Source of the DNA: Guillardia theta CCMP2712
Taxonomy: Eukaryota; Protista; Cryptophyta
Direction of reading: 5' to 3'
DNA length: 64,000 bases
NCBI RefSeq assembly: GCF_000315625.1
Contig: NW_005434652.1
Location: 758,091 to 822,090 of the forward strand
Made by a program: the position numbers and the translations under genes. Positions 1-64,000 of this stretch are shown here, in pieces. The number at the start of each line of letters is the position of its first letter. Positions within the stretch are counted from its first letter, which is position 1. The notes beneath the pieces were generated by a model that saw only the letters and a program-made list of their open reading frames with translations, was not told the origin of the DNA and did not search any database.

Positions 1-3000
1 TTCCTCAAAGAGCTTAGTTAGGGTTGTACGTTCACCTTCAAGCTCTCGGTTCTGAACCCAGGAAGCAATGTATGGTGCCCACCCGACATCTGTGTCGTTG
101 AGAAAAATCACTCCACCACGAGAAACGGTCGCGGGTGAAGCCTCGCGCATGTTTTCGATCTCCAAGAGCAACCTCATTGGCGGCGTAAGGGGAATCCTTT
201 CATTACTTGCCAGCGTCAGGGTCTTGTTATCGTCCATAACAGTGTTCATCGACTCAATCCATTCAGCATCGATGTCTCCGTCCAAAACAATCCATTCATG
301 TTTAACAGTTGTAGTGTTGGCTAAATCACGGAAAATCTGGGAAATCAAACCATCCTTCCATTCTCTGGTGGCTGGATGAATGTAACCATACAGTTCATTT
401 CTGGTTACTGACTTGGGATTCAAATAGTTCATTGTACTCTTCTCCCCAAAGATATTCTGAGCCTTGGACAAAGTCTTCAACATCTCTGACTTACCGCAAC
501 CTGCTGGACCAAGCACAAAAACTGACCAACGGACGACCAAGATTTCACGTAATTGCGTGCACTTCAGAATAAAAATGTCCTCTGGTTGCAATCGCAACAA
601 AGTGGCAGCCTCTGCCAACTTTGCTTCGAAGTCAAGGTCCCTATTTCTTGGCACCAAGTCGAGAGAACGAGGAAACAAATCGTTGAGCATACCCATGCTG
701 CAAATCTCTTGTCAGAAGGCAATCATGTTCAGATATGATCATATACTCACAAAATTCCAACGTCATCCGCCACAAGCTTTCCCAGATTAAAATCACGGAG
801 AGCCCTCAGAAGCACTTTGTCCTCTGTATTCTCACGGTCCAATCTTCGTAATCCACCAGCAACAGCAAGTGTCGTCTTTACAGCCCTCAATTTCCAATCA
901 TAGTGACGCTGGGCTGACAGCAAGGCCTCACTCAACCGGTACAAGATCATAAACTTTCGCGCTAAGACCTTTCCTTCCGCATACCTGAAATAAAGATATC
1001 AATACCAATTTGTAAGCCTTCAGTATGCATACCCTTCTGACATCAGCATAATTTCTGCGATGAGATCCATATCCGGAGTAACCATTGCACAGGGACGAAA
1101 CAACGCTTTTACACTTTCTGGTAATTCAGTTCTACCCGCATAACCTGCAGCAAAAAAAACGTGAATAAGATTCGCAAAATCATCCAACGGAGAAAAGAAA
1201 AGAAAGACAAGTAAACCTACCGGGATTCATAGTAATGAATCCGCAACAGAAAGGCTCATGATTCAAGGGGATGTCATCGTCCTCGAAGATAAATCGACGT
1301 TTCTTTGCGCGAATAGCATCTAGGATGCATTTGTATTGTGTGCTCGTCACGGAGAGAACGGAAATGTCGATCCGATTGAACTCGTCAAAGCAACCCCAAG
1401 CCCCTGCTTGTGCTAGCCCTTTGAAGATCTGGCCCATGCTCTTATAGTCCATCTGATCCGAGCAATTGAACACGTACACCATAATACCCAGAGCTCGTCC
1501 AAGATCTTTGGTTGTCTCTGTTTTTCCAGTTCCAGCGGGTCCTGCAGGAGCACCTCCGAGAATGAGTCGCATAGCCTGGGTCAGAGTGATATAACAGCGG
1601 TCAGTAAGTGGTGTGACGACAAGACATCCACAATTGCCAATGTACTCATAGCCAAAGAAACACTCGTAGTCGCAGATATTGATCTTTCCCAAATGAGTCT
1701 TTTCATCTAAGCTGAATTTGAGCTGGGACATCCACAGGAAGCATTGATTGTTTTCTGCCTTTGTTTCGATCAGTTCCAGTACCACATCACGAGCGTGCAC
1801 ATCGACTGTGACAATCATGACAATCTTCTTGCGATCATTCGAGCTGAGTTCGCCCAGGATCAGAGTGACAAAGGAAGTCAACTGCTCGATTTGTTTGCCG
1901 CTATACTCGCGCATGGCCTGCTCGTTTCCTTCTTCCATCTGTTCAAAAGTGAAATCCACTTCTTCGCGGTAAGCTATACGCGAACACGTTCCAGCAATCA
2001 TCGCGCACCAATCAAAGACGAATTCTGTCTTCGGCTTTTCTTCATATACACCGACTGCCTCCACGAGAATATGCTTCAGGCATTCATGTGTATGGACAGT
2101 CAAATTGAACAACCATGTCTCAACCGGACCCTAGCGAAAGAATCTGTTAGACTCAAGAGAAACGCGAAACAAAACAAAGATCTTTACCTCGCACGTGAAG
2201 GGAGCATGAAATGTGACATATTCCTTTTCTCCTGAATACATTCCAATTGAATCCTTCGTTGGATGACCATCTCCATCCTTCTTGAACTCCAGAGTTGAGA
2301 TGTTGTCGAAGCATTTCGGCAAATGCTTGAGTATCAGCTGCGGATTGCTTCCCTTGCTCAGAATATCCAACAAATCTGCTGATGCAACAAAGTAGAACCT
2401 GGGATATGCGAGCCTTTTTGTCTCCAGATAATCTGCGAGCGCTTTCTCGCACTTTTCTAATCCAGCAAGCATAAGTTCGATCTTTTCTAATCGTCCATCG
2501 ACATTGCAAGAATCTACCGCATTGGTTACATTTGCTGCTTCTTTCATGAGATCCTTGAATTCTACATCTACGCTGTCAAAGCGCTTTGAGTCTTCAGGCA
2601 GTTGTACCCTGATATCTGCCGATCCAACAAAAATACTCTGCAGATTTTGCCATTTCTTTTGAACCTCAGTCCAGGCCTGAATAACACTATCAACATTACC
2701 AATTTTGCGCTGCCAATTCGAGACGATCTCAAGGAATGAAGCATTGTTCTGAACATACTTGCTCCCTTGAAGATTTCCAAGCTGTACTACGCTATCTTCG
2801 AGACACTCCATTACACTTTCGTCAATTCTCAAGAGGTACATTTCTCCATCTGGTTGCAAATCAAAGCTGAAGCTCTGAACCTTCCAAGTATCTTCAATTT
2901 TCTTGAGCTGTTTTTCAATCGTCAATTCTTTCTGAGCTTTATCTACAATTTCCATGACATCATCTTCGAATTGATGGAGTTTAAGAGCAAGCAGAGCTCC

Positions 3001-6000
3001 CAAGCTGAAGTTTTCATCCATCACAAATGAGACGCCGGTTGTCTTCATCAACTGCTTCCAATGCCTTTCGCGCATAGCAGGATGGTGCAGCTCCTCAACC
3101 AGAGGTAGCGATGTCTGCATGTTCTTCACAGTATCCTCCAAACCCTTGTATCCTGGCCAGTTCTTTAAATTCTTGTTCATCCCTTTCACATGCTTTGCAA
3201 GAGTCTTGCATGCTTCACTGAGGTACTCTACATCAATTTCATCCCATCTCGTCTTCTTCCACAGATTGAATGTGTCAACTATCATCGAAATCATGTCCCA
3301 CAATTCCTTCAACATTCGTGCTTCCTTCTCGCACTGCATGGCCTCTCTATACTCGATGACATAAAGCTCAAACAACTCCTGCAGCTCATTCAATCTCTTT
3401 GCATCAGTGATAAGCTCTCGCACACTTCCCAACTGATTCTTTTCATCTCTCGGTCCATGATGAACACGATCAATTGTAGCGTACGAAATGTCGTATTGTT
3501 CTGTGAAAGTGAAAGGCATCTCTTTCTTGAAGTATGCAAAGAACTCCGCAACACGCTCCTCGAATTCTTTGGACTTCTTCTTTAGTTTTTCTGCTTCTGC
3601 TGTTTGAGCTTTGCTGTGCTTCTCTTTGGTAACTACAGCTTTCTTCTTCAGCTTATCCCATGCCTGAGGTACATGATCCAAGGCTTCAAGAACAGGTTCT
3701 TCCACTGTAATGTTGTACTTCTTTAGCAATGAACAAGTCTGTCTCAAAGGCTCAAACATGTTGTCGATGGCCTCGGTTCTTCGACGAATTTGAGTGAGAA
3801 AATTCATCACTTCAAGCAAAGAGTCTTGATCACTGACTTCCATGTCTAATTTCTGATCTGTTGATTCAACGAATGAGGATACATCTTGCACCGAGGTGAT
3901 TACTCTGTTTAGAAGAAACTCCAAGAATTTATACGACCACTTGGAGATAAGTGTTGTCAATGAATTCTTGACAGGGCGAGCATCAATTTTGAGCCATCCG
4001 ACAATTTTGGTAGCAGGAAGCTCCCTTACTTGGTCTTCAAGACTCTTGTACTTGATGATCTGCTCCTCAAAAGCTTCCAACGATGGAGATGATGCACCTT
4101 CGGCAAATTTCTGCCATTTATGGAACTCTGGAGGATCTTCGCCATTCAAGAACAGATTGAAAACTTCGTTGATGTCATGCCTCCACAAGAAAGAAAACTT
4201 TTCAAATTCTTGACGAAAGTCTTCACAATCTTTTTCGCTAATTGCAAGGTTTCTACTCACTTGACTGGTTACAAGACGAATAGAACCATTCTCATGCATA
4301 TCCGCAAGATAGTCGCCATCCTCTTCTGGTGTGTCAATACGAGCTACTAGTGTGGAAATATTGATAAACTGATTCAGCCATCCAGTGACCATATGTCTGA
4401 TTCCCTTTCCACTTGCCTGAGATACCATTGGAGGCTCAAAATTCACACTTTTCCCAACCAGCTTCATGTTGACTTCAATAAGAGGAGCCAGTTCCTGATT
4501 TGCAATTTCCTCTTTGTCCATCTGATTTCGCAGGTATTGCGCAGATTTGACAATTGCAACAACCAACCCTTCAATGATGATGTCATTCACGTAATCAACA
4601 TAGGCAAGCCATTCCGGCTTGCTCCGTGCAATTGCAATAACTTTGTTCGATGCATCCAAGTGCTTGTGAAGCTCTTCGCCACCTTTCTCAATAGTTTTCT
4701 CCCTATTCTTCATAAGGGTGAAGTGAATTTGTTGAAACTCGTCCACAGTGTAGGTCTTTCCAGCTTTCCTATCCATCATAACATTTTCAGACCATGTATT
4801 TAGAACAGATTGGGTTGATGCCACGTTGCTCTTAATATCGGTCAAAATAGCCTTGGTCTCTTTTACCAATGACATTGCCTGAGTGATGAAATCCGAGATC
4901 TGGTTGCTTTTCCAATTGAGATGTTTTATACCTTTAAGAAGAACTTTGTCGATCCCATCAAGCTTCTGCTGGATCAACGGCCTCTCAACATCAAGAACCG
5001 TGTCAAGGATTGAGTTATAAATGTTGACAATCAAATCAAGATTTCCAGTCTGTTGACGATAAGTTTCCGCCATAGAATATATCGTCATTGCAGATTGAGG
5101 GACCTCCAAGCCCAACAACAAGAAATATTTGGTTTCACGGAGAAGACAGACTAAGGCAGGATCAAAGTTGACGTACACCCAAGATGTGTTCGGATCACGT
5201 CTCAAAAGAGACTGCTTCAGTTTCTCAGCAGAAGTGTTTTCAATCTCCAAAGCCCATTCTTCTCGGTGTTGGCGTTCGTATTCCTGTTGAAACTATTATC
5301 CTGGATTCAAACAATGTGCCAGAAAAAAATCTCACCTGGAGACTATTCAAGATAGCAGAGTAGGCACGAATGCACTCTTTTCCTTCCTCGCCTGGCATAG
5401 CGAGCTTAGCGAGAGGAAATTATTCAAACTCGATCACTTACTATCAAGTATTGACTTGTTCATAGCCTTTAGTCGATTCATCGGTTCCTGTTGAAGGAAT
5501 CGTAAGGGCAAACAACAGCCAGACATCAAAAATACCTGAACTCTCTCCATCAATCCTCGCACCCACGTCACCGCTCCGGCTCTTGGAGGAGCATTATCAT
5601 TGATAGGAGGGTTGTCCTTGAACATGACAAATATCTCCTGAACTTGTTTTAGATCCATGGCGTAGGCATTCAACAGATCTGCATTCTTCTTTTCAAGGTC
5701 TGCCTGTATGATTTCCCTTTCCAACAAACCCTCAAAGCTGTCTAACAACTTGAACCTCATTAGAACTGTCACGCTGTCATCGAAAGCCTGTGTGATGACT
5801 GAAGCAAGCCTCCTCTCAAGTTCATTGATCTGGCAGCGAAAAGTGTAAAAGTCATCATCAAACTGCTTGGACTCAACGTCCATGATATCATATTTTGCTT
5901 CAATAAATACTTTGATAGACTGAAGGAAATCAACGTGAGTCTGTCGAACGCTGGTCGTCAACATTTTTCCTTTAGTTCCACCAATTTCAACACCACGATC

Positions 6001-7302
6001 ACCGCCTAGCTTGTTAAATTGCAAAATGGTCTGCATCAGATCCAAAACATCGTGGCAACGTTCGAGGAATGAATCTAATCGTGAAAAAAGAGCTGAGTTC
6101 TGAAATCTCCATGGATTTGAAGGACATTCTATGTTTGCTTTGCTCTTGTAGTCGAAGTATGCGCTTTTAAATGCAACCCCAACCTTCAAGCACAGCTTTA
6201 GATTATCAACAGCGTCTTGAGGTTCTTCAATATTCTCGAAAAGAGTCGCACCAGATACAAAGTTGCAGGCTTGTGAGATCAAAGTGTTACATAATTCTCT
6301 CAAAATGACAACAAAACGAGCTGGCGTATTGTAAAATTTTGAATTCTTCCATATCAAAAGAAGTGTATGCATGGTCGGTTTGAAATGTGGAATTAAATCT
6401 TGGAATTGTTCAGCTCCAAGCATGTTGACATATTTGACCATCGGCTCCAAGTACACAAGATTATCGTTTGCCTCCATCCTTGCCTGTGCTACTTCTTTGC
6501 ACAATCGATTGAACGCGGGAAAATAGGTGCTTTTGGTGACCTCCAGGACCTTGACAACTTTCCTAATCTTTTCACCAACAAGTTGATTGTGCAAAGAGTT
6601 CAAATTCTCTGCCTTGTTTTTCCAAAATTCTAGTTCGACTTCTGGTCCAGGATTTCCTTGCTTGAGCGCACTTTCAGGATCCATCTTCAGAATATTCTTG
6701 ATTTGCTTGGTCCACATGACAACTGCAGATTCCAGAACATGAATTCTATCTTTGTCCCTTCCAGCTGCATCCATCAGCGCTGCACCATGATTTGGTGGTA
6801 AAGGCAAAAGGGTTTTCCCCTGCGTGTTGCCGATAGTGATGTACGTTTGCGCGAGAAAGCGATGAATACTTTCGGTCACCTCTTTCGTGATCACTTCTGG
6901 CCAGCCTTCTTGGTTCCTTGGGTTAGTCAAAAGAGGAAAATAAACTTCTTGCGAGATAGCCAAGAATTGCTCAAGTGGCTGCCCAACAAATTCACAGAAA
7001 CTCATATCTTGAACAAAGTTTTCCTTGGAAACGGATCCATTGCTCTTCAACAAATAGATCGCCTTTGTTTTGAAATTTTGAGGCGGAGAAGCTGTCACAA
7101 CGCATTGATCTTTCGATTGCAAGTATATCCAAAGCAATTTCTCTGAGGGATCATCGAAAAAGCCATTGAGCAGCTTTACACCTTTTTCATCGTCCTTGAT
7201 TCGCTGAGCGATTTCGAGTTTACAGGGAAGCAGCGTGGAAGTCTGTTCGCTGATGTAATCGATTCGGGGATCAGAGGGCTTCGAATGTGACTCGTCTCCC
7301 AT
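1..7302 (-). CDS. Axonemal outer-arm dynein heavy chain, 5' part (tail N1/N2, AAA1, AAA2); multi-exon, runs off the window
   Basis: ORFs 5434-7302, 2131-5250, 1180-2112 and 747-950 join through ~50-nt GT-AG introns (e.g. 5488-5535, 5392-5441). Motifs: [33 protein letters not shown]1 [26 protein letters not shown]2 [32 protein letters not shown]. Confidence 0.96.
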
Positions 7303-7464
7303 CGCCGAATATTTGCTTCAGGGTTCAGCTTCTTTCTGCTGTGCCTTTAGTAGTTCCTCCTCGCAATGCCTTCGATCCTTAAGCTCGGGATCAACTCGAA
7401 TTCTTCCTCCCTGATTCTTGCATTCCACCGCGTCCAACCGCCGCCGCCCCTTCCGCCGTTTGTA

Positions 7465-7610
7465 TCACTGAAAAGGGGTGGCGCCAAGCAGTCCTATGCT
7501 GCTAGACTTGTGTACGGGTGGTTTTATGTACAAACGCACTATGAGAGTTGGGGTACAGTGCAGAGGTAATATCAAACGACTGCCTCTGAGAGGGGTGGGG
7601 TCCACCTCAA
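7465..7610. promoter_or_regulatory. GGGGT/ACCCC-rich block upstream of the dynein start
   Basis: aaggggtgg, ttggggtac, aggggtggggt clustered ~170-300 bp 5' of the ATG; same word recurs at five other gene starts. Confidence 0.4.
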
Positions 7611-8150
7611 GATTGACTAGCTGGCTCACTTTGAGGAAATTCCTACATATGATTCGAGCTAAATCATTCCAGGTGTCTTTTTGTCTTCAAAACAAAGATC
7701 GCGAGGTGAGCTTGCGAAAACTCTTTGCATTTTTTTAGTCAAGATGTACTTTGATACAAATGGGTGGGTCCGTAATTGAGAAAAGGTGGGGTTGTTCAAG
7801 GCGATCTGGTACAAAGCATGGGATAAAACTGTTTGATCTTTTTGAAAATCAAATTTCAAGAAAACACGCGGAAATTATCCAAGAAATGGAAACTAGCAAT
7901 TGTATATTTCAAAATAAAAACAAAGTTTGAAAATTGACAAGGAAAAGACGACAAACTTCGTCATTATCAAAAGCATCCGGTGCAGCTACTGCTTGATGCA
8001 GGCACCTGTGGCACTTGTCGCAGTTGCACACTGCACGCCGCATTCAGGAAGACCATAAACATCCAAAACAGCAAGTAAACAAAAGAACTACATCATAGAG
8101 AACGAAAAGCAGCCAAGAATCCTGTCCCTTCACCTTGTGAATTGATTGGT

Positions 8151-10460
8151 ATGCCGCGACGTCTCGACCCAGATTCCCGAGCGCTCCCTAGGAGCGACGG
8201 CGGAACCCTGCATTTTGCCACGAGTTTAGCTTGTATGGTCTGATATAACTCGATTGCCTAAACTGAACATATGATTTCAGATGAGGGAATGAAAAGTCGC
8301 CCGACGCAAGACGAATTCTTGTTGACAGCTTCACACATTCTAAAATCTCCCCACAACTACAATCCAGTTCACGCCCACAATACCAGGTACGAGCTTGATT
8401 TTCATTTGCAATCCGTATGATATTCAGAATGTAACAAGGTATAAGCGTTGGTATAGTTCAACATTCACAGAGCCCAAGAGACAAGGATTTGAGATTGGAA
8501 GCTGGTGCAATGTGACAATTCTAACCATAGTGTGCATGTTATGTTTTGGATTAGCTGTTATCTGCTTAGGTATACAGAATTCATCGAAAAAAACATGTTC
8601 TAATCATTACTTAGTTGGTTCGGAAGGATATAGCATGGTGATCAGTCCCATGATCTTCATTTCCAGCGATTATCACAGCTTGCAAGATTTGCACAGTGCA
8701 GTACAGAATCTACAGAAAGAACAGAAATTCATAAATCAGGAAATTGAAAGCTTTCTTCGATACAAGAACTACATCGAGAACACTAGCCAAAGGGTATTTC
8801 CTGTTTGCACTTGTAATACTTCATACAGTAAGATGTTGTCAGTTGTCGTCTTTGCTGACGCAAATTGACATTGCAAACCTGGAAACCGATTCTGCGATTA
8901 ACCAAATGGTATGACCCATGTCTTGGAGGGATAAAGACTTATTTTTTTTTTCTGATACAACGTTTTCAGACTGTCTTTGATAAAAAAGTTGATAATTTCT
9001 CGACTTCCGTACTTACTGAAGTGGAAGATGTCATGAACGAATTACGATCACAAATCGGAATCAATGAAACTGAGAATACAGAAAACTTGGATTCTCTTCA
9101 GCGTGAAATATCAGAACTTAGCAAGATTTTAACGCTTTACCACGACAGAAAAGCTACTGTTGAGGTTGTGCATACCGTTCTTGAGGAAAATAAGAAATCT
9201 GATTTCTTGCAGAGCACCTTTGATGCGAGAAGCAACTTGATCAATGGCGTGTCTGAAAACATCGATCTCAACCACATTCAGCAGTCCCTGCGGGAAACAA
9301 TAGAAACTTTTGCTAGGAATGCTTCAGGATTAAGGTACCTGAGCTTATTGCTGAACCCTATGACTTGACACATCGATGTGCAGATTCTTCGATGAAGTCA
9401 AAAATGATGTCATTTTGCAAAGCGTAAAAGAAATTTCTAAACGGGAACAAATACTAATCCAGAAAACAATGGACGCAATGTCGTACGATAAATTGATCCC
9501 GGTAAGGCAATCCAGCGACTTGCTTGTCATATCGCTAAACTCATTCTAGAAGGAGTCGGCCTTCGAAGCTCTACGACATTTGTACAGGAATCAAATTGCT
9601 GGCGTGGACTGGATGCTTTCGGTGAACGGAGCAGAGGTTTTAGATCATTCGCCATCATTCGACACATGCTCAGGTGATCGACACTGGTCGACACTTGTGG
9701 ATGAAAAGCTCAATGATTTTTACTTTTCGAAACTTATTGCCCTCCACTGATTCCAAGTTTCAGATCATTCATGGTACGGTACATGGTTTGTATGCGCATC
9801 CATGAACGTCTTGCAACCTCCATTGCAATCGCAGCCGTCGACAGCACTTCAAGTAATGCATTTGTAAGACTTTTGAGAATGCCTAACAAATAGACAGTTA
9901 TCACCGTCTTGGACAGATGGAAAATCATCAAGCGCTTTAGGTCATTGTTGGGCTTTGAAGGGATCAAATGGGTTTCTTGAGGTCATTGACACGTGCTTTT
10001 CCTCGCTTGCCTAAATGTGCCTCGAATGTCTAGGTAAAGCTTGCACGCCCGGTGGTTCCCAAGAAAATATTGGTGCACAGCATTCCCATCGAAATTTCCC
10101 CTGGACATGGGAAAAGTGCAATCAAGAACTTCGCTATTATGGTACGATCTGTTGAAGGTACTTGCAGAACTTCGTAATTTGAATTCGACAGGGGAGGATT
10201 GATGGGCAATACCACATGGTGCTAAATGCAACCCATAACCCCTCATCGCTGACATCCCTTGAATCAAATGAGGGATTCGAAGTCGAAGTCGAGGTAAATT
10301 CGCTCTGTCCAAGTTGATTGTTGATACTTGTGCTCATCAGAATCAAATCATGATACAACAAGTTCGAGTGGAGGTGTACTCGAATCATGGCAATGAGTAT
10401 TTCACTTGCTTTTACCATATCGCATTGATTGGGGAAGATTCTTCTGCTGAAGTTGCCTAG
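8151..10460 (+). CDS. SUN (Sad1/UNC-84) domain inner nuclear membrane protein; multi-exon
   Basis: TM segment (VTILTIVCMLCFGLAVICL), coiled coil (8680-9500), then SUN motifs across exons: VDWMLSVNGAEVLDHS, GHCWALKGSNGFLE (~9941), VKLARPVVPKKILVHSIPIEISP..SAIKNF, VRVEVYSNHGNEYFTCFYHIALIG; stop at 10458-10460. Start 8151 inferred by splicing. Confidence 0.85.
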
Positions 10461-10737
10461 TTATGTAAAGGTTGTGTGCAACATAAATTGCTTTCATATG
10501 TATGGCCGTCTCAATTCACTTCTACGCTCATGTTAGTTTACATTGAACTTCAATTTATACACATGAAACATAAATTCAAACTAAAGAAATATGAAGCATT
10601 GGAATATTAGAAGTACACAAGCATAGTCATTCACATATGAACGTCTGAGCTGATTCAATAATCTTCTTCCTTGGTTTGCATTCTTGTCTTGTCTCGTCTT
10701 GCGATAATGTAGAGTGAGAGTTCCTGTCCACCAAAAA

Positions 10738-10990
10738 AAACCCTACCCCTCCGTCGTGGCCAACCTTTTAGACGAACTCCCGATGGTATATCCCTTCTCA
10801 CTTTATCATATCAGACGACTTAATAGAATCACGACCTTTGCCTTATCACTCTATCTCACCGATGTTCCCTACCCCCACCATGGCATTGGTACCACCCCCC
10901 AAATATCAAAGATCACCCCCTCTTCATAGAATAGATACCCCATTGAAGTATACAGGGGTCATCACCACTACCCCCTCTCATCACCCTCGC
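10738..10990 (+). promoter_or_regulatory. ACCCC-rich block upstream of MPP alpha
   Basis: At least six (T)ACCCC words directly 5' of ATG 11012. Confidence 0.4.
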
Positions 10991-11011
10991 GCCTCTGCAG
11001 CAGCTTCCGTC

Positions 11012-13582
11012 ATGCTCCGCGCCGCCGTTCGCCGCGCAGGTTGGCTTCAAGCATGCGTGTGCACGAGAACTTGTTTCCTTCCATTATGTCTCCCTCTTCG
11101 TTTCTCTCTCCTACCGTTCTATTGCTTTCCGAGGAAAGACCTTGTAGGTTCCTGCTCCTTGCTGCCATGGCCGCTGCTCCCCCCCTCCTTCCCCGGGATC
11201 ATGATTGGTTTTCTCTCTTATAACCTGAGAAATTTGAAAGAGATATCTATCTGCGTATTGTGCATGGCGAGTGATTATGATTTGGTTTCGATTTCTTGGC
11301 TTCTCTTGATCTTGGGAATCCTCACTTGTTCAATTACTCTTCTTGTTTATGCCATCAGGACTGAACCCTTTTTGTCGTTTGCAATAATTTTGCTTGGCTA
11401 CAATGAGCCAGGATGCTTGGTTGTTTTGCTATCACCATGTAGTATTTTCTTGTCCAAATCGCTTGATATGCGTGTGATTTTTGACGGGGGAGAAACATCA
11501 TTGAGTTCGGGTTTTGCAATTTCCAAGAGGTCCTAACGGTGTTGTATGATTTAGATGGTTTGAGGCGTCTTTCATCCATGAATCATGTGAATCCAAACAT
11601 CAAGACGTCAAACGATCAGTTATGGTACCGATTCCACAACGTATGGCCTGTGCAGGTTCCCATGAACATGCCCATGCCTGGGACGCCTTCAGCCGAGGTG
11701 GGAGCGGCAGTCTCTGAACCGACCACCAAGGTCTCAACGCTACCGAACGGAGTGAGGGTCATTACGGAGTCTAAGGCTAGCATGGGTTGCTCTATGGCTA
11801 TCTTCTGCGCAACCGGCAGCCGATCTGAGACTCTTGAGACTCACGGAGCGTCTCACTTCATGCAGCATCTGGCTTACAAGGCCACGGTGGACAAGTCGCA
11901 CTTTGGTCTGACTCGTGCCATTGAAAAGCTGGGTGGTCATGTGGCATGTGGATCCAGCCGTGATTGTATCACTTATGCTGGAGAATGTCTTACCTCAAAT
12001 GCCGGTCAGTTGTTTGGTCTCATGGCGGAGACATTTTTGTACCCACGTCTTGAGAAGCTGGATATTGACAATGCGCGTACCTTGGTCCTTGCTGATATTC
12101 AGAATTCGATGAAGAATGGTAACTCATTGCACAGTTTTCTATTGGACTTTGGTGTCTTATTTGTACTCAACAGGTGCATTTGCCGTCCAAGATGTTCTTC
12201 ACACCGTTGCCTACCAAGGTAATCTCCGATCCGAGTCTTTCAACAGTGGATGACTTTCCGTTTGATCAGGCCAGACTCTTGGTGCACCGATGCTCTGCAA
12301 TCCTCATGCTGCCGAGATGATGAAAGGCAGCGTCATCGAGGCTTTCAAGCAGACGACCATCAGTCCGCAGGTTTCTATCCCATTCCTTTGTCCGTCCCTG
12401 ATCTTCGTTGGTCATCTATAGAGGATCATCGTGTCTGCAGTCGGAGTTGATCATGATCGCATGGTCGAGTATGCTGATAAGGTGGAATCCTGAATTGTTG
12501 CTTAGTCGTTTTTGAATGCTGGTGGATAGGCTTTTGGTGAAATGCAACCAAGAAGTGTGTCGGAGCTCGTAGCTGCTCAATATGGTTGGGATTTGTTTTG
12601 AGTGTCCTTCATTTCTTCGCCTCTTTGACCATTCAAGGACAGGTGGGGGCGACTGTCGTGTGCCATCAGAGCCTGGACAGGTGCAGTGATTCATTTCATC
12701 TTTTTTGAGACTCTCTTTCTCAACTTGGGTTCATTAGGTTCACCTTGCTTTGGGATTTGAAGGAATGCCCTGCACTGCCAAGGAGGTATGCGATATGCTC
12801 CAAGTTCATGCAAGCTACTGGATTTATGTTTTGTTTAGTCTGTTGCGGCTGCCGTTCTGCAGTCCCTGTTGGGCGGTGGAGACCAGTTCTCTGCAGGCGG
12901 ACCAGGTAAGCTGTGATTGCAATTTGCCTCCCTTAAGTTTTTTCCTTCCTAGGCAAGGGTTTGACTTCAAGAATATTTAGAAACGTCCTGTCACACCCAG
13001 AGGTATAAAATGTTCGGAGTGGGATTTTGTCAGTTAGCTCAAGAGACTACTACAGATTCTGACTGCAACGTCTTTCAACGTTTCATATAAGGATTCGGGA
13101 CTCTTTGGTATTAAATGTGTCTAGGGCTTTCTTGCTTCCTAACCTTTTTTCTTATCATAGGAATTCAAGCAACCGTGAATGCTCATGATGCGCAAATGGC
13201 GATCACGTCAGTGGCCGAAGAGCTTACCTCTCTGCGAGGAGGCTTCAGCGAGGAAGAAGTGACCAGGGCTAAGAATATGACGATATCGGCCCTCTTCTTG
13301 AACCTTGAAACCATGGGAATTGCTACTGAGGACCTCGGAAGACAAATCATGTACTACGGTAGCCGCAAGGATGGAAAAGCTCTTGCTGCCGAGGTCTCTG
13401 CCATCACGTCGCAGGATCTGCAGAAGGTTGCGAAACAGATTCTTTCTTCACCGCTTTCGTTTGCTGCATACGGAGATGTTGCTTACGTAAGGCCCTTATG
13501 TCCCTGGTTCTATCTTCTTTGAACTTACTGGTGTCGACAGGTTCCAAGCTACAGCGAAATCGTTGCCTTGACAAGAGCATAA
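11012..13582 (+). CDS. PMPCA: Mitochondrial processing peptidase alpha subunit (M16B); multi-exon
   Basis: Presequence MLRAAVRRA/DGLRRLSS, then TKVSTLPNGVRV, GSRSE, non-catalytic SHFMQHLAY, alpha-specific Gly-rich loop LLGGGDQFSAGGPGKGLTSR, EDLGRQIM, AAYGDV. Confidence 0.93.
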
Positions 13583-13710
13583 TTCTAGAACTTTCGGCAT
13601 TCCCCGAATAAACTTTGCTAGTACTGATCCTTTCAATATCTACTTTTTCTGCGACGTTGATATCTTTTCTCGAATTTTCTTTTCTATGTGTCAATATTGA
13701 ACTGTTTCCT

Positions 13711-15148
13711 CTACTCCAGGTTACGCTCTATAAGCCATCGTTCCATCGCGAAAAATGTGCCTGCGGTTTTGTCAGTTACGCTTGGAACGAAAGGCATATT
13801 GAATTCACCTTCAGCTATCCTCGAGCTCAATTCGGACGCGAACATGGTAGTTTCATCGTGATTGGCGTGGACAAGAGTCACGTCGATGGCGGAAGTCTCT
13901 GGAGTTCCCTGTATCTGAGTCGCACTCAATGAACGACGACAGTCTCTTCTTCCCTTGCCTGTTTCGCCCTGGGTTTGGCAGAGCAAAGGGCCTCAACAAC
14001 AGAAGCTTCTATCCACGTGCAAGCGTCGACTTCTGAGGGTTCCATGGTAAGGATCTGAAGCAAGTGTCAGTGAATTGGAATATTTCATTCTGTGATGGCA
14101 ACAGGTTTCTCAGTCGTTAACGTCGCCACCATGTAAACAACGAGATAATGCCGTCGAAGTCCTGATCCAGGGCGAGGTGGCCATGTTCCTAAGTCGCCTT
14201 TGATTGAAGGTGATCAACAGGCAGAGTTTTAGTCACCCTCCGCATAATTCCACTTGTGATCACCACAAAAAGTAGCTTCGAACAACCCAAGAATACGTAA
14301 CGAATTCTTCTCTATCGAAAGGCCCACCTCTTCTTTCACTTCACGAGCTGCTGTATCGAATAGATCCTCTCCCAAATCAACATGACCTCCTGGTAACACC
14401 CATGCTCCAGGATACGTTCGCATCTGTTATGAGGGTCACGCACAAGGACTTACCGCAGTCAGACTTCACTGATTGCGATCGTCTGGTTATAAGAATCCTT
14501 TTCGCAGCATCCTCGACCATCACAGATACTGCAACTCTGACTCCCTCTGATTCTTTGCAGAGACATTCAAGAATTCCATCATCCACTAGAGATGCTGGAC
14601 AAGGTTTGGCATGCTGCAAGACAGTGCAGAAGCTAATGACGGGAGGTCAGAATGTCGATGCAGGAGAATTATTCCAGCACCTCCCTTCCATCTGTTTCGG
14701 GCATGTTTCTGCAATGGGTAATATCTTCAATTTTGAACTTGTTTGATCGTACATGACCTTCTCATTGAACCAAATTCACTCCATGGGTACACGAGAAGGA
14801 ATTCATACCTCGACTGTACTGCAGAATTCATAATCTTCCACATTGAATCCCAAATGCTCAAATCTATTGGGCCACGTACCATGATGCTTTCGTCCCGCAT
14901 CCAGACCGATGAGCATCCGCTTGATGCATCGTCCTGCCGACAGAACATCCTGTTGAGTAAAGTTGGTATCGTGAGGATCATCTCCGGAAACTTCTCACTC
15001 GTCTGTGGACTCCTCCACATCCCTTCTACTTCACGTCTACTTCCTACCACGCATATGCCATCCAGCTCTTGTCTGCCTTCTTCCCTCATCTCCTCACCTC
15101 GCCTTCTCCTATGCACGCCACTGGTCCAGCCTTCATCGGAGCAGCCAT
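13711..15148 (-). CDS. Nudix hydrolase (NUDT17-like); multi-exon
   Basis: ILITRR..MRTYPGAWVLPGGHVDLGEDLFDTAAREVKEEVGL contains a full Nudix box. Start 15148 (MAAPMK) inferred from splicing. Confidence 0.85.
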
Positions 15149-15179
15149 CTTCACATGCTCCGATGTGGCTCGGAAATTT

Positions 15180-15340
15180 CAGTCACTCCGCCCGGCCGGC
15201 GCCAGGCCCCGGGGTGACCAACGTGACCTCACGGCGGCGGCCGCCCGGCCCCGGCGGGGACTCCGACGGGCCCTCGGGCCTGGCGGCCGGCCCGGCCACG
15301 GTCAGTCCCGGCGACGTACTAGCGGCACAGCCGCTCACGG
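15180..15340. promoter_or_regulatory. Very GC-rich CCGG/GTCAC/CAGT word block abutting the Nudix 5' end
   Basis: Non-tandem mosaic of ccggc, ggccc, gtgac, gactc, cacggt; similar blocks at 29455-29740, 52010-52270, 57540-57770. Confidence 0.4.
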
Positions 15341-15799
15341 TAGTACTGCACTGCTTTCAAGTTCCCCAGATTCGTGAGTGGAGCCGCAGTTGACTCAAGG
15401 GTGGGGCAGCGGCAGCCTCAGTGGTGTGTTTGAAGTTTGAAAATTTATCGGAGTTAATTCAGCATGAACGGTCCCACCGTGGCTCCGGCCCGGTAGTACT
15501 AGCTGGACGCTCTCAACCTTCGACCTTGCTGCACTCCCCCTGCTCGTTCTCGCGATACCTGTGACACAAGGATCGTCAGCTCGGCTCGCTGCTCGGAGTC
15601 TCCTGTCGCTCACCCGGCAGCACAAATACAACCCGACGTCCCCTCGTCAAAGACGGAGTGCGGGCCTGTCACATGTCACTCGCGGCCAAACAGCATTCCC
15701 TCCTCCTCACCCATCAGCTTCCAGCAGAACTGCTGCCCCGGAGTTGCGGACTCGTTCAGCTGAGCTTCTGCCTGGCTCGACTCGCCAGTAGGAGAGAGC

Positions 15800-18700
15800 T
15801 GCTCATTTACAGCAGTAGTTGGGCTGGTGGTGGTGGTGGTGGTGGTGGTGGTGGTGCTGCTGCTGCTGCTGCTGGCGGTGGTGGTGGTGGTAGAGGAGGA
15901 GGTGGAAGTGGTGTTGGCGGTTGAGTTGGCAGTCTGGCCGACCTTGTTCTTGAGCTTGGCGAGCTTGCGAGAGATCAGCGGAGAGGATCAAGGCAGCAGT
16001 CCTCACCTGCTCCTCAAACGCCTCCTGGCTCAGCGGCGGCGGCTTCTCTGGTTGGGAAGATTCGGGGGGAGGAGGAGCAACCTCGTCCTGAGATGAGGCG
16101 CTGGCGTCTTCGGGCCCCGTCAGGTTCCTCCGCAGCTTCTCGACGGCAGTCTCCGCTTCCTTTGCCTGCGGGGGTCAGCGAGCTGCCGAGATAATCTGAG
16201 AGCGCACCTTGCTCATGATCTGGATGGCCGACATGGCGTCCTCCTCGAAGAACTGTGAAGACATCAAAGGAGGGAGGGAAGGTAGGGGGAGGATACCTTC
16301 TTCCACCTCTTCTCCGCCTCTCTTTTCTTCCTTCTTTCCTGCACCATCTCCTTCAGAGCGAGCAGCGTGATACTCTACCTCCTCCTCCACCTCCATCTTC
16401 GCAAGGCGACTCTCGTTCGTCGACGAACTAGTGTCGTTGCGCGCCTGGGATGAAGTCAGCAGAGTTTCATGTCTGAAAGTCTCGTACAGGATCATGAGAA
16501 GTGTTGGAAGACGCGCTTGCATTGAGATCTCCAGGGGAGGCAACTGCTTCCTCCATTCTCCTCCTCTCTCTCTCCATCTCAGCTTTTACCACCTGTGACA
16601 TGTCATCTCATCGAGAAGCAGCATGCCGATTCTCACCGTCACGTATCCTTCAGCCCTGTCAAACATCTTGGCCGTGCTTGACATCTCAGACGCTTTGATC
16701 TTGTCCGCCTCCTACATTCCCTCCCATCACAAACAGTTCACTTCGTGCAGCAACAATCACATCTCTCGCAGCTTTCATGTCAGCAGAGACTCGTCGCCTC
16801 GCCGCCTCTCTGTCCTCGTCACTGATCTCTTGCTTCTTCTCCTTCTTCTCCTTCTTCTGTCGTCTTGGCACGCATCTCGTCTTATCCCTCGACAGCTTGT
16901 ACCCCTCGCTGCCATCTCATCACTCGCCTTCACGGCCCTCCCAGCTGCCCATCACCTGCAGTCGCACATCTCTCCGTCGAAGAAAGCTCCCTCGCCAAAC
17001 TGCTGCTGACACTGAGTGTCCAGGCTCGGCAAGCATCTGCCGTCTTGATCAACCAAGAGCAATGGAAGGAGGGGAGGGGAGGAGAGGAGGAGAGGAGGAG
17101 GGGAGGAGGGCCGGACGGAGGGAGGGGGGGGAGGGAAGGAGGTAGGGAAGGGAGGGGGGAAACAGAGCATCATTCAACTGCATGTAGACTCGAAGGATTT
17201 TGGTCTTACCCTTCCTTTGTCGCCACGTATCCTTCCTTGCAGACACAACTTTCCTCGCCGTCCCACATTGCTGCTTCTCCGAACTGCGACTTACACGCCT
17301 TTTCGAACCTTTCCTTGTCAGAGGCTCCATCCTCTTCCCCCGCTCTCTCAGACAGCCCCGACGCTTCACCTCCCATCGCATGCTCCGTGTCCGCCATCGT
17401 CCCGCCCACCATGGATCTGCCGGAGAAGAAGTTCCAGAACTCGGAGAAGTCAATGTAGTTGTCATGGTCGAGGTCGTGCTTCAGTAGTGCTCTCCTTCCC
17501 TCCTCTCCTTCCCCCGCAGCAACTCCAAACCGTTGGAAGTCGATGCTGATGGAGCGCTTCAAGACCTCCTGGTCGTCCAAGCTGGTTCGGGAGTGAGTTG
17601 CAGGCAAGTAAGGCAGGAGATGCTCACAGTGCGTTCTTGTCCGAGTCGAGAAGATCGAAGTACTTCTTCACCTCCATGAGGTCATGAAATCCTCCTGAGA
17701 GAGGAGAGACCAAATTGCTTTCTCCTGCAAGAAATATCAGCTACTAAGGCAGAAACTGCACGGAGAGAAGAGGAAAAGCGAACATGGGAGGAAAGGATAG
17801 AAGCACAACGGGAGCAAGAGAGTCGAGAGACGTGGAAGGGAGTAGAAAGGAGGAAGGATAAAAGGTGATGATTGAAAGGAAATTCTGCTTCACCAGATTT
17901 GCTGCTTTTGTCGACGCAGTACCCGGAGGAGTCCTGAGGAGTTCGGCGGAATCAGACACTGCACACCTGGTCCTCCACGCTCCTCCATCCTCCACGCTCC
18001 TCCATCTCCTTCTTGACCTCATCCCTCTTCCCGCTCCCTCTCAACCTCCGATCTCGTTCCCCTCACCTCTTTGTATCCCTCAGCGCACGTACAGTTGTTG
18101 ATGCGATCGAAGAGGGAAGACGGGCCTCGCCTCGTTCTGCATCCTTCGTCCGATCCCTCAGTGCAGGTGCCGTTGATGTCCTGAGTGAAACCTCGCCTGC
18201 ACCTGCGACGCTCCCAGTGAGGGCAGCGCGACGCTATCGGACAGGCAGAGCAGCGAGACGATATGTAGCAAGGGGAAGAAAGAGAGGGAGGAAGGGGAGG
18301 GGAGACGTTGAGGAACGCAGCAGGTGGGAGTGCACAAGAAGAAAGGACTGGAGGTTCAACTGACGAAGAGGAGGGAAAGGGCCAGAAAAACTACAAGGAG
18401 AGCGAAGTTGATTAAACTTGAAAAAGCATGACGGGATCGAGGGCAGAGGATACATGAATGGAGGCAACGAGGAGCATCAAACAGTTGGGGGAGGATGAGG
18501 AGGATGAAGGAGCACATCCACCTGCATGTTCGCACGCCATCGAACACAGCCTGTTCGCCTAAGATCCTCCTGCAAGTCTCGTCCGACCCAGGCACGCATC
18601 TTCCTTCCTCCTCCACCAGGCCTAGTCCGCACACGCAGTTCCTCTCCCCGTCGAACATGCCGCCCTCTCCCAGCCGCCTCCTGCTGCCACATCAGAGAGA

Positions 18701-21700
18701 GGCTTTCTCCGCCCCTTCCATGCTTGCTCTCATTCAACCCACAGATTTCACTTCCTCCTCTTCCCATTGCCATTCCCATCTCTATCTCTCCTCCTCTACC
18801 CTCCATCTTCACTCTCCTTCCCCCCTCTGTCGTACGCACATGCAAATCTCATCGTCTCCTTTGATACATTCCATATTTCCCGCCGATCCCTGGGCAAGAA
18901 ATCCTCTCCTGCATCTGCATGCATCTTGCCCATCGAACTCTACTTCTCCTGACATGATTGTCTGACAGACAAGATCGTTGGATCGAACGCATTTGCCCTG
19001 GGAACAAGTTCAACCAGAATCATTGATTGAACATCAAACACAACGAGAGCATCACAACCACCATAATCGCAACTACCATCATCAAGAACAACTTCGTCAA
19101 AATCATGCTGATCATCAGCAACTTCTTCCAGATACTTGGGTGATCACCTTGAGATACATCCTTCCAACTCCACAGGAGCAAGCGACCCCCCCGTCAAAGC
19201 TGACATCGTCACCGTAATTCTCTCTACAAACATTGTCTGAAGCTTCGAGACAGGTTCCTCCGATGTCGGTGAAGCCTCGCTTACATCTGACAACATGTCA
19301 ATTCTGCCCTCCTTGACAGGCTTTTGTTTCACTTGCAACTTTGCGACTGATGGTCGAAACGAGAGTTTGGTCCCATCAGGCTTCCGCACAGAGAGTCAGT
19401 TCCAGGAGAGCATCTTGTTCAATTCAAAATCTCTCAGCACAAGTCGGAGAAGATACATGAATCAATACTTCTCGGCAGCGTCAAGAATGTAGCCTCGCGC
19501 ACATTTGCAGTTGTTGTTGCCGTCAAACTTGGTATTTTTGCCATGAAGTAGCTGACAAACAGCATCGTTTGTCGCAGAACACCTGGACAATGTCATCTTC
19601 AACTTCTCCACCAAGGCGACATCTTCGGATGTCTTACTTGTCGTTGATCAGCGAGAATCCACTCTTGCACTCACAAGTTCCAGTGAAACGGTTGTACTCG
19701 GCCTGATCTCCGTACTCCTGATGTGTTGAGAAGGTGACTAGACGTGATTCAAGATTTCTCCATCTTACTGAGACGCAGATAGAATTATTGCCGACCACGC
19801 ACATCGTTCCTTCCTCCCCCCTCACTGCAAGGCTTCCTCGCTTGCAGATACAAGCCTGTGACCTTGTGGTGACGATCGACCTCTCGCCTGCTAACTCTCA
19901 CCTGGTTTCCATCGTACTCTGCAAGCCCGTGCATGCTTTCACACAGCTCATTCTTCCCGGGCTCACAAACGCCTTCTGCGTTCATCATGTATCCATGGTT
20001 GCTGCTCTATCAATCAGCTCCTTGCCCTGCCATCTCACCCCCCTCCCCCCCCCTCCCCTCCTCCTCCTCCTCACCACACGCAATTCTGTCCGTCAAATCT
20101 TGAGTGCACACCGAGACCCAGTGAAGCGCATGCTGAGCTTGAGCCCATGACGCACGAGTTGTCGATGAGGACGAAACCCCTCTGGGAACGAGAGGGTGAA
20201 ATGTCACAATGCATTCAAGAAGAATGCGGCAAGTGAAATTCAAGATGAGGACGAGACAAAGTTTTGACATTAGACCAGCCATGACCACAGGAGACAAGGT
20301 TCAACAATCGTCGTTGGTCGTCGTCATCGTCATCGTCATGTTCATCATCGTCGTCATCGTCATCATGTTCATCGTCATCATCATTGGAAGAACAATCACT
20401 CAGGGAGAATCAATTCCTACAAACATTGAACGTCCTTATCATCCTCTATCTTCTCTCACCATGCAGCGACAGTGATTGTTTCCGTCGAACTCCACATTTT
20501 CACCGAACGCCTTGGAGCACAACTTGTCTGATCCTCCCACGCACTTCTTTCCCCCTGTGACATCTGACGTGTACCCTGCTTGACACTTGCATCCTCCCTG
20601 CTCATCTTGTCAGACCTGCAGACAACAAAAATACCATCTTTCCTTTCCATCCGCTTCATAGCGCTTGCCGAAAACTTTCAGACATTCCCCGTTGCTATCT
20701 ATCATCCCATCGAGAATTTTCCTCGCTTGAAGCTCGTGCTCCTTTGAGGAAACGTGCTCCAACACCCCCTCTCCTTTCCCCTCGTTCTCCTGCTTCCCTC
20801 TCCTCTCCTCCATGACATCTGCAAGGTTTCGGACACACATGCTTCCATTCAGAAAGTGACCGTCCTCGCAGTCGCACATCCCCTGGAAGTCATGCGGCGA
20901 TCTCTGCCGCCACCTTCCCATTTCCCCATAGCGCTGAGGTACAGTCAGAACCCTCCAGCAGGTCACTCGACCCCAGCTCACCATCCTGCAGACGGCGTGC
21001 TGAAGCATGAAGATGGACCTGAACCGCTCGCTGTACTTCTCACTCTGCTTCCCTGCTTGCGATGTGTCACCCCGACGATCAGGCAGCTCGAGAGCGAACA
21101 GACCAGGAGAGATGAGCGACGAAACAGGCTGGCAGACTTGTCTCTCATCCATGGTGTAGTTCTGCGATAAGGTCAACCATGACTTTCTCCATTCGGTGTG
21201 CTGTTCCTGCATGCAACGACACCCTCCCCTTTCGTTCGGAACTGCCGCAGGTCCAGCTGCAGCAACCAACACCGTGAGAATTTGGGCCCCGGAGCCGGGC
21301 TGTTGAGAATGGAGCCTTGTCAAGGCATTCTTACAGAGGTTCTTGCAGACTTCATTCAGTGCTTTGCGCACGTACACCTTCTCCACGATCATCTCCGCGC
21401 ATTGCTGTGTGCAACCGAGTCAAGATCAGTTTCCTCAGCACATGCAAGTCACCTTGGCAGTGTAACAGCCCAGCGACTCGAGCTGTCGGGAGGTCTCAGC
21501 CTCTTAATCATGCACCATCTCCCTCACCTGCTGCTCCGTTGCCTTCTGATCCAACGGCATGCCATAGCGTTCGAGCATCCTCTCCAACAACTGAGTTCGC
21601 AGAGTTATCCCCGAGGAGATACCCGACATCCTCCACCTTCTCATACGAATGAGCGCCGGCAAAATCTCTCCAGAGAGCAGCAACATGCGCTGATAGATGT

Positions 21701-23260
21701 CTGCAGGAAGAATGAGTCTACTGGAGTGACAGGGGTGTAGACGGACAAGACGTCTTGTTTTCCGAAGGTCACTCTATCATACACCAACACATCTTGCGGA
21801 GAAGTATCGTGCTGAAGAATCTCTTCCAAGGTGGGAATCTTTCCAAACCAAGGCGGAGGCACGTATGATCTCTGAGCAACACTTTTCCTGCTGATTGGAT
21901 GCAATCAAAAGACCAGCCATAGTCTGGAAACACAATCAGGAACCTGTCCGTCCTGTTCCCCCCATGTATGCCAATGCGAGATGTTCTCCTTGCAGACTCA
22001 AGACAAACATCTGCACTCCTTCCTGACAAAGCATTCTCTTCGCTCGCAATGCAGCGAAACCCAGTCTCTACTTGGCACTCTGAAGAGCATCCATCGCCAT
22101 CGTTCGTGTTACCTACCATCGCAATCAGAACTCTAGCATACTTGTCTCATGAATCTACCGTCATCACACTCTTCGTTTTGTGCTCTCCTACCATCGCCGC
22201 ATGCTTTATCCATCACCTTCGAGCATGTCTGCACGGATCTCCTCTTCGGATTTGTGCTCTCACATACGTAACCAGGTTCGACCTGACAGCTGGCGGAACA
22301 ACCATCCCCGTTCTTGAGATTTCCATCTTCGCAGCCTTCGACGTCTGCGTGTCGAGCATCCCCACAGATTGCCAGACAATCTTCTCTCGACGCGCTTCCG
22401 ATGCTGATCGTTCCGTTCCCACCAGGACAAGAAAGGCAAGTCTCCGAGCCGGAGGAGGGCTGGTAGGTGCCTCTTGAGCAGAGGGAGCAAGGTTCTACCC
22501 CCTCGCGCCCGTAGGATCCTGGCTTGCAGTTTGCAACACAGTCTGCAGGAGATGTCGATCCTCTGCCGACGGTGCTCAGACCAGACGGACATTTGTCGCA
22601 CTTGGTCGAACCTTTCTGTGACTGATATTTGCCTCTTTCGCAGGGCCAACAAGGCTCTTTGCCGCTAATTTCATTTTCATCCGGAATGAGACTGGAAGTG
22701 CCAGCTGGACATTCTGATCTTTTGGCCCCACATACCGAGGACTTTGAACCATAACAAACATTCTCAATAAGCGGCAAACCAGCCTTGACAGTCTTGACAA
22801 ACAATCTTTCCCATTCCTCTGTAAAATCTTCGCACATGGATTGCAGTTTGGATCCTGAATCCACATCGATACCTTCCAGATCATGATCAGCTGGCCGGAT
22901 GCCATTGTGCCGAATCAGAAGGAGCCGCACATAGTCGCCAATGACACTGCTGCGATAGTTCCGAAACGAATGGCATGCGGCTTGCAAGGCGTCAGTTATC
23001 CTCATCTCTGAGTCCACATACCGTATTGCTCTTCCGCCCTGTGATTTACCTTTGTCAGCAGCAGGTCTCCTTGCCAATTCAATCACTTCTGTCGAGTTCA
23101 CTGACTTTTCTAGTTCCCGTTCCAATTCTTGAACAAGCGTGACACAAATAGCACATTTGAATGTTTGGGGTCCGCGCTTGTTAGGCTTCGAACTAGAAGC
23201 TGTAAGAATGATGGAACTGATAATTGCAAGAATAAGGTATGAAGATGAAAATCTAGCCAT
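15800..23260 (-). CDS. Giant secreted Cys-rich multidomain protein (Canopy-like saposin, GCC2/GCC3 repeats, DUF4215 repeats, ~15 four-Cys repeats, EF-hand pair, low-complexity tail); may be two genes
   Basis: Signal peptide MARFSSSYLILAIISSIILTASS. FKCAICVTLVQEL..YVDSEMRITDALQAAC..LQSMCEDFTEEWE (CNPY-like). CWPCERGKYQSQKGSTKCDKCP repeats. CGDG..EECDDGN.NDGDGCSSECQVE. Downstream exons repeat C-x3-4-G-x4-FDG-x3-C-x-C-x2-G. EF loops DSDKNALLDDQE and DLDHDNYIDFSE. 3' end approximate. Confidence 0.7.
15824..15905. repeat. (GGT)n/(GCT)n trinucleotide tract
   Basis: Directly visible; would encode poly-Pro/Ala (or His/Gln) on the minus strand. Confidence 0.9.
20318..20385. repeat. Intronic (ATCGTC/CAT)n microsatellite
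   Basis: tcgtcatcgtcatcgtcatgttcatcatcgtc... lies between Cys-repeat exons. Confidence 0.8.
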
Positions 23261-24045
23261 TTCAACTTCACTGAACGAATGTATCACGGGATCATTCCAG
23301 CCGAACTCTCCTCATTCACTAGCCCCGAGGATGCACATGGTTCAAGGATGAGACACGGAGTTAGGGAGTTCTGATTCTAGCAGTAAGTTTTCATATCTAG
23401 AAGTGATGTACTTCCATGTTCGCTCCTCCTCCTTCTCTCCTCTTCACTCGCCGCAGCGAACCGCTCGTGCTCTGCAGCATGGCAGTGGCCTCAACATTAT
23501 AAGAAACTATAATTATTTCAACCATTATATATATTTATGTATAATAGCCCCCGGGGCCCGGCGAGTTTTGCTCATTGGGTTTATTAGAGTTGGAGTTGAG
23601 TTTGAGTCAGCGTGAGTTGACCCTTCATGGCTGCCGGGCGCTTGATGATGAGGCTGGAGCAGTGGAGGAGAGGGAGAAGAAAAAGTGAGGGTGGAGGATA
23701 GGGGCAAGGATTTAGAAGATCAATTCTCAACTGAATTACGAGAGAGGATTGAGGAGCAGATCGCATGCGCCATGGGATCCACATTTCGATGTGAGCATAC
23801 GGAGGGTGGAAGCCGAGGATAGAGTGAGAGTTGGTTGCCAGCTGAGAAGAGAATGCCCTAGCGAAAATACAACCTTGGTCCTTTTGACAATGCACATGAA
23901 AAAAAGTGCAGCAAGACTATGTTATCAATCACCAAAACAAGCAACGATAGATGTACAGTCAACACAATCGTTTTCATGGTTGTTGATTGTCGAGAGTACA
24001 TCATGTAGGGCTCTTATTGTCTTTCTGATTTTTTTTGTTGGTAGA

Positions 24046-24525
24046 ATGTTGAGCTTCTTGCCGATTTATTCTCTTGGGTTGAGCACCTTTGCCGGGTACA
24101 ACACGGTAAGTGCAGTACCATCGTACAGAAATATTTCTCATGTTTCCCCTCATTTTTTTGGAACAGAAGGAGAACTCTCCCATGACCCCTGGCATGGGAT
24201 TGAACCGGGACAAAAACGGATATTACTATCCTGAATTTCAGCGTGTCAAACAGGGTGATTGGCGCTTTCAGAATTATGACATGGACACCAGCTATTTGGT
24301 TGTCCACAAGTCTCAATGTAGACCGGTCTGCTGACATACTCGACTCAGATCCCTGAGGTGAATGCCTATGAGTCTGATGGCGCATTCTCGGGCCCTGGTG
24401 CTAACCTGGACATTGCTATGATTGGTGACATACATCCTTAGTTGTCTGTCTTCGAATGACCTTTGGACGCAGCATAATCTACTTGAAGGCCGTGTACAAG
24501 GATCTGAAGAATTTTAATTTTTAGT
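24046..24525 (+). CDS. Small hypothetical protein, 3-4 exons
   Basis: MLSFLPIYSLGLSTFAGYNT/KENSPMTPGMGLNRDKNGYYYPEFQRVKQGDWRFQNYDMDTSYL/IPEVNAYESDGAFSGPG.. with canonical GT-AG junctions; last exon unresolved. Confidence 0.45.
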
Positions 24526-24821
24526 ATGTTGAAGTATCTTCCTGGGCAGGTTTCATCTGTGAGTAGATCAAAATGAAATTGTCACTTGATTCGGTGCAAG
24601 TTTCGCAATTCAGACTGTTATCGGATTGAGAACGATTGAATGCAGCATTTCATACTTCAAACTATCAGGTCTGGAAGCACAAGTCAGTTCTCATAGCGTT
24701 CCTGCAATTTCAAATCAAACAAATGCGCTCGTGAAAATGTGTACAAAGAGCGTTGGATTGCAATTCAGAACTTTCTACAAGAAACACATCGCCCTTCATT
24801 GAAAATACAGATTTAAACAGC

Positions 24822-25941
24822 TTAGGCACTCTTGAAGGTACCGCAATCAATAACGTAGCGAACGAGGGAATCGTTCTTGCCCTCAAGTTTCATCAAAGCG
24901 TCCTTGATCTCAGAGGCACCGATGACCTTAACATCAGGGAAGATGTTCTTGGAGCAGCAGAAATCAATCATTTCCTGGGTGCGCTTCATGCCACCGATCA
25001 AGGATCCAGTGACACTCTGACGTCCAAAGAGAAGGGCAGATCCAGCAACAGAGAGAGGCTTGGCAGTGAGGCCAATCATGACGTGAGTTCCCTTTGTGGC
25101 AAGGAGGCTGATGTAAGGCATGACCTCGTGATCAGCGCTAACGGTGTCCAAGATGATGTCCAAAGACTTAGCCGCCTTGGCCATGGCATCCGCATCAGTG
25201 CTCAACAAGAAGTTGGTAGCACCCATAGACTTAGCTCCAGCCTCCTTGTTAGGGGAGGTGCTGATAGCGGTCACCTCGGCTCCCATAGCCTTGGCGATCT
25301 TGATGCCCATCATGCCAAGTCCTCCTAGGCCAACAATTCCGACCCTGGTGCCGGCTTTCACGCCGTGCTCGACGATAGGATCGTACATGGTGATACCAGC
25401 GCAGAGCAGGGGAGCAGCCTTATCAAGCTGGACATCCTTGGGCACCTTCACAGCAAAGTGCTGGAAACACAGTGTGAGATAGGAAGGAAACAAACAAAAA
25501 TGCACATACCTCGTTGACAACCATCTTGTCACTGTAACCTCCAGCAGTTGGCTTGCCTGCAGGTCCGCAACGGCCGTACTTAGAAACGCCACCGTACGTG
25601 AAGGTTGATCCAGTGTTGCAATACTGCTCCTCATGCTGCTTGCAGAACTTGCAATCCATGCAGGAATCCACCATGCATCCGACACCGATGTTGTCCCCCA
25701 CTTGGAACTTGGTAACCTTAGATCCTACGGCAGTCACAGTGCCGATCAGCTCGTGTCCAGGCACCATCGGGTACTGAGAGAAGCCCAGGTCGTTCTTGAT
25801 GAAGTGAACGTCGGTATGGCAAATACCGCAGTACTTGATGTCGAAGCTAACGTCCATGTCACCAGGAGCATAGCGATCAAACTTATGGGGCGCGAGGGAG
25901 CCGAGATCGGCAGACATAGCGGCATAACCGTTGACGGACAT
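24822..25941 (-). CDS. Zn-dependent NADP(H) alcohol dehydrogenase, cinnamyl-alcohol dehydrogenase/YahK family; 2 exons
   Basis: YCGICHTD, PGHE, VGCMVDSCMDCKFCKQHEEQYC structural Zn site, AAPLLCAGIT, GLGGLG, RYVID; one intron at ~25463-25509. Confidence 0.95.
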
Positions 25942-25980
25942 GGCAACAGAGGAGGGATGGGCGAGGCGTAGGCAGCCGGG

Positions 25981-25990
25981 TGTATATAAA
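25981..25990 (-). promoter_or_regulatory. Candidate TATA box of the ADH gene
   Basis: TTTATATACA on the minus strand ~45 nt upstream of the ATG, in an otherwise GC-rich context. Confidence 0.5.
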
Positions 25991-27359
25991 GACCTAGGGG
26001 GGAGCACCCCTCCACCCCTGAGGGGTAAATGCTGGACCGGTTGTCTGTGATTATAGTCACCGTACCGGTCAAAGAAGGAAACAGGGATAGAGACAGTGAG
26101 GGTAGTCGAATTGCAGGATACTCTCTTGGTTGCGTGTACTCCAAGGTCACCAGTGCCCATGAGATCAGATCTCCACGAAGGTCTAGAACGAGCGCCACCA
26201 CGGTAGGGTGGGTGGTTTTGTGTAGGACCCTAGGGGTGATCCCGACACACTCAAAGGCTTTGTTGGAATGTGGAGGGGTGGTAGTCGTTGAAAGAGCAAA
26301 AAATATATGGGTGGTTTAGGGTCATGGGAAGGTGGAGCAAGGGGTTGGTTCATGGGGGATCAGATCTTCTATGTCCCTTTCCTTGTGAAAATAATGAGAG
26401 GTGAGGGCGGGAAGTATGGAGGGTCTTAAAACGGGTTGAACTCCCCCGTGGTGGGTGCTCGAATCTGTTTGTGTGAGTGGGTGGGGTAGTTTATCAAGCT
26501 TTCAGGACCCTGAATAAAAATACACTAATAGCGTGACGTGTGCCTGAAGTTCACTCACAAGATAGGGGGTGGGGTCAAAGTTCCACGGACATTCACAGAC
26601 CATCCGACTTCTGTGCCAGCCTGGCCAGGTGTCACAGGGAGAGGGTGGGGTGGTAGCCCTGCGCAACCAAGGATGCTTCCACCAGGGCACTGGCATTCTA
26701 GTCACGTGATCAAACAGCCGCGTGACACACACCCGGCGAGGGACGTGACACTGTTTGGCAAAGTTCTGCCCTTCCGGGCCCGCCGGGGGATACCGGACCT
26801 CGCTCGGAGCAAACTGCAAGCAGCACTGCAGCACAGCGGAAGATCCGAGGCCGGGCACCGTAATGCATATGCTCACGAGTCAGCATGTCCCGTCAGACCC
26901 GGGCCTTTCTTCCCATCATCCGGCGCCAGCACTGATGGCCTCTTACAGGATGATGCGTTGCGCTTTCTGTGGTGGCGTTGGCGGATCGCTCGGCGAACAA
27001 GGAAACGGCAGCGCTGGATGATGGTCTCACGGCCTCGCAAGACGTCTCACAGTGAGGTGATCCGACTTGCCAAGTTGTAAACGCATCCGGTCCAGGATCT
27101 TTCCGAAGTTCGCCGTGTCAGCTCCGAAGCCTCCCTGTCCTTCCGAGCGGTGCTATCATCGCAGGTGCGTTGAACGGTTCCCGGAGTCCGGTACTGACTC
27201 TGTGATGATGCGTCACCCGAGTCTCATTCCTTCGGTCCTGCGCGCAGTTAAGTGAAGGTATCACGGTTAATCGCTGTCTTTTCTCTTCTCGCCGTTTGGC
27301 CTGTCGCACGACACTGACAGTGTCAGGGTGCAAGCCTGCGGCCCCCTCTGGAATTGGTG

Positions 27360-29454
27360 CATTCCATGGCATTTACTAATGCCCAATTATAAATTAATAT
27401 CCTTTTAACAAACACTTGTACCTGTTAATTTGATCATAAGCATACAGTTTTTAGTCAATTTTGTACCAGAATGATTTGTACCACTCAGTACTCTTTTATA
27501 TTTGTTTTAAGCATTTGAGTTCCGGCTTACACGCCTCTTGGCTGCTCTCTACCCTGTGTACCGGTATGTTTGTCTGATATGGAGGGGGTAGGGCTATTCG
27601 TATATTTCGATACACGCTCATGAAATCTTATTAGTGTCAGCCATTGACGAGTGTAGTAAATCTAGCCAATAAGTATTTTTGTTTTCAAATCAAGGAGTCG
27701 TATGCCAGCTAGCAACGGCAATCTTTTTTTTCTACACCGGTTGTTTTATATAGATACCTACCCCATGTCTATAGGGTGCCACCGAAACACAGGTCCCCTT
27801 GCCCCCGATCAAAGAGCAAATAAAAATTCATTAAAAATCCTGAGATCTCCATTGCAAGTATCCCTCCCCTCCTCCTTCCTGCTCTTCTCCCTCCCTCCCT
27901 CCCCCCTGCTCCCCTCCCTTCCTCCCTGCTCCCTCCCTCCCCCCTGCTCCCCTCCCTCCCCGTTGCTTCCGTTTCCCTTGCGCTCCAGTTATAGACACCA
28001 AACAAATGAATCTTCACCGTCGTGTATCAGCAACAAATGGAATTCAGAGAAGGCGAAGGCAGGAAGATTGCGATACATTCTTGGAGCAGGAAGAGACTTG
28101 TGATGAGTCAAAGACACCTGAAGATTTGAAGCTTCGAATGATCCTGCATACGTCAGTTGATGATCGAGACTTGCGCAGGATGTACTGGAAAAAGCCAGGC
28201 AGTAATTTGAATATTATGCTTGAGCCTGGCACAGGGGTTCAATATCAGTGTGAAGATCACAGGGGCGTTGAAGTGAATCGACTGGGGATGATCAAATCGC
28301 TGCACTCAGATGCACAGGTTGTCGAAGTGTACATCATGTACAATGGAGTCCTCTTGGAACATGTAGACGAAACCATTATAACTAATCGAGTGCCCTGTGT
28401 GGCCCTGAAAAGAATTTTGAACAAAGTTGGAAACCGTGATTGTTATCAATCAATTTACAAGGATACGGATGAAATAAATGTCTCCATGCTTCTCTTCCCC
28501 ACAACTGATAAAAACATTACATTCGCAGGAATGATATTCAATGGAGACTCTACCTTATGTCTTAGCTCGCTGGTTCCGATACTGAGAAGTCCTGAGGGAA
28601 GTTCATTCACATCCGGCATTCATGGCGTTGAATAGTTCATCGATCTTACACTTGCGATCTATTTGCAATCAAGTTGCCTACACGACTGACATGCCTTATG
28701 CTTATGTGCTTGGTTGACACAGAGAGGAGGAAGTATGGGTCTTGTAGAATGCCAATCAAAACAACAATCAATTGCCTAATCAGAGAGATCCTTTACGAGA
28801 AACAATCTTGACACCAAACAACTCTACAGTCAGAGATGTGCTCGAAGCTCAATCATACGAAAGAGGGTTGTGGATGCTTGATCACCAAAAACGAGCAATT
28901 CTCCATCTTGCAATGAGCATCAAATGGATTCGAAAACAGCCCTAGGCTCTGGAATCCATGGCGATGCTGATTCCTACAGCTTCCTTTGAAAAACAAGCTC
29001 GAGCTGTTTGAAACGTCGTCTTGCAGTATGCCGCAAAAAGTACAAACATTCACACATGATCCAACCTTGGATGGCCTGGAGCTTGAATACGATGAAAGAG
29101 CCATTGGCTGAGAGCCATCTGGGATTCAAACAAACGCCGCCTGCGCCGGCGGGTGCGGATGCAGCAATGGGGGAAGGGGGAGGGCAGGCAATTTGGTTGT
29201 ATATGCACCCCCCAGGCGTGTAAAAGCGTGTAAGGTCAAAAATAGTTTTAATGTTTGAAACCTTGTTGTTTGGAGGAAGCAAGAATACTTGTAAACCTAA
29301 AACTGCTCGACACGGTCCCCGATTCAAACATACTTTCAACCATTATCGAAGTTTCTGGTACAAATTTTCAGTGCGCCGACCATTCAAAAATCCTGGGCTG
29401 AAGTACCCCGCTCGAAAATGATCAAAAGCGAGCATTAGAAAATGCCATGGAATG
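27360..29454. mobile_element. TIR-bounded DNA element (~2.1 kb), apparently non-autonomous
   Basis: Left CATTCCATGGCATTTACTAATGC (27360-27382) and right GCATTAGAAAATGCCATGGAATG (29432-29454) are inverted with 22/23 identity. Subterminal inverted 12-mer TTTGTACCAGAA (27460-27471) / TTCTGGTACAAA (29353-29364). AT-rich ends interrupt a GC-rich intergenic block. Confidence 0.8.
28006..29110 (+). pseudogene. Intronless cargo ORF in the TIR element (209 aa open, 28006-28635; BAH-like), followed by disrupted coding-like sequence
   Basis: LEPGTGVQYQCED..RLGMIKSL..VVEVY..LEHVDETII..CYQSIYKDTDEINVSML resembles the BAH-domain pattern. After 28635 all frames are broken by stops. Confidence 0.45.
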
Positions 29455-30027
29455 ACTCAGTGACCCGGTCAACCACGGTTGCGTTGATCCATCCGACTCA
29501 CCGTGGCACCCGGTCGCACTGTGTCCGATCGGGCCCCTGGGCCCGGCCGGCGGCCGCGGCCGGGCCGGGCCTCGACTGCCGCACTGAGTGCTGTCTCCCG
29601 CCGCCGGGCTCACCGAGTCGGACGCGAGGGCCCGGCCGGCCCGGGGCGGCCCGCCGCCGGGCGGCCCGGCCGAGAGACCGTATCGGAGCCCGGCCCGCCC
29701 GGCAACTTTTGGTGACCGGGGTGTAGTAGCTCGGCCCTGATTGCTGCCCTGCAGGCACGTGGATCTCTCGTACGTCTCCTCTTGCTTTCATGCTTTCATG
29801 CATCCGTCCCTGCCGCCGTTCCGCTCCGCCGCTTCCTCCTCATCCGCCCATCCATCCGCACGCTCATGCACTTCTACTCCCGCCCGTCTCCTTCTTGTCT
29901 GTTTTGTCTGCTCGATCCCGCTCGCGCGATGTTATGAACTTCGCTGCTGCGCATCAGGTTTCTGATGCTGAACGTTTTTTTCAGGTGGATGCGACACGAT
30001 TCCAGGGAGGTTCACCGATAGTTCATC

Positions 30028-32435
30028 ATGCAAAGATCGATGAACTTATGGAAATGTCCGTTCCTTCCGTCGCTGAAGAGAATGACAGGTGGATGCTCGC
30101 AGACCAGAGTAAGAGTCGATGCATCCCTGTCCATTCACAGGCAATCGCGATCCAGCTTTTTTCAGACTGATCTTCGCGCTCCGAGGACTCAGCTCTTCAG
30201 GAGCTTCTCCTCTGAAGCGAAAGTTAATGATAACCTTCGAAACATTGCAGTCATTGCGCACGTTGATCATGGAAAAACTACTCTCGTTGACAAGCTGATT
30301 CAGCAATGTGGTGGTAAGACAGAGAATGAGAGGTGCATGGATTCACTCGATCTGGAGAAGGAGCGCGGCATCACCATCATGGCCAAATGCACGAGCATGA
30401 TGTGGAAGGATAAGAAGCTGAACTTAGTCGACACTCCCGGCCACGCAGACTTTGGAGGAGAAGTGGAGCGAGTGATGTCGATGATTGATGGAGTGCTCCT
30501 CCTGGTTGATGCTGCTGAGGGCCCAATGGCACAAACCAAATTCGTGCTCGGAAAATCTCTTGCACGTGGATTGCGGCCAATCGTCGTAATCAATAAAGTC
30601 GACAAGGATAGCAGCAGGGTCAGGGAAGTAGAAAATGAAGTTTTTGATTTGTTCAGCTCGTTGGACGCAAGTGAGGACCAGCTGGACTTTCCGATCGTCT
30701 ATGCTTCTGGAAGAAGTGGCTGGGCAGATCTTGTACAAGATGGTCCAAGGCAAGATATGTCTGCTCTCCTAGATTTGATAGTCAGTCACGTTCCTCCACC
30801 GAAAGGGGATGTGACAGCTGCATTTTCCATGAGCGTGACCATGTTAAGCTCTGATACCTTTCTTGGAAGACTTCTGATTGGCCGGATACATTCAGGAGTC
30901 GCGAAAGTGAATGATCCTATCCATGCTTTGAACATGGCGGGTCAGAAGATCGAGCAAGGAAGAATCACAAAAATCTTGTACAGGGAGGGAGAACAAGGAA
31001 TTTTGCCCCTTGAAAGTGCGAGTGCTGGAGACATCATTCAGCTAGCAGGCTTGTCAAAGGCGTCAATCAGCGACACAATCTGCTCTGTAGAAGTAGAGAA
31101 GCCTCTGGAAACAATTGCCATCGATCCTCCAACTGTTTGCATGACCTTCAGTCCGAATGATTCTCCATTGGCCGGAAAAGATGGCAACAAATTGACTTCT
31201 CAACTTATCCTTGAGAGATTGCAAAAAGAAGCGGAAAACAATGTCAGTATTCAGGTTGGAACTCTGGTCCCCGGATGTGCACGAATGGTGTAACTGTTCT
31301 TGTTATTCGTAGGTCAAACGAAAGGAAGGTGCGGGGGAAAGTTTTGAAGTTTACGGAAGAGGAGAACTGCAGTTGGGAATTTTGTTGGAAAACATGAGAC
31401 GGGAGGGTTTTGAGTTGTCTGTTTCTCCTCCTCAGGTTATTTGTGTTACAAATGCCTCTTCTATTTCATACACTCATTCTTATGCAAAGGTTGTCTTCAA
31501 AGAAGAGAATGGCGTGAAATTGGAGCCAATTGAAGAAGTTGTCATTGAAGTTGATGATGAATTTGTTGGAAGTGTCGTCAACAAATTGACAGCCCGCAAA
31601 GGCGTGGTTTGTGGTATGCGATATTATATGCTCGTAAGTGGCATAACGTTATCCTCCCCAGAGATGAAAGAGAGCAATGAGAAGGGCCGGACTCGAATTC
31701 GAATGAATGTTCCTACCCGTGGCTTGCTGGGATACAGATCGATCTTTTTCACCGACACTAGGTCGGTTGTCCCTTGCCCCTTGATGGCTCTGAGCACTTT
31801 TCACAGAGGTACTGGGATTTTGACAAGAATTTATCTGGAGCATCAAAAATACCTCGGCAATATCGACAACATGAGGAAGGGCGTGCTCGTTTCCATGGCT
31901 ACAGGTGATTTGATATTAGGAATCTTCTCTGTTCTGAACTAGACCAGGCAAGACAACAGAGTATTCGCTCAAGGATTTAGAAGCTCGCGGAACATTGATT
32001 GTTGGTCCGCGTGTCGAAGTATATTGTGGAATGATATTTGGAGAACACTCGAAGGTCATTAGCTGCCTCGTTGTCCTCCATGTTCTGACAGCAGCTCCGA
32101 TGCCCCACAGGAAACTGATTTGGATGCAAATCCCACCAAGACCAAACACGTCTGTCGCATATTGAGATATTTGCTTCGCCAATGACATGGTGCAGGTGTC
32201 AAATGTGCGAACAACTGATGGCAAAGATGATCTCGTTCAGCTCAAAGCGCCTCGTAAATTCAACCTTGAGGAGTGTCTTTCGTATATCATGGAGGTGAGA
32301 TTTTTTCACCTGAAGGCCTAAGTACTCATCCCAACTCAGGACGAGGTGCTCGAAGTGACACCGAATGCCCTCCGGATGCGCAAGAAAGAGCTTGACCCAG
32401 GCAAACGGCAGAGGGCGTCAAAGAACAAGAAATGA
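30028..32435 (+). CDS. typA: Translational GTPase TypA/BipA, probably mitochondrial; multi-exon
   Basis: LRNIAVIAHVDHGKTTLVD, DSLDLEKERGITI, DTPGHADFGGEVER, NKVD, NDSPLAGKDG, GRGELQLGILLENMRREGFEL, PTRGLLGY, EVTPNALRMRK. N-terminal Arg/Ser leader ends LFRSFSS. True start may lie upstream (~29790). Confidence 0.95.
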
Positions 32436-32616
32436 GGGGATGCACGCTCATTAGTAGTCACACTTGTTGTTCTTGCGAATACATTTTGGCTGGGATCTTT
32501 TTTCAAGATTTACTTTTGGGAAAGTTTTCTATAAATGCAAGTTAAAGAAAGTATTCTGTAAGACTTGGGATCTGGCAGCAGACGTACTTGGTAGATATTG
32601 TTTTGGTTTCTCTCTT

Positions 32617-32886
32617 TCAATGTTTATGTTTCTTCTCTGGACTGGTCCTGGAAGCAGGGAGATCATTGCTGACTGATCGCTTCATGTTTCGAGCATCTCT
32701 ATCTTTGAGCGCTGCACGAAATCGTAGAAGCAAAAAGTTTGTTTTGTCCGTCGTGATAATCTGGTCTGTGGGGGGGGACGTATCATGAGTTGCATAATAC
32801 GCCTGAGGGTTCTTGGTTCGATGCTTGCCTCTGTGCATCTTAGAAAACATTCCATTCGATGGAAGATCATCCAGAAGAGATCCCAT
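32617..32886 (-). CDS. DDA1: DET1- and DDB1-associated protein 1
   Basis: MGSLLDDLPS..FSK..PQAYYATHDTSPPTDQIITTDKTNFLL matches the recalled DDA1 pattern (L.DLPS..FS..P..Y.PT..PP.DQ.ITT...NIL); 89 aa with basic tail. Confidence 0.85.
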   Translation of the reverse strand: MGSLLDDLPSNGMFSKMHRGKHRTKNPQAYYATHDTSPPTDQIITTDKTNFLLLRFRAALKDRDARNMKRSVSNDLPASRTSPEKKHKH

Positions 32887-33339
32887 GTCAGAGCACTTGT
32901 CCAATCTGACGTCCCAGCTCGGTTTCTATTCCAGTTGACAGTTGCAGCTCCTCGTTCCTCTAGCTTCCCCTTCAGTCAACCTCTTATCCTCTTACTTTCG
33001 CTTCTCCTGTCTGCTTCCTCCTCCTCTCCTACCTCTCTCCTTCAGCTCCTCTCCTTCACTCCTCGACTTTCTCCTGCCTTCTCCCCGTTCTCGACTCTTC
33101 TCACTTGTGTCGAGGTTGCTTCTCTTTACCACGGTACCCCTACCCACTCCTTCTCACCAACATCCTCACCAATTATGACCCCTACCCCCCCAATTACATG
33201 TCTCGTCCGATCATCACTCTCCCTCCCAGAGTTCCACTACCACCCCCTACCCCTTAGAAAGTGACGAGCACAAACCGTTGAATAACCGTTAAAAATTCTG
33301 GAAACGTAAGCAGGGGGATGAGGGTTTAGGAGGGGCGAA

Positions 33340-36300
33340 ATGGCGGGCGAATGGCAGGCAGGGATGATGGCTGGCTACCAAGGCGGAGCCGGAGGAAGGA
33401 GAGGAGAGAAGACGAAAAAGGTGAAAGTGATCGCTTCAGTGAAGAGTTTGCAACAAGCAGACCAGGATGATCTTATTCTTGTTGAATGGAATGGCAAGCG
33501 GAAGCAGGTAAAATCAAGCCTCTTGTTCCGAATCGAAGAAAACGAGTCAGTCTTGAATGAGACAGCTGAGGCTCGCTGGAGAAGCAGCAGTTTTGAATCG
33601 CATTGGCTTGCTGAAATTATTGAGAGATCATCTGAGAGACTAAGCCCCTTGCTCAAAGGTAAGATCAATTCCGCTGGGCATGCCTGTGACTCTCTATTTG
33701 AATCAGAGTCGCATGGGAAATTGCACTCCATTTCCGATGGATCGCTGTCATCGCATTCGCGCAGAATGAACGTTGGATCAAGATTGCCCTTGTTTCAACA
33801 AGACATGAAGAGAGTGAGAAAGAAAAAGTTGCAGGATCAACATTCGACCAACATCACAATTGTGAAGAGAAGGCAGAATGATCTGCCGAGAGCTTCCGTA
33901 ACATCAATTGAGAAATCCCCCAGTCAAGTGGTTGCTCAAAACCTCGACATGGCATTGGAGTCTTGTTTCAGCCCTGAACCTGATACTGTCAAGGTCTCAA
34001 AATCCAGACCATCAGGTGTCTTGGTCAACAAAATTGAAACGAAAGAAAAATACCTGAATTCTCTCGATGCATCCACGGAGAACGTTAGCATGAACAAACT
34101 GAGCTCTAAATCTATTGTCATCAAAGATGGGCATCCCGATAGTAGCAAGGTTTTGAATCGGGGTAGCTCCAAAGGTCCGCGAATTCATCATGATACGAAC
34201 AACGCAAGTGACACAACTTCAACAACTGTAAACTGTAAGGAACCTTCCAAAAAAGACAAAGAATGCTCAAAGCTTGTGCAAAAAATTGTTGAAAATCAAA
34301 CGAAAGAAAAAGTAGATCTCCGTGGTCGATTCTTCGATATCAATCAGCTACGGAATGTCTTTGAAGCTCTTGTTTCGAATCAGTCTTGCACAAGCCTTGA
34401 TCTGAGATGTTGCATGATACGAAATACTGGCTGTAAGGAATTGTGCAGACGTCTGTTACAGCATGGATGCAATTTGCGATGGATAGATTTGGCTGAAAAT
34501 GATCTTACAGAGGTTTGTATCCCAGATCTTCTGGAATCACTGAGAAATTCGCCTTTGATCTGGTACATTGATCTTCGTTCGAATGCAATCTCCCACAATG
34601 CTTTGAAAGACATTGAACGATTTCTGACGGCATTCCCCCGAAACCTTGAGGGTAAGAGAAGAAAGATAGAATTGGATTCAATCGTACTGGAAGGAGGCCA
34701 GGCCGAAGATTTATCGATGGATGACGAATCAGATGATTCTCTCCATAGTGTGGACATGGAGGCGAGATCTTCATGTGCAGATGACTTTGACGAAGAGTTT
34801 CATGAAAAAGATCTGGAAGAAGAGAGTCATGATATGTGTCACTCTGGCATGGTCAGTGATGGTCGCGCTGATGATGAAATTGAACCGGAAATCCCTGCTT
34901 TCTTTCAACCCCGCAATTCGCTGAAAGAGAATTTCAATGTGGTCGATAAAGTCCATCAGCAAAAAAATTATCTGCAACCCCCTCAATTTAAGAAGAGCTC
35001 TTTGTCCATTGGAAAGGGCCAAAGAAACCTGAAGCTTAAAAAAAGCCGTCTTCCAAATCAATCTCGAAATGCCCACAAGGATGTTACCAAGAACTCATCG
35101 GAATCAAATGAGACTGATGTCTGGTTGTCACTTTGGGATAAAAAATGTGCAAAAATGGCTAAAAAGTCAAAGAAAAGAATTAGCACCTCATCTAGATCAA
35201 CAGGCTCAAACAATTCTTTTCCGGCCGCTTATGGCGTCGGATCTTTGATCCCACCTTCAAAGATTAGACAACCCACTGCTAGAGGGCAACCGCTTCACGA
35301 TGACCAAAGCCAAATGTCTATGAAGGATGATTTGAGTCAGCCTTCTACAACTGATGATCGCCAGTCATTTCAGGTTCAGATTCAAGAAAGCTCAAACAAC
35401 TCAAGAACACCTCACAGGTTGGATCTTTGTGGAATTGTGTTGCTTCACTTTAACTAACAAAATTCTCAGCAATGTCGATCAGCCCTTGAAGTGCCGTATA
35501 CAGACATCTTTTCCACGGAAACTTCCATTTGAATCCTTGAAAGTGATGTTTGATTGTGCAAAGGTTGGCAAAAAACTGCTCAATCCTATTTGGATTTCTG
35601 TCTCGAGATTGAATTCAAATTCACAAACTTCAGCCCCTGAATTGCTTGATGAAGGGAAAATTAGGGCAGGATTCAGGAAATGCGAGGAAATCTTTGGAAA
35701 TTTGCGCAGGGAGAAACCTGTGTCAGATGACAGGGTTTCACCCGAATCAATTTCCGATTGTCATTTATTCTTTCAGAACGTCACACACACATTGCAAAGC
35801 TTTGCATCACGAAATATTTGTAACCTCGCACGAGCTGGTTTGAAAAGAGAAATTCTAAGAGGGATTGATCACCTTTTCACAGATAATGGCAATGTCTACG
35901 ATGCTTTGAATAATGGGACTTTGTTTGAATGGTGTAAAATCTACTGCATATTTTTCAATTTTTGTTTGCGATGGCTTAAGGAAATTGATTCCTGGGAGGT
36001 GCTGGTAAGCGAAAATATATCAGGGATGGAAGACTTTGGGTTTTTGCTAAACCGGTACAGCTTTTCCAAACTTGTAGAACGACTGTTGAGAACATTTTTG
36101 TACGTACTTGCTGAACCATCTCTTGGCCGCAGATTTGAAAACATGATCGGTGCAAGATTAAAGCATGGACCACATGAATTGCTAACAGGGCAATATGCAA
36201 GCATAGAATGCATTTTGCAGTTGTGGTCAGAAGTAATTCTTTTCCTGGACGAAGAACCTTGTGGATATTGGAGGAAATTGCAAGAAATCGTCAATGATCA

Positions 36301-39300
36301 TCGCATCGAAAGCAAGGTTGCTTCACAATTCACGTTACCTCATCTGCGGGAAAGGCCAAGAGCTTCACAATGCATCAAATATCTTCACAGCCTCAATTCG
36401 ACTGATTACAAAACTTGTGTTCGGGAAGAGGCAATGGAATTCTGGTGGCTATCGCTTTTTTTTTCCATAATTGTGTACTATCTATTCGATGTCCCTCGTC
36501 AGCCTGCTTGGGATTTCCTGTCTTTTCTACTCTCAAATTCTCCATTAGTTGGTGATATGAATGATGCTTCATACGAAGATGGCTCCCTGTTTGGGGTAGA
36601 TCTGTTCCGAAGTCACCAATGTAAGGGATTGTATGAAGCTGAATTGATAGATCGGTGCTCAGTGTGCATGACATTATGGCCTTTCTGCGATGAGGAAGGC
36701 AGAGCAACTTTCTCGAATCTCAAATTGATACGTGAAATCAATGTGCAGACGTATCATGTAAATGCGAGCAGTCGTCGAGGATTGATTTCGGAGCTTTGGA
36801 GGATTTTGAACATGGAAAAAGGAACAGGAACAGATTTCAGTGGTCGAAATTATCATGCTTCCCCTGCTGATTTCCAGTACTTAGGAAAACTTCCGAATGA
36901 CTATCCTTTTGATGTTCAAAACAAAACATGCCGTGGTTCCACGGTTTGCTCTAACCTTGTAAGCCTGATTCAAAATATTGTGCTCAGAACACAAGGCCTT
37001 GACCACAAGACAGCTGTTGCCTGCAAAAATGAGTATATTTCTGGATTTGTCAAAATGTAAGTAGCGATCTGTTCCTGCGGGTGTATGACACTTAGAAACA
37101 GGTACAGTTCCATGGTTGCAGGATTGTGCAAGTCGACTTTTCTTATCGGAGGGGATGCAGATCATGAAAGCTGCAATGCTGTACGGTGTCAAAGTTCCAT
37201 TGAAGCTGAAAAATTCAGAAGCAGTGTCCTTCTGCTATGCACTATTGCTTTGCTTGCTCCAGAACAAGGTTCTGTAAACTTTTCAAGCATATCGTCAAAA
37301 TTGACTGCAATGGTATATATTCCCGCGCAAGTGAATATGTATTGGGATCAGGACACCAAAGCGATAGAAAGAAACTTCGATATCAGAAGCACACTTGTAA
37401 GTTCAATGAGTCATCTGACAAAGATGAGATTGCAAAAAGGTCATTCTGCTACTTTGCTTCTCAACTTCTTGTCAAGATTGTTGAAATTTGGGTTGATGGA
37501 AGTCAATTGCAAGAGTGAAATGTCAGCGCCGATTCCACATCCCAGCATTGTTCTTTCAAGACCGCACATACCAGCGAAAGATGCCAGTGCAGCTAACACC
37601 TTTGAATTGACTCTGAAGCATAAATCACGTTCGCTGATGACAGCCATTCTAAAGGTGTTCACGGAGATTACAGATCTTTCCTTCAAGTTTTTGACAAAGA
37701 ATTCGATCGTGGGTGGTAGACTCAATGAGAAGTTGAGTGAGTTTCTCAATGAACTCTCATCGGTATATGGCGTTGAAACACAGAAAGTTCTTGCGAATTT
37801 TGGCGATGATCGCGAGAACAGTAAGGACGTGGACGAAGCAATCACAGATCTATTTCAGTCAGTCATCACAAATGTGAATCATATGAATCATGTTGTCTTT
37901 GACGCTGTCAAAACAAATCAAAATGAAGAAGATGAATCGATGGATCACGACGATTTTTGGGATGTCATTGCGTGTGATGCGGATACTTCCCTGCAAATGA
38001 GTAGAGGGATAGTTAAAAAGCTCCATCCGTGTTCCAAGATTTTATCTACTTGCTTAAACAAAATGAAGAACTTCAGCGAAAATGATATTCGAAGGATCAA
38101 GGTATGCAGGTTGTATGGTGAGCTATCAGTTCTCCTATTGAGACACGGGCATCTTGAGTGGAATGACTGCAAATTCTATTTCACACAAAGCAATTCATTT
38201 GAAATCCGCAGGAGTGTTGCATTGACTTGGAAATTCTTCATCCAAGGGCTCAAATACCCTCTTGACTTGTGGATTGACATCACCTTTCAAGATTTGTTGC
38301 AGATGTGGTTCATTTTCATGTGTGACAGAAGAACGTATATGTTCAAACCTACCAGCAACACTTTCTTTATCAAAGACCTTCAACAAGAGTTGACCTACAT
38401 CATCTCAAATTTGCGGGTGGTTCCTTTCATGCAGGATTGTTTTCGCAACATTCTATCCATCCCAAATGGCCGAACGGAAGCTCTGTTCGAAAACGAGGGA
38501 TTCATGGATAGGTTATCAGTGATCAAGCATTTCCTCGAGAATATTGCCGGCCATAATTCTCAGAAATATCATGATATTTTCAATGAATGGATTCAGGTGT
38601 TGAGGAAGGAATTGTTCATGATTGAAGGAAGTGACAAGGTAGATTTCATGATATTTGCCTTCGAAATCTTGTCAAGAGTGCTGCCGATATCAGCGGAACG
38701 ATTGCATGCTTGCAGTACAATCCACAAATCAAATGGAAGCACTCTACTGCTTGACCTGCACGAAATGCTTTTTTCCAATTTTGATCAGTCGAAGTCCAAT
38801 GATGGTTTCACCGAAATTCAGATGAGCAAGATTGCAAATGCTCAAGCAAGATGCATTCCATTCTTTTTACAGGGATTGTTGAAGATGAATAATTGTTTTC
38901 AGAACAAAAGATTGGAGAAAATTATGATGACTCTTTTGCGTGATTCTCTTGAATCGGGGATTGAACTGGTACAGACACAGACAGTATTGTTTTTCAATCA
39001 AAGTCATAGTTTTGAGCACTGGTGTCCGGATGATTTCATTCAAAGTTTGTTCTTTAATCATATCCTTGAATTTGTTGTGGTTGATCGCGAAGCTAAGGAC
39101 AAGGAGACATCCTTTGAGGTTCCAAACTTTTTGTTGACTGCAAACCAGTTGGGGCGGAGGTTATTCGTTTCCATGATTGCTCAAATGTTAAATCGTTGTA
39201 TCTTGGCAACAGCAATGGATGGGACTGTGAAAAGTGCAAGACTGAGCGTGCTCAGGACTCTCCACATGTTACTAAAACTGTTAGTCCAAACATCTCCAGA

Positions 39301-39799
39301 ATGTTTGGAGACCGGGCATGTCGAAGACATTCCGGTATTGATGAAAGAATGTCTCGTTTATGCTTCCTTCTTGTGCGTCAGAAAATTCATGGAATTGTTC
39401 GGCAGAGAGCTGGTCTTAGGTTCGGCATACCTCGACGAGACGTTCGCGACCATTAGGGAGAAATTGATGAAGACCAGTCAGCAGATGACTCGACTGCCAG
39501 TGCTCTCCCAATCCGTCGAACCTTCTGGACCTCAAGGCAGGCAGACACCTTGCCGAGAGCTCCTCGAGGTTTTGTTTTGGCTGCAGCAAATGGACGATGA
39601 TTGTCACGAGGTCGTGCTTGAGCTTCTTCCAGCCCTCGCCAGCTGCTTCAGTGGAACATGCGAAGCAGATTCACACGACATCGCACTGAGCTCTGCTTTT
39701 CAACATTTCCTCAGCCGCCTCCGAATCCAAGGTCATGAATTCTTCCATCCTAACGATCAGGAGAAAATTCGGAACGTCAATCAACTTCTTTTGATCTGA
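33340..39799 (+). CDS. MMS22L: ~2100-aa protein: disordered N-terminus, RNI-type leucine-rich repeats, acidic linker, MMS22L/Mus7-like helical region
   Basis: Three ORFs join in phase via introns 35418-35469 and 37057-37095/37101. LRR: VDLRG..SLDLRCCMI..WIDLAENDL..YIDLRSNAI. MMS22L-like order of motifs: CILQLWSEVILFLD..YWRKL, EFWW..YYLFD..AWDFLSFLL, RCSVCMTLWP, ISELWRI. Confidence 0.7.
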
Positions 39800-39971
39800 T
39801 TTAATGAATTCACAAAAACACTAACAAACTACAGTGCGCGTACGGACGGCATAGAAGCATTATTCCTACACATCGGAATATTGTCTCATGTATGAATTGC
39901 ATTGAAAATACATAAACATTCATCTTCACCAGAAAAGATGAGTGAAAATCGATTCAACAGCAACCAGCAAT

Positions 39972-40716
39972 CTATTTGCGCTTTGGTATGCGACGATGTC
40001 CTGTTACAAACGTGTCAGCGTGACGGTTTCTTTGTTCCGACATGCTTACGAGAGAAGGAGTAACTTTGCGATGACTCTCCGCACGCTGCAGCAATAGCAT
40101 TGTTCTGAAGACTTTCTTGTGTCACTGCATGTGCTAGCTTTGAAGGTACCAAGGTAGTGGGCTCAAGGAGCCGAGACACAAAAGCAGAAAAAAGGAAAAT
40201 CTCAGCTGCCAAGGGAGTGATCATATTGCTTGCTCCGAAAGACATGGCTGGACATACACGACGTCCAAATCCATGGATAGCATCCATGGAGAGAGATGAA
40301 GCTCGTTGTGACGTAATCGCAGCGAGAGGTTGCGCGAATGTCTGCCATGACCCAGGGATTGCAGCCTTCCATTTCCCCATAATCCATTCATGCCCGCGAC
40401 CATACATTGAAATCGACACAACAGTACAAGCTAAGAGTGTGTACGCACTGCTAAGAAAATTCATGCGCAAAGCAGGATTCATCATGGCTCGCAAGCCGTC
40501 CAAGAAGATTGCGGCAGCCCCTGCTCGTGCCATTGTTCTCATCGCATCAAATTGCGCGTTCACACGGAGCTTCCTACCATGGCTCTCCATCATCAAGGAC
40601 GGCATAGGGTGCATTGAAGAGCTCAATGGGCTTGAGGGCTTGAGGGCTGAGCTCAACTGCATGGCGGCCGCATGCTGCGCTGCTACTAGAACGAGAAGCA
40701 CGAACAACCGCGCCAT
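39972..40716 (-). CDS. Hypothetical protein with signal peptide, Ser-rich transit-like region and hydrophobic segments
   Basis: 233-aa ORF, MARLFVLLVLVAAQHAAA-MQLSSALKPSSPLSSS; probable last intron then HRRIPKRK-stop. Confidence 0.55.
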
Positions 40717-41146
40717 GCCTGGAAAATATTTGAAATGATTGCTCTCTTTGAAAGAGCTGTGTAAAATTTCAAAATACTGGGGAAATGTTTCTATTCGGCA
40801 AAAAAATCTTGCAGGGGCGGATCGAGTGGGTGCAACATTTTGAAGACCATCGACCAGACAACAGATCTTATTTTTTAAAAATATTCTTGTACTGAAGTTT
40901 TAAAATACATTGATATATCAAATAGATTACTTATTTTCAACTTTTATTATATTTTAGATGTGGTTTGTGATGACTTTTTCTTTCATTCTCTATGTCATAA
41001 CGAATGGCCGCATCCACGAGAAGATAGGGAAAGGGTGGTGAAGACAGTCAAAGTGAGGGGTACTTGTAGAAATCAGAGAAAAAGCTTGAGGTACCCCAAA
41101 CGATGTCGGATAGAATTGAGATCGACTAGAGGTAGAGATGAAGGTT

Positions 41147-44100
41147 CAAGCATGGCGAAATGAGGTGATAAGGAAAGAGATAGACAGTAGGAGCTTGTTC
41201 ACAGCCAGAGACGGAGCCAGATAAAGAAAGATCATGACATGTCCCACAGCAAACATCATCCTTTAACCTTACGAAGTGCATTCGAAGCTGCCTTGTGCCC
41301 CCCCTGAGCTGCAATCTTCAAGTATGATATACCCTGCTTCTTTGACCTTGGCACGAGATGTCCTTCCAAGTACAGGTTTGCTAACATGTAGCTGCGAGCA
41401 TTCAGAAAATGAAGCTGGTTTTCATCACTTTGATACCATGCTTCAGGGTGCCTCTGCTTGCATGCAACCTCTAGGAACGTAAGCCCTTCCTTCCTCGATT
41501 CAACGCTTGGCTCGTACTTGTCCTATAAAGCCCATCATGCAAATTTAAACCCTCGAAACCGAGCGGACCTGAATGTAGATCTTTGCGAGCTCGTAAGCTG
41601 ACAGAGAGTTAATGTGGTCGTCCGTGGAGGGATCCATGGCGGCCTTGAAGTACTTGACAGCCTGCGTTTGATTCACGCATGCGATAGAAGAATGTCTACC
41701 ATGCACCAGGTCCATGTTTGCATCAACTCCGATGCCTTCCTTGTAGAAGCGACCCACTTCAAACTGCGTCACGCCCATCACTCCTCTGAGTCGACGAGCT
41801 CCAAAGTACCGTTGAATCTCGAATGCCTGCTTCTGCTGCAGCGAGAAGAAGTTCAAGCGCCTTTGCAAAATCCTGTAGCAAAGATCATTTGTCTCAGAAA
41901 GAAGGAGGAGGAAGCGAATTCCTGAACACAAGCGGTTCCATTGTAAAACATACAAGCCAAATTGTGCATTGCAAAAATACATCCAGTGTCTACACTTCTT
42001 CGAAGATAGTGTAACTGTTATGAAGTTAGACAGATTTGAAGCAACAAGCACGCTTATACCGCTAATTTTAGATCAGCTTCGTCTCGCGATGTTTGAAGAA
42101 TACTTTGTGCCAGATCATTCAATGCCCTTCCGTGATTGCAATCGAGATCCACAGCGTCCTGTTTTCAACTGGTCACCGATTGTTCCGCATTTCATGAACC
42201 ACCTGAAAATATTTTCTTGCCATCCTTTCATCTTTTGGCATGACTTCTCCGAGCTGTCATCTGACTATCACCTCATCACGATATCAAGGAGGAGCTCACA
42301 CCGCGTAATATGTCCCCAAAGTGTAACACGCCTCTGCATCTCCTCTCTTTGCTCTCTTGCGTAGATCTTTGATTTCCTGCCAAACGAATTCAATATAGGA
42401 ATTCAATTCTTGTAGATGCATGATCATAATATCGAATTTGAAAAAAAACCTCACTTCTTCCATTCTTTTCTTTGCTTCGAACGGAAATGAGAATTTCTCA
42501 TAAGCGTCTTGAAATTCATTTTCTATCTCCAAACGGTCTTGTTCACCAAGATAGTAATCTTCTGCTTTAAATTCTGTCGAGCCTTATAGATTTGATTAGA
42601 ACTTCTACACTGATTTCCGAGGTTGAATACTTTTCTTGCTGATTTTCGTGTCGGCGACCTGTAATGATCAGGTTAAGTGTTTTTTTAAGGAACAAAGATT
42701 TTGTTGTATCAATACTTCCAAAGAATCCCTAAAATTCTCTGTAATCGGCAACACCTGCCACAAGCTTGTTGGCAAGAGCGTGATCAGCATGCAAGAGTCG
42801 CACAAGGAAATCATCATTCACGTCCTTGCGATGCAACAACAGACTCTGGACAAAGCTTCAATGCTGGTTTCAAGAAGGCCTTGCAACGTACAGTTCCATT
42901 CAATTTTCTCAAGAAAGCTCCAAATCGATCGAATCCAAGCTCTTTCCATGGGCAGTCTTGGTCATATTTTTCCTGGTCGGAATTCTCTGCATCAAGATAA
43001 AAGTAATCAGCAATCATTCATAGACCTTCCAGTGGGTCCTAAGAGTTGCTGCCATGATTCCTTTAGGAAATCCGTTGACGAGATCGATCATCTACGAAGG
43101 GTCATAACAGGGATTCTCAAATTGCTTTCTCGACCTGTTTGTTCAAAGAGTCCGGAATAAAGATCTACCAAGCATTGAGAAGAGACTACAAAACGTTGAG
43201 ACAATACCTGAGACGGAGATGTATTGTCCTTGTCGCTTTTGCCTCTCTTTCTGAAAAGATTTTCGAGCTGCATGATCTCTGTACGGTAAGGGTTTTGAGA
43301 TGAGTCTAACAACCAAGAACCTCATCGTCATCATCCGGCTCCCGATTGTGATGTCCAGCTCCTTTGTCTTGAGGCAGTTGATTCTGCAAGAAGTCCCAGT
43401 AACCCAGCAGTCTCGTTTGATTCAATCAGCGGAGCTACATTGTCTGCTTGCACTCAAGTCAGTCACCATGTGCTGGTGCTTTCTTGTACCTTTGCTTCCA
43501 CCAGCAATTTTGGAGCTCTTAGTGCCTTCCAGGTTGTAGCTTATCAGAAAACCTCGAATGGTACGAACCAGACTTACGACAATCTTTTTCGTGCTTGACC
43601 GCAACGTCCTCTACTCACAAGTATGTAACCAGCAGGAGAGATGCGATCCATCTCTTACCTGAGGAGAACCTCTTGGAACAGTATTCACACTCAAACATGG
43701 ACTTTGAACATGACTCTTGTTCGTCACACGCCTGGAATTTGCAAGCAGACATCATGTGAATCTTTGATCTGTGAGGATGGACAGACCTCCCGTTTGACAG
43801 TGTCCCAATTCAGCTGCTGAATTTGGCTCGAACCGTCATCGAACACTTCGTTCTTGAATGGATGGCTCGATTCCGTATCTGTCTCCTGAAGTACAAGATA
43901 TCAGCAAGGATGGAGTATGGAGTTTAGAAAAATCACGTTATAGTACTGGGCACCGTACATTGTTTCCATCAGCTTCTGGTGTTCCTCTAAAGACGCAAAC
44001 ATCAATGTTTTAGACAAATCCATCAAAGGTATGCCTTCGTCAAAATCAGAAGCTTCTTCGATCTGTTCACCGGAATGAGATGTGACATCGCTACAGCAAA

Positions 44101-44818
44101 CTCCCCGCAATCACCTCTTTCAATGCTTTCTTCACTGCAGCATTCTTTATTCCTCTTCCAGCACCTGTTCTTCAACGTCACGTGCGATGATAAATTCTTC
44201 CCATTCATTCTACTCTGCCGGATCTCTTTCTCCATGTCATGACTACTCGTGGGTTGCGGTCGCTCCTGAACAGATGCCTGCCGAGGAATTCATGTGTAGG
44301 ACGATCTCTACACTTTGCATCTCAAACCTGATTCCTCTCATCTTCAACATGTTTGTGTATTTCTTGCCAACTCATGCCCTGACTTTCTACCCAGTGTTCT
44401 CCTGTCCGCTTCCTTGGGTCCCAGCGTGCTCTCTCGTAGGAAGTAGCATTTTGCATCATTCTTTTCCTGCGACGCCGCGTCATGGCTCACAAGTTGTTTC
44501 AGCAGAGCACCTCTTCTCCTTGCGGCGCTCAGTCTTGGAAGACACGCCATGCCGTTGCAGGAGATGGTCGACCATGTTGTCGTCAATGTCTGGAATCTCT
44601 TCTGGCCGAACGTCCTTGAGCAACTCGGACAAGCCGCTTGAGCTGTCTGCTTCCATGGGGCGCTTCTTGATCTTAGGAGCTTGCACATACCTGAACTCCA
44701 TCGGAGAGCCATTTCCCACACCATCTCCCAGCCCTCCCCTTAGCACCAACACCCTACCAACTCTTTCCTCTGAGACGAAGCAGGAGAAGCAACACACGAT
44801 CACGAGACTTCGCAGCAT
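41147..44818 (-). CDS. Sel1-like repeat protein with N-terminal signal peptide and LRGG motif; many exons
   Basis: RAKRGDAEACYTLGTYY and QFEVGRFYKEGIGVDANMDLAVKYFKAA are Sel1 repeats. Leader MLRSLVIVCCFSCFVSEERVGRVLVLRGG. Continuity of middle exons and the 3' end are approximate. Confidence 0.65.
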
Positions 44819-44936
44819 GCTTCCATGCACGTCATGGCTCGCCAAGTCTGCCCCTTCCACCTTCTCCTTCCTCTGCAGCATATGCTGCCGTCAGGCTGGT
44901 CACACGATCCTGCATGGCCGGACGCATCCCATAGCC

Positions 44937-47900
44937 ATGGGGCAGCACAGGATGCCAGGCCGACAAATAAGGGACAGCCAAAAGACAGCAAGAGTACGTG
45001 GAATGTCGGGGAGTTCCTTGGGAATGTCAAGGGAAAGAATGGGAGAGGGGGAGAGAAAGGCGGGAGGGAGGGAGCCAGAGAGGAGGGACGGAGGGAAGAA
45101 GGGAGCAAGGGAGGGAGCGAGCGAGGTAGCGAGGGAGCGAGGGAGCGAGGGAGCGAGGGAGCGAGGGAGCGAGGGAGCGAGGGAGCGAGGGAGCGAGGGA
45201 GCGAGGGAGCGAGGGAGCGAGGGAGCGAGGGAGGGAGCGAGGGAGCGAGGGAGCGAGGCAGCGAGGCAGCGAGGGAGCGAGGGAGCGAGGGAGCGAGGGA
45301 GCGAGGGAGCGAGCGAGCGAGGGAGGGAGGGAGAGAGGAGGGACGGAGGGAAGAAGGGAGCGAGCGAGCGAGCGAGGGAGGGAGGGAGGGAGCGAGCGAG
45401 GGAGCGAGCGAGGGTGCGAGGGAGGGAGGGAGCGAGGGAGGGATTGGTGGAATTATCATGTGGAGAGTCTTGACGGCACAGATGTGACAGCAGTCCTTCG
45501 CGGGTATCATGGTTTCGAAACTCATAGATCACTGGATGGCTGACGCCTACAAAGGTGAAGGATCTCTATTCCGCTCACTTTCATGACGTGCGTGCAGCTG
45601 GCATTCGATTTGTTCACAAAGAAATACCAGAGCTATTATCCTTGACGGCAGAGTAATGAGTTGGAGATATGAGGGCGATTTTTGACAAGCTTTCTTGTCC
45701 GAACAGTTCGCTGCGGAATGCTCCCTTCCCTGATTCCTTCGCTTCATGGCAACGATTGAGTGTAGACGACAAGTTTCGTTTGGTGTGTCTCGCGATTGTC
45801 AAGGAGTCGAAATGGATTCACGGATTTGCAGGTTCCCATAAGCTGTGCTTTGCTCTACGTCATCTCGCTCCCATTCCTCCTTCTGTACAATGATTCACGG
45901 CAAACCCCCAAAGTGAGTCCACCACAGCTCGCACGATCGTAACATTCGATCGAGTCTTCATGGACGTCTTGGTTGACCTGCCAACCGCAGGGCGCCAGTT
46001 GTCGCAAGGCAAGCTACTGGCTCACGAGATCCCTCTTATTGAAGTCGATGGGTGTGTGCTACCTCGCAGCTTTCCTGACGAGTGCCCTTCAAGCGAGAGC
46101 TCTCTTTGGTTCGAATGGTCTACAGCCGCTGACCTACTCCAACCGGCCTCGGCCAAGCCCCCTATTCTGGTTCTTAGTGGAGAGCCCTTACGGTCCGCAG
46201 CTGCCGTTCCATGACTGGATGTTGGAAGCAGCCTGTTGGTCGGGAGTTCTGCTCTCCCTGCTGCTGGTCTTCTCAGTGTTGAACTCCTTCCTCCTTCCTC
46301 TCAGCTTGTGGCTGCTTTACTTGTCGATCGTCAACCTGGGAGGATGGGTGATGAACTACGGGTGGGAATGGCTGACACTAGAGGTAGGCTTCCTCTCAAT
46401 CTTCCTGTGCCCCGTCTTCTCCCTTTCACCCTTCCCAAGGGGGTATCCTCCTCCCCGGCTCGTGCTCTGGCTCTTTCGGTGGTGCGCATTTCGGCTCATG
46501 ATTGGCGCTGGCATGTCGAAGATCGGCTCTCGCTCCTCCGCCTGCTGGAAGGAGCTGACCTGTACCACCACTCATTACTTCACACAGCCGATGCCGAACC
46601 CTCTCGCATGGTTCGCTCATCAACTTCCTCTTGACGTGCACAAGATTGAAGTGTCTCTGACCTTCTTCGAGCAACTGATTCTTCCCTTTGGTATCCTTGT
46701 TCCGATCAGGGCTGTCAGATTGTTCACAGCAGTCGCTGAGCTGCTATTCCAAGTGGGGATTGTGAGCACAGGGAACTACGCCTGGATCAACTTCATTGGT
46801 GCTGTGCCGTGTCTGGCTCTCCTAGATGATCATTTCTTGTCCTTGTTCTTCCAGTCTCCTCCACACGAAGATCCTGGCGAGGACAAGGAGCGTCCTTCCG
46901 CTTCCAGGGGGTTCGTTGGTTTCCTCTCTGGCTTGCGAGCATATTGCAGGCTCGTACTGCATGTCTCCCTTGTACTTTTTATTGGTTATAAGTCAGCAGC
47001 CCCGCTCAAAGAGCTTTTCAGCCCTTCTCCCTGGCTCCATTTCTATGATGACTACTTCTTTGTGAATGCGCAGGGTGTCTTCGGATTCATCAATCAGCAC
47101 AGGGTCAACCTTGTGTTATCCTACACTCATGACAAGATTCCCAAATCAATCGTCAAGAACAAAAGCAAAGGTTGTGTAGATCACCCTGGGGTCATTGCAA
47201 ATGATCCTTCAGGTAGATCGCTCAGGTAAATTTCTCCGTTGCAAAGCCTCAATGCTGATCTAGGATGTATTGATGGAATAGTTGTTCGGATTTGACATTT
47301 CATTGCAACAACAATCAAGTGCGAAGTCTCTGCAAACAGACTTGCAATGCATGTTCAAGTTATGCTTCAAAAGATTTCGAAGGAGTCTCATGGAAGCCGT
47401 TGGAATTCAAGAATCTCCCAGGAAATCCACGCAAGATGCCATGGTTCAATTCTCCTTATCATCACCGTCTAGATTGGGAGATTTGGATACACACAACAGG
47501 TCAGTGACTGTAAAGATCCGTCTAGTGTCTGTTGTCCACCCGGTGTCTGTAGTCCACCTAGTGTCTGTTAAGATCCGTCCAATCTCTGTGCATCTTGATC
47601 AAGCTGACTTTATGAGAAGCTTCCTTGGAGCATCCGGCACTCATGGGGCAGAAGCTCGACGTCCCTCCATTCCTCCAGAAGTTGGTCAGTACTTCACTCT
47701 TGTAGTCAGCCGTTGACTGTTGTTGAGTCATGATCACAGGTACAAAAGATCTTAGCTGGTGACTCTGATTCCGTTTCACTTGTTGGCACTCCATGGTCTG
47801 ACTTGTTGCTTGTCGCCAACAATACGCGCAAGCGCTTAATGCCCCCTACTGCCATCAAAGCTCAATATTTCTTCTACACCTACACGTCCAACAGAGAGGA

Positions 47901-48477
47901 CGGATCCTGGTGGAAACAGACTGCTATCAAAAACAACGATGAAATGTTTTGGATCGCCAAAACAGATCGATGGAAAGGAGGAACAATTGAGAGTTTGCCA
48001 CATCGGAGTCGTATCCTTCTCTTCATTGTACTCTTCATTTTCATGAAATTGTTTGAATTCGTTGAATCTTTTGGTCACTCGGTGAGTAATAGCAGTAATC
48101 CCAAGGAATGGGTGCGGGTCAGCACCTCTCAATTCCTAATGCAAGTGTTGAATGGGATAGGAGGATGGACAGTGTTTCTGCAAACTCTCTTGTTGGACTA
48201 CCCAGCGCTCAGGGGCGAAGTGTGCAAGCTTCATTCTTCAAACATCTTGGAGTTTGTCTTCGCCAAAGTTCTCTCTACGAATGCTCAAGCCAGTACACAG
48301 TACCAGTCTATTTTTGTGATTTCTTTGCTCCTTGGAATCGTCAATTCAGCGAATTGTTTTGAGGTCCTGGATACATTCAAGGCGATATGCATGAAAATCG
48401 GAGGTCTTGCCTTATGTTTTCTTCTAATCTTCACATCGTACGATGCCTACAAAATATCTCAGAACCTGCAAGAGTAA
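44937..48477 (+). CDS. Lipase maturation factor (LMF1/LMF2 family) with inserted ShKT-like domain
   Basis: YWLTRSLLL..YLAAF, SIVNLG..YGWEWLTLEVGFL, FRLMIGAGMSK, HYFTQPMPNPLAW, TGNYAWIN, NAQGVFG, EFKNLPG, PYHHRLDW. Upstream exons splice in phase back to ATG 44937. Confidence 0.92.
45040..45445. repeat. (GAGCGAGG)n purine-rich satellite in the first LMF intron
   Basis: Long run of the 8-mer with GGGA variants and a duplicated gaggagggacggagggaagaagggagc unit. Confidence 0.93.
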
Positions 48478-48533
48478 TATGCTCAAAGACTCAGCCATCA
48501 AGAATTAACATGTCTTTACTGATTGTTAACAGA

Positions 48534-51345
48534 TTATTTGTTCGGATCTTTGCCAGCTTTTTGCGACTTCATGACCTTGCTTTCAGACCCTTTTCCGCTC
48601 TTTCCATCGGCGCCTTCGAATTTTCCCACGATTTCGGAAACGAGCTTATGCGTATAGGCTCCAGTATTCTGACCTTGATTCTGTTTGTTTATTCTCCGAA
48701 CATGTGTTTCTGGTGTCAGCTGCCAATCAACTTCGCTGCCTTGAATTTCAAAATACTTGTGATCTCCAATGCCAATAGATGGGGGGGTGTCCTTGAAATA
48801 TTTCTCTCTCACAACAGTGTGGTCTTTGGGCGTCTGAAAAGCCGAGTTGGATCTGGGATAACATCGTGAGTCGCTGTAATTCTCTCCATCGGGACTTGAA
48901 CACGTCATGAACTCGTTGGCCTGCTTCAGAGCAGCAAGAGCAGCTGCCTCTCGTTTCCGAGCCTCCTCAGCTGCAATCTCCTCCTCCATGCAAGTCTGCA
49001 AGACCTTTTGCAACTGTTGGTGGAGGTTCTCGCGCTCTCTCAACCATTGATTCCTTTCTTCTTCGAATTGCACCTTCAACCCTTCAAATCCTCCCCCATC
49101 TTCCGCTGTACTAGCCCTATCTTTGTGGTCAGTACAGGAATCACGAGTTTGGATCTGCAAAGCACCTGGCAGAACTTGAAACTCTCTGATTTTGTAGTTT
49201 TATCTTGTTCTCCAATTCGTATATCCGATTATCCTTTTCTTGCAACGCATCCTGTAAGCTGTAATGCAAATCAGCGGGTAATTCCTCACAACACAATTTG
49301 GAATACCTTAAGATGCGAATTTGCTCATTGACTTTGCTTGTAGGAGAATTAGCGTTTTCACTTTGAACCGAGCTGGACTCTTTTGAAGATATCTTTAACC
49401 TCTCCAAAGTCCTTGTGTATTCCTTTTCTCTCTGTTCGTGCTCCCTTATCGAGGTTTCGAATTCCAGTAAAAGATCATCCTTTTCTCTCACCTTCAAGAG
49501 GGCATCATCGAGCTTTTGTATTTTATCTGCAAGAGAGTTCTTCAGGTCCATGACAGATTCTTCTGCATTTTGTCGCTTCTTTCGTTCAACGTCAAAATCT
49601 TGTCTCAGACGTTCGAATTCCTTCTCTCTTCTTTCTGCTTGTTTCACACGAGTCATATCAGATTCATTATGCTGAGACAGAGATGACTTCAACTCTTCAA
49701 GAGCAATTTCAGTCTCTTGCCGTTTTCTGCTTTCTTTTTCAAGTTCGTCTACTATCTCGCTTTGCTTCCTTCTTTGTTGACGAAGCTCTTCATTCAATAC
49801 TTTGATCTTCTCTTCAAGCTCCGAAGTTCTTTCTTTCTCTTGAGATAGATTATGACGAAGGCTATCAATTTCCATCGAAGTAACAACATTTTCACGAATC
49901 GTGCTCTTCATATTTTCTGTTGCAGCCTCGGCGTCTGCTTTTGCATTTTTCAAAGAATGCAAATATTCCTCCGACTTTGCTTCTTCTTCCTCAAGGCCCT
50001 TCTTTAGCTTTGCAATTTGTAGTTTTTTGACTTCCAATTCGTCTCTCAGAGCAATCATTTCTGACTTGAGGCTGTGATATCTTTCTTCGTTTGCTTCAGA
50101 ATTCTCACTTTCGAACCGCTGACGAATATGCCTTTCCTCTTCTAGGTCAGCGCGGATTCTCTCTAATTCCTGATCCCTCCTTTCGTCTTCCATTGATCGT
50201 ATTTTCTCTTCTTCAACCATTGCAAGCTTCATCATCTGGAGGTTCTTTTCAATCTGATTCTTAGATTCAGCGACCTCAGCTAATGCGTTGTGAAGCCGTT
50301 CATTGTCGTTCTGTAAGGAAAGGATTTGGTCTCTTGAATACGCTTCACTTTGCTGATTTTCGAGCTTTTCCATCAAGTCCCGACTTTTCTTTCTTTCAAG
50401 ATCAAGTTCCGCTTGTATTCTTTTCAAATGCTTGCTTCTTTCCTCCTCTCGTATTTGATCAGCTTCAATATTTTTCGATAGCGTCTGCTTAACTTTTCTC
50501 AATAAATCTTCGGCTTCTTCCCTTCGTTCTTTCTCTTTTGATAAAGATTTCCTTAGGCTCTCTACTTCGTTACATAACGTTTCTACTTCATTGCATAGGG
50601 TTTCATAGTCTTCTCTGTCATTCTCAACAGGTTCCTTGGAACGATTCCGTAGAAATTCATGTTCGATTATTCGAGTTACATTTAGCAGTTCCTTGGTAAA
50701 CAAAATTGTTTCTCTCAAAACGTGATGAACTGTGGGATTTTGCAGTGGATTCTTTTCTGTGTATTTGACCTGACTCACCTGAACTGTACTGGCTTTACTT
50801 TCTTCGGAATTCTTTCGCGATACTCCTGACCCTGCGACGTGCTGATCCCTGGAAAATGTATGTCCAATAGAGTTCTTTTTCGCGTCGAACTTTGAATCAG
50901 ACTTGTCTTGTTTACTCCTTGACGCCTTAGAAGGGATTCGACTTCGTGGTGTCACAATCACAGGATTTGTTTGAAATTTGGCTCTGTCAAACGGCGCTTT
51001 GTTTTCTGAGCTCGCAGAGGTCCACTTGAGAGTCTCGCTCTTTGGACGCAGGTCATGTTGAAGTTTGTCTTGTTTTTCAATCGAAGTGCCGAATAGATTC
51101 ACAGGGTTTGCACGCGGAAAAATGTTCTGAGCTGTGTTGATCGCGTCTTCTTGCCATTTTAGCAATCCAGACCAGGGGCTGTCAGGAGCTGATATTATGC
51201 TTTGAAAGAAAGCCCCTGCACCTGAATTTCGATTCTCTGATTCTGCTCCAGCCTGTGCACTCAATGGTCTGCTGGTCTGCCGGCTAGGCGTGTTCCTTTC
51301 ACCAAGACTTCTCTCATGAGGTTTGGACCCCAGCAGGAAACTCAT
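48534..51345 (-). CDS. Long coiled-coil protein of unknown function
   Basis: 748-aa E/K/R heptad-rich ORF with internal repeats (LEEERHIRQRFE, LEKESRKRQETE, FDVERKKRQNAE) plus 208-aa terminal ORF; first ATG MSFLLG at 51345. Confidence 0.75.
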
Positions 51346-52289
51346 GGCTGAGCTGCTTACCAAGGGAAGTGCAGCTATCACAAGCAAGAATCAACAGATG
51401 GTGGTATGTCTATGTTGACTAGCGATGCTTTTCAGGGCAGTTTTGCGGCCATGAAACATTCTGCAGGCCGCGCACTTCTGGCAGTGTCGGCCATGCAGCC
51501 TACAGTTACAGAAGGTGGGGGTTGACCAAAAAGGGCCTGGGGTGGTGATAGAGAAGTAGGGGTACGATTGTGGGAAGACTAGGGGTACCGCTCAGCCAGT
51601 TGCCCACTAGAACCTTTGATAAGTAAAATTTTAGCGAACAGTGTTTTAACTTAACTTCGAGAGTGTCCGGGTGTCCCGGTCCAGTGAATCCCGCCGAGTC
51701 TCAGTCTATTACGCCGCTGCTATCATACTCAGTGGCCGACCGTGCTCGAATCTCCTTCCAAAGTGCTTTTACTCATAGGTAAGTCAAAAATCAGTACGGT
51801 ACGTCAGCCTGGGTGACGGAGCACACTGGCAAGTTTCAAGTTGCTCAAGACCGAGTTTAATATACACAAACTTGACCGTACCAGAATTGAGGAGCACATG
51901 AGAGATAGACTGTATGATAGGATGTAAAACCCAAGCACCCAGACATGAGAGGACCTTAGCCTCGCAAGACGGCTAGGAAAGCCCCGCCGAGTCTTCAAGC
52001 CTTCGTCACAGGGGCGGGCCGGGGCCGGGGCCCGGCCAGTGGACCGTAATCAGGACTGAGAGCACTGAGAGGAGGCTTCGGACCGTCCTGACACTGTCCG
52101 ACCGCACAGGGCATACGGCGGTGGTCGGCCCGTCACTCCGGGCCACCGTAGTACCACCTAGTGCTAGTTCGATAGAAGCTGCGCGCGGCGCCGCCGCCAG
52201 TCACTGCCCGGCCCGGCGGGGCCCGGCCCGACCGGGCTGAGCTGCGGCAGTTACACTGACCGTTATGATGGGGGCCAACGAGAGCCGCA

Positions 52290-55200
52290 ATGAAGGCTTG
52301 GCGCCTGCTTTTGGCAGCGATCGTAGCCGCTGATTGGTCATGCCGGGCAGAGATTCTTGGACAGACAGCGAAAATGGCTTCCATATCATCAACGTACTCC
52401 CATTTTCAAAATGAGAAGAAGAAGTCTCGCTCTCTCTGCCAGCTTTCCCGCTTTTCGAGAATTCGTGGAGGATCCGGTCAAGACTGCCAGTCGGACGCGG
52501 GTGGTCTGCCAAGCATCTCGAATCAAGGACAGGGCGATGATATTACAATCCAAGGTACTTGATGAAAGACATGTTATACACTATTGCGTGATGTGTGTGC
52601 TTTGCTAAGTACAAGGTAAAGCAGATAACCTTGACGCGGAAAACTCCACCGCGCAGCTGCTTGAAAGACTTAAGCTGGAGAAAGATGAAGATGGCAAGCC
52701 ACTCAGTAAGAATGAAATCAAAAGAAGATTGAAGGCTCATGAAAAAGAACTGAAGAAAATGTCACAAAACAAGATTCAAATTCCGAAGTCACAGGTCTAG
52801 TTGTACAAGCTTGGTCTACGATGTTTTGAAACACCTGAAGGAGAAGAAAGAGGATGACGAAGATCTTGACCCTACACGGTACTTTGAAAATCGCATCGTC
52901 TCGGTTAACAAGCTCAAGAACTCGGGTACACATTCTATGAGCCGGTTTTGAACTCAATGGAGGCGCAGGGTATCGTTTTCCACCAAGATATGACATCACA
53001 ATGTCCCTGACGAACTTTCGAAAAAAATATGATGGGCAAGAAAAGCTACAATCATGCAAGAAGAACGGCTGAAATTTTGTTTTCTTGAAGGAATATAAAT
53101 CCAGGAGATCAGATTAGCTCTGTTGAAGAAAGGGTCATTCTTCATGTTGTTAGACTGATGTGTCCTTCTGAGAGTGATAGCAGGTTGCTGGTAGAATAAC
53201 ACAGAAAAGACAACAGGTGTGCTCGTTGCTTTTTTGCTATCGATGCTTTGATGGGCTGATATTCAACTTTGTTGCCAGGGGCGACTCATCTTTTATGATG
53301 TCCGCTCGGACGGAGAGAGGCTACAGGTGCGCTAAAGAGAGAAGTCTCCGCGAGTTGATGCGTGCATGGCAGATCATGGCGAGTAGTGCAAACTTCGAGA
53401 GCGAAGAACAATTTCGCGATCAGAATGAGATTTTGAGACGTGGAGACTTGATTGGAGTGGTTGGTCATCCGGTAGGAAAGATAATCTTTTCAGCTTTTGC
53501 GAATCGCAATCAATCCTTTATTTACAACGCTGTCTTAGGGATGCTCTAAAAGCGGAGAACTTTCGATTATAGCAAGAGAGGCAAATCTTGATTGGAAGAT
53601 TGTGGATGCTGAATATATTCTACATTTCAGCTCACCCTCTTATCCCCTTGTCTCCGCATGCTTCCTAAGCATTCCTTGAAAGATCAAGAAACAAGGTCCG
53701 TGTGTCCTGTCAATCAATTTTTTGGGTGGCTTATTTGATCACGCTTCAGATACAGACAAAGATACTTAGACCTCATCATGAACCCCAATGTAAGATTTTT
53801 CCAGATTGCTTCACTCAGGACGTTACCCGTGTACACAAGATTGATCCCCTTGCAATTTTTTGTTTATGAATAGTCGTTACTTGCAGGTTCGAGAGACTTT
53901 TGTTCTTAGAAGTTCGATCATTCAGGAGGAAATTTGGTCAATTGAAATCTATTTTTTCGCTGAAAGCCTATGACAGGTTCGAGAGTATCTCATTCAAAGG
54001 AACTTTCTTGAAGTCGAAACTCCCATCTTGAATACAGTTCGTCAGTTATGTACCTTGTTGTCTTTCTGAGGTGAACTCAGGTGCCTGGAGGAGCCAATGC
54101 GAAACCTTTCATTACTCATCACAATGAGCTTGGAATGGATATGTAAACTGAAGTCACATGTTCGCCTGATAACACAACTTGTGGTAGGTATCTACGAATT
54201 GCTCCAGAACTTTATCTTAAACAGCTTGTTGTGGTAACTCATGCACTCGTACTTTTCTCCCCATGACATGATTTGAAGGGTGGACTGGATCGTGTATTTG
54301 AAATAGGCCGTTTGTTTCGAAACGAAGGCATTGACATGGTAACTAAACACTGATACTTGTGCTGAACTCTACTTTTCCTGAAATATTTTCAAGACACATA
54401 ATCCAGAATTCACTACTTGCGAATTTTACATGGCATATGCTGACTATGAGGATCTTTTATGCATGGTGTAAATGTCTATTGCTATATTTTCTATCTCTGT
54501 GAGGCATGCAGCAGACCGAAGACATGCTTAGTAACATGGTGAAGAAACTAACTGGATCTTACATCGTTGTATACAACAACCAAGTGAGCAGATTTCTAGC
54601 AAGGCATGATGCGACGAGAGATTGAGTCATTTATGCAGACAATCGATTTCACGCCACCTTTCAGGCGTGTGCAAATGATTCCAGCATTGGAAGAGGCTCT
54701 TGGAGTGAAGTTCAGTGAGGTAAGTGGTTCATCCAGAAGTTTTACAATTTTGTTCATCTTTGTCCCTAGGACTTGGAATCAAGCAACATGAATACAATAC
54801 TCATGGTGACGCGACAATGCAAAATTTGTATGCTCTCATTGCAGTAAGACTTCCTAGGAACTTTGCAAAAAGCATGATGTTACTTGCCCACCGCCAACGA
54901 CAAACGCACGATTGCTGGATAAGCTTGGTGCAAATATGTTTACGCTTCAAACGTGCTCAAGTCACTGCACAGTTGGAGCTTTCGTGGAATCAAAATGTAT
55001 CAATCCAACATTTGTGATGGACCATCCGATTATCATGTCGCCTCTTGCACGAAACCATCGCAATTGCTCAGGTTGTGTGGTTACAGACAAGATCTATGAG
55101 TTTGCTTACGTATTAGCAGGGTTGACTGAACGATTCGAACTGTTCATAAATGGAGTACCATATACTCAGTCCAGGATCTCTTAGTCTAACCATAGACACA

Positions 55201-55675
55201 GATGGAGTATTGTAACGCTTACTCTGAGTTGAATGACCCAGTCGAACAGGTTCCCATGTTTTGTTTGTACTCTGTTTGTCATCTTCGTTTCCAACCACTG
55301 ATGTGAAATGGCAGAGGAAGCGATTTGAGCAGCAGGCGCTTTCACACGCCTCGGGAGATGCAGAAGCACAGGTTGTGTTACGATCAAACGACTGCTGACT
55401 TGAGTCCTGACACCTGCAAAAGTTGCTCGATGAAAATTTCTGCGTCGCTCTTGAGTGAGTTGGCTGCATGTCAAAAGAAGAAGTTGATGTCATGCTCTTG
55501 CAGGCACGGGTTGCCGCCAACTGCTGGATGGGGCTTGGGAATCGATAGGTTGACCATGTTGCTCTCGAACAACAACAACATCAAGGAGGTTTGATCCCCA
55601 CATCTTCACAGTTGAGAGCAGCTCAACCATGTTCGGCAGGTGCTTCTTTTTCCTGCCATGAAACCTCAAGACTAG
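52290..55675 (+). CDS. KARS: Class II lysyl-tRNA synthetase, eukaryotic cytosolic type, with bipartite N-terminal leader; >20 short exons
   Basis: [12 protein letters not shown] extension, [111 protein letters not shown]-stop. Confidence 0.96.
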
Positions 55676-56035
55676 CCATTACCCGTGGATCAGCAAACAG
55701 CTACTACTTGATACTCTAATCGTCCTCGACATGTGGCGGGTGACTCGCTCGAGTTCCAACTCAGGTCCCCCCGGCCGGGCGGCGCCGAGTCGGACAAAAT
55801 CAAATCCCGGGCAACTCCATGCACTTCTGAAATAGCTAGCCAACCCTCCTCCAGTTTTATGAAGTACGGGTGGGTAGCTAAAAGTATGGGTGGCTCACAC
55901 AAACACGGGTGCAAGACGAGAAAAATCCCAAAGCTGTAGAGTAAATACTAGGGGTCCGAAAAGATCGGTGTGGGTTCCCCTCTGCAGGAGATTAAATTAT
56001 GGGGGTGGGGGTGGGTCATGCAAGGAGATATCACC

Positions 56036-57447
56036 ATGGTGCGGCGAGTGCTTGTGATCATAGCAGCGATGATGGCAGGAAAGGGAGCGGAAGCCTTCGC
56101 TTTAACCCAGCCGCATCTTTCTCATCTTACAGTCTCTCAGCCTTCTCCCCAAAGCTTCTCGAAGGTGAGGAGACCTGACCTGATCTTGAACCCTTTTGCC
56201 CTCTGTTTGCGCTTTCATAAAGGGTCATGGAATATGCCTGGGCAGTCCAGTAGATTTGTTAGCAAACTACCGAATTCTTGTGCGGTTGTTTTACCCCTCC
56301 AAAGATTGACTGTGTTAGGATGGAATGGGTTGTTTTCTTCGTGTGTACATTGACTGTGTCGTTGATTTGATCAGGTGTGGAGGCCGCTGGTGCTGCGGAG
56401 CGCAAAGAGATCACTCCTCGCATTGAAGGATACAGACTCGATTGTTTCTCCTTTTGATCCATCTGTAGATGTGAGAATGTTTGCAATATCTTGCGGGAAA
56501 GATATGTGAAACTATTTTTGTAGCCACTTCTTCCAAAAGAGACTGAAGAAAGCCCTACTGACTTGGATGTAACCGAATGTTGCGTGCCAAGTCCATGTAC
56601 CTGACGTCTAGCTCCACATAGGGTCCTTTGCCTCTCACATGGGAAAATGTTGAGAAAGTGTTGGACACTATGCGACCCTACTTGATGAGTGATGGGGGCA
56701 ACGTGAAGATCGCGGACATCGATGGCGGGGTAAATGAATTTCTGCTTCATTGGATTTATGCCTTGCGAATTAGTCGCATGCAGAAGCTCTGACGGTTGAT
56801 TTATTCATAGATTGTACGTTTGAAACTTGAAGGTGCCTGCGGTACTTGTCCTTCATCTACCATGACAATGAAGGTATTCGCCAAAAACCACCTTTCATAT
56901 TCTGTTGAAATTCAGTTCAGATGGGTTTAGAACGCGGTCTGCGTGAGAAGATTCCAGAGATTGTGGATGTTGTGCAGGTTGATATCCGCTTTCCTACCTT
57001 GAGACCATTTCAGTCGGTTTTGATTTGCAACTGTATTCAGGATCTTGGTGACGGGGGCCCAGAACTATCTCCTGATTCAGTAGAAAAAGTCCTGGATACG
57101 GTTCGAAGTACGAGAGTGATTGAGCCAATGACTGACGTGTCTTGATCCACAAGGTGCGCCCATTCTTGAAGGTCGCAGGAGGCTCGATAGAGTTGTTCGA
57201 TTTGCGTGGTGTAGGTGGAATGCAGCCGGTATTGTAGTCGTTTCGAGTTTTCACAACATTGACCACCGTGAAAGGTAATCATTCTCAAGATGACCGGAAC
57301 CAGCGCAGCTCTACGAAGCGTCAAAAATGAAATTGTGCAGAGACTACAGGTTGAATCTTTGCTAACAATCATCAGCTCCGTTTCTGATCCTTTCCTTGGT
57401 AGCGCAATTTCATGCTTGCCGGCTTGAGAATTGAATGGACCGATTAA
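56036..57447 (+). CDS. NFU: Plastid NFU-type Fe-S cluster carrier (two NifU-C domains)
   Basis: Signal peptide ending AEA-F (complex-plastid motif); [40 protein letters not shown] (CxxC); second domain [12 protein letters not shown] lacks the Cys pair. Confidence 0.92.
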
Positions 57448-57801
57448 AAGCAACCCATGTTCGCACCCTTGTGTTTTTAATGATCGCTGTCGGCAGCTTG
57501 AGGAATATTAAATGAAAGAACTCTTCGACGGCTCTTGTGCCTGTGCCGCCACGGCCTGCCCATGCAGAAGAGGCTGCCCACGGCCTGACTGCCGTGGCCC
57601 AAGCTGTGAGCTGCAGTGCACAGCGGCACGGCCCGGCGCAGCAGGCCGGCGCCCTTGGGCCGGCGCATGACTGCCGGGCCCGCACTGCCGTCCGACACTA
57701 CCGTACGGTACTGGCCGTCGGCCATACCGTCAGCATTCCGCAGAGTCCGTGCCGGGGTTGGGCATGAGCGGGGATGAGAAATTTCTGGAAATTCTCGTTC
57801 G

Positions 57802-59667
57802 ATGCCAGGTCGCATGATTCAGTCGCTCAATCGTGGGCGACAGTTATGGAGGAGAGCGACGGGATGGGCGAGCAACATGGCAAGCAAGACAGAAGAACTT
57901 CGTTCCAGACCTCTTCTTTTCAGCGAAGGTAGAGTGTCGAGGTTGCACGCAAGTAGGAGGTGGTTCGCGGGAATGAATTTCTCGATGGCTGTATCCGCAA
58001 AGAAAACGAACGTGGGAATGTTTGTAGCTTCTGGTCTTGGAGCTCTCTCATTGGGTGTTTTTTTTGTTGAAAATGCACACATGGAAGGTTATCGCAAAGG
58101 GCATATGTTAAATGCAGATGAAACCAAAAAAGCCATACAGGAGAGACTGTCAAGAATCAGTCCTGTATTAGATGGCGCTGTTCTACCCTGGCAATGTAAA
58201 TCTTTGGCCAATTCAACTAAGGTGAGCTTCAAAATAAATCCGGGTTGTGACCAGTTCTTTATACTGATGACGTCGGTGTTTGAAATGTCTGCCAGTAAAC
58301 GGACGAGCGATGCAAAGCAATCTGTTGAAGGTGGAATGAGGGCCTGGGATGACGAGAAAACCTCGTCAGGCTTTGAGGTTTCGCTGCTTTGTACACACGA
58401 TCGAAAAGCTACTATCAGAGTTGTTATTCCTTGGAAGAACGCTGAGCTTCCCGAGGTTGAGATAGAGATGGAAGGAGGAGGATTTACTCGAGAGGAAGCT
58501 TTTGCAGTTGGAAGAATGATACACATGGGGAACCTGTCTCCGATGCAGAATGAGTTGATGGTTATGAAGGACATGATGACCCCCTTTGGGCCTGCGGTCC
58601 CATGGCCCAAGGCACAAGACCATTTGACTTCCAACCACAGTGGAAATTCAGTCGAATCGATCATATCACAGATGGAGGAAATGGGAGCTCAAGTCTTCCA
58701 CTCTCAGAAAGGGAGATGTGCAAACATCTCATGGGACTACTTATCGGGGATAGATGATATCAAACAAGAAGTCGAAGATACCATCATGCTGCTCATGCTG
58801 CATCCTGAAAAGTATGCCAGAGTGATCTCGGGAACCCGTGCAGATTCGTCGGAGAACAACCGCCCGAAGGCAGTGCTCTTTGAAGGTCCACCAGGCTGCG
58901 GAAAGACAACCATGTGCGTCTCTTGAAAGAGTTTTCGGTCTTCACTGATTGTCGGAGGGAGCAGGGCGAGAATGATAGCAAACAAAGCTGACATCCCTAT
59001 GATCTACCTGCCGCTCGAAGCTGTTGTGTCCAAGTGGTATGGGGAAGCAGAGAAGAGGCTCTCATCGGTGATAGTCATCTTTCTGAGGCTCTGTTGCTGA
59101 GAAGTAGACAGATCATGGACCTGACGGGCAAGCTGGCTGATCTAGATCGGAACAAAGGAGCACTTCTGTTCCTGGATGAAATCGAAGCACTAGCTGTTTC
59201 TAGAGATGGTGAAATCCATGAAGCATCGAGACGAATGCTCTCCGTCCTCCTCAGAACGTACCTGTGTTTGCTGATTGAAATGTTGTAACCTGTCTTGCCT
59301 CTGCAGGATCGATGGCTTTCAGACTAAGGACGGCCTGATTGTGATAGGAGCGACAAATCGAGTGGGTGACATCGACAGCGCACTGCGCAGCCGTTTTGAC
59401 GTAAGCATCAAATTCGATCTCCCGGATGAGCAGAGTCGCAAGCAGATCGTTGCAAGAATGACCAGACATCTAAGTGGTCTGGAGCAGCAGAAGCTTGCTC
59501 AGCGAATGGCTGGTTTCTCAGGCAGAAATATTCGTGACGTTTGCGAACAAGCAGAACGCAGATGGGCAGCGAAGATCATTCGGGGAAAAGCTCCTGAAGA
59601 TCAGCTACCGCCTATGGAAGAGTATATTTCTGCCATTCAATCACGCATCAACTCTGGTCTGCAGTGA
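57802..59667 (+). CDS. Single-domain AAA+ ATPase, probably mitochondrial
   Basis: Arg-rich leader, hydrophobic segment, WDYLSG..KQEVEDTI, NRPKAVLFEGPPGCGKT, SKWYGEAE, LFLDEIE, IGATNR..DSALRSRF, GFSGRNIRDVC; two to three introns. Confidence 0.92.
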
Positions 59668-59789
59668 AGTTTGCTATCATCGTGCACTTTTGTCAAAAAG
59701 GATTAATCCTTTTACACGCCAAACTAATTCGCACTTCAAAAGTTTCTCGTTGCTTAGAATACCGGTGATCCGTAATCTCTGAGGGATTC

Positions 59790-62700
59790 ACCATCTGCAA
59801 AGTAATGTTAGAGCCTGTATAAGTTTGGGAAGATTTCACATTCAACAGCTCGCAGCTGTACTTCCAGTTGTGCCAGACGGTCTTTAGGCACCTGCGGAAG
59901 CATTTTCAACGATCGTCACGTCAAAATGGATCAAACACGTGCCTTCGATTGCGATTCTCCTGTACTTCCCTTGTCTTGATTTACAGGGCGCTTGAGTCCA
60001 TCAAGCAGGAAGGATTGTCTCAGATCGGCTGCACTGCTCAATTCTTTGTTTGATCCGAGAGAAGTTAACGAACTTCGAAAGCTTGGTTTGTTCGTCAGTG
60101 CAGGACTGAATCTGTCATTGGAAATAGACGGCGATTTGCTGCCCTGTTTGCCTTGAAGAGCATTTCGAATCGACGCTAGACATCGATTCACGATCGCAAC
60201 GGCAAGCTCAACTAAAACAACTCAGAACTTTTGAGATAGAAAAGCAGGGGATACCTGAAGCATCTGATCTTGTAATTTCTTTTTTCAGAATCTCCTGCAG
60301 ATTATCCCATTCGTCTCCACCACACACCGAGGGAAGACAGCGGGCGCTGTTGAGAGCCTGAAATGATGTCAACGGCTTGCCAATCAAGCTGGAGATGATT
60401 TACCTGTTCCATGTATTTGCAAGCCCTGTCGATTCTTCCCTCCTTGGAGGTCAAGATAGTGGTAGCATTTGAGAGCAAGGCAATGATCTCTTTCTCTGAT
60501 GAAATCAACAGTGAATTTCTCTTCCTCTCCAATTGATTCGATGGAGAAATTGAACGCGCTGCTGTGTAGCTGGGAACACTTGTCGCAAATAGATTAGCAG
60601 CAGAATATGTTATGTCCGATCCTCTTGCCGACGTCAAAGAGGAGTACAATGGTGTGTCCGAGGAACTACCGAGTACTTCTTCTTTGCCATTTGTAGAATC
60701 ATAAATGTAGCCAAATCTCTGTTTGCTGTCAACAGAGGAGTAAAGATTTGGATTTGAGCTTCGGACATCTAAACCGAAAGGGTTACTGACAGTCAACTGC
60801 TGTTTAGATTTACGGAGAAAGCTAGTGGTAGGATCCCCTAATCCCGAGACATTTCGACGAAACGCAACATCTCCTTTTGAAGGAGGCGACTTGTCATCTG
60901 GATTGAGGTGTCAATGGACGAAGCTTTTCATTGTCACAAAACTTCCAACCATTTCCTGATGGAGCCCTTGGAGGTTTCCATGAAGCCTGTGTGAAGCCAC
61001 ATCAAAGGAAATGGTTACATTTCAAACTCCTTAAAATTTTCTTACTCCATTGGAGGACCACAGATTCAATTTCTCGCTATCTTCAGCAATGATGAAGGGC
61101 TCCTGAAAAGCAGTCAGGCACACTTCTTCAAGCTCATCACATACGTCTTGTTCGAGATTTCCAACAATTGCCAAACCGTCGAAAATTTTGAAAGTCAAAT
61201 TGGATGGAACTGTATGACCCGCTGCCTGTAAAGACTTCGAACCATCCAGAGCCTCCTTCAGATACTTCCTAGCCTGGTCACAATGGCAGTGAGCGAGTTT
61301 CAGTGTTTTCGAGGTCAGAGTTGAAACCTGTTGGTATCTTCCTCGTTTCAGCAGGTCTGTTCCAGTGGATGCAAGAGCTTCTATCACCTTGACATCTGTT
61401 GTGGTAAGCGGAGGGGGTTCGTCTTGATAGCGTGTTCTTAATGAACTCTGTTGCATTGCAATCAGTTGCGTCAGGATTTGTCCTCACAGATCTCTTACCT
61501 TTTCACCTAAACTTAGAAGCTTTTCGCCTTTTTGCACCGAAAACAGTGGATTCAACATCAATTCGACAACTCTTGGACAGACCTGCTCCTGGCAGACTCA
61601 TTGACGAAGTTGTGCTGTAGGCACCAGCTGAAGCAAAGATTGAGGGCATGAATTGAGGCGATAATGCCGATTGCAAGGGACTTGTTCCGGTTGCATGTAC
61701 TGGGTCTGAAAACGCTGGCAAGGATGCATAAAGCGGATCAGAAGACCTCTGCCCTGGAGATTTGCTTTGAATCCTGCTGGGCGATGGTAAGAGACCATCA
61801 GTAACTGCATCGTAGTTCCAGGATCCAGTGAGGCTAGATTCAGGAAGATTCGATTTGCTGCGCTCGTTGTTGAGCAAGTAGGCAGACATTTCTCTCTCAT
61901 CAGCTATATCATTTCTGTCAAGAACTGCCCATCTTGACGGAATTTCTGGTTTGCTAGGAGAAATCTGACAAATGATAGTCACTGAAGCAGTCAGAATTTT
62001 CATAGTCTTTCTTTGCCCCCCCAAAAGTCCAAGCTGACCTCTGTGGAAAGCGACCCTCTTGGAGAACAAATTGTCGAAATCTTGACAGTGTCCTGAATGA
62101 TCTGATTTGGTCCAGGAGGACCGCGAAGTATAGCACGACAGGCCTTCTTGGTTGTTATAGCCGCTCGCAGTGCACTTGATGGATCAGAAACCTTTTCCAG
62201 CACAACTCAGAATATCATTCTTTCAACCAAGAGATGAAGACAATACCTGAGCTGCCAATTCATATGCAAGCACTTTTGGCGTTCGATTATCTCTCATGGT
62301 GTCAGAATCCCTGAAAACATTGTCAAAAAGAGAACTCCAACAAGCAGTTTACCCTTGGGCTGGCATTAGGCAAATTTCGGCAATTATGCTTCCCCGATTC
62401 AAGGCAATTATCACCACTCGATGCTCATCAGTATTGAGAGCTGACACAATATCCTGTTTTGCATTTGAGAAAATGTAAATTGAAAATATCAGATAAACTT
62501 TCACATTTCACCTTTTTCAATTGGTTCTGAAAAGCAGATTTACGAGCTACAGTGGATAGAAACTGATCATATTCCAAGTCTAATGTCAAGCTCACAAGCT
62601 CTGGCGATACAGATTGCATGTTTTCAGCCATTGAATCATTCAAAGAATGTTCCGTTCGCTTGCTTTCAAAGTCCAGAATATCTAATTCTTTTTGCGATAC

Positions 62701-64000
62701 TTCCAATTCAGTATGATGTGATTTACGGATTGCTGCAGTTGCGCTTTGTGACCCCAACCTGATGTCATCTAAAGCCGATGGTAGCATAGCAAGTGCTGCT
62801 TCGGTCAATTCTTCGTCTGTAGGAGCTCTTTTTGATCTGTCATCTACCGGCATCTTGACTTGGACCTCTACGTCTCCAGCTTCCTTGAATGATCTGCCGT
62901 TTGAAACGCTCATCATGTCCTGAATTTCCTTTTCCTTCTGTTCCAATGCCATCTGCTTCTGCAACAGCTCACTCTGCTGCTTTTCAAGGTCAGCTGCGAT
63001 CTTCATTTGCTCTGCAAAGAGGTGCTCTTGCTGCAGACGCTTTTCTTCCAATTCTCTTTCCTGCTGTACCTTCCATGCCACAAATGATGCCTTTTCATCC
63101 TCACTGATGCCAATTTTCTTCTGTTCGTCCATCGATACGCTTGGTGCAACACTTTCGGTATTGTTTGAGACAGATGGTTCACTCTGTGCAACATCATTGG
63201 GAAATGTGCTCGGCGAAATTGGAGAGGGCGCCCGGTAGACTGCAGAAGGTGCAAAGGGATTGATGGGCGGCGAAGTTGGAATCGAACTCTGTAAAACCTT
63301 GACAGAGTTTGGTGCAGGCACGGCCGACTGCAGGCTGGGAGACGATATACTTCCGCTTTTTGGAGTGGAGGATTCGGATATTGGAGGAAGTGAATTACCC
63401 TACAAAATTTTTGAATAAAGAGATGCTCCCAGAAAACAAACTTTGTTACCTGAGCAGTCACAGGTTTCTGCTTCATGTATCCTGGTGGATTCACGGAAGT
63501 GGTTTCCGTCATCTTCTCAAGATAATATGATGCTCTCAGTTCTTCTTGAGAAAAATTGCTGTATTCTGGAATCGCAGTGATCGTCCTCAATGACTCCTTC
63601 GAGCGCTTTCCCTTTTTGTTATCGATGCTGTTCAAGAATCAAACTCACATTTAGCCGTCGACACATGACCGTCTACCTTCTTGCAGAATGTCTTTCGCTT
63701 TCAGAGACAGCATCGCCGATACCTGAGATATCAGCCCTGTAGAAATCTATATTTCAGAAACTTACTTGACTTAGGCGAGGAACTCCATGGTGCTTTGACT
63801 GAGTTTGAATTGATGGTCGAATGCTCAGCAACAGCAGAGAATGTCGATATTTTTCCGGAAGAAACGACAGGAATCTCTGTTGGCACGGGAGCTGTTTTTT
63901 CTGAACGGGTTTGAGTATTCTAGTCATTCCAAAAGTACCATTTACAAACAGATCACTACCTTCGCCGACTTGATGTGATCCTATCTTCCCATATTCAGAA
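59790..64000 (-). CDS. Large multi-exon hypothetical protein (GLEBS-like motif, Pro/Ser-rich, coiled coil, TPR-like helices); 5' end outside the window
   Basis: Chain of minus-strand ORFs with GT-AG junctions; TITAIPEYSNFSQEELRASYY, LVSLTLDLEY..AF..LKK, GTDLLKRGRYQQARKYLKEAL. Ends approximate. Confidence 0.6.

Follow-up and report, generated by a model that had tools for sequence, protein, structure and literature searches.

The 64,000-nucleotide stretch of Guillardia theta CCMP2712 DNA analysed here (the window) carries, at 27360-29454 on the plus strand (C22:785450-787544 in the genome), a 2,095-bp element with inverted ends, no transposase gene and no evident target-site duplication. The locus raises the questions of which enzyme moved such an element and how it was joined to its target. 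The reading favoured here, and considered quite probable, is that the window holds a defective, non-autonomous copy that was moved in trans, and that it belongs to a distant, RAG1/Transib-like lineage of two-gene elements with blunt or nearly blunt integration.

The window element and its family

The limits of the element are set by its inverted ends and by its end-to-end alignment with copies of about 2.6 kb elsewhere in the genome. The terminal inverted repeats are 23 nt long and 96% complementary, with the 5' repeat (CATTCCATGGCATTTACTAATGC) at 27360-27382 (+) and the 3' repeat at 29432-29454 (-), where the minus strand reads as the 5' end except for T in place of A at position 16. A second conserved element, TTTGTACC, lies approximately 85-100 nt in, the 3' one being about 10 nt closer to the tip than the 5' one. 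It is present as two direct copies at 27457-27485 (+) and as one copy, inverted relative to these, at 29353-29367 (-), and these motifs are candidate transposase-binding sites. The facing 15-nt stretches (27457-27471 and 29353-29367) are 93% complementary and include the perfect 12-mer TTTGTACCAGAA; all three end types share the TTTGTACC block and diverge in the sequence next to it. Further inside, CTTACACGC at 27526-27534 (+) is mirrored at 29216-29233 (-), where TTACACGC occurs twice on the minus strand and GCGTGTAA twice in the plus-strand reading, and the inner motif is doubled also at the ORF-A-side end of a 5-kb relative described below. The original prediction, made from the letters of the window, had claimed terminal repeats of 23 bp with one mismatch, an inverted 12-mer inside each end and an inner motif mirrored twice, and all of these are borne out.

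The recurrence of the inverted ends across the family is far above chance, as the end pattern has 51 matches in the 87-Mb genome and the reversed control pattern has none. Searching the genome with the ends, a check that had been proposed along with the original prediction, thus returned many other copies; the 141-nt and 140-nt ends of the window element have 28 and 26 genome matches, respectively, at 82-100% identity (mostly at least 92%). The standard family copy is approximately 2.6 kb, and the roughly 25 copies of about this size, which are 97.6-99.3% identical, make up a young family. The CATT..AATG termini are intact in 18 of 18 copies, apart from one base. One copy (C183) is 336 bp longer, the excess being mainly an assembly gap (Ns) inside a C/T-rich tract, and a 98-bp block that is present only twice in the genome adjoins the 5' end of two copies.

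Compared with the 2.6-kb copies, the window element is 98.2% identical and has a single gap of 526 bp (alignment columns 1467-1992), which is found in this copy only and closes at 28478/28479. Without GT-AG at its borders, and with 1-2 nt of microhomology there, the gap is not a spliced intron, which would have implied an RNA intermediate, and it is taken as a copy-specific internal deletion. On the 5' side of the junction, a C/T-rich low-complexity tract (27860-27975, +), which in C183 is the tract with the assembly gap, precedes a remnant of the accessory gene, ORF-B (28006-28478, +), that comprises the N-terminal ~160 codons at 78% amino acid identity to the ORF-B of the 5-kb relative; in tblastn, ORF-B residues 36-206 match window positions 28000-28500, and the open frame at 28006-28635 continues out of frame past the deletion. 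On the 3' side lies what is left of the transposase gene, ORF-A, namely its last ~45-55 codons at 28483-28613 (-), matched by ORF-A residues 826-871 in tblastn at 55-72% identity. This ORF-A tail is common to all 2.6-kb copies. The description of the element as non-autonomous therefore stands, the transposase gene having been lost and a further 526 bp deleted, and the failure of the original prediction to see a DDE motif follows from the absence of that gene.

Insertion without target-site duplication

The flanks of the window element (..AATTGGTG | ACTCAGTG..) contain no direct repeat, and a search of the genome found no empty site for this copy, which has a unique right flank and another high-copy repeat (27235-27348) at the end of its left one. 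Flanks were compared across copies, as had been suggested for defining the length of the duplication, and 18 insertions gave no duplication signal. Direct repeats of at least 2 nt occur once among the 18, which is the chance level, and none of the insertions has a 5-nt or 8-nt repeat; the 18 sites are heterogeneous, with no shared target motif and no palindromic preference above chance. Paralogous empty sites give the junctions exactly. For the C183 copy, comparison with 17 empty sites that match both of its 301-nt flanks at 100% identity gives a duplication of 0 bp, and the C106 copy shows +1 bp at six empty sites, where removal of 1 nt restores a copia reading frame. The 5-kb copy shows -1 bp relative to the adjoining units of a 332-bp tandem repeat, in this one case. 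The missing target-site duplication is thus real and not a product of decay, as copies that are 97.6-99.3% identical cannot have lost their duplications in that way. Of the two options offered in the original prediction, an element without duplications is upheld, and a decayed 8-bp duplication is refuted by the exact empty sites at 0 and +1 bp.

Two further junctions are less regular. The C75 copy possibly has 12 extra bp at its junction and a changed first base, and the 2.6-kb copy on C307 possibly lost about 40 bp of target. Taken together with the +1, 0 and -1 bp junctions, this variation is no less compatible with end-joining than with a fixed stagger. It brings in the strongest of the alternatives, in which the transposase cuts and the host pastes: the ORF-A and ORF-B proteins would excise blunt ends like RAG signal ends, and host end-joining would insert the element into chance double-strand breaks, which would leave no duplication and now and then add or remove bases at the junctions. 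The heterogeneity of the junctions, the possible 12-bp filler and target loss, and the 98-bp block beside two 5' ends, which might have been carried along through an aberrant cut, are all in its favour. However, the case with the best documentation shows no irregularity at any of its 17 empty sites, ends joined at random would usually be eroded more often than is compatible with the near-complete preservation of termini in this family, and the evidence for C75 and C307 comes from paralogs of 89% identity or adjoins an assembly gap. Insertion by host end-joining is, on this evidence, a rather unlikely account, and near-blunt integration by the transposase itself is preferred.

The two-gene relative and its predicted transposase

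Longer copies with the same terminal repeats, another of the proposed checks, do exist. Locus L072 on C307 holds a relative of 5,028 bp whose 23-25-nt ends are the same, with a second copy on C319; the relative contains ORF-A (881 amino acids) and ORF-B (~380-415 amino acids), both intact, convergent and exactly inside the inverted ends, the whole lying within a tandem repeat. About 770 bp of the comparison between the 2.6-kb family and this element are without counterpart, and the shared parts are 77-96% identical; the 2.6-kb family is not a simple deletion product of this 5-kb element. Across the genome, ORF-A has approximately 59 matches, spread over many diverged multicopy paralogs. ORF-A and ORF-B stand tail-to-tail at no fewer than 19 diverged loci, down to 23-28% identity; this was read mostly from coordinates and confirmed on locus L082 and on metagenome contigs L083 and L084, and ORF-B is next to ORF-A in each diverged lineage examined. 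A terminal inverted pair for the distant paralog was not found on L083 and L084, which probably end before the termini of the element, and the CATAGCGTTG ends of another duplication-free family of this genome were not found around the ORF-A loci examined.

The 2.6-kb family differs from the 5-kb element along much of its length, which might suggest that the family is moved by another enzyme and that ORF-A, as a gene of the host or a domesticated one, only happens to lie between the ends. This is very improbable, as ORF-A and ORF-B lie exactly inside a unit with the family's own ends, the 2.6-kb copies keep ORF-B and the ORF-A tail, and a spread of ~59 matches over diverged multicopy paralogs is typical of transposases.

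By sequence, neither protein can be placed beyond hypothetical proteins of cryptophytes with Pfam, PDB searches (phmmer and hmmsearch), a word search or HMMER. ORF-A and its relatives (13 family members) have no Pfam match at E values up to 1, which includes hAT, PIF/Harbinger and THAP domains; the profile of the ORF-A family has no match among PDB sequences; and HMMER, run against 1.84 billion proteins, gave 27 matches to ORF-A, which apart from a weak one in Schistosoma come from Guillardia, Hanusia or environmental sequences. Similarity of ORF-A to RAG1 or Transib was not detectable by Pfam, PDB profile or this HMMER search. For ORF-B, Pfam and PDB sequence searches gave no match, and with them no Kelch or PHD signal; its predicted model, of a confidence too low for use (pLDDT 37), is of mixed helix and strand, and the ESM Atlas offers a weak lead to a BAH domain (0.80).

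The difficulty of placing the family, foreseen in the original prediction, is therefore confirmed at the level of sequence; by structural model, the enzyme of the 5-kb relative has a RAG1/Transib fold. For an AF2 model of ORF-A (core pLDDT 85-94), RAG1, BbRAGL and HzTransib account for every one of the top 48 PDB matches by Foldseek (best E value 2.3e-9), and the next family is the P element (E value 0.08). In a second comparison, by VIA, residues 304-857 of the model align with RAG1 480-1000 at Z 18.7 (409 residues, rmsd 4.5 Å) and with HzTransib at Z 18.4 (395 of 480 residues); the values for BbRAGL, the P element and Hermes are 17.5, 12.0 and 6.2-6.7, respectively. A search independent of Foldseek, across 48,161 chains, found only RAG1, BbRAGL, HzTransib and the P element at Z of 8 or more, and the ESM Atlas independently lists RAG1 RNase H, ZnC2 and ZnH2 clusters for ORF-A. 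The model contains the RAG1-type catalytic core of ~410 residues, with dimerisation/DNA-binding, pre-RNase H, RNase H, zinc-binding and C-terminal domains, and on this basis ORF-A residues 300-857 are predicted to be a RAG1/Transib transposase core, i.e. a DDE-type enzyme. They follow an N-terminal part of ~300 amino acids that is helical or coiled-coil. The acidic columns conserved within the ORF-A family are D403, E440, D459, D536 and E841, and the conserved Cys/His positions are C555, C558, H810 and H816. Going by motif and spacing, D403, E440, D536 and E841 are candidate catalytic residues, and the Cys/His positions are candidate zinc ligands. The interval from D536 to C555 is 19, the same as that between D708 and C727 of RAG1.

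The last alternative, that the family is an ordinary one from a superfamily already known (hAT, P, CACTA-type or classic Transib) with its duplications decayed or misread, is largely refuted and scarcely credible. In its favour are the P element as the next-best fold match and the D..(19)..CxxC motif that follows the second aspartate of ORF-A and may also resemble CACTA-type enzymes. It is opposed by copies too similar for duplications to have decayed, by exact empty sites at 0 or +1 bp, by the lack of any Pfam transposase match at E up to 1, by Z scores of 6.7 for Hermes and 12 for the P element against 18 for RAG1/Transib, and by ends that begin CAT and not CAC. Likewise, a standard hAT or P transposase with ordinary 8-bp duplications, named in the original prediction as the outcome that would make this a known type, is not supported.

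Proposed mechanism and relation to known transposons

The window element would, on the favoured reading of trans-mobilisation by a RAG1/Transib-like enzyme, be a defective cut-and-paste DNA transposon that lacks the transposase gene and keeps what is needed in cis, namely the 23-nt inverted ends and the TTTGTACC and TACACGC motifs inside each end. The 2.6-kb family was most likely mobilised by the 5,028-bp relative, whose ends are identical. ORF-A would bind the ends and subterminal motifs and may excise the element via the nick-hairpin route of RAG and Transib, after which the two 3' ends would join nearly opposite target phosphates, with a stagger of 0-1 bp. ORF-B may be a required cofactor by analogy with RAG2, to which no relatedness is claimed. 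A wider proposal, on which our confidence is evenly balanced, is that Guillardia and its relatives harbour an undescribed, deep-branching sister lineage of the Transib/RAG1 transposons, with blunt (0-1 bp) integration and with a RAG1-fold enzyme whose permanent tail-to-tail partner is an unrelated accessory protein that may read chromatin. In the HMMER search, the lineage was seen in Guillardia, Hanusia and environmental contigs only.

The P element, like THAP9, has the second-best fold match to ORF-A; however, its Z is far lower than those of RAG1 and Transib, and ORF-A has no THAP domain. The ends of P elements, which start CATG, are a further likeness, whereas the single gene and 8-bp duplication of P elements are differences. 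The RAG-like elements (RAGL/ProtoRAG, including amphioxus BbRAGL and Aureococcus AanRAGL) similarly have inverted ends around two genes and ends with two conserved parts (PMC10462144, PMC9435367). Their larger gene encodes a RAG1-fold DDE enzyme, as ORF-A is predicted to do, and the gene pair is convergent in ProtoRAG and in vertebrate RAG1/RAG2. In contrast, ORF-A and ORF-B have no detectable sequence similarity to their proteins, ORF-B gives no signal of the six-bladed Kelch fold, or of the PHD that usually accompanies it, of RAG2-like partners, and the duplication measures 0 to ±1 bp as against 5 bp. Ends in the Transib/RAG1 superfamily begin with a CAC heptamer and have a second element beyond a spacer, often in an asymmetric arrangement; the Guillardia ends start CATTCC (CATTCCATGG) and do not match the heptamer. 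Transib (HzTransib, PDB 6pqx/6pqn) shares the predicted catalytic-core fold, a DDE enzyme with a Cys/His module and a cut-and-paste element with inverted ends; however, ORF-A is about twice as long, is always paired with a partner gene and is not recognised by sequence. Transib elements have one gene and 5-bp duplications (PMC10462144). Spy, of the PIF/Harbinger group, is likewise a eukaryotic cut-and-paste element that inserts without target-site duplication (PMC4122938). It differs in having a PIF-type transposase, as opposed to the RAG1 fold predicted for ORF-A. Spy also inserts at a fixed AAA|TTT site, whereas the 18 Guillardia target sites have no shared motif.

To our knowledge, a 5-bp duplication is common to all RAG1 relatives on record, and any partner gene that they have is RAG2-like. 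The cryptophyte lineage would combine the same enzyme fold and convergent layout with an obligatory but apparently different partner and essentially no target duplication, and it offers a point of comparison for asking what leads RAG-type enzymes to take on cofactors and how the target stagger is determined. RAG1/RAG2, which underlie vertebrate antibody diversity, are thought to derive from a Transib-like transposon that gained a partner gene (PMC10462144, PMC9435367). If the proposal is correct, the 'RAG1 plus partner' solution would have been reached independently outside animals, and the Guillardia elements would be a natural variant whose target stagger departs from the usual one through the geometry of a RAG-type active site. 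It also suggests a function for dozens of 'hypothetical proteins' of Guillardia theta, and ORF-A becomes a candidate enzyme for other duplication-free inverted-repeat families of this genome.

The window element and its multicopy family

At 27360-29454, the window element retains the 23-nt inverted ends with one mismatch described in the original prediction (27360-27382 and 29432-29454), and the subterminal motifs given there are also present: an inverted TTTGTACCAGAA inside each end (27457-27471 and 29353-29367) and, deeper in, CTTACACGC at 27526-27534, which has its mirror image in the two GCGTGTAA copies of 29216-29233. Its flanks, ..AATTGGTG on the left and ACTCAGTG.. on the right, hold no direct repeat, in agreement with the claim that a clear target-site duplication is absent. 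Within the 87.1-Mb assembly (669 contigs), where the window corresponds to C22:758091-822090, further copies of these ends are plentiful, with 28 matches to the 141-nt 5' end and 26 to the 140-nt 3' end at identities of 82-100 %, mostly at least 92 %, and 51 matches to the 23-nt end pattern versus none for its reversed control. Complete copies number 17, 13 of them being 2,616-2,621 bp and the others 2,095, 2,436, 2,631 and 2,952 bp; the surplus length of the copy on contig C183 is largely assembly gap. Because the copies are 97.6-99.3 % identical to the reference copy on C2 (locus L060), the family is young.

Private to the 2,095-bp window copy is a 526-bp deletion, whose borders are not GT-AG and share 1-2 nt of microhomology; this rules out splicing as the source of the gap, and the pattern is typical of abortive gap repair. 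What the copy holds of the two genes of a 5-kb relative, ORF-A (the predicted transposase) and ORF-B (its convergent partner), is only ORF-B codons ~1-160 (28006-28478, plus strand) and an ORF-A tail (28483-28613, minus strand), as expected of the non-autonomous element originally proposed, and at 28006-28635 the deletion has joined its two sides into one fused open frame of 209 aa. Copies on C106, C191 and C30 (L067, L068 and L070) form a sub-lineage with T at positions 11 and 16 of both ends, and their ORF-B remnant has three in-frame TGA codons common to all three; a dead ORF-B was therefore still being mobilised. To the left of the window insertion by 11-22 bp lies a short high-copy repeat (27235-27348; 256 first-look candidates, many matching over 57-70 nt at 85-88 % identity), which is a separate small family outside the element. 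C282 (L078:1231-2589) has a 373-bp piece of the element's 5' end and, after it, an unrelated ORF of 452 aa; this ORF gave only weak noise against Pfam and, by eye, looks like a tyrosine recombinase of the Crypton type whose N-terminus is zinc-finger-like.

A two-gene relative and the predicted fold of ORF-A

One end match without a 141-nt partner led to a longer relative on C307 (L072 501-5528), which is 5,028 bp in length, shares the 23-25-nt ends and carries ORF-A (L072 887-3532, plus strand, 881 aa) and, convergent with it, ORF-B (L072 3710-4957, minus strand, open over 415 aa, or 378 aa when counted from the first ATG). C319 holds another copy at 99 % identity; the ORF-B match there is split in two (96 and 98 % identity), pointing to a frameshift. 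Compared with this 5-kb element, the standard 2.6-kb copies are 96 % identical over the first 373 bp, 89 % over the ORF-B region, 79 % over the intergenic stretch and last ~55 ORF-A codons, and 77 % over the outer 70 bp at the opposite end, with ~770 bp having no counterpart. Since only the tail region of ORF-A matches, the 2.6-kb elements lack a transposase; they keep a truncated ORF-B variant, which is an open frame in most copies.

The profile searches proposed for the ORFs of a longer copy were run, and neither Pfam nor PDB sequence placed a family: for ORF-A, Pfam returned coiled-coil noise only, and PDB sequence searches gave no match, even with a 13-member family profile. A word search recovered one Hanusia phi protein at 48 % identity, and a full HMMER search of 1.84 billion representatives recovered 27 proteins, of which the ten examined were from Guillardia theta, H. 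phi or the environment, all ‘hypothetical’, together with one weak Schistosoma match. ESM Atlas pointed to the RAG1 RNase H, ZnC2 and ZnH2 clusters with scores up to 0.90. An AlphaFold model of ORF-A built on protein alignment A1 has a pLDDT of 85-94 over residues ~340-845, and in Foldseek against the PDB every one of its top 48 matches is a chain of RAG1, of an amphioxus RAG-like protein or of Helicoverpa Transib (best E 2.3e-9), and the P element follows as the next family at E 0.08. With VIA-align, the model scored Z 18.7 against RAG1 (409 residues, rmsd 4.5 Å, model 304-857 versus RAG1 480-1000), 18.4 against HzTransib (395/480 residues aligned), 17.5 against BbRAGL, 12.0 against the P element, 7.7 against ISCth4 and 6.7 against Hermes; in a Foldseek-independent search of 48,161 representative chains, only RAG1, BbRAGL, HzTransib and the P element reached Z of at least 8.

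Conserved across the family are six acidic columns (E376, D403, E440, D459, D536 and E841) and nine His/Cys columns (H496, C555, C558, C584, C612, C671, H674, H810 and H816), including a CxxC that follows D536 at a distance of 19 residues and two His that precede E841 by 25-31 residues. In motif and spacing, these candidate catalytic and zinc-binding residues match the RAG1 layout of D708 to C727/C730 and H937/H942 to E962. The RAG1 family is defined by a DEDE tetrad and four zinc ligands (PMC10462144). ORF-A is clearly placed with RAG1/Transib by its modelled structure, not by sequence, a placement resting on the predicted fold. The N-terminal ~300 aa, with a long coiled coil at 141-179, are poorly modelled. 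No paper was found that connects Transib or RAG-like elements to Guillardia or to cryptophytes, and family members in public protein sets all lack an assigned name.

ORF-B as a partner gene

Within the genome, ORF-A has ~59 matches and ORF-B 51; those of ORF-A include many paralogs that share 23-52 % identity with it and are open over 750-1,050 aa. By coordinate comparison, at least 19 loci have ORF-B directly downstream of ORF-A and on the other strand (C307 and C19, two each; C319, C389, C100, C276, C105, C17, C56, C47, C31, C285, C154, C340, C72, C9 and C242), and the pairing holds down to pairs only 23-28 % identical to the query. While most paralogous pairs were compared by coordinates, the arrangement was checked on sequence for L082, a convergent pair (ORF-A 37 % and ORF-B 38 % identical), and for L083/L084, two overlapping metagenome contigs (Ga0172373_10058536 and Ga0172376_10105138), where the pair was confirmed. 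The ORF-A product of L083/L084 falls into one ≥90 %-identity cluster with a G. theta protein, and the metagenome therefore contains Guillardia-like DNA. Judged from these loci, ORF-B is a conserved partner of ORF-A. It had no match in Pfam or the PDB, its structure model (pLDDT 37) is unusable, and the Atlas lead, BAH at 0.80, is weak; across these sources there was no sign of the Kelch fold of RAG2. The gene arrangement is that of the RAG1-like and RAG2-like genes of ProtoRAG (PMC10462144, PMC9435367), the likeness shown being one of layout. Relatives of the two genes include P0039 (UniRef A0A6U5XZA0_GUITH, 881 aa) and, from H. phi in EukProt, P0001 and P0029. These protein sets presumably derive from Guillardia and Hanusia transcriptomes, which, if so, would suggest that ORF-A and ORF-B are expressed.

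Target sites, ends and the route of insertion

The flanks of 18 insertions have a 1-nt repeat in common in five cases, against a chance expectation of 4.5, and a 2- or 3-nt repeat in a single case, longer ones being absent, and neither a target motif nor a palindrome rose above chance among them. The clearest empty site is that of the C183 copy, which sits in a repeat with a long ORF: both 301-nt flanks occur at 100 % identity and exactly contiguous at 17 places (e.g. C181 15800/15799), i.e. 0 bp gained or lost, and precise removal of the element restores a 745-codon open frame. The C106 copy interrupts a copia-type integrase gene; placed on six paralogs, its flanks overlap by a single nt, and only taking out 1 nt brings the frame back (+1 bp). 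The 5-kb element on C307 lies in a 332-bp tandem repeat whose neighbouring units read ..caag-a-ctttt.. versus ..caag before and ctttt.. after the element at the filled site (−1 bp, or unit polymorphism). For the C75 copy, whose host repeat is known only from 89 %-identical paralogs, there may be 12 surplus bp and an altered first base, and the 2.6-kb copy on C307, next to an assembly gap, may lack ~40 bp of the same 332-bp repeat. Based on the flank counts and paralogous empty sites, the family inserts with essentially no duplication; of the two options in the original prediction, the duplication-free one stands and a decayed 8-bp duplication falls. Transib, RAG and RAG-like elements, in contrast, make a 5-bp duplication (PMC10462144, PMC9435367), whereas Spy, of the PIF group, is likewise a duplication-free eukaryotic cut-and-paste element (PMC4122938).

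Alignment of the 5' end, the 2.6-kb 3' end and the 5-kb element's end on the ORF-A side shows that they share the terminal 23-25 nt, a AATTTTGTACC block ~85-100 nt in, which is present twice at the 5' end and sits ~10 nt closer to the tip at 3' ends, and TTACACGC ~170-230 nt in, doubled at 3' ends, the remainder diverging. These three features are likely protein-binding sites. The layout is multi-part and slightly asymmetric and loosely recalls heptamer-spacer-nonamer signals, although the terminal sequence is CATTCC, not CAC. ORF-A, probably with ORF-B, would bind the ends and subterminal motifs, excise the element in the RAG/Transib manner and insert it with a stagger of 0-1 bp. In the main rival reading, host end-joining would ligate the excised blunt element into breaks, which would account for the variable junctions and for a 98-bp block that occurs only twice in the genome (L060:103-200, i.e. 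C2:37668-37765, and C28:677894-677991), each time directly abutting a copy's 5' end with different sequence beyond; the block has the look of flanking DNA picked up during a single transposition, or of an aberrant cut. Near-blunt direct strand transfer is ranked above end-joining because every copy has intact termini and the best-documented empty site, that of the C183 copy, is perfectly clean.

The C183 host repeat (L030:764-1498, L002:1643-3139) occurs at at least 160 other places, often a few kb from contig ends, with copies 100 % identical over the 600 bp tested and no Pfam domain in the open frame it carries (at least 745 codons). The repeat could represent either a subtelomeric gene family or a very young element. 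The 332-bp tandem repeat on C307 (L072:1-500 and 5529-6028; units 99.4-99.7 % identical) hosts the 5-kb element and the 2.6-kb copy ~26 kb apart, and could serve as a favoured target or as a safe harbour.
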